Below, piece by piece: positions 1-64,000 of a stretch of DNA of 64,000 bases. A model generated the notes under the pieces. The model was not told the DNA's origin. It was given only the letters and a program-made list of their open reading frames with translations, and made no database searches. The stretch covers positions 128,001 to 192,000 of the forward strand of contig CAVYES010000007.1 in assembly GCA_963767735.1 (NCBI GenBank), written 5' to 3'. The stretch comes from Candidatus Bathyarchaeota archaeon. Its GTDB lineage: Archaea > Thermoproteota > Bathyarchaeia > Bathyarchaeales > Bathycorpusculaceae. A program made the translations under genes and the position numbers. Position 1 is the stretch's first letter, and every line of letters starts with the position of its first letter.

Positions 1-182
1 CAACGAGGAGTCCCCGTCTTGCTATTGAAATAACATTCATCATTCGTTGAAATATGGCTAAAAGAAGCTACCATCTCTATAGGAAGTAAGAATTGTTTTA
101 AAAGGGAAGAGTAGGGAACTTTTATCTAATAGTCACATAAAAGAAGTATATCTACGCCTTTGAAAAGAGCGAGGGAACGAAA

Positions 183-1502
183 ATGGTAGAGGGCAAATAC
201 TGGAACGAAAAAATCGAAACCATGCCTGCTGAAGAACTGAAGGTATATCAGCTTAAAAAATTAAGGGAACAGGTAAAACTTTGCTACGAGAACAGCGCTT
301 TTTATAGGAAAAAATTTGACCGCGTTGGTTTGAAACCTGAAAACATACGCTCACTAAATGACCTTGAGAAAATTCCTTTCACGGTAAAGAATGATTTACG
401 CGATACATACCCATTTGGCATGGTTGCCGCTACATCTGACGAAATAGTGGAAATTCATGCTTCAAGTGGCACAACGGGAAACCCAATAATCGGCGCGTAT
501 ACAAAAAACGACATGGATGTTTGGCAAGAATTAATGGCAAGATCCATTTACACGGCGGGCGGAAGACGCCAAGATGTAATACACATTGCTTATGGTTATG
601 GTTTATTCAGTGGCGGATTTGGTTTTCATTATGGTGCTCAGAAGGTTGGAGCCAAAATTGTTCCGGCAAGCGGGGGAATGACGCAGCGTCAAATTAAGTT
701 CATGAAAGACTTGGGCGTTACTATTTTAGCTTGCACCCCAAGTTTCGCAGTTTATCTAGCGGAAACAATGGCTCATGAAGGTGTTGATCCAAGAAAAGAC
801 CTTAAACTTAAACTTGGTATGTTCGGAGCCGAACCATGGTCAGATAAAATTAGGGAAAGAATCGAGAAGGATATGGGAATTGAAGCTTTTGATGTTTATG
901 GGTTAACAGAGCTTTGTGGCCCCGGTGTTGCCGTAGAATGCTCGGAACATAAGGGGTTGCACGTTTGGGAAGACCATTTTATTGTGGAAACAATTGACCC
1001 TGACACAGGCGAAGTTTTGCCTGCTGGAGAAGAAGGCGAACTAGTCTTCACGACTCTCACTAAAACAGGCTTGCCCATGCTCCGATATAGAACACGGGAC
1101 ATCTCAAAAATTGAAACAGGAAAATGTGTGTGCGGGCGAACACACGCTAGAATGATGCGCGTTCATGGAAGGTCAGATGACATGCTGATTATTCGGGGGG
1201 TTAATGTATTTCCTTCACAGATAGAGTTTGCAGTAATGTGCTTCTCAGAGCTAGCAACTCAGTATCTAATAGTTGTTGACAGACCAGGTGCTTTAGATAC
1301 ATTTGTCGTTAAAGTTGAATTGTCAGAGAAGGCTGCCAAAGATCCACAGTTAGACAAAAATGTGTTAAAAAATGACATTCAAAAAAGAATTCACATCGTA
1401 ACTGGGATAACAGCCGATGTTGAAATCGTCAAGCCAGGCGAACTTCCAAGAACAGAAGGAAAAGCAAAAAGAGTTCTTGACCTGCGCACTGGCAAAATGT
1501 AA
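183..1502 (+). CDS. paaK: Phenylacetate--CoA ligase
   Basis: AMP-binding loop HASSGTTGNP, YGLTELCGPG, RYRTRD, GRSDDMLIIRGVNVFPSQIE; adjacent to iorAB. Confidence 0.93.
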   Translation: MVEGKYWNEKIETMPAEELKVYQLKKLREQVKLCYENSAFYRKKFDRVGLKPENIRSLNDLEKIPFTVKNDLRDTYPFGMVAATSDEIVEIHASSGTTGNPIIGAYTKNDMDVWQELMARSIYTAGGRRQDVIHIAYGYGLFSGGFGFHYGAQKVGAKIVPASGGMTQRQIKFMKDLGVTILACTPSFAVYLAETMAHEGVDPRKDLKLKLGMFGAEPWSDKIRERIEKDMGIEAFDVYGLTELCGPGVAVECSEHKGLHVWEDHFIVETIDPDTGEVLPAGEEGELVFTTLTKTGLPMLRYRTRDISKIETGKCVCGRTHARMMRVHGRSDDMLIIRGVNVFPSQIEFAVMCFSELATQYLIVVDRPGALDTFVVKVELSEKAAKDPQLDKNVLKNDIQKRIHIVTGITADVEIVKPGELPRTEGKAKRVLDLRTGKM

Positions 1503-1513
1503 AGGACTAAAAT

Positions 1514-3706
1514 ATGACCTTCAAAATTGCAGCGGATAAGCCCAGCACTTTTGCTTTGCTTAACGGCGACGAAGCAGTTGCACGAGGAGCAATTGAAGCC
1601 ACCGTTAAAGTTGCAACGTCGTACCCTGGGACGCCCGCGACTGAGATTTTGGAAACTCTTGCTGAAGTTTCAAAAGACCTAGGCATTTATGCGGAATGGA
1701 GTACAAACGAGATTGTAGCCACCGAAGTTGCTGCAGGCGCTTCGATGACGGGTGTCAGAGCCATCGTTTCAATGAAGCATGTTGGTTTGAACGTAGCTGC
1801 AGATGCAGCAATGACTTTGGCATACACCGGAATTGAAGGTGGGCTGGTAATTGCAGTCTGCGACGATCCATCATTACACAGCAGCCAAAACGAACAAGAC
1901 ACGAGATACTTTGCGGTCCATTCGAAGCTTCCGTTGCTGGACGCAGGCAACCCGCAAGAAGCTCTAGATATGTCCAAGGAGGCGTTCGAATTAAGTGAAA
2001 AATTGCATTTGCCAGTCATCTTACGTTTAACGACAAGGGTAGCCCACGGGAAGGCTCGAGTGAAACTCGGGCGCATGCATAATCTAAGTCGAAAGGCAGA
2101 TTTTGATAAGCAAAGTTCGAAATGGGTTATGGTGCCGTCAAATGCAATTCGACAACACAGAGTCTTAGAAGTAAAAATGGCAGAAGCAAAAATTCTCGTA
2201 AATCATTCAAAATTTAATCAGATTGAGGATAATGCGAGCGACATTGGAATTATAGGAAGCGGCGTGGCTTACTATTATGCTCGTTCGGTACTTGATACCA
2301 AAAAGTTTTCTTGGCTAAAATTAGGTTTCGTTTATCCATTTCCTCAAGAAATAGTTAGAAGATTCGCGCTTAAAGTAAAGAAAATCATAGTGATCGAGGA
2401 GTTAAGACCTTACCTTGAGGAAAATATGCAACGGTTAGGTCTACACGCACTTGGAAAGAATGAGTTAGGCTTAGAGGAAATTGGAGAGTTAACGCCTGAC
2501 AAGGTACGCCAAGCCTTCGCAAGTCTAAATTTAACTAATAAAGCTGAACCACCAGAGCTTTTGGATTTGCCGCCTAGACCGCCGGCACTTTGCCCGGGCT
2601 GCCCTCATAGAGCATTTTATTACGCGTTAAACATGGTTAATCAACATCTTGATTGTGATAAAGACAAATGCGTTGGCTGTGGTATTTGCGAATACGCCTG
2701 CTCTTTTGAGAAAGAGAAGATTTTCAATCCAATCAAATCGCGTATTCGTTCGGTTAGAATTGATCAAATACTCAATACTGCAGTAGCTTGCAAGGCATGC
2801 GTTAATGCGGTTTGCATTGATGCTTGTCCTGAAAAAGCCCTTATCAGATCAAAGGAAACTGGAGCTATTTTTGTTGATGAAAACAAATGCAAAGGTTGCC
2901 CTTGGTGCATACAAGCCTGCGAGTTTGGGGCCGTGACGATTCATCCGACCACTCATAAAGCCATAATGTGTGACAAATGTGGCGGTGAACCGAAATGCAT
3001 TCCTTTTTGTCCAGAGAGCGCTTTAAGCTTATCTGGCAATTCTAACGACAAAATTGTCACAGGCGATATAGGCTGTTACACTTTGGGTGTCTTGCCCCCT
3101 GAAAGTTCTGTTCAAACATGCTTGTGCATGGGCGCTGGCATATCTCAGGCTGCAGGCATGTTTCATGCTGGTGTTAAAGAAAAAGTGTTCTCAGTTATTG
3201 GCGATTCAACATTTTTCCACGCTGGAATGCCTGGGCTGGTGAATATTGTGTACAATAAAGCTAATGTTTGCGTAATTATCATGGATAACAGTACAGTAGC
3301 AATGACTGGGCATCAGCCAACTCCTGGTTCAGGCAAAACAGCGATGGGTTCTGACACTAAGGTTTTGAGAATCAAGGATGTTGCTGAAGGACTTGGAATA
3401 GATAAAGTGGAAGTCGTTGACCCGTATGACATTGAAGCAACAACTCAGACCATAAGGAAAATTTTGGATTACAATGGTCCATCCGTTATAATTTCTCAGA
3501 GGGCATGTCCGCTTTTGGTTGAAAGAGGCAAAGCCCCGGAAGTTTTGGAGAAATGTGATGCTTGCGGCGTGTGCGTGAAAGCTTTCGGTTGCCCAGCGAT
3601 TACTTTATCAGGCAATCGGGCGGAAATAGATGCGACTCTATGCTACGGGTGCAACGTCTGCGAGGTTGTCTGTCCCTCTGGCGCCATTAGGAGAAAAGAG
3701 AAATGA
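1514..3706 (+). CDS. iorA: Indolepyruvate:ferredoxin oxidoreductase alpha subunit with an internal extra 4x[4Fe-4S] domain
   Basis: YPGTP, MKHVGLNVAAD, SSQNEQDTR, RPPALCPGCPHR, GDIGCY, GDSTFFHAG TPP motif, C-terminal ferredoxin. Confidence 0.93.
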   Translation: MTFKIAADKPSTFALLNGDEAVARGAIEATVKVATSYPGTPATEILETLAEVSKDLGIYAEWSTNEIVATEVAAGASMTGVRAIVSMKHVGLNVAADAAMTLAYTGIEGGLVIAVCDDPSLHSSQNEQDTRYFAVHSKLPLLDAGNPQEALDMSKEAFELSEKLHLPVILRLTTRVAHGKARVKLGRMHNLSRKADFDKQSSKWVMVPSNAIRQHRVLEVKMAEAKILVNHSKFNQIEDNASDIGIIGSGVAYYYARSVLDTKKFSWLKLGFVYPFPQEIVRRFALKVKKIIVIEELRPYLEENMQRLGLHALGKNELGLEEIGELTPDKVRQAFASLNLTNKAEPPELLDLPPRPPALCPGCPHRAFYYALNMVNQHLDCDKDKCVGCGICEYACSFEKEKIFNPIKSRIRSVRIDQILNTAVACKACVNAVCIDACPEKALIRSKETGAIFVDENKCKGCPWCIQACEFGAVTIHPTTHKAIMCDKCGGEPKCIPFCPESALSLSGNSNDKIVTGDIGCYTLGVLPPESSVQTCLCMGAGISQAAGMFHAGVKEKVFSVIGDSTFFHAGMPGLVNIVYNKANVCVIIMDNSTVAMTGHQPTPGSGKTAMGSDTKVLRIKDVAEGLGIDKVEVVDPYDIEATTQTIRKILDYNGPSVIISQRACPLLVERGKAPEVLEKCDACGVCVKAFGCPAITLSGNRAEIDATLCYGCNVCEVVCPSGAIRRKEK

Positions 3707-4287
3707 AGTTAGACACGGTTTTCAGCGGCGTTGGGGGGCAGGGAATTGTGGTTTTAAGCGACATTTACTGTGAGGCGGCCATGTTAGACGGTTTTGATGT
3801 GGCTAAGGCGGAGGTTCATGGAATGGCTCAGCGAGGAGGCTCTATTGTTGCTTATGCAAGAATCGGCGATAAAGTTGAATCTCCGCTGATTGAAACTGGG
3901 AAAGCGGATGTGCTTGTTGGTTTTGAGATTCTTGAAACAGCGAGGGCGTTGCCAATGCTGAAGAAGAATGGTAGCGTGGTTGTTAACTTGAAGTACATTC
4001 AGCCAAGTTGCTTGGGTTCAGCTAAGCCAAAAAAAACCGAAGAATTAATTGGATTCTTGAAGGCAAAAGGCAAGGTTCATGAAGTGGACGGGGCAGAATT
4101 AGCCGAAAAGCTTGGAAACCCAATGGTCGTCAACACTATTCTTCTGGGGGCTTTATCTGCTCTTCCAGAAAATCCAGTTAAGAAGGAAACCTTCCAGCAG
4201 GCTATAGCTGGCAGATTAAAGGAGAAATACATTGACGTGAACCTTAAGGCTTTCCAGTTAGGTAGAGAAAGCGTTTTAAAGAGTTAG
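3703..4287 (+). CDS. iorB: Indolepyruvate:ferredoxin oxidoreductase beta subunit
   Basis: GVGGQG, EVHGMAQRGGS motifs; ATGA overlap with iorA stop. Confidence 0.93.
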   Translation: MKLDTVFSGVGGQGIVVLSDIYCEAAMLDGFDVAKAEVHGMAQRGGSIVAYARIGDKVESPLIETGKADVLVGFEILETARALPMLKKNGSVVVNLKYIQPSCLGSAKPKKTEELIGFLKAKGKVHEVDGAELAEKLGNPMVVNTILLGALSALPENPVKKETFQQAIAGRLKEKYIDVNLKAFQLGRESVLKS

Positions 4288-4344
4288 TTTTATTTAGCTT
4301 TCCGCTTGATTATAAGAACAATTTAGAATTAGGATGCAAGTTAC

Positions 4345-4707
4345 ATGAAAGGAAAGGACCATTTTGCAGAAGATTTAGGCATTCATCTTATTGAAGCAAG
4401 AGATGGCTATGCAAAAGTATCGATGAAGGTTGTGGAGAAGCATTTGAACGCCCTGGATTTTACGCATGGAGGGGCACTTTTTTCGCTTGCAGATTACGCG
4501 TTTGCGCATGCATGCAATTTTGGTGAAAACGTCGCCGTCGCAGTTCAGGCAAACATAAACTATCTTAGACCTTCAGTTAAAGGTGACTATTTGACGGCTG
4601 AAGCTGAGAGGATTTCCGACGGAAAAACCATGGGTTTATACCATGTAACAGTTAAAAACAATGAGAAGACCGTGGCGTTCTTTTCCGGACTAGCCTTCAA
4701 AAAGTAA
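4345..4707 (+). CDS. paaI: PaaI-family hot-dog thioesterase
   Basis: HLN...HGGALFSLAD motif; paaK/ior context. Confidence 0.85.
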   Translation: MKGKDHFAEDLGIHLIEARDGYAKVSMKVVEKHLNALDFTHGGALFSLADYAFAHACNFGENVAVAVQANINYLRPSVKGDYLTAEAERISDGKTMGLYHVTVKNNEKTVAFFSGLAFKK

Positions 4708-4813
4708 ATATTATTGAATTTCTTGATTTCTACAAACCATGTTTGTGTCCCAAAACTTTTTCAGCATCATATTTTTTAAGAAGACCCTACAAAGTGTTTC
4801 TAGGTGGGTTATT

Positions 4814-5096
4814 TTGGTAAAACCTCAAAAATATTTAGCTATGATTAAGATAAGCCCAAATATGGCTGCTAAACTAGTATGAGCCGTTGATGGAATTTAG
4901 CGAAAGCCCAATTAAAGGAGTAACGCTTGAAGAAGCCTTTCAAGTGTTTGGTGAATGGGATTATGCTCTACTTTTTCAGGCAGACACGAACGAGAATGCT
5001 TTGCATTTTGTCGGAGACAAGATTCGCTTGGTAGAAGGGGTTGTGCAGACTCTCACTATTCCCATGACACCAATTAAGGAATATCGCAAACGCTAA
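4814..5096 (+). CDS. Lrp/AsnC ligand-binding (GYD-like) small protein, apparent frameshift near 4875
   Basis: C-terminal part has VFGEWD motif; upstream TTG-started frame (MVKPQKYLAMIKISPN...) after AGGTG SD is offset by one base. Confidence 0.55.
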
Positions 5097-5306
5097 AACT
5101 GCCTTACATCATTGCAAGTCAAGAAAACGACGCCATAAAAAACAGCACTATCTTAAAATTCCTAATCGAAAAACAGTGGGAAACCAAACAGCATTTATTA
5201 TTACATACTTGGCGGGCAAGAAGGGCTAATATTCTGGCTGTTTGAATAAGAAGCTGGCGGCGAACCAACAATATTTTTATGTTGGACTCAATCCTAGAGG
5301 TGAGAT

Positions 5307-5382
5307 GCTGGGGTGGCCGAATGGTTCAGGCGACAGCCTGCAGAGCTGTTATATATGGGTTCAATTCCCATCCCCAGCTCCA
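5307..5382 (+). tRNA. tRNA-Cys (GCA), CCA encoded
   Basis: Acceptor GCTGGGG/CCCCAGC, anticodon arm ACAGC-CTGCAGA-GCTGT, T arm ATGGG-TTCAATT-CCCAT. Confidence 0.96.
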
Positions 5383-5420
5383 TAGTTCGAGTCTCAGTTC
5401 CGCAAGTCTCTATTTCTCTT

Positions 5421-5630
5421 ATGGGTACAATTACGAACCCAAAGAGAATAGACATATACGGAATTGATAAAATCTTTGAACAAGCCCTTAAACGGCTAAA
5501 AACAAAAACTGACATAACGGAAGAAGACAGGAAAAGCATCCTCGAGTTTGTCGACCATCTTTTGGCCAAACGCTTTACATTTTCGAAGAGATACACAATC
5601 TGCAGGTGGATAGTCCTTTTATCCCAATAA
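5421..5630 (+). pseudogene. N-terminal remnant of an archaeal tyrosine integrase
   Basis: DIYG..FEQALKRL....ITEEDRKSILEFVDHLLA resembles archaeal integrase N-termini; directly after tRNA; no catalytic domain follows. Confidence 0.55.
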
Positions 5631-5728
5631 ATTCTAAAGCAGAATAACTATTCTCCAAACGGCGCATACCTATTTGCAAAAAAATGAATGCAAGGACTCG
5701 GTAATCCTTGGGCGTACAAAGGTAAGCA

Positions 5729-6169
5729 TCACAAGTAACACTCGGCTAACTCGTTGCCGCTTAACTCAATATAGGCCTGATTTGTTCTTATCTCAACATG
5801 TGGTTTAGTATAGTCCACCGACTCAGGTCCACCGCCAGGTTTACCTATGTAACTAAATTGATACTCCATACCGTTTCGTCTGCACCTCATTATTGCTCCA
5901 TACCATAACCGCTCTATGTCAACCAAGCTGTAGCCTCGATCTTCCACCAGGATGCCTTCGCAAACATACAACTCAACGTCATCTCTGCCATCGACACACC
6001 CGTAATTATGCAACCATATTTGAAAGGAAACTATTTCTTTTAACTCTTCATCTGTTTTGCCTTCATACAATTTTCTGGCACGAAGCGAATTACGCACAAC
6101 TAAACCCTTCGCCTCCTCTATCATTTCTTCGGTTATCGGTATTTTTACAAAGTCTTCTTCTTTGACCAT
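5729..6169 (-). CDS. Hypothetical protein
   Basis: 146-aa ORF, ATG after GAGG SD, protein-like composition. Confidence 0.6.
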   Translation of the reverse strand: MVKEEDFVKIPITEEMIEEAKGLVVRNSLRARKLYEGKTDEELKEIVSFQIWLHNYGCVDGRDDVELYVCEGILVEDRGYSLVDIERLWYGAIMRCRRNGMEYQFSYIGKPGGGPESVDYTKPHVEIRTNQAYIELSGNELAECYL

Positions 6170-6397
6170 TTCTTATGCCTCAATAGAATAATATACGCCA
6201 AAGCAAAGAGTAACGGATTGACGCTTGAAAACAAAACAGAAATGCAGAAAGCTCAGACGCTACTCGTCAACAAACTAAACAGCAGGTCAGACAAACAAGG
6301 AATAATTAACGTTAAGCATTTCAAAGGCTTATTCGAAGTTATCTCATGCCTTCTGGAAAAGAGCAGGATAGAGACCAATATATAAGGTGGAAAAAAG

Positions 6398-7786
6398 TTA
6401 AAGCACTGAGTTCTTTTTTCCATATACTCTGAGATTAGGATATACTTTTTCATAAGCTAAACTTAGTTCATAATCTAATGGTTTAGAGGGATTACTTCCG
6501 TCAACTTTTAACCCAAAAAGGTAACCAATCCACTCATGAAGCATTCCCGATTCCTTAAGTTTACGTTTAAGTCTTTTTCGTAACGATTTTGGAACGGTTT
6601 TTCCTTTCTCATAAAATCCAACTTTCTGACAGCAATGCTGGAATTCCAAGTTAAAATTGCTCCGTCTTTTGTAAGACCAAGGGTGGTCTTGACCAGAAAA
6701 GTTATTCTTTTTAAAATATTCTTCCAGTAAATCTTTTGCATCTGAACCGATAAAAGTTGTATAGCCGTAGTTATTATTGACTTCCTGTCGAATTTGAACT
6801 TGATAAAAATCCTTGGTCTCATCCCATTCTCCCATGTGGAAATCATCAACAGTTAGCAATGAAAGCTTTGCGAGTTTAAGACCCATGTAACTATTTGCCA
6901 GAAGCCAACTTTTGGTGCGTAAAGGGGCTTTTTCAATCATCTTTCTAAGTTGCTCTGTGGAAATTTCTTTAACTGTACTATGTGGTTTGTATTTAGGACA
7001 AGGCAAAGTGATTTCAATTTTGTGAAAGTCGTAAAAATTCTTCATTATCGTATGATAAGAATAAGGAAAACTTACCGACTTTTCGAACCTTTTTAAATCT
7101 TCATCAGGTGAAACATACCCATTATTAGCATACTCAACTAATTCATCGGGATTCATGCCCAAAAATCTGCAATACCTTCTCATATGCGTAAGTAACTGTT
7201 GCCTATAATCCTCTGAAATTTCACCACCGTGTTCAACCTCAACATTTTTTATCCAATTCTTAATTGCCTTATAGCTCTCCTGAAGAGGCTCATTCAATTC
7301 TGCTTCGTAATTTGGTGTAAAAGTCTTTTCTTTTGTGAGTTTTACCCATGTAACTCTTAATTGTAACGGTAGCTCGTAAACCATAGTCAGCCCCTGAAAA
7401 TTGTCTTTTGCAAATCTATCCATAAACTTGCAAAGCCATTGCATATATTGTTGAGAAGTGAGTGAATCAGTGATTATCCCCTGATGTTGTGAAAAATTTC
7501 TCGCTTCATGGACTTTTCCAAGGTATCTCTTTTCATCTTCAAAAAAACTAATTCTTTTGTCTTGAATCCCACTCCAAAAATTCAATTCATTTTGCTTATC
7601 CATGAATTCTTTTGGGTCAAATTGGTAAATCTTAGCTTTCAAAATATATTCAACTGAATTATCCATGAGTATGATTGCTCCAAATCTACGCCTCTCTTGC
7701 TCTTTCGGGTCATCTTTTTGGTAGAGTTCAAGAGCGTTAATCAAACTATAAATCGACATTCCCAAAAGAGGATTCGTGTAACTCAT
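6398..7786 (-). CDS. HEPN-like domain fused to a catalytically degenerate tyrosine recombinase
   Basis: N-term ILMDNSVEYILK and RNFSQH (Rx4H); C-term GLKLAKL, PKSLRK, YLFGLK align to integrase boxes with catalytic residues replaced. Confidence 0.7.
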   Translation of the reverse strand: MSYTNPLLGMSIYSLINALELYQKDDPKEQERRRFGAIILMDNSVEYILKAKIYQFDPKEFMDKQNELNFWSGIQDKRISFFEDEKRYLGKVHEARNFSQHQGIITDSLTSQQYMQWLCKFMDRFAKDNFQGLTMVYELPLQLRVTWVKLTKEKTFTPNYEAELNEPLQESYKAIKNWIKNVEVEHGGEISEDYRQQLLTHMRRYCRFLGMNPDELVEYANNGYVSPDEDLKRFEKSVSFPYSYHTIMKNFYDFHKIEITLPCPKYKPHSTVKEISTEQLRKMIEKAPLRTKSWLLANSYMGLKLAKLSLLTVDDFHMGEWDETKDFYQVQIRQEVNNNYGYTTFIGSDAKDLLEEYFKKNNFSGQDHPWSYKRRSNFNLEFQHCCQKVGFYEKGKTVPKSLRKRLKRKLKESGMLHEWIGYLFGLKVDGSNPSKPLDYELSLAYEKVYPNLRVYGKKNSVL

Positions 7787-7908
7787 GGGGCTTACCGATT
7801 CCTTCCTTATCTCACCTTTACATATATTATTATTTTCATTAGGTCAGTGACTTACGCTTGAAAGTAAGCGATCCCCACTTTGCAAGCACACACTTTGTTA
7901 CGAAATAA

Positions 7909-8035
7909 CGTTCGATGCTCAATTTTATAAGTCAGTTTCCCAACTGGAGGATTCAAGGTAATGAGCATGCAAGCCACTCCTTTGAAGCCTAAGCGGGGTA
8001 GGGAATCGCACCTCAACTCAAGAGCCCATCCCCAG
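7909..8035 (+). repeat. att-proximal ~125-bp repeat, copy 1, ending in CCCATCCCCAG
   Basis: Aligns with 12858-12985; the last 36 bp (AGGGAATCGCACCTCAACTCAAGAGCCCATCCCCAG) are identical. Confidence 0.9.
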
Positions 8036-8206
8036 TATAATTACTGAGATGGATGTTTAGGGTTCGGTTCCCCAACCGTTTGAGGTAAGTGAAGCTACCA
8101 CTGGTTTTTACTTGAATGCACACGGTTCGCATCCGAAACAGAAACCAATAAAACTTTGCTCTTTTTAGCTTATTTTTTGTTAACGCCAAAAACTGAATAA
8201 CTGGAT

Positions 8207-8389
8207 ATGACACAATACTTAATATACCATATGATTACTTATTCTACGGTATGGGGAATCTTGGCGACTGAATGCCCTTACTGTCACATGGATGTTCCAA
8301 AATCTCACACTAAATTACAAAACAGCTTTTTCGCAATCGAAGTCTATAATTGTAATAAATGCAATACCAGATTCACTGTAACAAAATAA
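8207..8389 (+). CDS. Small zinc-ribbon protein (true start probably TTG at 8261)
   Basis: CPYC...CNKC pairs. Confidence 0.55.
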   Translation: MTQYLIYHMITYSTVWGILATECPYCHMDVPKSHTKLQNSFFAIEVYNCNKCNTRFTVTK

Positions 8390-8531
8390 GTTGACATTTT
8401 GAAAACGGTAATTAATTTCTTTCACATTTGACACAAATATGATTAAGCAGATTTAACCAAAGCGCCAATACTGAAAAGCGCCAAAAAATCGCGGGAACGC
8501 CTTTTCAGATTCTAGCAATAAGACCAAGAAA

Positions 8532-9107
8532 CTATGCACTTGGTTTTGGAAAGTCCTGTCTCAGATACGGACAATACTTGTCTTCCAAGCGGTCATAATA
8601 CCCTACTTCCATCCCAGAAGTGCTAAGCAGCCCATATTCAGTGCAACCAAGCATCCATGATGCGACGTGTGATAGTTCAGCTCTCTCGTTTGAAGAAAAG
8701 TAGTCATACTCAATTAATTGAACAACGATAGCGCTCAGGTTTTTGAGAACATCAATGAACTGGTTAAATTTGGTTTGTCCATACTCCGCAATTCTCTTTT
8801 CAGGCAGCCAAGCAACATACTACGCAAGACTGCTTCCTGCAGATGGGTCAATGGCATACTTGTCTTCGGATAGTAATGTGCCCAGTTTTGAGGCTAATTT
8901 GCTTTTGACGGCCTCTTTAAATTTAGGGTCAACCATAGCTCTGAAACTGAAAACAACCTCCCCCTCAACTCTATCTCTGACCAAAAAATGGAGACTTTGC
9001 ACACCTTTTAATGCATCAGCAAACCTGTAAACTTCAACAAGAACCTTTTTCACCAAGCCAGGATTGCATTTGAAAACTGCCACACACCATTCATTCGACG
9101 TTGTCAT
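8532..9107 (-). pseudogene. ~190-aa hypothetical protein interrupted by one in-frame TAG (8820-8822)
   Basis: Frame stays open for 95 more sense codons after the TAG (YVAWLPEKRIAEYGQ...RQDFPKPSA). Confidence 0.7.
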
Positions 9108-9236
9108 TTAACATCGATAAGCGTTTCACAAGATTATACTTAAGAATATTGCTTCAATGAAAAAGGTGGATCTTATCGAATTTTAATAAAAGATGGGTGT
9201 ATTTGTCTTCGTTGGTCGAGTCCCAGAGGCAGTTTC

Positions 9237-9557
9237 TCATTTAATTTGTCGAGTCATTTTTTGAGTGATATCTGAACTAGCACTGCCTTGGTTGAACCGC
9301 ATTAAGCGCATGTTCTTTCCGTCAAGCTCTACATAAGTATTATACGTTTCTTCGTCGTTGACCCACGATCCCGTGTTCACCAAGTTTTGAGTCGGGCTAA
9401 CAAATGGTCTATGAGTATGACCGAAAACAAGCAGTTGCCCCTTTTGAACACTTTGGGCTGCTTTTTTCTCGACCTCGCCAAAAGTCGCGCCAGAAGTGGT
9501 TGATAGCCGATCCTTTGAACTGTCAGTAACCGTTACAGTGATTGAGAAAGTACCCAC
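9237..9557 (-). pseudogene. C-terminal remnant of a metallophosphoesterase, 5' part lost at the IS
   Basis: VFGHTHRP and VNTGSWV motifs; abuts IS left end. Confidence 0.7.
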
Positions 9558-9576
9558 GTAAAGAAAAACATAAGGC

Positions 9577-10689
9577 GCGCGCTGGCTTGTCCCTTAATTA
9601 AGTCAACGTTTATTTTTGAGTTGGGGCCTCGTTTCAAATGAGTTACGTCCAAGCTTAGGAGGTGACCCCAAGCGGGACAAGATGAACACGAGACCCTAGA
9701 AACCCTCTTCAGAAACGTAGACTTAAGTTTTGCTAAAGCAGCCTTACTCGACTGCTTCCATTCCGATGGTCCAGGAAGACCCCCCAGAAACCCAATGGGA
9801 CTTTTCAGAACCTTCATCGTTATGCGCATGAAGGGCGTTCGCAGCCTAAGAGAAATGACCAGACTACTCGACGCAGACCCAAGACTTAGACGATTGTGCC
9901 TCATCAAACCAGCCGAAAAAGGTTACCCACGAAGCGTTCTCAGCAGGTTCATCCGCAAAGTCGGAGAAATCCGCCTCATTAACATAATAGACGAGAAAGT
10001 TGTTAAGCTCTCGAAACACAGCAGTGCAAGAGACGTTGATTCCATTTTTGATGCTTCCTTTATAGATGCGTGGAGTACACGTGATCCACTGGACAACCAG
10101 ACTGGCTATTCAGACAAGGAAGCCAGAGTCGGACGCGCAGGCAGATCATTCGGACTCGGCTACAAGCTGCACTTAGCTATCGATTCTGCGACTATGCTTC
10201 CTTTAGCCTGCATTTTTGCTTCGGCTAATCAGAACGAGCAGAAACACTCATTGAACCTGCTGGAGAAGACCAAGCTGATTCTCAAGCAGTCTGAGGCTAA
10301 ATTGAGAAGTGTGATAGCTGACAGCCAGTACAGCGACGGCAAACTCAGAGACGCTGTTGAACGCTGCGGTGATACCGTATCGTTCAAACCAGAAACTGGA
10401 CGTTAAGGGCTTGCTGAGAGTGGACAAGAAGTTTCGAGCCTATGGACCGGAAGAACAGAAGAAGGAGTACCACAAAAGACCTCATGTAGAGGCAGTCTAC
10501 AGCTTCCTAAAGACACAGTACAGCCTAACCGTCAATAAAGTAAGAGGCTTAGGCAACGTAGCTTCATATGCGCTCTTTAGCATTCTATGCTTAGTTCTGA
10601 ACCGAGAGGCGGCAGAAAACTTCGGAAGATACGATAAAGCAGTCTCACCAACATACTTCAACACGTAATATCGGGACAAGGCAGCGCGC
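9577..10689 (+). mobile_element. Insertion sequence (IS5/IS4-like DDE) with 17-bp terminal inverted repeats
   Basis: GCGCGCTGGCTTGTCCC (9577-9593) vs reverse complement of GGGACAAGGCAGCGCGC (10673-10689), 16/17 match, flanking a transposase. Confidence 0.88.
9795..10668 (+). pseudogene. DDE transposase, frameshifted near 10360 (frame also open upstream of 9795)
   Basis: IFDAS, FGLGYKLHLAID, IADSQY, then YHKRPHVEAVYSFLK in the second frame. Confidence 0.85.
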
Positions 10690-10751
10690 TTAGAAGAGCT
10701 TTGTTTCAAAACTCAATTTTGATTGAAACGGAAAAAAAATAAAAAGGGAAG

Positions 10752-11636
10752 CTATTTTCTTATTGTTCTCTTTTTGACAAATGCCATTGACAGTAATAGT
10801 ACTGCTGCAAACAGTGGAAGAATTATCAAAGTTGTAAACTCAGGGACGGTGGGTGTGGATGATGGCGTTGGTGCATTTGATGTGGTTAAGGGCGTAGGGG
10901 TAGCTGTTGGAGCTGGGGTAGGTGTTGAAGATGCTGATGAAGTCGTTGAGCCTGTTGCGTAATTGCTGATATAATTATCCGATATAGCGATTAGCGAATA
11001 ACTGGCGTACTGTGACAGCTGTGTTTCGTCATAAGGCGAAAATACGAATGATGATGTACTGCCTGATAGAATGTCGGGTGTGGTAGGATATCCTGACGCA
11101 GTATCAACGACTTTTCCGCTTGAATCATAGAAAGTTGCATAAATTGCTGTAGCGGTTGCCGTTGCTGACCCTGTGTTTTGAATTTGACCCTGAACTTCAA
11201 AGATGCCTCCTAAATTTGCATTTGTGGTTGTGTTACTATTTGTGATTTCTAAGTCTTGCGGAATTGAGGCGCTAACTGATGATTTTACCACTAAAGAGTA
11301 AGTGCTAATTTGTGGAACTATAGTTGATGTTGTTTCTGAAATTTCGAATGGTGATTTGCCGTTGGGGCTGAGGGTTGCAAGAAAAGCAGATTGAGTTATT
11401 GTATCAAGAACGTTGCCGTGTGCATCACTGAGGGTTGCTGTTATTAGTACGTATGCCCAGGCAGAGCCTGTATTCTGCACTTCGCCAACTATGTTGTAAT
11501 TTCCGCTTGAATCAGTGTAGCTGCTACTTGATACTACTGTAACGCTGTCAGCTTTAACAAGATTGAGACCTGCCATACAAATCATTGATGTCAAAAGCAA
11601 TAACGAAACGAATGCAATCAATATTTTTTTATTCAT
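10752..11636 (-). CDS. Secreted protein with two FxLYD-like domains and PEF-CTERM-type tail
   Basis: Signal peptide, two GEVQNTG/GQIQNTG...ATFYD repeats, PT linker, VPEF + TM helix + basic tail. Confidence 0.85.
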   Translation of the reverse strand: MNKKILIAFVSLLLLTSMICMAGLNLVKADSVTVVSSSSYTDSSGNYNIVGEVQNTGSAWAYVLITATLSDAHGNVLDTITQSAFLATLSPNGKSPFEISETTSTIVPQISTYSLVVKSSVSASIPQDLEITNSNTTTNANLGGIFEVQGQIQNTGSATATATAIYATFYDSSGKVVDTASGYPTTPDILSGSTSSFVFSPYDETQLSQYASYSLIAISDNYISNYATGSTTSSASSTPTPAPTATPTPLTTSNAPTPSSTPTVPEFTTLIILPLFAAVLLLSMAFVKKRTIRK

Positions 11637-11670
11637 GTGGATTTCTCCTTATGTGTATTTTTGCCTTATG

Positions 11671-11713
11671 TGTAGGAGTGCTCTTATAAGACTAGTTAGG
11701 TAGTGCTCCTACA
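11671..11713. promoter_or_regulatory. Inverted repeat around a TATA element between divergent genes (candidate TrmB operator)
   Basis: TGTAGGAG(11671) ... CTTATAAG ... CTCCTACA(11713). Confidence 0.45.
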
Positions 11714-11783
11714 TACAAAATCGAAAAACTTAAACTACGCTCGTAACACAATCTAATCAGATTATGGTTTCAAATTCGGGTCG

Positions 11784-12602
11784 ATGCATTTGGAAGAACC
11801 AATTGATACTCTTACAGGTCTCGGGCTAACAGTTGTTCAAGCCAAAGTTTACGTGGCACTTGTAAAACACGGTCCATTATGCGTTAGAGAAATCTCAGTT
11901 ACTTCAAAAGTTCCCCGAACTGACCTTTATAGAATATTAGAAGAGCTTGGAAAAAAAGGTTTGACGGAAAGAGATATTGCAACCCCAATCAAATTCAAAG
12001 CAACCCCTTTAGTTGATTGCGTCAATATGTTGCTTCAAGGTAGACGAGAGGAAAGCCTTGAACTTGAAAAAAAAGCCTTTAAATTACAACAAGACCAGCA
12101 AGTGGTAACAAACAATGAATCTCCCCTAAAAGGGAAAACGAAGTTTATACTAGTCCCAAGCGGCAGAGTGATGGAGAAAATGGCAAACAATATTGATAGC
12201 TCTCAAGAAAGCCTCGATGTCGTCCTCTCATACAAACGATTCTCACATGTTGTATTCACCTATATTGAGAAGATTCAGGAGGCTCTATCAAGAGGTGTAG
12301 AATGTAGATTTGTGGTTGAAAAAGATGAAAAAGAACAACTTTCTATGAAATACACGGAGCTCTGTGGAAAAAACACTTCTTGCAGAGTCAAAAGTGTTGC
12401 TGCTATGCCTCAAACGATATTCGCTATATTCGATAAAAAATCAATTTTTATCATTGAGAATTTGCCTTCCAGCTCAGAGGAGGTATCCTCTTTGTGGTCA
12501 AACAACTCTAGCTTAGTTGCATTGGCAAGTGACCATTTTGAAGTACTATGGGAAAGATCCATGAAAGTTAAAAACAAGAAAAGTCCTGATGAAAATGTCT
12601 AG
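11784..12602 (+). CDS. TrmB-family transcriptional regulator
   Basis: LGLT..QAKVYVAL...VPRTDLYRILEEL..KGL wHTH plus C-terminal effector domain. Confidence 0.88.
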   Translation: MHLEEPIDTLTGLGLTVVQAKVYVALVKHGPLCVREISVTSKVPRTDLYRILEELGKKGLTERDIATPIKFKATPLVDCVNMLLQGRREESLELEKKAFKLQQDQQVVTNNESPLKGKTKFILVPSGRVMEKMANNIDSSQESLDVVLSYKRFSHVVFTYIEKIQEALSRGVECRFVVEKDEKEQLSMKYTELCGKNTSCRVKSVAAMPQTIFAIFDKKSIFIIENLPSSSEEVSSLWSNNSSLVALASDHFEVLWERSMKVKNKKSPDENV

Positions 12603-12857
12603 TTAGCTAGCTGTTTAAGAACTGAATAAACCGCCAACCAATTTGAAATTAAAATCATAACGAAGGCTTGTTACATTGGGGTTTTTAATTGAATTATCCT
12701 AAAAAGCCTTCAGCTCCAGATTTGATTTTACCTGGATATAATTTCGTGATTCTGGAGCTAACAAAGTCTGAAGCTTGTGGATAGCGTGGAAGAGGCACAT
12801 GCCTCTTTTCCATCTATGTGCGCGTTTGGGTTCAAGTTCAGCTCGGCTTGACCGTTT

Positions 12858-12985
12858 CGTTGATGCTCATTTTTATAAGCCAGTTTGCCACTGGAAGAGC
12901 AGGTAATTAGCATGCAAACCACTTCCTTAAACCCTAAACGGGGAAGGGAATCGCACCTCAACTCAAGAGCCCATCCCCAGCTCCA
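12858..12985 (+). repeat. att-proximal repeat, copy 2, ending in a perfect 16-bp tRNA-Cys 3' end
   Basis: CCCATCCCCAGCTCCA at 12970-12985 equals 5367-5382. Confidence 0.9.
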
Positions 12986-13110
12986 ATGTCTTCACCCAGA
13001 GAGGTTCAACTCCTACTTAGACAGCACATCAGGGAATGCACTTTTAAGACATTCATTAAGAGAATTCGAGGATTGAGCCATCTACAGCGGCAACGGTCTA
13101 TACAACTTTT

Positions 13111-13542
13111 TTAACCGAATTTCTTACAGTGAATCTGATTTATTCGGCTTTCAATTTTCTGTGATTTGCTGATCAAGGAAACGCGCCGCCTTGTCCCGAT
13201 ATTATGTGTTGAAGAAAGTAGATGAGACTCTTTGTCGTGTCTGCCGATGTTTTCTGCGGTTTGGTATGGGTCTGAGATGGATCCAAAACAGACTGGTTCT
13301 CTCGGTTTGCCTTTGGCTATTCTATTTTGAAGTTCTTTCTTGAGTATTTCTGGAGCGTTTATTTTTACTTTTATCTCATCTCGTTTGCAGTACCATTTGG
13401 CGTAGCAGTAAGCACAATCGTAAAGGCATCCTACATAAGCGTTGGCTGTGAGCCTAGGGGGAAAAATTAAAAAAATTAAAGGATATTGGTCTACCGATAC
13501 CAGAATTGTTTTGCAGGTCAATTCTTTTATTTCTTTTTCCAT
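13111..13542 (-). pseudogene. Truncated SPL-like radical SAM protein
   Basis: CLYDCAYCY motif and GSISDPYQ; similarity stops right after. Confidence 0.75.
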
Positions 13543-13836
13543 GAAATTTCAATTATGAAGCTAGTAAAAAATCTATTGAAAGATTAACTCTATTTGGCAG
13601 ATTTTGACAATTTAGCCGTAAATTAACCGTAATGAGACGTTTTGTCTTTCAGGTTGCTTTAATTTCTGCCTCTTTTGAGTCACATATTGAAGGATAAGTG
13701 TTTCGCCCACCGCAAAATTAACAATAAGTAAATTTGTGCAGACCCCCGAGCGTACTGCTATTTGATGCAAAAAACCGAAATCTCATTCTGCTTGGTTTCG
13801 GGAAGTTAGAATAAAGTCTCTATCGCGTAAATAAGG

Positions 13837-14109
13837 CTAATGTGAGCGTATCTTTTTTTTGGCACTAATTAACTTAAGATTATACCTGATTATGAACACT
13901 AATACGGGTAAGACTATGAATAAAATAGTCGCAATTACAATTTCTAAAGATTGTATAAAATTTACGTTGTGGTTTGAGTCAAAAATCAAATAAAAAACTA
14001 TTCCAAAACTAATTAACCAAATTAAGAACAACGCAATCATTTTGCTTTTTTTTCTTACATTCTTCATTAACATGTTTAGTTTATTTCTATGCCGTTGCAG
14101 ATTTAACAC
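13837..14109 (-). CDS. Small two-TM membrane protein
   Basis: Two hydrophobic segments; very AT-rich. Confidence 0.45.
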   Translation of the reverse strand: MLNLQRHRNKLNMLMKNVRKKSKMIALFLIWLISFGIVFYLIFDSNHNVNFIQSLEIVIATILFIVLPVLVFIIRYNLKLISAKKKIRSH

Positions 14110-14230
14110 TTTTCGTGCTTTTTAAAAAAGACAAAAAAAGCAAAAGGTTGATTTGAAAAAACTGTTGTAGCTTATTGCAGTCACATATCATTATTAGCTA
14201 TAGCTAGTTTAGGGAACACAGGTAAGCATT

Positions 14231-14527
14231 ATGCAATTTCTTGTAACATTTACAGTGAGAGAATCAATTCTGTTGTCGGAAATAACCAGTGTACAAAATA
14301 GGATTGGGGAAACGGTACAAAAAATACTGAAAACAGGAAAAGTCAAAGAGTCAGGACTCCTTATTGATGACCGTAAAGGGTTCTTCATAATCGAGTCGGA
14401 TTCAGCCGAAGGGCTATGGAAGTGGTTAGCTCCCTTCTACGACGTTGCCAAACTAGACATACAGCCAATAGTATCGTTCGAGATTCTACCCAAAATCTTT
14501 GAGGAACTACAAAAACTCCACTACTAG
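14231..14527 (+). CDS. DUF3303-like ferredoxin-fold protein
   Basis: MQFLV...GFFIIESDSAE...IQPIV pattern. Confidence 0.55.
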   Translation: MQFLVTFTVRESILLSEITSVQNRIGETVQKILKTGKVKESGLLIDDRKGFFIIESDSAEGLWKWLAPFYDVAKLDIQPIVSFEILPKIFEELQKLHY

Positions 14528-14560
14528 AAGCATATGGAAATGCAGCGGTAGACTGAAATT

Positions 14561-14797
14561 ATGAACAAAATCTATCTATTGTTAGTTATAGATGACTGTA
14601 GAGACATTGACCTTGAAGAGTATTCCAAAACAGGGCATGTACACCGTATTAAAGGACCCATAAAAGGCTGGATATTAAATGAGGAAATAGGAATTGACAC
14701 TATTAGCGGTTTCAAATTGACCGAAGAAGAAGCTAAAAGTTGGGCAGTGGAAAGATGCAAACTTGGCGAAGAATTAACCCGACAAACCCGTTTCTGA
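14561..14797 (+). CDS. Hypothetical protein
   Basis: 78-aa ORF downstream of previous gene. Confidence 0.5.
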   Translation: MNKIYLLLVIDDCRDIDLEEYSKTGHVHRIKGPIKGWILNEEIGIDTISGFKLTEEEAKSWAVERCKLGEELTRQTRF

Positions 14798-15249
14798 AAA
14801 AATTGTTCCTTTTGAAAAACTAATCTATATTGACCATCAAACCGTTCTGGTTGAACCTGACAGATGGGAAAAACATGTTAAATTCAAAGGATACAGAAGA
14901 GAAGATTGTGAACTGCCTGTGTTTGGCTATATAGAACTACTTGAACGGCCAGAAAAACAATGAACAAAGACAATAGAACATAATCCCGTTCTTCTTGTTG
15001 CGATTTCCAATAGCAAGTTTCTGAGTTCTGAGTAAAAAGAATAGAAGGATGTCACAACATATTGGGCACTCAAGTGGAAGCTTTTGCAGATAGATTTGTT
15101 CAACTCTGCATGTGGAAGCAAAAAAATTGCACATGTAATAATTTAAACTAAAATTTAAACGAATACCTTGTCAAACCCTAAACCAAAAAAGCAACTTAGA
15201 ACGGCTTGTTTAAAATTTGCCGCAAAACTACGCAGAACGCCGCTTCAAT

Positions 15250-15320
15250 AATCCACACAATTCCGGCACAAATCAGCACAAATCCGCACAATTCGGCACA
15301 AATCCGCACAAAAATGCACA
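15250..15320 (+). repeat. Tandem 10-bp repeat array (consensus AATCCGCACA, about 7 units)
   Basis: aatccacaca attccggcaca aatcagcaca aatccgcaca attcggcaca aatccgcaca aaaatgcaca. Confidence 0.9.
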
Positions 15321-15711
15321 CAATCTGCAAACAAAACCAAGCCTAAATTAAAAAAGCAACCCAAAACAGCCTGAACAAAAATTTGCGACACAACAACTGT
15401 ATTCTGCACAAACGACAACCACACCAAAAATTAGAGACAGAGCAGCGCGCTTTGTTTATTGTTTTCGTGTGCCTCAGAATTCGTATAACTGACATCATCA
15501 AATAGGACTACCAATCCTTTCTCCGACTGACGTGTTTATCTTCATAGGCAACACGCTCTAATGCGGGCTGTTAAATAAAAATAATCGCGCTCGTTGCGCC
15601 ACAAAAGGATAAGAAATGGTAACAGAGAACAATCTATGCCGAATTTGTGTTCTCATTGCAACTTTCTTTAGGCTAAAATAAAAAAAAGGAAATACGGGTG
15701 AAATCTCTTTC

Positions 15712-15740
15712 TATGTGAGGTTCAATTCCCAGCCCCAGCT
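15712..15740 (+). repeat. Degenerate tRNA-Cys 3' fragment (old att site)
   Basis: GGTTCAATTCCCAGCCCCAGCT vs tRNA GGTTCAATTCCCATCCCCAGCT, one mismatch in 22. Confidence 0.8.
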
Positions 15741-15915
15741 TTTCGGTACACAGTTGGAACTTTTGGATAAATCCCTATCTTTGAACGATTAACGGATAAG
15801 ATTATACGCGTTTTCTAAATGGCTGTTTTCTGGATTCACATTTTTACGATTTTAGGAGCTTTTTGGCATATGTATATTAATTTATACTAATCTGTTATAC
15901 GAGAATTGAGGGCAG

Positions 15916-16218
15916 ATGATCAGGCAGAGAGCATCAATCAAAAAATGGGCTTGGCGTTACATAAAATATAATATTATAGGCTTAACGGTATTCGCAATAA
16001 ACATTGTTATTTATGTGATTATCTTCCCTTTTTTAGGAGAATGGTCCTATATTCTCGTTAGCGTGGCTGGCGGAATTATGGAGTTTGCATTGATAACCTA
16101 CGTTAACAAAACCAAAAAAGGAGTAATATTTGACAGCTGCACTCCAATTGATAACAAATCAAACGACAAACAATCGTCTCCTGTAACGAATACTTACCAG
16201 ACACATAGATTAAACTGA
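15916..16218 (+). CDS. GtrA-like small membrane protein, paralog 1
   Basis: RYIKYNIIGL..F motif, two TM helices. Confidence 0.6.
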   Translation: MIRQRASIKKWAWRYIKYNIIGLTVFAINIVIYVIIFPFLGEWSYILVSVAGGIMEFALITYVNKTKKGVIFDSCTPIDNKSNDKQSSPVTNTYQTHRLN

Positions 16219-16450
16219 ATCAGTTAGAGAACTAATCGAGAAAGTCGGGAAGAAAAGTTTTAGACAGCTACCCCAGAAAGTGATTATGCCCATATCGGAC
16301 AAGTTAGCTTATCGTACTTGAGTTTCTGTAGATATAGAGTTTGGCCTTTTCGCTCGTTTTGACGTTTTGGAGTAAAAAAAGTAACATTGTTGATTGCTTA
16401 AATATGTGCAATGATTCTAAATATTATAAACAAGTTTTGAGCATGATAAC

Positions 16451-16729
16451 ATGGACACTGGAAAGAAGAGTTTTGGAAGAACAGCATTGGATTGGATTTT
16501 ACGCTTCATCAAATTCAATATTATTGGATTTATCGTTTTCCTCATCGGAACCGGCATCTTCGCGCTTACTTTCGGCACGTTTGGGGCTTGGGCATGGGTA
16601 ATCGCAAGCGGCTCAGGAGGCATATTACAGTTTATCTTAATCAGTTTCTTAAACAAAACAAAGATAGGAAAAATATTTGAAAGTTGCGATAATAAAAACA
16701 GACATGAAAACGAAGACAAAAGTAAATAA
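16451..16729 (+). CDS. GtrA-like small membrane protein, paralog 2
   Basis: RFIKFNIIGF..F; shares GGI..F.LI...NKTK.G.IF.SC with paralog 1. Confidence 0.6.
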   Translation: MDTGKKSFGRTALDWILRFIKFNIIGFIVFLIGTGIFALTFGTFGAWAWVIASGSGGILQFILISFLNKTKIGKIFESCDNKNRHENEDKSK

Positions 16730-17105
16730 AAACGAATTCTTGCGAAGAAAAGAGTTTTTCAGTCGAAGTAGAATGGTCCCGTGAAGCTTTAATCTTATAA
16801 AAATCGGCTCTGCGCGTTTAAGATCATCGAAAGCAACTATCAAGAGAACATCCGTAAATCGTTTAACGCTGTTCCGAAAAAAGGCAAAAAAATAATGGCT
16901 CGAGGGCAGCAACTGAGCTTAACCGATTGGGATGCTTCACATCCTTGCTTTTCCGCAAAGACCCCTCCTCGCCAACTTGTTTTGCCCAAAGTAAATTTTT
17001 TCGATTTTTCTATTCTATCTTTCTTCGAGAAAAATCAGGTATCTGACAAAAAAGTAATAAAGCTTAAACAACCGAGTTATTTCATTCTTAAAGGGGGAAA
17101 ACTGG

Positions 17106-18383
17106 TTGAAGTTAATCTATGTTGCAATAGACGGCATGGGAGATTTACCAATCAAAAGTTTAGGAAACAAAACACCTCTTGAGGCAGCTGAAACCCCAAA
17201 CATGGATGCTCTTGCCAGAGGGGGAAAAACTGGGTTAATGTACTCAGTGAAGAAGGGTGTTGCGCCGGAGAGTGACGTTGCTGTTATTTCACTTTTAGGT
17301 TATGACCCATTCAAGTATAGCACTGGCAGAGGCGTTATCGAGGTCGCTGGCTCAGGTTTAGAAATGAAAGATGGCGATTTAGCGTTAAGGTGCAACTTTG
17401 CAACTTTAGGTCAAGGAAAAAACATAATTGACCGCCGAGTAGCAAGAACACTAACCACTGAAGAAGCCACTGAGCTAAGCAAGGCAGCTAACGAAAAGGT
17501 TAAGCTTGAATCGTACCCTACCACCTTTGAGTTCAAAAACACGTTGGGGCACAGGGCAGTTCTATTAATAAAGAGCAGGGGAAAGCCTCTTTCAAGCAAC
17601 ATAACCAACAGCGACCCAGCCTACACAATAGTTAACGGCATCGGCGTGGCGCAAGCTAACGTTGAAATGGTGCTGAAAACCTGCGAACCAACAGACAAAA
17701 CAGAAAAAGCCAAAGTTTCTGCGGCACTGGTTAACGAGTTCATTGAGAAAACTCATAAACTGTGGGAAAATCACCCCGTAAACATAAAGCGTGCGGCTGA
17801 GGGCAAACTTAAGGCAAATGTTGTTTTGACTCGAGATGCAGGGCACCTTCTCCCAAAATTCTTCAACATAAACCAGCACTACCACGTTAACTTCGCGGCT
17901 CTGGCAGATATGCATGCTGAACGGGGCATCGCGCAGTTGGCAGGCATGGACTCCAAGCTTTTGCCGCCGCCTTCAGGCAACCTTCGAAAAGACTGCGAAG
18001 TAAGAGTCAAAGCTCTGCTAGATGTGCTGCCCAACCATGATTGTTTCTACATTCACCTTAAAGGTCCAGATGAACCCGGACACGACGGAAACTGCACCGC
18101 CAAAACGCAGATTATCTCAGCAATCGACAAATACTTCTTTGGACCATTGCTAAAACAGATTTCTCTAAAAGACAACATCATCTGCATAACGGCCGACCAC
18201 GCTACGCCTTGCTCATTAAAAGTGCACAGCGACACACCAGTCCCCGTATTAATTTCAGGCGACAGGATAGACGACGGCAAAGCTGTAAAGTTCTCAGAGA
18301 AAGAATGCGCGAAAGGAAGCTTAGGCATAATTGAGCGTGGCTGCGAATTAATGCCAAAACTCATGAAGCTAATAAAGGAATAA
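17106..18383 (+). CDS. apgM: 2,3-bisphosphoglycerate-independent phosphoglycerate mutase (archaeal type)
   Basis: IDGMGD, KTPLEAAETPNMD, PESD, HLKGPDEPGHDG, TADHATP. Confidence 0.93.
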   Translation: MKLIYVAIDGMGDLPIKSLGNKTPLEAAETPNMDALARGGKTGLMYSVKKGVAPESDVAVISLLGYDPFKYSTGRGVIEVAGSGLEMKDGDLALRCNFATLGQGKNIIDRRVARTLTTEEATELSKAANEKVKLESYPTTFEFKNTLGHRAVLLIKSRGKPLSSNITNSDPAYTIVNGIGVAQANVEMVLKTCEPTDKTEKAKVSAALVNEFIEKTHKLWENHPVNIKRAAEGKLKANVVLTRDAGHLLPKFFNINQHYHVNFAALADMHAERGIAQLAGMDSKLLPPPSGNLRKDCEVRVKALLDVLPNHDCFYIHLKGPDEPGHDGNCTAKTQIISAIDKYFFGPLLKQISLKDNIICITADHATPCSLKVHSDTPVPVLISGDRIDDGKAVKFSEKECAKGSLGIIERGCELMPKLMKLIKE

Positions 18384-18394
18384 ATCTGCAAAAA

Positions 18395-20083
18395 CTAATT
18401 TCGACGCACCGACAAGACCTGATTTCTTTCTAATATTCTGGAAAAATATGGCATGAAATCGGAGAGCAGTTTAAAATTAAGCGCCTCTATGTTGCTGTCA
18501 ATTTTAGGGTTGGTAATTCTTTTTCTCACATAGAACACGTCGGCTAACAGTACAACCACAACCATACCAGCTACAAATGCAATGGCAGCGATGACCATTT
18601 GAGAATTCATAGCGCTTGACGGAGTTGAACTAGGCAACACCGATGGAGTGGAAGTAACAATAGGAGTAGGAATTGAAGTGGCTACTGGAGTAGGACTTAA
18701 AGTAACAACAGGAGTAGGAGTCGAGGTAGCGACAGGAGTAGGAGTCGGAGTTGGAAAAACGACGGAAACTGGATCAGTTATATCTATAATCCTGTACACG
18801 TACCACCCGACTGGAAACGTCCAAGTCCTCACCACCTGCCCAGCAGGATTCACCTCCACAAACACCGCACCCGTGTCGTTAAAGTTCCAAGATAGATTTT
18901 GTCCGTTTTCTGAGTCTTGCTGCAATTGGTGTGTTGGGTCCCCGAAGTCACCGATAAAGTCTCCATTAGGAAGGAGCAGGGCTCCGCCGCCATATGAGGT
19001 CCAGTACTGTGTTGGGGCTTCCCAGCTCCAGTTTACGTAGGCTGTCATGCTTGTTTGGTTTAAAGTCACTTCCAAAATTTCGCTGTGGCAATTGTCTGGG
19101 TTAGTGTTGTTCTCGTAGTCGTTGTCAAACATGAGGAAGACATCTGGAGCGACCTCTTTGACATCGTGGCAGTGATACCATAAACTGGGCGGCACGTCAT
19201 TAGCGCCGACAAGCGGTTGACCATTAGCGCCAAGAAGAGTAAAGTTGCCAAATTCACCACAAGCCCAAATTATGTTCCCCGTCGTTTGGTTAATCGCATA
19301 GAAGGTGTTTGTGTTCCGCAGGTTTAGGTAAATAATGCTGTTGTTGTAGTCCCAGTCAAGGGTGTTTGCATGAGTTACGTCCATCACTGTTTGTCCATTA
19401 GGCAACGTATCTGTCTCGTTATAAGGGGAGATTTCGCTGAGCGGTATGTAGTTGTAGGTGTCCCAGCTCCAAAGGACATTGCCGCTCGGGTCAACTTGTG
19501 CAATTCTGTCGTATAGAATGGGGTTGTTTCCAACTTGCCGGACGTAGTCTTGAAGAGTTAGAAAAGTGTTATTGACTGGATCGTACTGAATATCATGTTC
19601 GCTGAGGACATTAGGAAAGGTTTCGATTGTGTTTGAGGTTAAATTCAAGAAATTGGTGACCCAGGTTGGCCAGGCAGAGTCAGGGGTACCTACTTGTGGC
19701 TCGCCTTCGAACATTAAAGTGTCAGGTGCAATGTTGTACGCAGGCCCATAACTACTGGCAGACTCACGCACACTAAGCAGGGTGCCATTGGTGTTCATAA
19801 CCACAAAATAATTGCCTGTTCCCCCAACGCCCATAAAACCAGCACCTAATTCCAAGTCAAAAGCTATGTCGCCACTCCACGCGCTTCCGGTTGTGTTGAT
19901 TTTGCAGGGTAAAGTAAAGTTGCTGGTGGGTTGAGAGTGGGTGATTGGCAAAAAGATGGAAAGTACAAGACATAATGCAGTAGCAATTACTACTGTAAAA
20001 ATGATTTTCCGGTTTCTTGTAAAATGAAACATGCTGCCCGTTTGAAGTTCTTTGTGAGCATATAAAGCTCTTTCTAAAATCAA
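18395..20083 (-). CDS. Membrane-anchored arylsulfotransferase-like beta-propeller protein, paralog 1
   Basis: THAN, HD, MFDN motifs; signal peptide, PT linker, C-terminal TM; start probably near 20030. Confidence 0.75.
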   Translation of the reverse strand: MILERALYAHKELQTGSMFHFTRNRKIIFTVVIATALCLVLSIFLPITHSQPTSNFTLPCKINTTGSAWSGDIAFDLELGAGFMGVGGTGNYFVVMNTNGTLLSVRESASSYGPAYNIAPDTLMFEGEPQVGTPDSAWPTWVTNFLNLTSNTIETFPNVLSEHDIQYDPVNNTFLTLQDYVRQVGNNPILYDRIAQVDPSGNVLWSWDTYNYIPLSEISPYNETDTLPNGQTVMDVTHANTLDWDYNNSIIYLNLRNTNTFYAINQTTGNIIWACGEFGNFTLLGANGQPLVGANDVPPSLWYHCHDVKEVAPDVFLMFDNDYENNTNPDNCHSEILEVTLNQTSMTAYVNWSWEAPTQYWTSYGGGALLLPNGDFIGDFGDPTHQLQQDSENGQNLSWNFNDTGAVFVEVNPAGQVVRTWTFPVGWYVYRIIDITDPVSVVFPTPTPTPVATSTPTPVVTLSPTPVATSIPTPIVTSTPSVLPSSTPSSAMNSQMVIAAIAFVAGMVVVVLLADVFYVRKRITNPKIDSNIEALNFKLLSDFMPYFSRILERNQVLSVRRN

Positions 20084-20121
20084 GGAAATAAAGTTAGAAT
20101 CTTGAGAGAAGCAGTTTAAAA

Positions 20122-21666
20122 TTAACCGTTCCCTATGGTGCCTTCAATTTTAGGGTTGTTAATTCTTTTTCTCATGTAAAACATGGCAGCTAACACAACA
20201 ACCACCACGACAACTACTATAAGTGCAATGCTGACGATGATTGTTTGAGAATTCATAGCGCTTGGCGGAGTGGCACTTGGCAACACCGACGGAGTGGAAG
20301 TAACAATAGGACTGGGGGTTAAAGTAGCTGCAGGAGCAGGAGTTGGGGTGGCAATAGGAGGAGTTGAAGTGGCAACAGGACTAGGAGTAGGGGTCGGTGT
20401 TGGGAAAATAACGGAAGTTGGATCGGTTATGTCTTCAATTCTGTACACGTACCACCCGACTGGAAACGTCCAAGTCCTCACCACCTGCCCAGCAGGATTC
20501 ACCTCCACAAACACCGCACCCGTGTTAGTAAAGTTCCAAGATAGGTTTTGTCCGTTTTCTGAGTTTTGCGGCAATTGATGCGTCGGATCACCAAAGTCAC
20601 CCATAAAATCCCCGTTCGGAAGGAGCAGTGTTGCACCTCCATAGGAATTCCAATATTGAATTGGGGCTACCCAACTCCAGCTCACGTAAGCTGTCATGCT
20701 TGTTTGGTTTAGAGTCACTTCCAACATTTCGCTGTGGCAATTAATAGGGTTACTGTTATTGTCATAATCGTTGTCAAACATGGTGAAGACATCAGGAGTC
20801 ACTTCTTTGACATCGTGGCTGCCATACCATAAACTGGGCGGCAGAAGAGTACCATTAGGACCATTAACACTGGGAAGCGGCTGACCGTTAGCGCCCAGAA
20901 GGGTAAAGTTGCCGAATTCCCCGCATGCCCAAATTATGTTCCCCGTCGTTTGGTTGATCGCGTAGAAAGTGTTTTTGTTCCGTAAATTTAGGTAAATGAT
21001 GCTGTTGTTGTAGTCCCAGTCAATGCTGTTTGCATGAGTGAAATCCTCCACGGTTTGTCCGTTTGGCAATGTGTTTGTTTGGTTATACGGGGAGGCTTCG
21101 CTTAACGGTATATAATTATATGTATCCCAACTCCAAAGGACATTGCCGCTTGCATCGACTTGTACAATCTTGTCCATGAGAATCTGGTTGTTTCCAACTT
21201 GCCTGACATAATCTTGCAAAGTCAGAAAAGTATTGTTAACCGGATCATACTGAAGATCATGCTCACTAAGAACGTCAGAAAATGGTTCGATTGTATTTGA
21301 GGTTAAATTCCAGAAATTCGTAGCCCAGATTGGCCAGGCAGTGTCAGAGCTACCAACTTGCGGTTCACCTTCAAACATTAAGGTGTCAGGTGCGATGTTG
21401 TACGCAGGCCCATAGCTACCAGAAGACTCACGCACACTAAGCATAGTACCATCGGTATTGATAACAACCAAAGCATTGACTGTTGTATTTGACAGGTCAA
21501 ACGCTACGTCGCCATTCCATGCGTTTCCGATTGTGTTGATTGTGCATGGTAAGGTGAAATTGTTAGTTTGAGAAAGGATCATTGGCAGAAAACTTGAAAG
21601 CACAAGAACCAATGCAGTCGCCATCACTACAATGAAAATCCTTTTTTTGCTCATTCCAAAGCGCAA
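20122..21666 (-). CDS. Membrane-anchored arylsulfotransferase-like protein, paralog 2
   Basis: DFTHANSIDW, SHDV, MFDN; long near-identical DNA stretches with paralog 1. Confidence 0.75.
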   Translation of the reverse strand: MRFGMSKKRIFIVVMATALVLVLSSFLPMILSQTNNFTLPCTINTIGNAWNGDVAFDLSNTTVNALVVINTDGTMLSVRESSGSYGPAYNIAPDTLMFEGEPQVGSSDTAWPIWATNFWNLTSNTIEPFSDVLSEHDLQYDPVNNTFLTLQDYVRQVGNNQILMDKIVQVDASGNVLWSWDTYNYIPLSEASPYNQTNTLPNGQTVEDFTHANSIDWDYNNSIIYLNLRNKNTFYAINQTTGNIIWACGEFGNFTLLGANGQPLPSVNGPNGTLLPPSLWYGSHDVKEVTPDVFTMFDNDYDNNSNPINCHSEMLEVTLNQTSMTAYVSWSWVAPIQYWNSYGGATLLLPNGDFMGDFGDPTHQLPQNSENGQNLSWNFTNTGAVFVEVNPAGQVVRTWTFPVGWYVYRIEDITDPTSVIFPTPTPTPSPVATSTPPIATPTPAPAATLTPSPIVTSTPSVLPSATPPSAMNSQTIIVSIALIVVVVVVVVLAAMFYMRKRINNPKIEGTIGNG

Positions 21667-21875
21667 AATATTTTTCTCCCTTCAAATGAGTTATTTCTTA
21701 GAGGTTCTATTTCATTATTAAAAGACCGCGGATCGCTATTTCACCATTAAAAGGTTAAATAGAAATCGAAATTTAAGTCTTTACCCAATTTCAGAAGCTA
21801 ATTAGCAGATAAATTCATAAAGATTTTTAGGTTATTACTATTAGCGAAGGGAATTAAGATTTTGGGGTGAATGAA

Positions 21876-22010
21876 GTGTTAAAATGTAATAATTGTGGAA
21901 TGGAGATTTCAGAAGAAGAATATTTTCTTAACGAAGGCCTATGTGAAAAATGTTATAATGAGAATTTAGAAAACGACAACAAATTTAGAACTGTGGATGC
22001 CCAAACATAG
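21876..22010 (+). CDS. 44-aa zinc-finger microprotein (not in ORF track)
   Basis: GTG after GGGGTGA SD; MLKCNNCGMEISEEEYFLNEGLCEKCYNENLENDNKFRTVDAQT. Confidence 0.6.
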   Translation: MLKCNNCGMEISEEEYFLNEGLCEKCYNENLENDNKFRTVDAQT

Positions 22011-22298
22011 CAAAATGCTCTAGGATGGCATCATGTTTTCACAAAGCAGGATGAAGGAAGTATCTCGTTTAAATTGCTATATTAAAGGAACCGAGAAGGG
22101 GAAGAAGTTCTGCGGTCTTATGGAAGATAAAATTATGCGTTAATTTTATATAGTAAATAACTCCTTAAACCTAAGACATGTATTCAATACAATATTGGCG
22201 TAGTCGCTTTGTTGTAGATCGTTTTTCCATGACGAGCGGCGGTTATTTCCCAATAACCTTGTCATTGATGCTTATCGAGAAAATGGGGGGCAAAGAAG

Positions 22299-23763
22299 TT
22301 GAGTAGTTTGCCTCCTAAAGTGACTGACGAGGAAACGAAGAATGCCGAGATAATCGCTCGACAAGACAGGATTCCAATATGGGCTTTGTCTTACCTATTC
22401 ATTGGAATACTGGGAATCGGGTACATCTTTATCTTTTTTGACATATTCAACATTAACGTCTCATTTATCCAGACCGCATTAACTTTGAATTGGGCAACAT
22501 CACCCACTTCATCAACGATAACGAGTCTGGAAGGATTCGTCGTTCTTCTGAACCTCATCGGATACGTTATAGGCGCATTAATTCTCAGCCCACTCTCAGA
22601 CAGGTTCGGAAGAAGAGACATGCTTATAGTAACGCTTTTGATAACTGGATTAGGCTCAATTTTCAATGCACTCGTCACTACTTATCCTCAATTTGCCCTT
22701 GCAAGGTTCATAACGGGATTAGGAGTCGGTGCTGATCTTGCAATCGTTAACTCTTACCTTAATGAAGTTGCTCCGAAAAACGGAAGAGCCAGATACACAT
22801 CATTTCTGTTCGTTCTTGCAGGAATCGGAACAGTACTTGCCGTTTGGCTTGGTCTCATATTAACCACCCCTGCGGCAGCGTTTCCATATGGTCTTTCATT
22901 CGCGGTCGGGGGAGCCGGTTGGTTTGCTACAAACGGTTGGCGACTGATGTATGGCATCGGCGGATTTTTAGCTTTATTCGGCGTTTTGCTTAGATTTGGA
23001 CTGCCCGAATCTACCAGGTGGCTCATAACTCACGGGCGACCCAAAGAGGCAGAGAGAATTGTATCGGAAATGGAAGCACGTGCACTGGATCACATGGAGG
23101 AACTTCCACCAGTACGAGGCAGCTATTCCCATAATTCAGAAGGTTAAGCCGGCTCCTTACTCTGAAATCTTAAAGAACAAGCTATACAGAAACAGAACCA
23201 TTCTTCTCTTTTCAGTTTGGTTCTTTGGATACATGACGGTATACATTAACGCCGCAGGACTTTCATCACTTCTCGCTGGAGTAGGCTATGCTTTCCCCGA
23301 AAACGGCATGGTTGTTGCTTTAGGCATCTTTGGGTTCTTAGTAGCAGGTGTAATGGCTGCTTTTATAGGAGACAAATTGGAGCGAAAACTTTGGTTGCCA
23401 ATTGCAGCCGTCTTCACCTTCATCGGAGGGGTATTTGTTGCCTTTGGAGTTAATCATTTTGACATTGCTGTTACTGGCGCATTCTTAATCTTCTTCGGAA
23501 TGGACTTTTGGATTCCAATAGCCTACACATGGGTCACAGAAAGCTTTCCGACGCGTGCAAGAGCAACTGGCTTTGCAATGGCAGACGGACTAGGTCACTT
23601 AGGAGGAGGAATCGGCTTGATAATTGTCGGCGCATTAATAGCTTCGGGTCTACCAATACTTACTCTGTTCGTCATAATTGCAATGTTCCAGATAATTTCC
23701 GCTATCATCGCACAGTTTGGGCCAAAGACAGCAAACAAGAGACTAGACGAAGTATCACCCTAA
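22299..23763 (+). CDS. MFS sugar/aromatic-acid transporter, split by a frameshift near 23110
   Basis: LSDRFGRR, EVAPKNGRA, LPESTRWL in ORF1; ESFPTRARATG in ORF2. Confidence 0.85.
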
Positions 23764-23968
23764 AATCCAACACTCAGCTCCAAAGGTGAGGATTCCGCTT
23801 TTTTTAGCACCTCTTTCCTTTTTCTTGGTTGAAGGTTCAAAACAAAGTTTTGGGTCAAATTCACTAGCGAAAAAAGGCATTAAAATTAGGATGTAGGCTA
23901 CATACTGGTGCGTTCAATAGCAAAAAGATGAGGAATAGCCCCTCTTAGCTGATTTTTTGGTTTCCAAA

Positions 23969-24400
23969 TCAAGCTTTTGATTGCTCGCTAAAGTACTTTT
24001 TAAGCGGATTCCAGTACCACTCCATCCAGCCGTCAGCAGCGTCATCTGCTTGTTCTTCTGGAACGTTCGAGTGAACCATAACAAGTTCTGTTCCTGCGGG
24101 GATTGCGTTGAAACATAACTCTAATCTTGAAGGGTCGGCACCTTTTGGAAAATCGGTCGAAGTCCACTCTTGAACTACGCGTTTTCCGTCGTCAAGCTCA
24201 AGGTATTTACCGAAAATGTAACCGTCCCAAGCCGTGAATTTGCCGCCGACCACTGCCTTGCCAGTAGCCTTGGAACCTGTGAATTTACCTTGTTTTTTTG
24301 GGTCAACATAAGCATCGTAAACTTCTTTGGGAGAGGCTGGAATAACCACTTTTTGCTTTATAGTTCTAACTTTTGCTTTCATAAAAAACGTCTCTGCCAA
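23969..24400 (-). CDS. SRPBCC/AHSA1-domain protein
   Basis: ASPKEVYDA, GGKFTAWDGYI, GW..WYW. Confidence 0.85.
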   Translation of the reverse strand: MAETFFMKAKVRTIKQKVVIPASPKEVYDAYVDPKKQGKFTGSKATGKAVVGGKFTAWDGYIFGKYLELDDGKRVVQEWTSTDFPKGADPSRLELCFNAIPAGTELVMVHSNVPEEQADDAADGWMEWYWNPLKKYFSEQSKA

Positions 24401-24524
24401 ACTAGAAGCTTGAAGAGCTTTTTAACTATAACGCCACATGATCAACTGAGGCAAGTTGCACACCTATTTTTTGACGTATTTTGATTAGCTAAAAAATAGA
24501 CTTTCTATATTTTGTGACTGCTAC

Positions 24525-25574
24525 TTAAGAAGCGTTTAAAGTGCTGATTATTTCCCTGTATGCCTTCATGGCTTCTTTTTCGCTTGCAACATTTTTGATT
24601 AGCATTCGTCCACCGTTAAACAAGCTAACCTCATAACCTTTATAATTAAACATAAGGGCCAAACGTGACTTTAAACTAACATTAAACCGCTTGTTCACCA
24701 CTGGGTAAATCTCCTCAAGGTTCAGCTTTAATGGTTTTTCCGGGTTAATGTTAGCTGTGTCTCTTCCGCAAAGCCAAACCAGCCGTTCACCGCCAGCAAC
24801 CGAAGCTAAATCGCCGTGGCAGACTGAGCAACGGGTGCTTTTTGAAATGTCAATGCTGGTGAAATCCATGTCGCTGAAGTCGCAGACAAGCAGTTTGCCC
24901 TTCAAAGTTGAGCCGATTCCAGCTAAGAGTTTTATTGTTTCCATGGCTTGCAAAGCGCCAATTATTCCAGTTGTCGCCCCAAGGACTCCACGGGTGCTAC
25001 AGGTTAGTAAATCCGTATCGGAAAGGTTAGGCATCAAACATTCCAAGCAGCCAGTTTCGGGCGGAGCAAACACGGAGAGATTGCCCTCGATGCCGATGGC
25101 TGCGCCGAAAACGTATGGAATCTTGAATTTTACGCAGGCACGATTAACAAGATAACGAGTCACCATGTTATCCAAACCGTCAACGACACAGTCGACTCCA
25201 GCTAAAAGTCGTTCAACATTGCTTGCATTCACATTCTCGGGGAATGCTTCGACAGTTAAGAGCGGGTTGATTTTTTCTAGTTTTTTTGCGGCGACCTCGG
25301 TTTTGGGATAATTCAAGTCGTCAACGTTGTATAGGATTTGCCTGTGCAGGTTATGGGTTTCCACGGTATCTTGGTCAATTAAGCGCAGGTAGCCGACGCC
25401 GGCTAAAGCAAGATAAAGTGAAGAAACCGTTCCTAAGCCTCCGGCACCGACAATTGCAACTTTAGATTTAGCCAGTTGCTGCTGCCCTCTTTCTCCGAGT
25501 TCTTTAAGTATTGTTTGACGACTGTAGAATTCTTTAGCGAACGCTCTCTTTTCTGCGTCATCCACCTTAATCAT
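24525..25574 (-). CDS. MoeB/ThiF-family adenylyltransferase (E1-like)
   Basis: YSRQ, GAGGLG, NLHRQIL, CLEC and CSVC zinc motifs. Confidence 0.9.
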   Translation of the reverse strand: MIKVDDAEKRAFAKEFYSRQTILKELGERGQQQLAKSKVAIVGAGGLGTVSSLYLALAGVGYLRLIDQDTVETHNLHRQILYNVDDLNYPKTEVAAKKLEKINPLLTVEAFPENVNASNVERLLAGVDCVVDGLDNMVTRYLVNRACVKFKIPYVFGAAIGIEGNLSVFAPPETGCLECLMPNLSDTDLLTCSTRGVLGATTGIIGALQAMETIKLLAGIGSTLKGKLLVCDFSDMDFTSIDISKSTRCSVCHGDLASVAGGERLVWLCGRDTANINPEKPLKLNLEEIYPVVNKRFNVSLKSRLALMFNYKGYEVSLFNGGRMLIKNVASEKEAMKAYREIISTLNAS

Positions 25575-26022
25575 TCTCCAAGTGTGAGTGGTTATTCTAG
25601 CTTATATTTTGCCTCTTATTCCAAAAAGAAATAAAGTAAATGAGGTGACTATTGTGTTTTGTGAAATGAAATTTTATGTTTTGTTCAGTTTTTTGTCTTG
25701 TTGTTGTTACTTGTTAATGGGAGTGAAATGAGGTGTTGCTTGGGTAAATGTTTATAGGCTAAGCTACTACCAAAGATAGTAGCCAGAGAAAGAGAACCCG
25801 AAAGAAAACATCTACTGAGCAAACAAAGCAACGACCGCCTCCACGACAACGGATCTAACCAAACCGATAAATTCATTCTCCTTTCAATCTGTTTGTGACC
25901 CGTTAACCCCTTTTCCCGTGGAGGCGGCGAAGCTCCCCTTGCTTCGAAAAGAAGCGGGTTTCTTAAAGAAAGTTGGCCTCAGAATCTTTGTTCTCTAAGA
26001 ATTTTAACGTAGAAAGCGACCA

Positions 26023-26105
26023 TTTCATGTTGAAAGTGCGGGACGTTGGGTCTGTGCACACCTATGTTGAATCATGTTTGGCGTCTATTGAATCATCTAG
26101 CAGAC
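26023..26105 (+). repeat. Dispersed intergenic repeat, copy A (inverted relative to copy B)
   Basis: 26023-26087 is the exact reverse complement of 40996-41060. Confidence 0.92.
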
Positions 26106-26276
26106 CTGATGGTAGGCTGTAGCGCACAAAAACGATGCCTCCTATAGGAGACCTAATTTTTGTGACAAAATCCAGCCACAAAAACATTGCGTGACCGACC
26201 CCCCCCCCTCCCCACTATTTACAACCAACGCACTAGAGGAAAAAGCAAACAAATAGAAAATAGATATTTAACGAGG

Positions 26277-27971
26277 CTATATTTCTGGTGACTTGCCTTT
26301 TAAGAGGAACTGCTTTTCATATATTTCTCTGACTTTTTCAATGGTGTTGGCTTCCTGCGGGGTTTTGTCGTCCCTTATCCGGCTGATTCTTGCAAACCGC
26401 AACGCCATCTGGCTCTTGTACTTGGGGCTCCTCTGAATCTCATTATAAGCTACTTCAACCACGATTTTGGGAATAACTATAACGCGATGCCCTTCCTGCT
26501 CAACCATTGATTGTTTTAACTGCTTGGTCATCTCTATGATTTCGGCATCAGTTAAGCCTTTGAAAGTTTTACCCACATTAAGAAATTCTCCAGTCTTGGG
26601 TTCTCTTGCTCCAAGATAGTAATCGGAAAGCCAACCTTTCCGTCTTCCATAACCGTACTCAGCGGCGGTGATAACGAGGTCTAAGGGTTCGAGGACTGTT
26701 TTGATTTTCAGCCACTTTTTTCCTCTGCGCCCAGGAGTATATGGACTCTCGAGTTTTTTTGCCATTAACCCTTCGTGCCCAGCGGCTAAGGCTTCTTTGA
26801 GAAAACCGTCCGCTTCCTCAATTTTGTCAGTGACGATTTGTTTGGACAAAGGTATTTCGCCAGCGTTCTGTGCCAAAATTTGCCTGCGCTGGAGGTAAGG
26901 ATGAGCGATTAAGCTTTCACCATTAACGTAGAGAACATCAAACAGGTACAGGGTTAAGGGAATTCTCTGAGCCATGCTGGCGACGCCGCGGGTTCGTTTG
27001 AAGCGCCGCATCAAATGTTGAAAGGCAATCGGATAACCCGCATTATCTAGCGCGACCACTTCGCCTTCAACGATAGCTGACTGCGCTTTAATGTTCCGTT
27101 TTACTGCTTCAACAATCTCAGGCAAACTTTCTGTCACGTTTGTTAGTCTTCTGCTGAAAATCTCTACAGTACCGTTTTGCTTGTGAATTTGGACCCTGGC
27201 GCCATCGTACTTGTATTCAAAAGCGGTTTTGCACCTTTGCTCTGTTAATGCTTCGTATACTGTTTGAGCCGTCTGGGCGAGCATAAGTTTTACTGGTCTA
27301 AAAACACTGAAACCTGCTTTCTCCAAACCTTCCACGCCGTATGTTTTCATTGTTGATGATACTTCACCTATGTCGCCAAGAACCATGCTTGCGTGCTGAA
27401 CCTTCTGGACGGGAACGTTGAAAGATCTTGCAACTGCTTGCTCCATTAAGCCTTCCTGTAGTCCCGTGCGCATTTCGCCCGTGAAGATTTTGACCAGGTA
27501 TTTGGCCTCAACCGGAGTTGTTTGGCTTAGCAGAGTAGATATCAAGCGTTCTTTTTTGGTTCGGGAACGTGCACCTGAAGTTTGGGCGATGGCTTCGAGT
27601 GCTCGCCTGACCTCGGTTATCGTTAGTGACCTCTCGGTTAGCTGTGTTTGCTTTTTTGCTTTGGCTTGCTCAAGAACCATTTTAGTGGCTGAGCCGATGT
27701 CGCCTGTGCTTGCCATGGCTTGGCGGAACATGCCCCAGTCAAATTGGCTTACTCGCTCTAAAACGCGGGTTAGGGTTGACCAGCTTACATCAAGCGATTT
27801 TTGGCTATATTTTGGGAATGCTCTGCCAACCATCATGTTTGTGGCGGGTTCAATCTCTTCGGGGCTAAGTGTTTTCAGGTAGTTTGCAGTTAAATCTATG
27901 ATTTCGAGCCGTTTCTTAGTAGCTTCTACTCTTTCAAGCAGTTCAGAGAGGGATTTGAAAGATACAGACAT
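26277..27971 (-). CDS. lig: ATP-dependent DNA ligase
   Basis: EYKYDGARVQIH motif I, EGLMAK, WLKIK, LRFAR..RIRDDK. Confidence 0.96.
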   Translation of the reverse strand: MSVSFKSLSELLERVEATKKRLEIIDLTANYLKTLSPEEIEPATNMMVGRAFPKYSQKSLDVSWSTLTRVLERVSQFDWGMFRQAMASTGDIGSATKMVLEQAKAKKQTQLTERSLTITEVRRALEAIAQTSGARSRTKKERLISTLLSQTTPVEAKYLVKIFTGEMRTGLQEGLMEQAVARSFNVPVQKVQHASMVLGDIGEVSSTMKTYGVEGLEKAGFSVFRPVKLMLAQTAQTVYEALTEQRCKTAFEYKYDGARVQIHKQNGTVEIFSRRLTNVTESLPEIVEAVKRNIKAQSAIVEGEVVALDNAGYPIAFQHLMRRFKRTRGVASMAQRIPLTLYLFDVLYVNGESLIAHPYLQRRQILAQNAGEIPLSKQIVTDKIEEADGFLKEALAAGHEGLMAKKLESPYTPGRRGKKWLKIKTVLEPLDLVITAAEYGYGRRKGWLSDYYLGAREPKTGEFLNVGKTFKGLTDAEIIEMTKQLKQSMVEQEGHRVIVIPKIVVEVAYNEIQRSPKYKSQMALRFARISRIRDDKTPQEANTIEKVREIYEKQFLLKGKSPEI

Positions 27972-28157
27972 AAGAATAACCTAAACTTCACAATCCAAAG
28001 AAGACTCTCCCAACTTATTTTATTTGCTTATTTTTAAGCTTGCCCTGACGATTTCCGTTGAATAGAGTTGTTCTGTTTTGTGTTTTTAGTTAAAGGTAGG
28101 CGGCTGATAAGTATTAACCATGCTTTTTGCGCTAAACCGAAAAACAAATAACTAAAT

Positions 28158-28784
28158 GTGAATGCAACAAGCTTAATGGGAAAATCCACAAAAACGGGGC
28201 GCTTAAGAGAAAAAATGCTTGCTGAAATAAAACAGTCTAAGCAGACAACATTTGACACTATACCCACTGTAAATGAGAAACCCTCCCCCAAGGTCGAAGC
28301 ATACAGCAACAAGCAGATAACGATAATTGGGGTCAGCACTCAAGCAAGGGAAGACGACTTGGAGCTTAAAGTTGGATTCAAGTTAGTCCCCTCAAGAGCT
28401 TCCTTTTCAAAGATAATTGCCGAACTATATTTTGATGGACAAAAACTTTACTGCAAAACCGTCCGAATCCCCCAAGGTTCTCTTTCAGCCGATGAGTTAG
28501 AATTGCCTGATGCTCTGGATATGAGGGGAATAAGCGCTGGAAAACACCTTATCCAAGTTGAAATGTACGAGCTGTGGAATTCTGAGGAAAAACTCAATTG
28601 CGCTTCGAAAGAAGTAACGATCGATTATGTCCCTGTGCGCAGGCAAGATAGGTTCATAAAAATTCCAATTGTGAAAAACCATTCAGGCGAGATTGATGTT
28701 GTTTTGGAATCGGAGAGAAACGTTTGGAGCGAAATTGAAGAAGACCATAGAAAAGAGCTCGTGGGCAAACGCGATGAATGGTGA
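28158..28784 (+). CDS. Hypothetical protein
   Basis: 208-aa ORF, beta-rich. Confidence 0.65.
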   Translation: MNATSLMGKSTKTGRLREKMLAEIKQSKQTTFDTIPTVNEKPSPKVEAYSNKQITIIGVSTQAREDDLELKVGFKLVPSRASFSKIIAELYFDGQKLYCKTVRIPQGSLSADELELPDALDMRGISAGKHLIQVEMYELWNSEEKLNCASKEVTIDYVPVRRQDRFIKIPIVKNHSGEIDVVLESERNVWSEIEEDHRKELVGKRDEW

Positions 28785-28925
28785 AATTGCGTGACTACAC
28801 CGTCTATCCTCCGCATGGCAAAATATAATATAAGCTTTGCCCGAAGAGCCTTAGAGTTCGCCTAGGAGAGAAGCAAGATAAAGCCGCTAAACCAAAAAAC
28901 CAAAGATCGCTTAGTTATCCTCGGA

Positions 28926-29147
28926 TTGTTAGCTTTAGAAACGGGCTTAATTTACAATGTGGTGATTAATTTTTACAATTACGTTGTTAAAGGGATGTGG
29001 TACTTTTTGGTTCTTGCCATTCTTGCGTCTGTCGGAACAGCAGTTTTGTTTGTGTATTTACTTGTGATTCTTTTTTCTTATTTGGCTAAGAGAGAAGTCT
29101 TAAGGAGCTTTCAAAAAAAACCCAAAAAACCCTTATCACAGCGTTAG
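28926..29147 (+). CDS. Small membrane protein
   Basis: Hydrophobic segments, basic tail. Confidence 0.45.
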   Translation: MLALETGLIYNVVINFYNYVVKGMWYFLVLAILASVGTAVLFVYLLVILFSYLAKREVLRSFQKKPKKPLSQR

Positions 29148-29216
29148 AAAGATTAGGCGGAGCGTTGACAGGAGAAAACAAAAGAGAAAAAAATCTGATT
29201 TTGCGACCCTAAACAA

Positions 29217-29618
29217 TCAAGAAAATACAGAGAACGATGATTCGCCTTCAGGCTCTTTTTGTTTATCGTTGATTTCCTTAATTTTCTTTTCAAGTTCCTC
29301 TACTTCTTTAGTATTACCCAACACTTTTTGGCAGTCCCTTGCCTGCTCAAGTCCACTCAGGCCATATCTGTCAAATGCCTTGCTAAACGCGATATCTGCC
29401 GATTTCATGAAAAGTTCGGTGCCTTTCACGCAGTCCTTGAGGGCAACAGCGGCTTCACCAGCTTTATAATACATTTCTGCTGCACCAAAATAGTTCTGTC
29501 CTTTATAGTAAAGCTCGCCAGTTTTGGCAAACATGTCTTTTGCTTCTTCATATTTGCCGTTTTCCATTAGTGAAATGGCTTGTTTGTGCATTTTTATTGG
29601 GTCTACTTTTTCAGTCAT
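29217..29618 (-). CDS. TPR/SNAP-like helical repeat protein
   Basis: Repeated A...Y..A helical pattern. Confidence 0.7.
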   Translation of the reverse strand: MTEKVDPIKMHKQAISLMENGKYEEAKDMFAKTGELYYKGQNYFGAAEMYYKAGEAAVALKDCVKGTELFMKSADIAFSKAFDRYGLSGLEQARDCQKVLGNTKEVEELEKKIKEINDKQKEPEGESSFSVFS

Positions 29619-29759
29619 GAGTTGTCACTCTTTGTCTCTATTTTGAGGTGAACTCCCATTTAGATTTTCCTCTCCAAAAACCTCAAAAAAAGAAAGTAGC
29701 CAAACGGTGAATGGCATAACATAAAAGGCTCTTCCAATATGCAGTAAATAGGAATAAAC

Positions 29760-31160
29760 TTGATGCTACGCTGCATTCAATGTATTCGCTGCGGAACAGA
29801 GTTTCCAGTTTACCCACTGCGAAGTAACTGCGAAAAATGCGGCGGAACACTTGAATTCATAGCTGACTTTCCAGAAGCTGCAAAATTAAGCCTTTCTGGT
29901 CCTTTCGGATTTTGGCGGTACAGACTGATGCTTCCTCCCGTTAAGCATATGGTCAGTTTGGGAGAGGGCGGAACACCATTGCATAGGGCTGAAAGGCTTG
30001 CTAAAGCCGTTGGATTGAAAGACCTTTATTTGAAAGATGAAACCCGCAACCCCACAAGCTCCTACCGAGACCGCGCCGCAGCTTTCTTGACGTCAAACGC
30101 GATTGATCAAGGTTATGCCGCCTTAGTATGTGCCAGTAACGGAAACATGGGGGCTTCTTTAGCTGCCTACACCGCAAAAGCAGCGTTGATTTGCCATGTT
30201 GTGGTTCCTAAAGTTGTTGATGTTGGAAAACTGGCGCAGATGATTGCTTACGACGCCGTCATCGAGGAATCAGGCGTCATCGTGGATGACTCAATCCGAA
30301 AAGCAGCTGGCTTAGCCAAGGAAACAGGATGGTACCAAGCCACCGCCGAACTCAATCCGCTAGTTGTTGAAGCCCAAAAAACCATTTCGTATGAAATTTC
30401 TGAACAGTTTGCCGTTCCAGAATGGGTTATTGTTCCAATGGGAAGCGGCGGAACCATCTATTCTCTTTGGAAAGGGTTTAAAGAACTCAAACAGCTGGAA
30501 CTTACCAGTTCGCTGCCCCGGATGGTTGGGGTTCAGACTGAAGGCTGCGCGCCAATAATCAGCAAACTGAAACAAAACGGTTCCCTAAAAGCCTGCAACC
30601 CATCAACGCGAGCATTAGCTATTCTGGTAGGCGAACCACTCCAAAGCGACTTAGCAATTAAAGCCATAAAAGAATCAAACGGACTAGCTTTAACCGTGAC
30701 AGACGCGGAGATTTTTGCTTCGGAGCTTTTGGTCGCCAAACTCGAAGGAGTCTTCGCCGAACCCGCAAGCTCAGCCGCTGTAGCGGCATTACAAAAATTG
30801 AAAGATGATAAAATTTTAGGCGATGGAAGCGTGGTTTGCCTAATTACGGGGAGCGGCTTAAAGGCGACTGATGTTTTGCAAGCATTGACGAAAAAACAGA
30901 AAGCAGCAGGATTAGGGCTTGCAGTGAGTACAAAACAGAAAATTCTCAAAATCCTCAGCGAAAAAGACACGTATGGTTATGATTTGTGGAAGCAGTTGGG
31001 ACAGATCATGACTCGCGCCGCGGTGTATCAGCATCTCAATGAGTTATCGGACAGAGGGTTGGTGGTTGGCTATGAGGAGAGCGGCAAGAAATTTTTCCGA
31101 ATTACTGAGCGTGGAAGGAAGGTTCTGGCAGCTTTTGATGATATACAGTTGCTTTTGTGA
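29760..31160 (+). CDS. Threonine-synthase-like protein (PLP Lys->Arg) fused to C-terminal PadR-like wHTH
   Basis: Zn ribbon, SLGEGGTPL, NPTSSYRDR, ASNGN, LITGSGLK; then YGYDL...VYQHL.EL...GLV...ITERG. Confidence 0.85.
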   Translation: MMLRCIQCIRCGTEFPVYPLRSNCEKCGGTLEFIADFPEAAKLSLSGPFGFWRYRLMLPPVKHMVSLGEGGTPLHRAERLAKAVGLKDLYLKDETRNPTSSYRDRAAAFLTSNAIDQGYAALVCASNGNMGASLAAYTAKAALICHVVVPKVVDVGKLAQMIAYDAVIEESGVIVDDSIRKAAGLAKETGWYQATAELNPLVVEAQKTISYEISEQFAVPEWVIVPMGSGGTIYSLWKGFKELKQLELTSSLPRMVGVQTEGCAPIISKLKQNGSLKACNPSTRALAILVGEPLQSDLAIKAIKESNGLALTVTDAEIFASELLVAKLEGVFAEPASSAAVAALQKLKDDKILGDGSVVCLITGSGLKATDVLQALTKKQKAAGLGLAVSTKQKILKILSEKDTYGYDLWKQLGQIMTRAAVYQHLNELSDRGLVVGYEESGKKFFRITERGRKVLAAFDDIQLLL

Positions 31161-31222
31161 TTGTTGTTCCGTAACGCTTATTTTATAGTATAGCTGCAAC
31201 TATACTATAGGTGCGGTTTTGA

Positions 31223-32131
31223 ATGAGCGAAACTAAGAGAATAGTTGAGCAAAAAGGAACTGACAGGTTGAAAAGAGGATTTGCCAAAATGGTCAAAGGC
31301 GGCGTAGTAATGGATGTCACTAATGCAGAGCAGGCAAAGATTGCCGAGGCTGCAGGCGCCGTTTCCGTTATGGCACTAGAAGCTGTTCCTGCAGACATAC
31401 GCGCAAGAGGCGGCGTAGCAAGAATGGCTGAACCAAAAAGAGTTAAAGAAATCATTGCCGCAGTAACTGTTCCGGTTATGGCTAAATGCAGAATAGGTCA
31501 TATTGTGGAAGCACAAGTGCTTGAAGCCTTAGGTGCTGACATGGTTGATGAAAGTGAAGTATTAACTCCAGCAGACGAAGACGACCACATCGAAAAAAGA
31601 AAGTTTACTGTTCCTTTTGTATGTGGTGCAAGAAACCTAGGCGAAGCTTTAAGAAGAATAAATGAAGGAGCCGCCATGATAAGGACTAAAGGTGAACCAG
31701 GAACCGGAAACGTCGTTGAAGCGGTAAGACACCTAAAACTCATGAACAGAGAAGTAGCAGCATTAAAACGAATGTCAGACGACCAATTGATAGAAAAAGC
31801 TAAAGAATACTTTGTTCCAGTAGAATTAGTTAAAGAGACAAGAGACCTGGGAAGATTACCTGTCGTGAATTTTGCTGCAGGAGGAATTTCCACACCGTCT
31901 GATGCAGCATTAATGATGCAGTTAGGTGCCGATGGCTTATTTGTTGGTTCAGGAGTATTCAAATCTAAAAACCCCCAAGCTTACGCAAAAGCAATCGTAG
32001 AAGCAGCATTGCATTACGATGACCCAAAAATTCTCGCCAAAATCTCTGAAGGGCTAGGCGAACCAATGGATGGGATAGATACTTCAAAGATGGAAGAAAA
32101 CCAGAAAATGCAAACCCGGGGAACCAATTGA
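31223..32131 (+). CDS. pdxS: Pyridoxal 5'-phosphate synthase lyase subunit
   Basis: [32 protein letters not shown]. Confidence 0.97.
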
Positions 32132-32754
32132 AAGTAGGAGTCATAGCTGTACAAGGTGCGGTAACCGAACACATCGATATTTTAAGGAAAGCAATGAAAG
32201 AACTAAAAATCGACGGCTACACCGTACCTATAAGGGCAACTAAAGACCTCGACAATGTTTCTGGGCTTGTTATACCCGGAGGCGAATCAACAACAATAAG
32301 TCGATTAATACTTGATGCTGGAGTGCAACAAAAAATAATTGAGCTTGCAAAAGAAGGAATACCAATTCTCGGAACCTGCGCAGGCGCAATCCTTCTGGCA
32401 AAAGAGGGTGATGTACAAGTGAAACAGACCAAAACAAACCTACTGGGCCTAATGGAAATGGAGGTCAACAGAAACGCTTACGGTCGACAAGTTGATTCTT
32501 TTGAAGTGGATTTGCAAATAGACGAAATCGGAAAAGAACCTTTCAAAGGAATATTTATCCGTGCACCGACCATCGAAAAAGTTTGGGGCTCCACTAGCGT
32601 TTGGGCGAAGCACCAAACTAAAGTTGTAGGCGCGAAAAGAGGAAATATTTTAGTCCTAACTTTCCACCCAGAGCTAGGCGAAGACCTGAGAATTCATGAA
32701 TACTTCCTAAAAATGGTTTCAAACCAAGAAATTGCTAATGCAAATCGACAGTAA
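32128..32754 (+). CDS. pdxT: Pyridoxal 5'-phosphate synthase glutaminase subunit
   Basis: PGGESTT, GTCAG, RNAYGRQ, FIRAP, FHPEL. Confidence 0.97.
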
Positions 32755-32823
32755 TACATCTCTTCGCCAAGCCGTTGAAAAAGGTTGCCACGCTTAAAAG
32801 CTAGATTTTACTGATGGTAAGCT

Positions 32824-33831
32824 ATGAAACTGCCTCCTGGAAAAATCCCGTTAGACATCCTAAAAGAAGTTGTCTTCAAAAACTTGGGTGCCGAACGCAG
32901 TGAAGTAGTTTTAGGTCCTGCCGCTGGATTAGATGGTGCAGTATTGGATGTTGGGAGCAAGAACGCCATCGTTTCCATGGATCCCATCACTGGTGCAGTT
33001 GAACGGATCGGATGGGAAGCCATCAACATTAATGCTAATGATGTGGCTACGTTTGGGGTTGAACCCGCCTTTTTCTTCTCATGCTTGCTTTTGCCAGAGA
33101 ACGTTGACAGCAAAATCGTTGAAACCATAAGCAGCCAAATGAACGCCGCCGCCAAGGAGCTGGGCATTGCGATTGTTGGAGGACACTGCGAATCAACTCC
33201 GGGACTGACTAACCCGATAGTGGTTGGCTGCATCATGGGCTTAACTGAAAAAGGCAAATACGTTACCGCTGCAGGCGCCAAAGCAGGCGACAAGCTGATT
33301 TTAACAAAAAGTGCTGGAATTGAAGGCACTGCAATCTTAGCCTCCGACCGCGAAGCGCAACTAAAAAAAGTTTTTACCCCGAGCTTCATAGAGAGTGCCA
33401 AACGTTTCTCCGGTCAAATAAGCATCGTAAAAGACGCCTTAACAGCTTATAGAACAGGCGGAGTCCACGCGATGCATGACCCAACTGAAGGCGGAATACT
33501 AAACGGCATTCACGAAATGGCAGACGCAGCTGGCTTGGGCGTGCGCGTTTTTGAAGAGAAAATTACGGTTGAACCTGAAACCGCAAAAATATGCAGGTTC
33601 TATGAAATTGACCCTTTGCAACTGATTAGTTCAGGCGCGCTACTCATAGCTGCCAAACCTGAAGAAGCAAACAAAATAATCGATGCCTTAAGCCTTGAGC
33701 ATATTTACGCTGACCTCATAGGCGAATTCAACATCTCCCCCAACAAACGAATACTAATGCATAAAGACGACACCGCAGAAATGCTGCCAAGACCTGTCTC
33801 AGACCACCTATGGATTGCTTTAACCAATTAA
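32824..33831 (+). CDS. AIR synthase-related (HypE/PurM-like) protein
   Basis: DPITGA, NANDVA, IVGGH, AMHDPTEGG. Confidence 0.88.
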   Translation: MKLPPGKIPLDILKEVVFKNLGAERSEVVLGPAAGLDGAVLDVGSKNAIVSMDPITGAVERIGWEAININANDVATFGVEPAFFFSCLLLPENVDSKIVETISSQMNAAAKELGIAIVGGHCESTPGLTNPIVVGCIMGLTEKGKYVTAAGAKAGDKLILTKSAGIEGTAILASDREAQLKKVFTPSFIESAKRFSGQISIVKDALTAYRTGGVHAMHDPTEGGILNGIHEMADAAGLGVRVFEEKITVEPETAKICRFYEIDPLQLISSGALLIAAKPEEANKIIDALSLEHIYADLIGEFNISPNKRILMHKDDTAEMLPRPVSDHLWIALTN

Positions 33832-33946
33832 ATCGCGTCTTATTCCACTTAGCGGCACCTGTAAAACAGCACAAAGGTTAATAGATATAATCGAATTTTA
33901 CCGATGGTGCTTTAGGACTCATGCAGCAATTTAAATCAAAAGATAG

Positions 33947-34945
33947 GTGCATGGACGGTTAAAAATGAAAGTTTACGTTAAAACCCCAGCCAGACTACAT
34001 TTAGGACTCATTGATTTAGGAGGCGAACTGGGGCGGGTTTTTGGCGGAATAGGAGTAGCCGTAAATCGACCTAACGTTATTCTTGAGGCAAAATCAGCCC
34101 AAAATCTTGAGTTTTCGGGCGAAAAAAACGAAAATTTACGACCCATAGTGGAACGGCTGCTTAAAAAATATAACATAAAACCCCAAGTTTCTATTAACGT
34201 AAGACAGACCATCCCTGAGCACGTTGGATTAGGTTCGGGAACCCAGTTATCGTTAGCCGCTGCCGCTGCGGTATCAAGGCTTTTTGGTTTGAAGGTCCCG
34301 GTTGAAAGTCTAGCTTGTTTAACGGGAAGAGGATATGTTTCGGGTGTAGGAACAGCACTCTTCAAGCAAGGCGGTTTTGTTGTTGAAGCTGGATTAAAAA
34401 GTCAAGGAAACAAGCCTGCTCCCCAAGCCTTGGAAAATCTTCCGCCGGTAATATTTCGTCAGTCATTTCCAGCAGACTGGTTTTTCGTTATAGCTATCCC
34501 CGACGTTAAAAAAGGATTGTCTGGTCAAGAGGAAGCCAAAGCGTTTGGGCATTTGCAGCCCATGCATAGAGAAAAAGCCGCCCTCATAAGTCACCTGATA
34601 GTTATGGGACTGCTACCAGCGCTCCAAGAAAGAGACATAGAAACCTTTGGAAAATCGTTAACAGAAATCCAAAGCATAGTGGGAGACTACTTTGCAACGG
34701 TTCAAGGAGCACGATTCTCAAGTTCCCCAGCGGGAGACTGCATAAGGCACATGCTGGAAAACGGAGCTCACGGCGCAGGGCAAAGCTCCTGGGGGCCAAC
34801 CGTTTACGGACTCGCCCACGGAGAAGCAGAAGCAAAAAAACTGTCAATTTCAACCAAGAAGTTCTTGCAAGAAAACGTCGGCGGACAAGTATTCTTCACA
34901 ACAGCAAACAATAAAGGAGCCTACATAAAAACAGCGGCATCATAA
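33947..34945 (+). CDS. mptG: Beta-ribofuranosylaminobenzene 5'-phosphate synthase (GHMP family)
   Basis: TPARLHLGLID, HVGLGSGTQ, GQSSWGPT; start probably ATG at 33965. Confidence 0.88.
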   Translation: MHGRLKMKVYVKTPARLHLGLIDLGGELGRVFGGIGVAVNRPNVILEAKSAQNLEFSGEKNENLRPIVERLLKKYNIKPQVSINVRQTIPEHVGLGSGTQLSLAAAAAVSRLFGLKVPVESLACLTGRGYVSGVGTALFKQGGFVVEAGLKSQGNKPAPQALENLPPVIFRQSFPADWFFVIAIPDVKKGLSGQEEAKAFGHLQPMHREKAALISHLIVMGLLPALQERDIETFGKSLTEIQSIVGDYFATVQGARFSSSPAGDCIRHMLENGAHGAGQSSWGPTVYGLAHGEAEAKKLSISTKKFLQENVGGQVFFTTANNKGAYIKTAAS

Positions 34946-34992
34946 AAAACAGGTCTTAGAATAACACAAAACGCAAGATTTACTTGGAATAA

Positions 34993-35796
34993 TTGAGGAG
35001 AAAACACGTGAACTTTACACTGGATGATTGGCTTCCGTGGTATAACAAAATTCTTGAAACCTTCGGGTACGACCAGTCGGGAGATCAGCGGGCAACTGAT
35101 TTGCTCAGCGTGTTGCTTGAGGGGCGGGCTGGGCATGTGACTGAACTAAGGAAGCTAATTGAAAATAGACCTGTGTTGGTTTTTGGTGCCGGTCCATCTC
35201 TTGAAGAAGACCTCAGAGAAGTCATAAAAGAAGGACTCTTGAAAAAGACCGTGACCGTCGTAGCTGACGGAGCGACAACAGCCTTCGTTCAAATATCAGG
35301 AACAACACCAAATGTAATCGTAACCGACCTGGACGGAATAATAAGCGACATTGTTTATGCTCAGCGTCTAGGAGCTATTATGGTTATTCATGCGCACGGC
35401 GATAATATTGAAAAGTTGAAAAAATATGTGCCAGAATTCTCTAGAGCTATAGGCAGCACACAGGCGCAGCCCCGTTCTAATGTCCACAATTTTCTGGGTT
35501 TCACCGACGGTGACAGGGCAGTTTTTCTAGCAGCAGGAATGGGGGCTAAACTGATTGCCTTAGCTGGAATGGATTTCGGATGCACCGTGGGCAAATACTC
35601 CAAGAAACAAGTGGCATCAATTGAGGTTAAGAGAAAAAAACTCAAGTTCGGGAAAGAACTACTTGAATGGCTAGCTACTGAAATGGCAGAAAAAATTAAG
35701 CTTTATAACATCACGTTTAACGGGGAAAACATTGAGGGATTTAGAAACATCAAAACCTCAGATTTACAAAAAATTGTCCGAAGCGCAACAATGTGA
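34993..35796 (+). CDS. mptE: 6-hydroxymethyl-7,8-dihydropterin pyrophosphokinase (DUF115)
   Basis: GAGPSL, VADGA, VTDLDG, HAHGDN, GFTDGDRA. Confidence 0.9.
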   Translation: MRRKHVNFTLDDWLPWYNKILETFGYDQSGDQRATDLLSVLLEGRAGHVTELRKLIENRPVLVFGAGPSLEEDLREVIKEGLLKKTVTVVADGATTAFVQISGTTPNVIVTDLDGIISDIVYAQRLGAIMVIHAHGDNIEKLKKYVPEFSRAIGSTQAQPRSNVHNFLGFTDGDRAVFLAAGMGAKLIALAGMDFGCTVGKYSKKQVASIEVKRKKLKFGKELLEWLATEMAEKIKLYNITFNGENIEGFRNIKTSDLQKIVRSATM

Positions 35797-35835
35797 AAAA
35801 CAGACTTTTTGGGACTCAAAAGATGCGGGCTACGG

Positions 35836-36453
35836 TTAGAGACCGGGTATATTTGTCTCTACTAAGTTTATGTCCATGCTGTAAGACTGCCCGTCAACAG
35901 TTGGAGAGGTCATGACCATTTTGATTGGCCACTGTATGCTGTTGTCAACGTAGTACGTGGCGCTGACGCCTTGGCTGCTGTATGTGTAGACAGTGCAACT
36001 TCGTGTTCCAAGGTTCGGCAAAGTTATTTGCGCGCTATAAGTGCTATTCAAAGGCAAGCCCTCTGGTTGGTATGTCATGTTTTCCCTGCTTACCCAAGTC
36101 GTAGTCGTGTTCGTCGTTGCGCCAAAGGGTGTTGACATACTGTAGCTAGTTAGGACTTGAATTTGAGTTTCGTTGAGACCGATGATTTCCATGGTTGCGT
36201 TGAAGTTAACTGTCATTGATAGGACAGTGGCTTGGCCTGTGTATGTGGCGTATGCGCCTATTTTAATCCAGGATTGAGAAGTATTTTGATTGCTAGTTTG
36301 ACTGCTAGACGGGTTCTGACCGGTTAATAATAGTCCGCTGGTTAAGGTTGCTGCTAGAGCAATAACTAGGATAGCGACTGCGATTAAGGCTATTTTCTTT
36401 TTGCTGTGGGTAACGATTTTTGTGTTTTGCTGATTGGTTTCCAATTTGGTCAC
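35836..36453 (-). CDS. Membrane-anchored secreted protein
   Basis: N-terminal TM, S/T-rich body. Confidence 0.7.
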   Translation of the reverse strand: MTKLETNQQNTKIVTHSKKKIALIAVAILVIALAATLTSGLLLTGQNPSSSQTSNQNTSQSWIKIGAYATYTGQATVLSMTVNFNATMEIIGLNETQIQVLTSYSMSTPFGATTNTTTTWVSRENMTYQPEGLPLNSTYSAQITLPNLGTRSCTVYTYSSQGVSATYYVDNSIQWPIKMVMTSPTVDGQSYSMDINLVETNIPGL

Positions 36454-36600
36454 TTCCAGCGTATTAAGTATTGCGAAACCATATATATCTTTTGGAAGGC
36501 AAACCAGATTTGAGAAATAAATTAAAAAACTACGAACTCAAATCAATTAAGTCAGCCAACATTTTCTAAAAACAACTTTTCAAGAAATCAGTACTATGCT

Positions 36601-37752
36601 TTAGGGTTTTTTGAAAATATCCAACCCTTTTTGCACCGCTTCGCCGAGATAAAGGTTGTCAAAGATTGTGCCTTCGCTTTCTCTTAGTTTCATGACGCGG
36701 ATTATTTCTTCGAATTTGCCGTGAGCTATCCCGTTGGCAAACACCGCCGCACCTTCTGCCGCTTGTTTAGACATCTTTGCCTCGCCTTGAAATCTCACAA
36801 CATCAACGTGCGAGCCAATCGCGCTAAAGAAGTCTTGCAATCTCAACTTTATCGCATCAACGAACGGGGGCATATTTACGAATCGCCCGCTTAGAATCAC
36901 TTCTTTGGGTTTAATGGCGGGTAGAAGTGAGGCAACGTCTTTAACTATTGATTCCATCATTAGGTCATATCCTGCTCGCACTTTTTCGTTGCTTTTGGCA
37001 AGAGTGATGAACTCTTCCAAGGGTTTTGAGGTGTCAATTCCAGCGACTGATGCGCATCCTCCGGTGAAAAGCATGAGTTTTGAGAAATCTTTAACTGTGT
37101 TAGCCAAAGCGTAGGCGACCTCTGAATCCAAGAAGCCCATGCCAAGATATGAGGGAAAACCCGCGGTTCCTGCCATGGCATCAACTATTTGGCCGTTTTT
37201 AATCGCCATCGCCGAGGTATATGCAAATCCTATTTCTAAAAGGATGCAGTTGGTTTCTTCATAGGGGATTTTTAGTCTTTCTGCTTGATTCTTAACTGCT
37301 AAAACGGCACTGAGTACTTTATCGGATGTACCCATGTCTATCTTGTTCGCTTTTCTGTACTTAGGAACCGTCGTTAAGTGAACCACTGACGGCGTAAACC
37401 AAACCTCAAGGTCCGCGGCAGTCTTCATCATTTTCATGGCTTCTCTTAAGCCAATAATCTTCAGCTTCCTTTCCACGTCAGCCTCAGTTACAAAAGTTGC
37501 CAATGCAATGTCTGCGTAGCTTGCATCCTTTGCTTTTTGAAGAGACATTCCGTATCCGGAAGGTCCAACAATTGCATCTATGGAACCCGCGGTCCGTTGG
37601 GTTTCCCTGAGCTTTTCGATTATGACGCTGGGTTTCTTGGTTATTTCGTCTCGAGGTATAGCTGTGTCAATTAAGACTTTTCCGTTTTCGTCGTCGAAAC
37701 CGAAGATGTCCATGGTTTTTGTTCCGGAATCTATTCCGATAGCTTTAACCAT
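36601..37752 (-). CDS. DUF1464-family ASKHA kinase-like protein
   Basis: GIDSGTKTMD, GPSGYG, NKIDMGTSDK, EIGFAYT, ILSGR. Confidence 0.8.
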   Translation of the reverse strand: MVKAIGIDSGTKTMDIFGFDDENGKVLIDTAIPRDEITKKPSVIIEKLRETQRTAGSIDAIVGPSGYGMSLQKAKDASYADIALATFVTEADVERKLKIIGLREAMKMMKTAADLEVWFTPSVVHLTTVPKYRKANKIDMGTSDKVLSAVLAVKNQAERLKIPYEETNCILLEIGFAYTSAMAIKNGQIVDAMAGTAGFPSYLGMGFLDSEVAYALANTVKDFSKLMLFTGGCASVAGIDTSKPLEEFITLAKSNEKVRAGYDLMMESIVKDVASLLPAIKPKEVILSGRFVNMPPFVDAIKLRLQDFFSAIGSHVDVVRFQGEAKMSKQAAEGAAVFANGIAHGKFEEIIRVMKLRESEGTIFDNLYLGEAVQKGLDIFKKP

Positions 37753-37754
37753 GT

Positions 37755-38717
37755 TTATGCCTTCGAAACGGAAGCGCCACTATTATTTGCTTTAGTGTAG
37801 AATACTTCGCCACCGCTACTCTTCTTTAGGTACTGCTTTAACTCTTCGGTTAGGCGTTTGGCTTCTGCTTCCCCTTGCACAAGGGAGTAGAATGTTGGTC
37901 CCCAAGAGGTTTGGCATGCGCATGAGCTATGTTGCAGCATGAGTTTGATGCCGCCTTCAACCACTTTATTGCGGTATGTGCCTTCCTGATATGAACTCCA
38001 GAATTGCCCGAGCTTTTGGTTAAAAGCGGTTAATCCTTCGCCGAATTCTTTGATGTTTTTCTCTACGAAGGCAGGCATGATTTTAACTAAAACTATTCTT
38101 GAAAGTTGGTCAGATTGCTCTTTTAGCATAACTTTCAAGTTGCCTAATATTTCGTCTTCTTTTGAGCGCATCTTTGTTATTTCAACTCTAGATTCATCAG
38201 GGATAGCCACCACAAAAAACCAGTCTTTCGGCATCGCGCTTTGAAATATGAGAGGCGGAACCATCTTTTCTCTTTGGTCAACTTTGAATCCGCCTTCAAT
38301 TATGAATCCGCCCGTCTTGAATGCGTAGACACCTAATGCAGTTATTGTTCCCCTGCCCATAATTAGAGCCACATCTTCAACGCTCAAATTTAAACCATAA
38401 AGATTGGATAATCCGACTCCGATTGAGAGAGCTAATGTGGTGTGAAATCCTAAGCCAACAAACTTTGGAATCTCTCTCTTAATGTGGACTTCTGCGCCTT
38501 CTATGTGTGTTTTTTCCACAAAGCGTTTTGCAAATTTGAATGCATCTTTATCTTCAGCCTTGATTCCCTTTGCTTTGGCAACTTCAACTTCAAGCGGAAG
38601 ATCAATGGCGAAACCCACCGTTCCATAGAGCCTTCCTAAATCGCCAGTTAAATCAAAATTCCCTGTATGCAAATGTGCCGGAGCGCTAATTGCCAACTTT
38701 TCCAAATAAACCACCAA
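37755..38717 (-). CDS. Second beta-RFAP-synthase-like GHMP protein
   Basis: APAHLHTGNFDL, VGLG..T, GGFIIEGG, QTSWGPT. Confidence 0.82.
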   Translation of the reverse strand: MVVYLEKLAISAPAHLHTGNFDLTGDLGRLYGTVGFAIDLPLEVEVAKAKGIKAEDKDAFKFAKRFVEKTHIEGAEVHIKREIPKFVGLGFHTTLALSIGVGLSNLYGLNLSVEDVALIMGRGTITALGVYAFKTGGFIIEGGFKVDQREKMVPPLIFQSAMPKDWFFVVAIPDESRVEITKMRSKEDEILGNLKVMLKEQSDQLSRIVLVKIMPAFVEKNIKEFGEGLTAFNQKLGQFWSSYQEGTYRNKVVEGGIKLMLQHSSCACQTSWGPTFYSLVQGEAEAKRLTEELKQYLKKSSGGEVFYTKANNSGASVSKA

Positions 38718-38925
38718 GCAATTTTTAAAGACGCAATTAATTAAGTCGAAACTAATAAACTATTAGATTAGGGCTCCGCCAAGTCTTGGGGTGATGTTCT
38801 TCCTTAACCTTCGGGTGTCAACACTCACTGATAGTTCCGCGAACGACCCAACACCAACGTTCTAAAACTTAGAATTAAATATCAGAAAGAGCCTAACCAA
38901 CCTCGCTTGTAGCCTCAGTGATGGG

Positions 38926-39546
38926 ATGGATAAAAATCTGAAAATAGTCTTAGCGGTTGTCTTAATTGTTGTGATTGAAGTAAGTGGAATATTCTGGTTT
39001 CCTGCCTTATCGCGAACACTTAAACCAGCAAGCAGCGGGCCAACTACACCAGCAACCAACGTGGAGCAGATAACCGCACAATATCTTCCAGGATATGTTT
39101 TCCAAACCATTTCAAACTCAGGTGAGGGAACGATTTTTGAATCAGCCACAAGAATCTTTTTGGTTTCCGCCGAAACATATTACGGGTACGCCAACGAGAC
39201 AGTAAAATCACCTAACCCTTTTGAAGGTAACATAATTAACAAGGGCGACCCAATTTTCATAATAAATGCCACATTGAGGAACGATTACAGCCCTCAAAAG
39301 CCACTACCCCTATCCAGGGATAATTACGCATATATTTTCGTCACCGCAGCTCTCTATTCCCAAAATGTAACAATAAATATGAAGGATGTGAGTCCAACAG
39401 ACCCTCAAGTTGGGGGATTTCTCACTGCCTTCATTGTGTTAAGTAGTGGGGAAACGGCTTCTGTTGAGATTTGGTTGGCGACAGGCAATAGGAACATCGA
39501 CCATTACGAAATCAACCTCAGCGTCTTTGGAACTCCACCACCCTAA
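38926..39546 (+). CDS. Membrane-anchored secreted hypothetical protein
   Basis: N-terminal TM; NATLRNDY beta-sandwich-like body. Confidence 0.65.
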   Translation: MDKNLKIVLAVVLIVVIEVSGIFWFPALSRTLKPASSGPTTPATNVEQITAQYLPGYVFQTISNSGEGTIFESATRIFLVSAETYYGYANETVKSPNPFEGNIINKGDPIFIINATLRNDYSPQKPLPLSRDNYAYIFVTAALYSQNVTINMKDVSPTDPQVGGFLTAFIVLSSGETASVEIWLATGNRNIDHYEINLSVFGTPPP

Positions 39547-39704
39547 GATTAGCCAGAATTATCTTAAACAATCAAAAATCGACTTATTGATGGGCGACAA
39601 ACCTAGCAAATATCTGGGCGCATTAAAACAAAGTAAATCTGGAAATCATAAAGTAAAGAATAATAAGCCACATCACCATTGCGGTTCACTTGGGATAGGG
39701 TTTA

Positions 39705-48390: not shown

Positions 48391-50981
48391 GGCTCCTCCT
48401 TATCATCAAAACTTGGTATATCAGGAAAAGCTGTCGCAAAGTTGGCGTTAGTGAAGGTTTGCTTTAACTGTTGATAACAGTTCTCGCAGCGTCTAAGTAT
48501 GTCTTTTTGAGGCGTAATGATTTGCTTTGTGACTGCTAAAGCTGTGCAAGCTTCGCATTTTTCACCGGTTGGAATATCTTTGACATAAAAAATGGGCTGA
48601 TGCTGGCCGAGTTTGCCTTCAATCGGTTTCTCCTCTTTCCTCTTTGTCCTTTCAGGAAACACAAGCAAATTGCAACTTTTTTCGCTATCGAGCCTTGATT
48701 CTTGCTCTATTGGCTTCCTATCACTTATTACCTCCGAGGCCCAATATTTTTTCCTCAACACCTCAGGAACGTCAACCAAGGTCTCCTTGCTGTCCTGATG
48801 ATTCTCCGAAAAACTTTTTGCCACCTCTGAGCAGATAAGATGAGAAGATAGAGATAAGAATGATTTAAGCTCGTTTGGGTAATTGGCTTTGTATTCGCTT
48901 ATCTTTTCTGAAAAGACAAACGAATTAACGCTATTTTGCCCATTCACAATTTCATATTGAAAAGGCTTACTACTTTCAACCTCTTTGAGATAGCCATTCT
49001 TAGCGAGTGTTTTCAAAATTCTGGCAGCTGTCACTGACGAGCAGCGCAGTTTTTCGGCTAATTGATTCTTGTTTAATTTATCGCTTTTTTCAATGATTTC
49101 TAAGGCTTCTTTCTGGCGTTTTTCTATCCTGGTGACTGTTTCAATTATAGCGGTTTCAAGGATAGTTAGGGCTAATTCTACATCTTCGCAATCAGCTATA
49201 ACATACGTGTTTTCCTCAAATGTCAGCTTTATCCGTTGCCTTTGGTGAATAAGCGCCAAGATTTTAATGACATTAAGTATCCTCTCGATTTGTGTTCTTA
49301 GAGCGACTTCTTGTTCTTTCTTGTTAGCTAAATCTATCAAGCCAAGAAGGGCAGTTGGTGGAAAAATTACGACTTCTAAGCTAAAATCTAACAAAGCAAG
49401 AGCATTTTTAAAGTCTTTTTCTGAATATACGCTCTTGTTTTGTTCTGGAAACAGTCTGGCTCTCAGGCTTTCCGGTATGCTGGCATCTCTCATTTTCTTA
49501 GCGCATACACGCTTTGTAAGCGTTAAGCTATCATTCATGCTATTTTTGAAAACGCGACGATATAGGTCAGCAGCAACATCTAACCCGCTGTCTGTTGAAA
49601 TAAAGTTTTTGGCGTTTGTTTGAGTTTCTCCTAAAGTCATCTTTCCGGTGATTTCATCGCGCATTGGATAGATTGTTTTAATTCCCTTTCCTTCGCCAAT
49701 AGATCTTAAGCCTAAGGTTCCAGTTTCGCTTCGTATTCCCGCTAACTCGTAAATTATCATTGTGCCTTTGAAGTCTTCAGGAAGGTACTTTATTGCCTCT
49801 GGCGTGCTGGTGGTGAATTCGAACAGCCAGTCTTCGGGAATTAAAGGACTTATTGCTCTTATGCTTTCGTTCTTTCCGCTGCCGCTGTGTCCTGTAATGA
49901 TTTCGCTTATTGGATAATGAGTTTGACCACTAATTGTGAAAATGAAGTTTTGTTTGATTAGATTGTCTTCACCAATTAGATGTTTACGGCCTAAAGATAA
50001 CGCGTGATCAAGCAGTTTTGGGTCCGCTAACAATTTTTCCGCCTTGGCTTTCTCTTCTTTTGTTGCTTCTTCGATGCTTTTTTGGGCTAATGGGCAGCCT
50101 TCGGGTTCGCAAACAGATTTTAAAATCGGATCATTGCAACCGTAAACATAGTTGCCCTGAAGGGCTGACTTGAGTAATGCTTCTATTTCTTTACTGTCCA
50201 GCTGCGGTTCATTAAATTTGTTCCAAGTTCTCAGAAGTTTTAAGCTGGCCTCTGCTTGGTATTGCTTGCAGTTCCCATAGTAGCTTGCTAATCTTATTCC
50301 ATGTTCATTTCTTAGGCCTTCTTCGGTTCCCTTTGTAAGTTCTCTGATACAGTTGGGGTTTTTTCCTCTGTATGATTGATCTGGAGCTTCTTTGCGGTCA
50401 AACCAGGTTTCGCTTTTCCCCTCAGATTTTTCTCCTCTAACGCCTGCGGCATAAAAAGCGTCCAAAAGCAAGCCTTCTAAGTCATTAAGGACAGCAGGTG
50501 AATTGTCATTTATTTTTTTGTAGTTTCGGCTGGGCGCCATAGCGCAATAAGTGTGCTCGCCGAGAAGTTCTATTGCACATTCATTATGGTATGTCTTTAG
50601 AGTCTTGGGCTTAGAATGTACGTAGTATGTCCAGTGTTGGCCTCCGCTTGGTGTTTCCTCGATCATTGTGGCAGGTAGCTCTTTTAAGACACGTTGACCT
50701 TTCTCAATAGCCTTTGGCGAAACATTTTTGACATCAAAATCAATTACTGCTAAGTATAGGCTGTCTTTGTTTTTTGTTCCACAAACAATGCCTATACCGT
50801 CAGCGTCAGAAAAGTTCAAGCTGTCAAATTCTTCTTGTGTTTGTCTCTGTGTTTGCCACTTTTCCCACTTTGTTAAGGGTTGTTTTACTTTTATTGTGAA
50901 TACGTTAAGCCCTATTTCATAGTAAGCTTGGGCCGCACCTAAAAGCTCTGATTTTGACCCGTTTTGCGTCATCATTGTCAC
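48387..50981 (-). CDS. Bifunctional primase-polymerase + PriCT + P-loop NTPase + wHTH replication protein
   Basis: VIDFD, TPSGGQH, APS (Prim-Pol); EEGLRN (PriCT-like); GHSGSGKN Walker A; C-terminal HTH and Cys cluster. Confidence 0.88.
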   Translation of the reverse strand: MTMMTQNGSKSELLGAAQAYYEIGLNVFTIKVKQPLTKWEKWQTQRQTQEEFDSLNFSDADGIGIVCGTKNKDSLYLAVIDFDVKNVSPKAIEKGQRVLKELPATMIEETPSGGQHWTYYVHSKPKTLKTYHNECAIELLGEHTYCAMAPSRNYKKINDNSPAVLNDLEGLLLDAFYAAGVRGEKSEGKSETWFDRKEAPDQSYRGKNPNCIRELTKGTEEGLRNEHGIRLASYYGNCKQYQAEASLKLLRTWNKFNEPQLDSKEIEALLKSALQGNYVYGCNDPILKSVCEPEGCPLAQKSIEEATKEEKAKAEKLLADPKLLDHALSLGRKHLIGEDNLIKQNFIFTISGQTHYPISEIITGHSGSGKNESIRAISPLIPEDWLFEFTTSTPEAIKYLPEDFKGTMIIYELAGIRSETGTLGLRSIGEGKGIKTIYPMRDEITGKMTLGETQTNAKNFISTDSGLDVAADLYRRVFKNSMNDSLTLTKRVCAKKMRDASIPESLRARLFPEQNKSVYSEKDFKNALALLDFSLEVVIFPPTALLGLIDLANKKEQEVALRTQIERILNVIKILALIHQRQRIKLTFEENTYVIADCEDVELALTILETAIIETVTRIEKRQKEALEIIEKSDKLNKNQLAEKLRCSSVTAARILKTLAKNGYLKEVESSKPFQYEIVNGQNSVNSFVFSEKISEYKANYPNELKSFLSLSSHLICSEVAKSFSENHQDSKETLVDVPEVLRKKYWASEVISDRKPIEQESRLDSEKSCNLLVFPERTKRKEEKPIEGKLGQHQPIFYVKDIPTGEKCEACTALAVTKQIITPQKDILRRCENCYQQLKQTFTNANFATAFPDIPSFDDKEEP

Positions 50982-51229
50982 CGTTTTCCTAGATTTGATG
51001 AAAACTCGTCACATGCTTCTGACCGTGCAATTTGGTTGATTTTACCTTTTAAGCAACGACCAACCCAGCTTGAGCAGTCCCAGCATCGGTTTATAGATTT
51101 TCCATTGATGGCTTGATTAAGCAAGTTAGCGGCGAGCGCTGCACAGTCTCTGAGAGCCTCGGAATATCCTTCGGGAAAAGGTTCCCCCTCTTCCTGAAAT
51201 GATGTTTTAATGCAACAGTTGACTGCCAT
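50978..51229 (-). CDS. Small Cys-rich protein
   Basis: CWDC...C...C; ATGA overlap with replicase start. Confidence 0.6.
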   Translation of the reverse strand: MAVNCCIKTSFQEEGEPFPEGYSEALRDCAALAANLLNQAINGKSINRCWDCSSWVGRCLKGKINQIARSEACDEFSSNLGKR

Positions 51230-51270
51230 TTATCTGTGACACTCCAATTTGATTTGTTTTCTAAGTAAAC

Positions 51271-51486
51271 CTATGGCAAAAGGGCAAACTCTCCGCTCTT
51301 TTTCACACATTGGTTTACCTCCGGTTCTCTGCTAAAAACTGGCTGTAAAGTTATTTTGCCGTTAACTTCTAAAGCAATTGCCACTATCTTTTTGCCAGCT
51401 TCTTGCTCCGCGTTCTTTATCCAGCTTTTAGGTAGCGTTATGCTTTTGCTGTGTCCTACTTCCATGAGTTTTCTTATTATGGGCAT
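51271..51486 (-). CDS. AbrB/MazE-like DNA-binding protein
   Basis: RKLMEVGHSKSITLPKSW. Confidence 0.8.
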   Translation of the reverse strand: MPIIRKLMEVGHSKSITLPKSWIKNAEQEAGKKIVAIALEVNGKITLQPVFSREPEVNQCVKKSGEFALLP

Positions 51487-51561
51487 TTTATTTCACAGTA
51501 TAGACTATGTTACAACAAGGTATATAAGCAATGATTGGCATAATAAGCGTGGTAATGCCCA

Positions 51562-52344
51562 TTGTCAAGGACAAAAACGTTAATCAAACCCGAAATTAAA
51601 GTCGAGAGAGCCTTTGTTAAAAATGCAAATTTAAAACAGTATAAAATGCCCAATGAAACGGGCCTTAGCTACCGTACTGTCCTTAGAACACTCAAGCCTC
51701 TGGAAAGCCGAGGGTTCATTAAGTTAGTAAAGATTGAGCCTTCAAGTAAAGGTGGAAAAGAAAACAAAATCTATGCCTTAACGTTAAAAGGGGTCTTTTT
51801 TTGCCTGAATTCTTTTACACCTGAACAATGCGATTTTGAAGTCAATGGAGGATTTCATTACTCGCTTGATAAAGCAAACGAGGTCATTAAAAGCAAAATT
51901 AAGCCTTACAACTTAAATGATATAATCAACTTCTTAAAAGTCTCAGGCACAGATTTGGATTTTCCAATTTTCAGGGAGATACATTGGCTTCATGAGCATT
52001 TTAGGGAAGACATTTTTCGAGCAATTATGAACGCTGCGAGCCAAGCAATAGCCCGCGACAAACTGCCTAATGTAGACGGCGTGAGAAATATTATGATAAA
52101 TCAAGAAAACAAGAGTCCCGAAGAAACTGAAGTAACCATAAAAGAATTCTTAAATATAGAAACCCTAACATTACGCGATATTTTCACTGAGGCTTTCGCT
52201 TTTCAGCTCTCATTCTTGCAAGGAAAAGGCGACCTTCACAACGAAAGTATCCAGCGCATTTTCGCTAAAGTTGCAGCTGAAATTGAGCAAAGAAACCAAA
52301 GCACACTTTATCCTCTGAAACAACTGGTTGAAACACTAAAGTAG
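51562..52344 (+). CDS. wHTH regulator-like protein
   Basis: TGLSYRTV...L..LESRGFI...YALTLKG; divergent from AbrB gene. Confidence 0.7.
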   Translation: MSRTKTLIKPEIKVERAFVKNANLKQYKMPNETGLSYRTVLRTLKPLESRGFIKLVKIEPSSKGGKENKIYALTLKGVFFCLNSFTPEQCDFEVNGGFHYSLDKANEVIKSKIKPYNLNDIINFLKVSGTDLDFPIFREIHWLHEHFREDIFRAIMNAASQAIARDKLPNVDGVRNIMINQENKSPEETEVTIKEFLNIETLTLRDIFTEAFAFQLSFLQGKGDLHNESIQRIFAKVAAEIEQRNQSTLYPLKQLVETLK

Positions 52345-52416
52345 ACAGCAAATAACCTTGCATTTCTTTTTAATGGATAACTTGAAAAAAGATGCTGTTG
52401 CCGTCGATTATGGGTT

Positions 52417-52828
52417 TTATTGTTGTTTTTGGAGAGCTCGCAGTAATAGTTCATTTTGGCGTATTATAATTTTGTTTTGGTCTATCAGTGCTTTTAGGCC
52501 TGCACCTAATATCTGGTCTGTGCTGTTTCCTGAGAGTAAGGTGCCGAGGCGCATCCAACCTGTTCCTGCTTTCATGCATTGCGAGGTTCATCATATCTTC
52601 TTGCATGCGTTTTTTAATTTCCTCTTCTGTCATTTCGTCAGTTACAAGCAGTTGAACTGAGCCTTTTTCTAGTTTTTCAGCTATTTTTGCACGGTTCTTT
52701 TTTGCTGTTTTGAGGTCTCCTGCTTCTCGGATTCCGAAGGGTTTAGCGTCTGTTCCGCATTCAGGACATTTTTCGCCTTCCTTGATTGGTTTGTCATAGA
52801 CGCAGTCTCGGTTCGGGCAATAGTTCAT
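52417..52828 (-). CDS. Zinc-ribbon protein, apparent frameshift near 52570
   Basis: CPNRDC/CPEC; alternative frame continues AGTGWMRLGTLLSG...LKALIDQNKIIIRQNELLL. Confidence 0.55.
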
Positions 52829-52997
52829 TTGGTTAAATAATGGCGTGTTATCACCTCCTATCTACTCAGAGAACTGACAGTTTCCAGTTTTCCTTTTTTT
52901 TCTTATTTCTTTTTCTGTATTCTGGGTCTGGAGGCTCTTCTCGACTACTTTGCATGGTTAACTCAATAAAAGATTAGAAAATCATAGTTTTTTCTGC

Positions 52998-53849
52998 TCA
53001 GCTTTTGCTCCTCTTTCGCTTTCTAGCCGTAAGCACGACAACGATAATAATTGAAATCGCCATGAATAACGACAAAACTGCCAATGAAGGAAATTCTGGA
53101 GTTGTAGGTGTTGCTGTCGGTGTCGAGCTCGTTACTGTTGGAGTTGCAGATGGCAAACTCGCTGAAATTAATGCGTAATCGCTTGATTGTGCGGTTAAAG
53201 AATAACTTGTGATCAAGGGTATTTGACTTGAATCAGTGACGATAATTTCAAAGGGTGATGTACCACCAGGGGAAATGTCTTGGGGATTAGCAAACGTTAA
53301 TCCGGTGTCAACAACCATTCCACTTGAATCATAGCAAGTTGCGAAAATTTCTGTGGCACTTGAGGTTGCTGACCCTGTGTTTTGGATTTGTCCAACGATA
53401 TGAACATCTCCAATAGAATCAGTATAGGAGCTATTAGAGGTAATTTCTAAGCCTTGAGTAATGGAACCGTTTGTTGTAGACGTAACCTGAAGTTTATTGG
53501 TGCTAAATTGAGGTACTAAAGTTGAAGTTGTCTCTATAATGTCAAATGGTGATTTAGCGCCAGGTTGCATATAACTCAATGAAGCGAAAGAAAACTGCGT
53601 ATCGACAACTTGGTTGTTAGTATTATAATAAGTCGCGGTTATCTGCACGTAATCAACCGTGTTGGAACCGGTATTTTGCACTTCGCCTACTATGTGATAA
53701 TCGCCTATAGAATCGGTAAAGCCACTGCTTGATATTACCGTAACGCTATCAGCCTTAACTGAATTCAAGCTTGAAATACAAATAACAGACATTAAGAGCG
53801 TTAATGAAATTAAAATAAGTAGTATTTTGTTGTTCATTTTATTTTCCAT
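52998..53849 (-). CDS. Secreted double FxLYD-like protein with PEF-CTERM-type tail
   Basis: Paralog of 10752-11636 (VKADSVTV.SSS, GEVQNTG, KSPF, TPEFP + TM). Confidence 0.85.
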   Translation of the reverse strand: MENKMNNKILLILISLTLLMSVICISSLNSVKADSVTVISSSGFTDSIGDYHIVGEVQNTGSNTVDYVQITATYYNTNNQVVDTQFSFASLSYMQPGAKSPFDIIETTSTLVPQFSTNKLQVTSTTNGSITQGLEITSNSSYTDSIGDVHIVGQIQNTGSATSSATEIFATCYDSSGMVVDTGLTFANPQDISPGGTSPFEIIVTDSSQIPLITSYSLTAQSSDYALISASLPSATPTVTSSTPTATPTTPEFPSLAVLSLFMAISIIIVVVLTARKRKRSKS

Positions 53850-53976
53850 CTCCGACTGCTCATCGCTTAGTAGGTTAGTTTTATTTTTAAATTTTGTGCT
53901 ACCCTAAAGGTATACCCTAATAGTGCTCGAAAAAACACTTGTCTAACTTGCGGTGCTACCAAATTAGGTTCACAGC

Positions 53977-54165
53977 ATGATTGAATCATACGGCAAACTG
54001 ACTAATCGCCCAACGCAAACAGGCGGAAAAATGTATGATAAGTTCTTCATTTATGTTCCAATAGAGGTGGCAAGGGATAGCGCATTTCCATTCAAAGCTA
54101 ACGAAAGAGTTAAAGTAAAAATTGATGTGGAAAATAAGAGGTTAATTATAGAAACAATAGTTTAA
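53977..54165 (+). CDS. AbrB-like small protein
   Basis: YDKFFIYVP...DSAFPFK..ERVKV. Confidence 0.65.
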   Translation: MIESYGKLTNRPTQTGGKMYDKFFIYVPIEVARDSAFPFKANERVKVKIDVENKRLIIETIV

Positions 54166-54249
54166 CAGATTACTTCTTTTTCTCACAAAAGGCATGAATT
54201 AGACAGTTAGTGTAATTTTCGCAAAATTTGATTGATTCGGACGATACCG

Positions 54250-55310
54250 CAACGATACAGAGAGTCTTTTACGGCTCAGACTGTCTCTCATTCCGTTGTT
54301 TATTTTTGTATCGCCCTTTCCTTGCTTGCATGACCAAACCTAGTCACCTTCCACGTTGGGGCTACCCCCTGGGTAATCCCCCGAATAATCTGGGGGTTAC
54401 GTTCAGAATATAGAATGGCATCTTTGTCTGTGAAACATAGAGTTCAGCTATAAAGCTTAAGAGGCGTCTGCCAATGCCTATGCCCTGGTAATCTGGTAGG
54501 ACGACCGATGGGCTAACCCCTGTTGCATACCTGATTTCATTTTGATATGCACAACAGCGATAAACGCCACAGGCTTACCCTGATAGATTGCTGCATAGCA
54601 TCGGACGCCTGCTCCGAGCTTGCCGTTCATAATGAAACTGCGAAACATCTTCCATAATTGAGCGCCGCACCGATAAACTTTGAGTTCAATGGGCGGCCGG
54701 CTACATTTTGCGGATTAAACTCCATCGTGTCAGTGCAGAAAACACAATCAGGATCAAGCCAATCGACCACATCGTAGTGACAGGTTACGGCAATGAATTT
54801 CTTTTTTGATCGTCGAACCGCCTTGCTGATGGCAAAAGCACTGACCTTAGCAATCTTGCCGATAGACAACGCTTGTGAACTCATCGAATACTGCTAAGGG
54901 TTTATCTAAGCAAAGTGCGCGGGCGATGTCAACCCTCATTTTTTCCCCTTGACTTAAGCAGTCATAACTTTTTAGCCAGTCCGGTGGTGAGGCGAAACCA
55001 ACGCTGCCGAGCATTCCGGTAATCTCTGAGGTTTCAAGCCCTTCTGGAAAGTCATCCAAGACACATTTGCTTTTGTACTGGAAACCTAGGGAATTATATC
55101 AGGCCTCAGGGAAAATCTGTTTAGCAATACTTGTCTTGCCGGAGCCACTGCGCCCAACTATAACTCCGATTTGCCAATCAAAGTCCTAAGAGGCAAGGAA
55201 CCCTTAAACCGCTTTTCAAGCTTAACATCATTTAGAGTGTAGCTGCCAACGACGTTTTGAGCCCTAAAGCTATCGGCTTCTTCCCAATGTTTTACAATGT
55301 CAAAATCCGT
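54250..55310 (-). pseudogene. ABC-type ATPase fused or coupled to a GNAT acetyltransferase (several frameshifts; ends approximate)
   Basis: GRSGSGKTS, LSQGEKMR, FDEFTSVV, VTCHYD; VVLPDYQGIGIGRRLL near 54450-54505. Confidence 0.75.
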
Positions 55311-55851
55311 AGCTTATACCCCTCCGCTTTCAGCTTATCAAAAACTTGTTTTTGGTGGGCTTCGTCTTTGCACTCGACGATTATCTCGTAGGTTTCAGGT
55401 ATAGTTAGCGGAGACTCTTTGTTGTCTAATTCCTGCGGCAGCTTTTCTCCAACTGATTCAAGAAGCGCCTTCAAATGAGTTTCTCGCCGGCTTGAAGTAT
55501 GCGGACATATTCCTCGTTGTCAAGTTCTGTATTGTGTTTGCCCTTAAGCTTGTTTAGAATCTGCCTAAGCATCCGCCTATCAACGTCACTAACTGGCAAA
55601 CGAAGAACTGGAGCAAAAAATTCGCCATGCCCAATGCAAATACTCTCGACGCTGTTCGCCATCAACGAGGACGCCGTCTTTATTGGTCAGTATTGGGTAG
55701 GTCCAGCCGTATTTTTGCAGGCTATGCCAAATCTGTTCTTGCTGCTTAATGGTTGTGCGGTTAGGGTTATTTTGGTCTGCAGTTAAAAGACGGATGTCTT
55801 CTGACGGGGCACATAGGCTTCTGGGACTCTGATCGTCGTTTTCTTTTCCAT
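55292..55851 (-). pseudogene. ParB/Srx-like protein (several frameshifts)
   Basis: NNPN, SLQKYGW..PIL, LVDGEQR, LRQILNKLKG across frames. Confidence 0.7.
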
Positions 55852-55870
55852 TTTATACAGCTCATTTTTT

Positions 55871-56318
55871 TTAATTTTTCCGTAATTCCAGCTTGGATAA
55901 AGCCTCTATCATTTCCTCATTTTTTGCCAGTTCTTTTTCAATTTCTGCTGTTCTTTTCTCTTTGTCCTGTTTTTCCTTCAGCGTTTCCAAGCCAAGCGAA
56001 AGAGGCTCTTTACGATCTGTGACTTCTACCATTTTTGATAAGTACGCTGGTTTCTGGGGGTCGCCTGCTGTTTGGAAGTGAAAGCTTGCCATACGGTAGA
56101 GATATTCATAGCGGTTTAATAATGATAAACCGGGCTTTGTCTAAGTCAAAAAGTTGGGTTAGGACGGGTTGCCAACTGTCGCGATTTTCTGCGTCATAGT
56201 AGATATTTCTCTCTGAGGTGTGGTATTTTTCGCTCAGCAACTTCACTATCTCACAGAGAGTAAAGCCTTTAGCTTCGAGCTTTAGGAATTCTAAGCGTCT
56301 TTCAAGGATTTCGTTCAC
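55871..56318 (-). CDS. HTH-containing protein, possibly terminase-small-like (frameshifted)
   Basis: G.TL.EI...L....SERNIYYD helix-turn-helix pattern upstream of ParB. Confidence 0.4.
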
Positions 56319-56518
56319 TCAAAACCCTCAAAAATTGAAATGTGGATTTCATTTTCACTGTAGTTTGTGGTTCGTTTTAGCAGGTCACCTTCCAGCTTGA
56401 TTTCTCGGCGCCTCTGCTCCGACAGGAAGTAGTAGGGTTCCTCGAAGATTGGTTGATGGTATTTTCTGCAGATTTTGAAGCAGGCTTCTACTATCTCAAA
56501 GATGTCACTATCATCCAA
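56315..56518 (-). CDS. Hypothetical protein
   Basis: 67-aa ORF overlapping next start. Confidence 0.45.
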   Translation of the reverse strand: MDDSDIFEIVEACFKICRKYHQPIFEEPYYFLSEQRRREIKLEGDLLKRTTNYSENEIHISIFEGFE

Positions 56519-56527
56519 ATCGTTGCT

Positions 56528-56761
56528 CTAAAAGCATCTATGTTTGGAGCCGCTACTCCAGTTCCAAGTTACATGCCAATAGAGGCGCAAACAAATTTTC
56601 TCATATTCCGTAGCTTGAGCCTGCAGAACCATATGCACTTTATCATAAATAGTCTTCATCTGCAGAAGCGCCTTATAGAAAACTTTGCTTTCAGGATCTT
56701 CCCGCGCTTTAGCGATGTTAATTTGAAAAAGCGCCTCACCTGATTCTTGAGTGCACGTCAT
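56528..56761 (-). CDS. Hypothetical protein (may extend toward the homopolymer)
   Basis: 77-aa ORF in the same minus-strand operon. Confidence 0.4.
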   Translation of the reverse strand: MTCTQESGEALFQINIAKAREDPESKVFYKALLQMKTIYDKVHMVLQAQATEYEKICLRLYWHVTWNWSSGSKHRCF

Positions 56762-56928
56762 GCCCTAACATCAATGTATCTTGCTGTGCCAGCGGATATT
56801 TTTCTAGCAGATACTTGCGAGTGGTCAAATAAGTTAGCAGGATTTCCCATTCTCTACCAGACATCAACGATAAATCATTACCTAGCTGGATCTAAAGCTT
56901 CGGGGAATAACTGCTTAAGCGTACAGTT

Positions 56929-58673
<1,745 letters not shown>

Positions 58674-58773
58674 CTGCAGTCTTTGAATCCTACAGCAATA
58701 CACGACATTTACAAAAACTTTATACAAAAAATATGTACCAGATGATTACAGAGACACTCCATTTTATCGTGAA

Positions 58774-59178
58774 TTGAAAGGCATTTTGATTCCACACTTA
58801 AATAATGAAGATAAAGAAAACGCAGATGTTACGAACTTGAAAAGTATGTTAATTGCCGATGAAGCGCGATTAATGAGTGGAGGTCTTATTTTTTTCAATA
58901 GACTAGGCTCTGTTCTAACTTCTCTTTACCCCACATCAGAAGAGGTCAAATTGAACTTTACAATGGCATTATACTGGAGCATAAGCACGTCTTTGTTAAA
59001 TGCAATGATTCATTCTTTACATCAACAACTCGGTGAAGCTGAAAACCAGAAGTATAAAAAGCTGATGGACCTTGAAACGGAATTTTTCAAAGATATTGAT
59101 GAGTATTACGACTTAGACTTTAATTGGGCACCTTTCAAGGAGAAATATGAAAAGATAACGACAAAATTAATGGCGTAG
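58774..59178 (+). CDS. Hypothetical protein
   Basis: 134-aa helical ORF. Confidence 0.55.
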   Translation: MKGILIPHLNNEDKENADVTNLKSMLIADEARLMSGGLIFFNRLGSVLTSLYPTSEEVKLNFTMALYWSISTSLLNAMIHSLHQQLGEAENQKYKKLMDLETEFFKDIDEYYDLDFNWAPFKEKYEKITTKLMA

Positions 59179-59714
59179 GATCAAGATTTTCAGATGGTTA
59201 AAGGCAAACTTGGTGCTCTGAAAACTAATATTGTCCTAGGTAAACAAATTAGCCTCGACAATAATATCTTTATACTTACCGCATTCTCAATAGTGATAGC
59301 TTCTTCGGAGCTATTATCACAGAAATACTAAGTCTCGGCAAAGATATGGCTGCCCCCAAAGCTGTTGTTAACCATATTGATCATAGTCATTATTGTTATT
59401 GTTGGTCTTTTTATTGTTTACATTATAGACAAAATTAGAAAAACGAGCACTACCGAAAATGGATTTTCAACTAAAGTACGAAGATTGCTAAGAAGGATAA
59501 AAATTTGGGAAAAACCCAGAGCTAAAAACGACAAAATAAAATGATCAGCGTTTTGCCCTAAATGGCTTTCGTGACAGGACCAGGAATAATCGCAGAAAGG
59601 TCCTTTTCAATCTGCTCGTTTCCTTCTGCCGGCAAAAGCAAAAAATGCATAATCAACTTCAACTATTTAAGATTCTATACCTTTCAAAGATCTCCGTTCA
59701 ATTAGCAAAGACGA

Positions 59715-60473
59715 TTAAGTTGGCATACATAAGAAGTAAAGCCAAGAATCCTTCGCATCGATTAAGTTTGCAGGCATGATTTCTTTGCCTTGCAGACCAA
59801 AGACGCGGATATTTTCAAAGCCCAAAGTCTTTAAATGCTTGACGTGTTCTTCTGGCTTGATATAATGCGTTATCAACCTTAAGTTCAGAGCGTCATCGTT
59901 TAAAAGTAAGTATGGCACTTCTTCTATGTTCTTTTTCAAGTGTTTGTTTATGGAGCGAAATCGATAGAGACGACGCAGTTCATGTGGCACGCGTGCGAGA
60001 CCTATCAAATTTTTAGGGAAATTGAACTTGAACAGTTCAGGAGCACAATTAAGGTTATGCGTTGACATGCAGACATATCCCCATCTTGTGGTGACACGGT
60101 GTATTTCTTTTAAGGCTAATACTCGGTCTTTGTGGCTCATGTAGTCTAAACCGTTAAAACTGAACAAACTGAAGTCAAAACGCCCATCTTTAAACATGGA
60201 GAGGTTTCTTGCGTCAGCCACTTCGAATTGAAACTCTGGAAATTTCTTTCTGCAAGTCTTTATCATGTTGACTGCATAATCTATCCCTATATAGTCCTTG
60301 GTTAGAGTAGCAAAATGTTGTGTGGTGCGGCCTCCCCCACAGCCTATGTCAAGCATGCTCATCTGGGATAGTCTGTTTCTTAACAGGTTTAGAATCGTTT
60401 GTTCTGGTGGCTGCAAGGCATTTAGTTGAGCGTAATATTCAACTATGGCTGATGACTCGTAAGTGCTTCTCAA
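59715..60473 (-). CDS. Class I SAM-dependent methyltransferase
   Basis: MLDIGCGGGRT, GIDY, VADAR, FD. Confidence 0.9.
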   Translation of the reverse strand: MRSTYESSAIVEYYAQLNALQPPEQTILNLLRNRLSQMSMLDIGCGGGRTTQHFATLTKDYIGIDYAVNMIKTCRKKFPEFQFEVADARNLSMFKDGRFDFSLFSFNGLDYMSHKDRVLALKEIHRVTTRWGYVCMSTHNLNCAPELFKFNFPKNLIGLARVPHELRRLYRFRSINKHLKKNIEEVPYLLLNDDALNLRLITHYIKPEEHVKHLKTLGFENIRVFGLQGKEIMPANLIDAKDSWLYFLCMPT

Positions 60474-60917
60474 AATTCACTTATATCTGCCGAATTTTTC
60501 TTGTTTCGCGGTTGTGTCGGCATGAGGGGTACAACTCATGAATCATCTATAGCTTATTTGTTGGTCAAACGGATAAGAACTTTGTGCGTAGCGGGTTATG
60601 AATCGCTTGAAAGCGCTTTCTACGGTCTTAAGTAAGAAATTCAAGCTAAAAACTATTTTTATTGATTTGCCAACCGGTTTATAGCGAATGGTCGCTCTAA
60701 TTTGTACTCAATCAGGAGTACTTTTCTTACTTCATGAAAATCCATAGCGACAATTTTTGGTTGCTGGAATATCTGACCAAACGACATTTTTCAAGACCTT
60801 AGAAGTACACAAAGTTAAGCTCGAAACTACATAATCTCCTTAATTGCCGCAGCATTTGAGACCGCTGAAGATTCATTATTTGTTTCTTGCTCAAACATAC
60901 CATCAAACCCTTGAAAA

Positions 60918-61874
60918 TTATGTGGAAGGAGTAACAGTTGCACCGGAATTACTCCTTTGAACAGCCTTTTTTATGTCATCAATCATAGGTTTGTAGCGTT
61001 CAGAATCCATTGTTTCATGAGACAACTCCTTCGCAGCCGAGATATACCAGTCTTTTAACGTACCTTTTCCAAGAACAGGGTCAGCCAAGACAGCCTTAAA
61101 ATCATTCATACACAGTGAACTTTCAATGCCTGTTTGATTTTCTCTGAGAATTGGCTGCATCTTAGCCTCTTCAACCATAGCTTCTATGTCAGCTGCAGAA
61201 CATCCTTCAGTATCTTTAGCTAACCTATCAAAATCCAAATTCTCTGCTGCACAGCTTCCAACATAATACTGGAACAATTCCTTTCTAGCCGAGCATGAGG
61301 GAGCTGGAATGTAGATGCATTCACCTATTCTGCCGCTACGCTTTAGCGCTGGATCAATTCCCCAAGGCCTATTTGAAGCAGCGATAATGAATAAACCCTC
61401 AGGATTTTTCTCTACCCCATCAATCTCCATAAGCAGTTGATTGAGAGCATCCCGATGAGAACCGTGGCTTTCGCGAGCTACTAAACGCCTGTTGACTCCT
61501 ATGGCGTCGACTTCATCAAGAAAAATAATAGTTGGGATATGCTCTTTCTTTATCATTGCTCTGGCATCGGCAAAAAGCCTATGTATATTCTTCTCGGTTT
61601 CTCCGACGTAGCAGTCCATTAGTTCGTGAAGTTTTGCAGTGATAAGTTTGGAACCTGTTTCGCCAGCCAAAGCCCTAACCAACAATGTTTTTCCGCAGCC
61701 TGGTGGACCATAAAGAAGAATTGCGAAACCACGCTTTTTCTTGTATTTAGCAAACAAATCAGGTCTCTTCATTGGAAGCACCACATTATTCCGCAACTTT
61801 TCTTTTACCTTTTCAAGCCCCTGAACATCAGAAAGCTTGATTACATCTTTCGCTCTTTTCACTTTTTTCCGCAA
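60918..61874 (-). CDS. Single-ring AAA+ ATPase (CDC48/Vps4-like)
   Basis: YGPPGCGKT, IFLDEVD, ASNRPWGIDPALKRSGR. Confidence 0.92.
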   Translation of the reverse strand: MRKKVKRAKDVIKLSDVQGLEKVKEKLRNNVVLPMKRPDLFAKYKKKRGFAILLYGPPGCGKTLLVRALAGETGSKLITAKLHELMDCYVGETEKNIHRLFADARAMIKKEHIPTIIFLDEVDAIGVNRRLVARESHGSHRDALNQLLMEIDGVEKNPEGLFIIAASNRPWGIDPALKRSGRIGECIYIPAPSCSARKELFQYYVGSCAAENLDFDRLAKDTEGCSAADIEAMVEEAKMQPILRENQTGIESSLCMNDFKAVLADPVLGKGTLKDWYISAAKELSHETMDSERYKPMIDDIKKAVQRSNSGATVTPST

Positions 61875-62050
61875 GTTTGGTTTCTGTGGACTTGTCTGAG
61901 CAAATCATTGAAGTGATGGCTTTGTCAATTGCTGAAAAATCATTTTCAAGCTGTTCATATTCTTCCTCTGTTATCAAATTATCAAAGGATTTTTGAAGGG
62001 TTTTTCCAAGGTCTTGAAAGTCGGATATGGCCTCAAAGAACTCGTAGCTC

Positions 62051-62422
62051 TCAGGGATGGCTTGAAGAATTGCAGTTTCTTTTGGCTCTTGATTTTTTGC
62101 TTCTAAGAATGTTTTGTTTGTAGAAGTGGGCTTCTTTAAGAAAGCGTTGCAGCAGAACGGAGCTTAAATCGCTAAGAGAGCTTTCCATGTTTTTGAGATG
62201 CCCCTTAGTTAATCCTCGTTTGTACAATGCGTTCTCGTTTGAGGGATCCAGTCTTAAGCATTCACTGTAAGCCACCAACGCTTCTTCCCAAAGATGTGAC
62301 TCAAAGAGTTTCTCCGCCCAGGCACAGTATCCTTGTACCGTGGGAATAGGAAGTGAAAGGCAGACCTTATTCTGGGGTGACGGTAACATAAGCAAAGATT
62401 TGTTTATGGATGGTTCAGACAA
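62051..62422 (-). CDS. TPR-containing protein (probably frameshifted, longer)
   Basis: WEEAL..Y..CLRLDP.NENALYKRG TPR. Confidence 0.6.
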   Translation of the reverse strand: MSEPSINKSLLMLPSPQNKVCLSLPIPTVQGYCAWAEKLFESHLWEEALVAYSECLRLDPSNENALYKRGLTKGHLKNMESSLSDLSSVLLQRFLKEAHFYKQNILRSKKSRAKRNCNSSSHP

Positions 62423-62733
62423 AGTTTCGCCTCTTTGCGCTCAAACAAACAATAGTCACCAAACGACTGGAAGTCCTCCGGTAGGGACTCTATCCTTCAC
62501 TTATTTGATTATTTAAAATTGATTACCTAAAAAATGCTCAATTAAAAAAATAAAAAAGCTAATTTTCACTTAACAATTGAAATAAAATATTGAAAAATTG
62601 CTTGCTTTTCAAAACTGATACATCTAATTTTCTGCGCTTTTTTATATGTAGCCAAAAGAATCGCTGGAGTAAAGTGAAAGGTAGCGCTTCGTCATAAACC
62701 TTATAATTACACGTTCGTTAAAGCTTTTAGATT

Positions 62734-63396
62734 ATGCAAACAGAGCAGCAGATACTATCTTCAACCGTAAAATACGTAAAGGCTAGAGTGCAGCAGGATA
62801 GCACTGGACATGATTGGTGGCACGTTTACAGAGTATGGAAAACTGCCTTAAAAATTGCAAAAGAAGAAAAAGATCCGAGTCTTGATCTTTTCATAATTCA
62901 ACTAGCGGCGTTGCTCCATGATGTCGATGATTGGAAGGCAAGACAACCAGGCGACAAAGAGGATACGAATACGCTTGCATGGCTGCTAAAGGCAGGGGCA
63001 GATAAAGACACTATAGAGAAAGTCTGTGGCATTGTAAGGAATGTTTCATTTAAGGGCGCTGACGTCACGGATGCAATGACGAGCAAGGAAGGCAAGATCG
63101 TACAGGATGCAGACAGACTTGATGCCATTGGAGCAATAGGCATAGCAAGAGCCTTCGCATACGGAGGACATAAGGGAAAAACCATTCACGATCCTGAAAT
63201 ACAGCCCAAACGTCACAAAACCTTTGCAGCTTACAGGGAATCGAATTCAACAACGATAAACCATTTTTACGAAAAGCTCTTGCTGATTAGAGAACGCATG
63301 AACACAGAGACAGGCAAAAGGATAGCAGAAGAAAGAGACAGTTATCTCCGAGCTTATCTGGAAAAATTCCTAAAAGAATGGGAATTAGAAGAATAG
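62734..63396 (+). CDS. HD-domain phosphohydrolase (YedJ-like)
   Basis: GHDWWH, LLHDVDD, VQDADRLDAIGA, HFYEKLL. Confidence 0.92.
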   Translation: MQTEQQILSSTVKYVKARVQQDSTGHDWWHVYRVWKTALKIAKEEKDPSLDLFIIQLAALLHDVDDWKARQPGDKEDTNTLAWLLKAGADKDTIEKVCGIVRNVSFKGADVTDAMTSKEGKIVQDADRLDAIGAIGIARAFAYGGHKGKTIHDPEIQPKRHKTFAAYRESNSTTINHFYEKLLLIRERMNTETGKRIAEERDSYLRAYLEKFLKEWELEE

Positions 63397-63553
63397 TCTA
63401 TGGAATATTCATAAAGGTACTTGGAAAAATAATCTTTAGATTCAAAAAAAAGCAGTGAAACCGCACAATGTAATCTTTTTATTTTGTGCGTGAATATGGG
63501 AATTTCCAGAAATGTCGATTTTGAGGCATTATTTTTTCATCGCGGAATTGTCC

Positions 63554-63575
63554 TGATCCGACGGGATTTGAACCC
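63554..63575 (-). repeat. tRNA 3'-end-like fragment (possible att site)
   Basis: Minus strand GGGTTCAAATCCCGTCGGATCA; no 5' half nearby. Confidence 0.5.
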
Positions 63576-63650
63576 TAACTGCATAGACGTCTTTTGGCAT
63601 CAATCAGTTTACTTAACCACGAGTGCTTAGAAGAAAGCTCGTTTATCCGT

Positions 63651-63929
63651 TCAAACCTTTTTTAGCGGCATGTTTTCCGTAGCTTTTTTGCTTGTTGCGT
63701 TAACTGCTACTTCGAACTCAGCTAAGTCGGCAAGAACGCGATTAGTTAAACTATTAAATTTTTCGGGGTTACGTCTTTTGAATTGCTCAAAATGGTAGCG
63801 GTAGCGCATGAAAGCTTTCCAGCCATTAGGACTGTTAGTGTTGTTATCTAAGAGTAAACTTGGTAGTTTACGCTTAACCCTGTCAGCATTCACCAAAAAG
63901 AAAGACTCCTCAATGGTCGTAGAAAACAA
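63651..63929 (-). CDS. Hypothetical protein (may start further upstream)
   Basis: ORF near window edge. Confidence 0.4.
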   Translation of the reverse strand: MFSTTIEESFFLVNADRVKRKLPSLLLDNNTNSPNGWKAFMRYRYHFEQFKRRNPEKFNSLTNRVLADLAEFEVAVNATSKKATENMPLKKV

Positions 63930-64000
63930 AAAAGAGGAGAGGTTACGAGTGACGAGAAGAAAATCCCTGATTTCTCGGAAACTACCTCACCTCGGCCTAT

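Follow-up and report, generated by a model that had tools for sequence, protein, structure and literature searches.

The window analysed here is a stretch of 64,000 nucleotides from Candidatus Bathyarchaeota archaeon, and all coordinates below are positions within it. On its forward strand, a gene at 29760..31160 is followed by pdxS (31223..32131), pdxT (32128..32754) and a gene of the PurM/AIR-synthase superfamily (32824..33831). The first of these encodes a pseudoenzyme of the ThrC fold with a PadR-type winged helix-turn-helix (wHTH) fused at its C-terminus, as judged from the list of open reading frames (ORFs), Pfam, NF004170 and the AF2 model; for the role proposed below we call it the regulator gene. 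Its ORF comprises 466 amino acids when counted from TTG at 29760, although the ATG at 29763 is more probable as the start, given that homologues begin with MLRC. The stop codon ends at 31160 and the ATG of pdxS lies at 31223, leaving the 62-nt spacer that had been reported in the initial annotation of this sequence.

Both subunits of PLP synthase were identified with confidence. The lyase subunit, encoded by pdxS and proposed here as the regulated gene, matched NF003215 with 496.8 bits (cut-off 395) and was the single match in the window's genome, while the glutaminase subunit PdxT matched TIGR03800 with 215.4 bits (cut-off 105.55). As pdxT overlaps the pdxS stop codon by 4 nt, the two genes belong to the same operon. 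The PurM-family gene was assigned by PF00586 and PF02769; its closest families were HypE (107 bits) and ThiL (97 bits), both below their cut-offs. In most related loci it follows either pdxST or a gene for the S component of an ECF transporter, and it may be co-transcribed with these target genes.

The regulator protein begins with a Cys-rich, zinc-ribbon-like segment (29772..29840, forward strand), read from the translation, with Cys5, 8, 11, 24 and 27; the translation of the genome's own ThrC has a similar N-terminal segment. Residues 65-364 (29952..30851, forward strand) match PALP (PF00291, E 1.1e-71) and constitute a fold-type II PLP-enzyme domain, supported by both Pfam and Foldseek, that we propose as the sensor. 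Residues 395-457 (30942..31130, forward strand) match PadR (PF03551) with an E-value of 3.9e-11 and 43.2 bits against a cut-off of 27, and this match spans model positions 1-74 of 75. The ~75-aa PadR-like wHTH that had been described at the C-terminus is thereby confirmed. Sensor and DNA-binding domain are joined by a flexible linker at residues 374-388 (30879..30923, forward strand), the only region in which pLDDT fell below 50.

The AF2 model of the protein had a mean pLDDT of 91.1, with the disordered linker leading into a confidently predicted wHTH in which residues 386-465 form three helices, a two-strand wing and a last helix. The top Foldseek matches of the model were threonine synthases, with TM-scores (target) of 0.83-0.87 among the bacterial ones. 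When the protein was modelled as a homodimer, the score was 0.84 compared with 0.00 for the best control; as dimers of ThrC have already been solved, this pass may reflect likeness to them only. Of the proteins solved as same-chain pairs, 20 of 30 reached this mark, as did 1 of 23 single-chain ones. The homodimer runs shared at least 91% of their contacts, and partner pLDDT was at least 85.

We examined the active site by alignment to the solved threonine synthases 2zsj and 2d1f, in which the lysine that forms the PLP Schiff base lies in the motif NPTGSFKDRG. The regulator reads NPTSSYRDR at residues 97-105, and Arg103 (codon CGA, 30066..30068, forward strand) aligns with that lysine, in agreement with the replacement that had been noted from the sequence. 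CGA differs from AAA at two positions. Arginine was found at this position by regular expression in 119 of the 120 closest listed database homologues (74-96% identity), the one other giving no match to the expression. Among 119 Bathyarchaeia orthologues collected from genome loci, 97 likewise have arginine. As arginine recurs in both sets, Arg103 is not a sequencing slip. A family alignment combined the query and the genome's own ThrC with 150 representatives at 50% identity (152 rows). Of the 81 rows that contain the C-terminal domain, 6 have the lysine, compared with 67 of the 71 that do not contain it.

The initial annotation had suggested testing whether the change from lysine to arginine is conserved; it is found in the 97 orthologues, and the other 22 retain lysine. 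These form a distant subclade: none exceeds 51% identity to the window protein. They nevertheless keep the wHTH, and 12 of the 22 loci have operator sites of the kind described below, mostly directly 5' of the S-component gene. Loss of the lysine is therefore unnecessary for the role of the family, which weakens the non-covalent part of the model presented below. Retention of lysine by orthologues had been named in the initial annotation as part of what would speak against its interpretation; seen in this distant subclade, it refines that interpretation rather than refuting it.

Positions on the cofactor side of the pocket were retained throughout. N129, G228, G230, D104 and R105 were invariant in all 119 orthologues and T232 was retained in 113. 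The PMGSGG and TGSGLK loops, which had been listed as surviving, were located at residues 226-231 and 363-368, and TGSGLK was likewise kept among the orthologues. The regulator departs from ThrC at four positions where the genome's own enzyme, 2zsj and 2d1f all agree (M130, V202, and S229 and T232 at the N residues of GNAGN), and we take these to be the substrate-phosphate site. In place of the T that follows GN (position 130), every one of the 119 orthologues has M, L, H, Q or I; none has the R of NPxRIEGQK (position 202); and 106 have S for the first N of GNAGN.

The window's genome also has a canonical thrC of 416 amino acids with NPTGSFKDRG, located away from the regulator locus and adjoining a gene read as homoserine dehydrogenase (hom, C5:308213-309199). 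The architecture of a pseudoenzyme plus wHTH, as originally described, is real and conserved, and it occurs in a genome with a separate canonical thrC. We considered whether the protein might still be an enzyme, either threonine synthase or another PLP enzyme, with a DNA-binding tail. TIGR00260 (thrC) gave 189.8 bits, above its cut-off of 167.1; every one of the 45 source names given for the 120 listed homologues is 'threonine synthase'; and the distant subclade keeps its lysine. However, the regulator has Arg103 where threonine synthase (EC 4.2.3.1) has its Schiff-base lysine, and the canonical enzyme is encoded elsewhere in the genome. We consider an enzymatic role very improbable.

NF004170 (PRK05638), a 'threonine synthase' equivalog, has the same full-length architecture as the regulator. 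It matched with 406 bits, below its cut-off of 421, over model positions 2-441 of 442 and regulator residues 6-459. By the curated score rule the regulator is a relative of this family and not a member. A true member from Thermococcus chitonophagus (P0132, 799.6 bits) has arginine at the lysine position together with a C-terminal domain; no member over the cut-off was found among 14 control genomes. NF004170 appears to be misnamed, as its protein is fused and lacks the lysine. The 'threonine synthase' label is widespread, including in this NCBIfam equivalog, and the present analysis corrects the annotation. Where lysine-less fused proteins are so labelled, predicted threonine prototrophy is inflated.

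The spacer between the regulator gene and pdxS contains the proposed operator (31184..31209), a perfect 10+10 palindrome with a 6-nt centre: TATAGTATAG-CTGCAA-CTATACTATA. This 26-bp element ends 13 nt 5' of the pdxS ATG, and its left arm overlaps a TATA-like stretch. A matching palindrome arose in 0 of 100 shuffles, and the element is the sole exact match in the genome. The core pattern TAGTT-N2-AACTA, with at most one mismatch, was then searched in the 150 nt that precede the S-component gene of related loci, and 25 sites were found in 19 of the 24 loci that have this gene. A weight matrix was trained on those 25 S-component sites of relatives only, leaving out the window's own site. When the whole 3,044,997-bp genome was scanned with this matrix, the top match was the pdxS site with 30.2 bits; the second-best match had 17.0 bits, and only six matches reached 12 bits genome-wide. 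In the window and in two further genomes, G082 and G056, 9-14 nt lie between the end of the 28-nt matrix match and the pdxS ATG.

Other candidate sites were assessed as well. The 17.0-bit match (C4:493755) was rejected as a regulon member, as it lies inside an ORF without a Pfam match, and a three-mismatch match to the pattern on contig C9 was rejected because it does not rise above the reversed-pattern control. Two weak PF07155 genes elsewhere in the window's genome had no site of 12 bits or more. With regard to autoregulation, no site of at least 14 bits was found upstream of the regulator gene in any of 80 related loci, and the window's own spacer upstream of the gene (29619-29759) had none of at least 12 bits.

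We assessed the occurrence of the operator in these 80 related loci (60-88% identity). The S-component gene was directly downstream of the regulator in 76 loci, 75 of which had a site of at least 14 bits. Two loci had pdxS-pdxT downstream, each with a site, and in the remaining two the S-component gene lay further on, again with a site in front. The operator thus precedes a PdxU2-like S-component gene in 77 of the 78 loci that have the gene, although these S-component counts are not fully independent, as at least three genomes (L118/G142, L135/G008 and L146/G130) occur both in the training set and among the 80 loci tested. The pdxS sites are independent.

The association was also seen for pdxS genes distant from the regulator. 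Twenty-four pdxS loci from a sample of the class were compared at a threshold of 12 bits. A site was present before pdxS in G082 (31.8 bits) and G056 (21.4 bits), the only two of the 24 genomes that carry the regulator: two of two genomes with the regulator, compared with none of 22 without it. Together with the window and two related loci (L086 and L091), the operator precedes pdxS-pdxT in five genomes. Five genomes of the same genus that lack the regulator retain the arrangement of S-component and PurM-like genes, and none has the site; a TPR gene was also in view in three of the five. We regard the link of the regulator to this DNA site as strong.

The initial annotation had connected the gene to vitamin B6 through its position upstream of pdxS. 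The connection to B6 proved stronger than could be seen from the window, as the operator lies before pdxS or the S-component gene and only where the regulator occurs. Synteny with pdxS is not its main basis: of the 121 loci examined, only three (the window, L086 and L091) have pdxST behind the regulator, and the operator is the conserved element. The regulators of these three loci belong to a single supported clade of 14 rows, in which they are interleaved with S-component-linked ones, a pattern that would fit either one swap of target or three. In a second lysine-less clade, the gene is divergent to pdxST in three loci and to the S-component gene in 6 of 13 further loci. The tree that covers both clades (A and B), which may share one origin, was made with FastTree only and has a midpoint root.

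As any palindrome folds as RNA, the site could also be read as an RNA hairpin or terminator unrelated to a protein that is simply an enzyme with a tail. Its sequence is conserved beyond pairing, however, and a matrix that considers sequence only finds it. No Rfam family was found in 29000-33000 at E-values up to 1. In addition, the palindrome precedes pdxS far from the regulator gene and therefore cannot be the regulator's terminator, and it is absent from all 22 pdxS loci and all five same-genus loci without the regulator. This explanation is as improbable as the enzymatic role to which it belongs.

The S component of the relatives belongs to PF07155 (E 2e-29 to 7.8e-38), and its best solved relative is 4hzu_S (E 1.8e-16, compared with 1.9e-4 for RibU). 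A portion of PMC4860826 describes 4hzu_S as HmpT/PdxU2, from which pyridoxamine was extracted as the substrate, and an excerpt of PMC9997740 lists PdxU and PdxU2 as PF07155 transporters of B6. When the HmpT pocket residues given in that portion of PMC4860826 were compared with the S component of one relative (L056), three of six were identical (Y120, N140 and Q143) and three were changed (E41 to D, H84 to K and Q87 to E). The PurM-family gene was also considered as a candidate for a missing B6 kinase. No PF08543 (PdxK/ThiD type) match was found in the window's genome (94.9% complete), and a strong one is present in three of five relatives with the S-component arrangement.

These data also bear on whether a regulator acting at this operator might respond to a ligand other than B6, such as the thiamine precursor hydroxymethylpyrimidine, or O-phosphohomoserine or threonine inherited from its ThrC ancestry. 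HmpT was earlier predicted to carry hydroxymethylpyrimidine, according to the same portion of PMC4860826; only half of its pocket residues are identical in the relative; and the conserved gene that follows the target resembles ThiL and HypE, a possible pointer to thiamine. An amino-acid role would fit the canonical thrC-like gene that lies upstream and divergent in six loci of one family (L047-L051 and L072). However, none of these six loci has an operator between the regulator and the thrC-like gene, and sites at or above threshold stand only before the S-component gene. The positions shared by real ThrCs are replaced and those on the cofactor side are invariant. The same operator precedes pdxS-pdxT in five genomes, and we know of no product of pdxST other than PLP. 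A ligand other than B6 is therefore unlikely, and the amino-acid sensor that had been offered as an alternative is less likely than a sensor of B6.

We propose, with a probability of roughly 70%, that the gene encodes a dimeric, PLP-sensing repressor of B6 synthesis and uptake, a one-component transcription factor and not a threonine synthase. The sensor would be a duplicated threonine-synthase fold that kept its cofactor-side motifs and lost the Schiff-base lysine and four ThrC positions. The protein would dimerise through an interface of the ThrC type, placing its two C-terminal PadR-type winged helices on the palindrome at 31184-31209. Plentiful PLP, or a close B6 vitamer, would bind non-covalently in the old cofactor pocket, and the ligand-bound dimer would occupy the operator and block transcription of pdxS-pdxT, perhaps of the PurM-family gene too. 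When B6 is scarce, the operator would be free. For most relatives, the target of this regulator and operator would be a PdxU2/HmpT-like S-component gene, so that uptake of B6 is controlled in place of pdxST. The data show the architecture, the loss of the lysine, the separate thrC, the operator and its strict co-occurrence with the regulator gene and with B6 genes; DNA binding by the regulator, PLP as its ligand, the non-covalent mode of binding and repression over activation are inferred.

The sign of regulation could be the reverse, with the apo protein recruiting the transcription machinery and PLP releasing it, but we consider a B6-responsive activator of this kind improbable. The site covers part of the TATA-like stretch, and in three genomes 9-14 nt separate its end from the start codon; a site at such a position usually occludes an archaeal promoter. 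The five same-genus genomes that lost regulator and site kept their S-component and PurM-like genes, which is simpler to account for if expression does not depend on the regulator. Bacterial PdxR, however, works in this way, being an activator in its apo form according to an excerpt of PMC5320631, and the sign cannot be read from the position of the site alone.

Compared with known threonine synthases (TIGR00260; 2zsj, 2d1f, 6nmx and 1v7c), the regulator shares the fold, 35-38% identity, the Cys-rich N-terminus and the predicted dimer interface, and differs in lacking the Schiff-base lysine, in the four replaced positions and in the added linker and wHTH. With the PadR family (PF03551) it shares a wHTH that scores above the cut-off and a putative target that is palindromic. 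Typical PadR proteins are small and stand-alone, with the wHTH at the N-terminus, whereas the regulator is 466 aa long and carries the domain as its C-terminal tail. The archaeal regulators ThiR (thiamine) and RbkR (riboflavin) join a DNA-binding domain to an enzyme domain of the same vitamin's metabolism and control genes for synthesis and uptake. They differ from the regulator in fold and vitamin, but the logic is the same.

The closest functional parallel is with bacterial MocR/PdxR proteins, whose PdxR regulons contain pdxST, pdxK and pdxU, as stated in part of PMC5320631. Both systems fuse a wHTH to a domain derived from a PLP enzyme, both have an operator made of repeats that suits a dimer, and both combine pdxST with a PdxU-type transporter in the regulon. 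MocR proteins have an N-terminal GntR-type wHTH and a fold-type I aminotransferase domain that keeps its lysine, whereas the regulator has a C-terminal PadR-type wHTH and a fold-type II ThrC domain with arginine in place of lysine. As the same part of PMC5320631 states that MocR is absent from Archaea, and as the architectures differ, the regulator is of independent origin.

A literature search found no regulator of the ThrC fold or of fold-type II and no archaeal B6 regulator; its scope was the published text, and the supplementary tables of PMC5320631 and PMC9997740 may list candidates. Within that scope, and with MocR/PdxR stated to be absent from Archaea in the excerpt of PMC5320631, the regulator would fill a gap. 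If the proposal is true, it provides a clear case of an enzyme fold turned cofactor sensor, with the lysine-retaining subclade as a possible intermediate. More broadly, we give even odds to the idea that two large clades with a ThrC fold and PadR-type wHTH, almost all without the PLP lysine, are the main B6 sensor-regulators of Archaea. They would be independent of MocR/PdxR and would read free PLP by means of a dead cofactor pocket; the lysine-containing subclade would be an intermediate, and NF004170, including its protein in cultured Thermococcus, would be the same regulator.

As pdxS was present in only 25 of 151 sampled Bathyarchaeia genomes, the regulon also marks lineages that make B6 and lineages that import it, a distinction that bears on vitamin exchange in soils and sediments. 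RNA contigs from two peat runs covered the regulator and spacer with only a 35-nt piece of a relative, which is no evidence of silence. Logan contigs from two peat RNA libraries of one study, which can contain DNA and whose contigs show neither starts nor strand, were identical to pdxS at 31578-31844 and to pdxT at 32156-32435.

The window protein is encoded on the forward strand at 29760-31160 (466 amino acids when read from the TTG); since its homologues start with MLRC, translation more likely begins at the ATG at 29763. Pfam assigns a PLP-enzyme domain to residues 65-364 (E 1.1e-71) and a PadR winged helix-turn-helix (wHTH) domain to residues 395-457 (43.2 bits against a cut-off of 27), which bears out the C-terminal PadR-like fusion proposed in the initial annotation. 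That annotation had also read NPTSSYRDR in place of the lysine motif of threonine synthase, and correctly so: the motif occupies residues 97-105, and Arg103 (codon CGA, 30066-30068, forward strand) aligns with the Schiff-base lysine of the solved threonine synthases 2zsj and 2d1f. As described there, pdxS (31223-32131) begins 62 nt downstream of the fused gene and is followed by pdxT (32128-32754), both on the forward strand and both passing their NCBIfam equivalog cut-offs.

The genome containing the window, a Bathyarchaeia MAG of 3.04 Mb and 94.9% completeness, encodes a separate canonical ThrC of 416 amino acids with the motif NPTGSFKDRG; the regulator gene is a paralogue of thrC, distinct from the genome's own. 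An ORF adjoining the canonical gene (C5:308213-309199) was read by eye, rather than by profile search, as homoserine dehydrogenase. Alignment of the window protein with its own ThrC and with 2zsj and 2d1f revealed four further changes: M130 replaces the T after GN, V202 the R of NPxRIEGQK, and S229 and T232 the two N of GNAGN. We take these four positions to be the substrate-phosphate site of ThrC. Among 119 Bathyarchaeia orthologues, position 130 was never T and position 202 never R, and the cofactor-side residues N129, G228, G230, D104 and R105 were invariant. Judged by the lysine, the window protein should not be a threonine synthase. Six loci of one family (L047-L051 and L072) have a canonical thrC-like gene upstream of the regulator gene in divergent orientation, which may be a relic of a tandem duplication that gave rise to the regulator.

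The loss of lysine was assessed in an alignment of 152 rows, comprising 150 representatives at 50% identity, the query and the genome's own ThrC. Lysine was kept in only 6 of the 81 rows with a C-terminal domain vs 67 of the 71 rows without one, and three of the four lysine-less rows in the latter set were fragments of 131-247 amino acids. C-terminal fusion goes together with lysine loss. FastTree, a quick method, was run on the PLP domain with the lysine column taken out, and the tree was rooted at its midpoint. Three groups emerged: clade A (26 rows, support 100), to which the window protein belongs and where Arg predominates; clade B (50 rows, support 96), whose lysine column holds Leu, Ile, Val, Met or Thr; and 71 rows that are mostly canonical lysine enzymes. 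Conservation of the lysine-to-arginine change, a point raised with the initial annotation, held for 119 of 120 close homologues and for 97 of the 119 orthologues, but the other 22 orthologues keep Lys, all of them at most 51% identical to the window protein. This lysine-retaining subclade (L053-L076; 48-51% identity) also keeps the wHTH domain.

In an AF2 model of the window protein (mean pLDDT 91.1, pTM 0.79), the ThrC-like body is joined through a disordered linker (374-388) to a wHTH predicted with confidence (389-465). The best Foldseek matches in the PDB were threonine synthases, with target TM scores of 0.83-0.87 among the bacterial ones. When two copies were predicted together with PLP included, the dimer scored 0.84 vs 0.00 for the best control; 20 of 30 proteins solved as pairs of one chain attained this mark, as did 1 of 23 solved as single chains. 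The runs showed contact agreement of at least 91% and partner pLDDT of at least 85, with the predicted interface in the ThrC body. As ThrC dimers have already been solved, this score may reflect likeness to them.

The proposed operator is a perfect palindrome, TATAGTATAG-CTGCAA-CTATACTATA, at 31184-31209. It was matched by none of 100 shuffles, has no other exact copy in the genome, overlaps a TATA-like stretch with its left arm and ends 13 nt before the pdxS ATG. We compared 41 loci, namely 40 orthologous loci from the class-wide sample and the window's own. The commonest conserved neighbour (24 of 41 loci) was a gene immediately downstream on the same strand that encodes an ECF transporter S component of PF07155. 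In the window, pdxS-pdxT fill this slot and are followed, as in relatives, by a PurM-family gene. The S-component gene is closely preceded by a related palindrome, whose core is TAGTT-N2-AACTA (25 sites in 19 loci, with at most one mismatch). A 28-nt matrix trained solely on these S-component sites was scanned over the whole genome, and its best match was the pdxS site at 30.2 bits; the second best reached 17.0 bits inside an ORF, and only six matches scored at least 12 bits. Between the divergent TPR and regulator genes of the window lies a 9-nt inverted repeat (29641-29649 and 29680-29688, 30-nt loop), which did not match the operator matrix.

A further 80 named Bathyarchaeia loci (60-88% identity) were then considered; some come from genomes also used in training, and therefore only the pdxS sites are fully independent. 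The S-component gene was directly downstream of the regulator in 76 of these, with a site in 75, and pdxS-pdxT were directly downstream in two (L086 and L091), both with a site. In the remaining two, the S-component gene was further on and was again preceded by a site. Although labelled Candidatus Limnocylindrales bacterium, L091 shares the pdxST arrangement and encodes the regulator (83% identity); either the binning or the labelling was probably in error. Within the lysine-retaining subclade, operator sites were found in 12 of 22 loci, and in several of these the S-component gene is preceded by a tandem pair of sites spaced 27-30 nt apart.

The operator and the clade A regulator also co-occur where pdxS lies away from the regulator gene. 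Beyond the window's genome, the class sample contains 24 pdxS loci, and a site is present in just two of them, G082 (31.8 bits) and G056 (21.4 bits). Both of these genomes carry a clade A regulator, encoded far from pdxS, and none of the other 22 does. In these two and in the window, the 28-nt match ends 9-14 nt before the pdxS ATG. The matrix found no site at pdxS in any of the 22 genomes without a clade A regulator. Five same-genus genomes (L194-L198) have S-component and PurM-like genes in the same arrangement without the regulator gene, and none has an operator site. Between the TPR gene, in view in three of the five, and the S-component gene there is neither regulator gene nor operator, as if the regulatory module had been naturally deleted. 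Clade B genes are oriented divergently from pdxST in three loci, where the lysine column reads Met, Leu and Leu, and from an S-component gene in 6 of 13 further loci.

The product of pdxST is PLP. The nearest solved relative of the S component is 4hzu_S (E 1.8e-16, vs 1.9e-4 for RibU). This structure is HmpT/PdxU2, from which pyridoxamine was extracted (PMC4860826), and PMC9997740 lists PdxU and PdxU2 among PF07155 members that transport B6. Bacterial PdxR regulons include pdxST, pdxK and pdxU (PMC5320631). Because of pdxST, the HmpT/PdxU2-like S component and the likeness to PdxR regulons, we infer that B6, as PLP, is the ligand. Against B6, only Y, N and Q are identical among the six named pocket residues of HmpT in the relatives' S component, a thiamine precursor was the first predicted cargo of HmpT (PMC4860826), the gene behind the target is HypE/ThiL-like, and the six loci of one family have the divergent thrC-like gene.

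We further infer that the regulator binds DNA and represses. A dimer joined through a ThrC-type interface would bring both of its wHTH domains to the palindrome lying across the pdxS promoter. Operator binding would be favoured once the former cofactor pocket is occupied by PLP or a near vitamer, so that abundant B6 would switch off pdxST or, in most relatives, the uptake gene instead. Arg in place of Lys would make PLP binding non-covalent and readily reversible, and the lysine-type subclade would bind its ligand via a reversible aldimine.

The window protein is probably an enzyme-derived, vitamin-sensing one-component regulator. It would work like PdxR, but both PdxR domains differ from its own; neither is present, and the window protein is therefore not a MocR member. 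According to PMC5320631, Archaea have no MocR regulators. The window protein is closely related to NCBIfam NF004170 'threonine synthase' but scores 406 bits, under the cut-off of 421. P0132, a true member from Thermococcus chitonophagus (799.6 bits), has Arg at the lysine position and a wHTH; the family name is probably wrong and the misannotation systematic. A literature search for a ThrC-fold or fold-type II regulator, or for an archaeal B6 regulator, found no description. New here are an operator and regulator directly on pdxST, the genome-wide scan and the natural-loss control.

Only 25 of the 151 sampled Bathyarchaeia genomes (18 of the 95 of high quality) yielded a pdxS gene, and most sampled lineages may need imported B6. 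The PurM/AIR-synthase-superfamily gene at 32824-33831 scored 107 bits for HypE and 97 bits for ThiL, both below the cut-offs. In most related loci this gene follows either pdxST or the S-component gene, and in G007 (L172), which has no regulator, it closely precedes pdxS-pdxT in the same orientation. Its product may be a B6 salvage enzyme not yet described, perhaps an ATP-dependent kinase. Just downstream, at 33947-35796, are genes for a beta-ribofuranosylaminobenzene 5'-phosphate synthase family protein and an MptE-like pterin diphosphokinase, and this stretch is a cofactor-gene cluster. A pair of 75-nt inverted repeats (26013-26087 and 40996-41070; 95% complementary, 14.9 kb apart) encloses a ligase gene, the regulator, pdxST and the cofactor genes.
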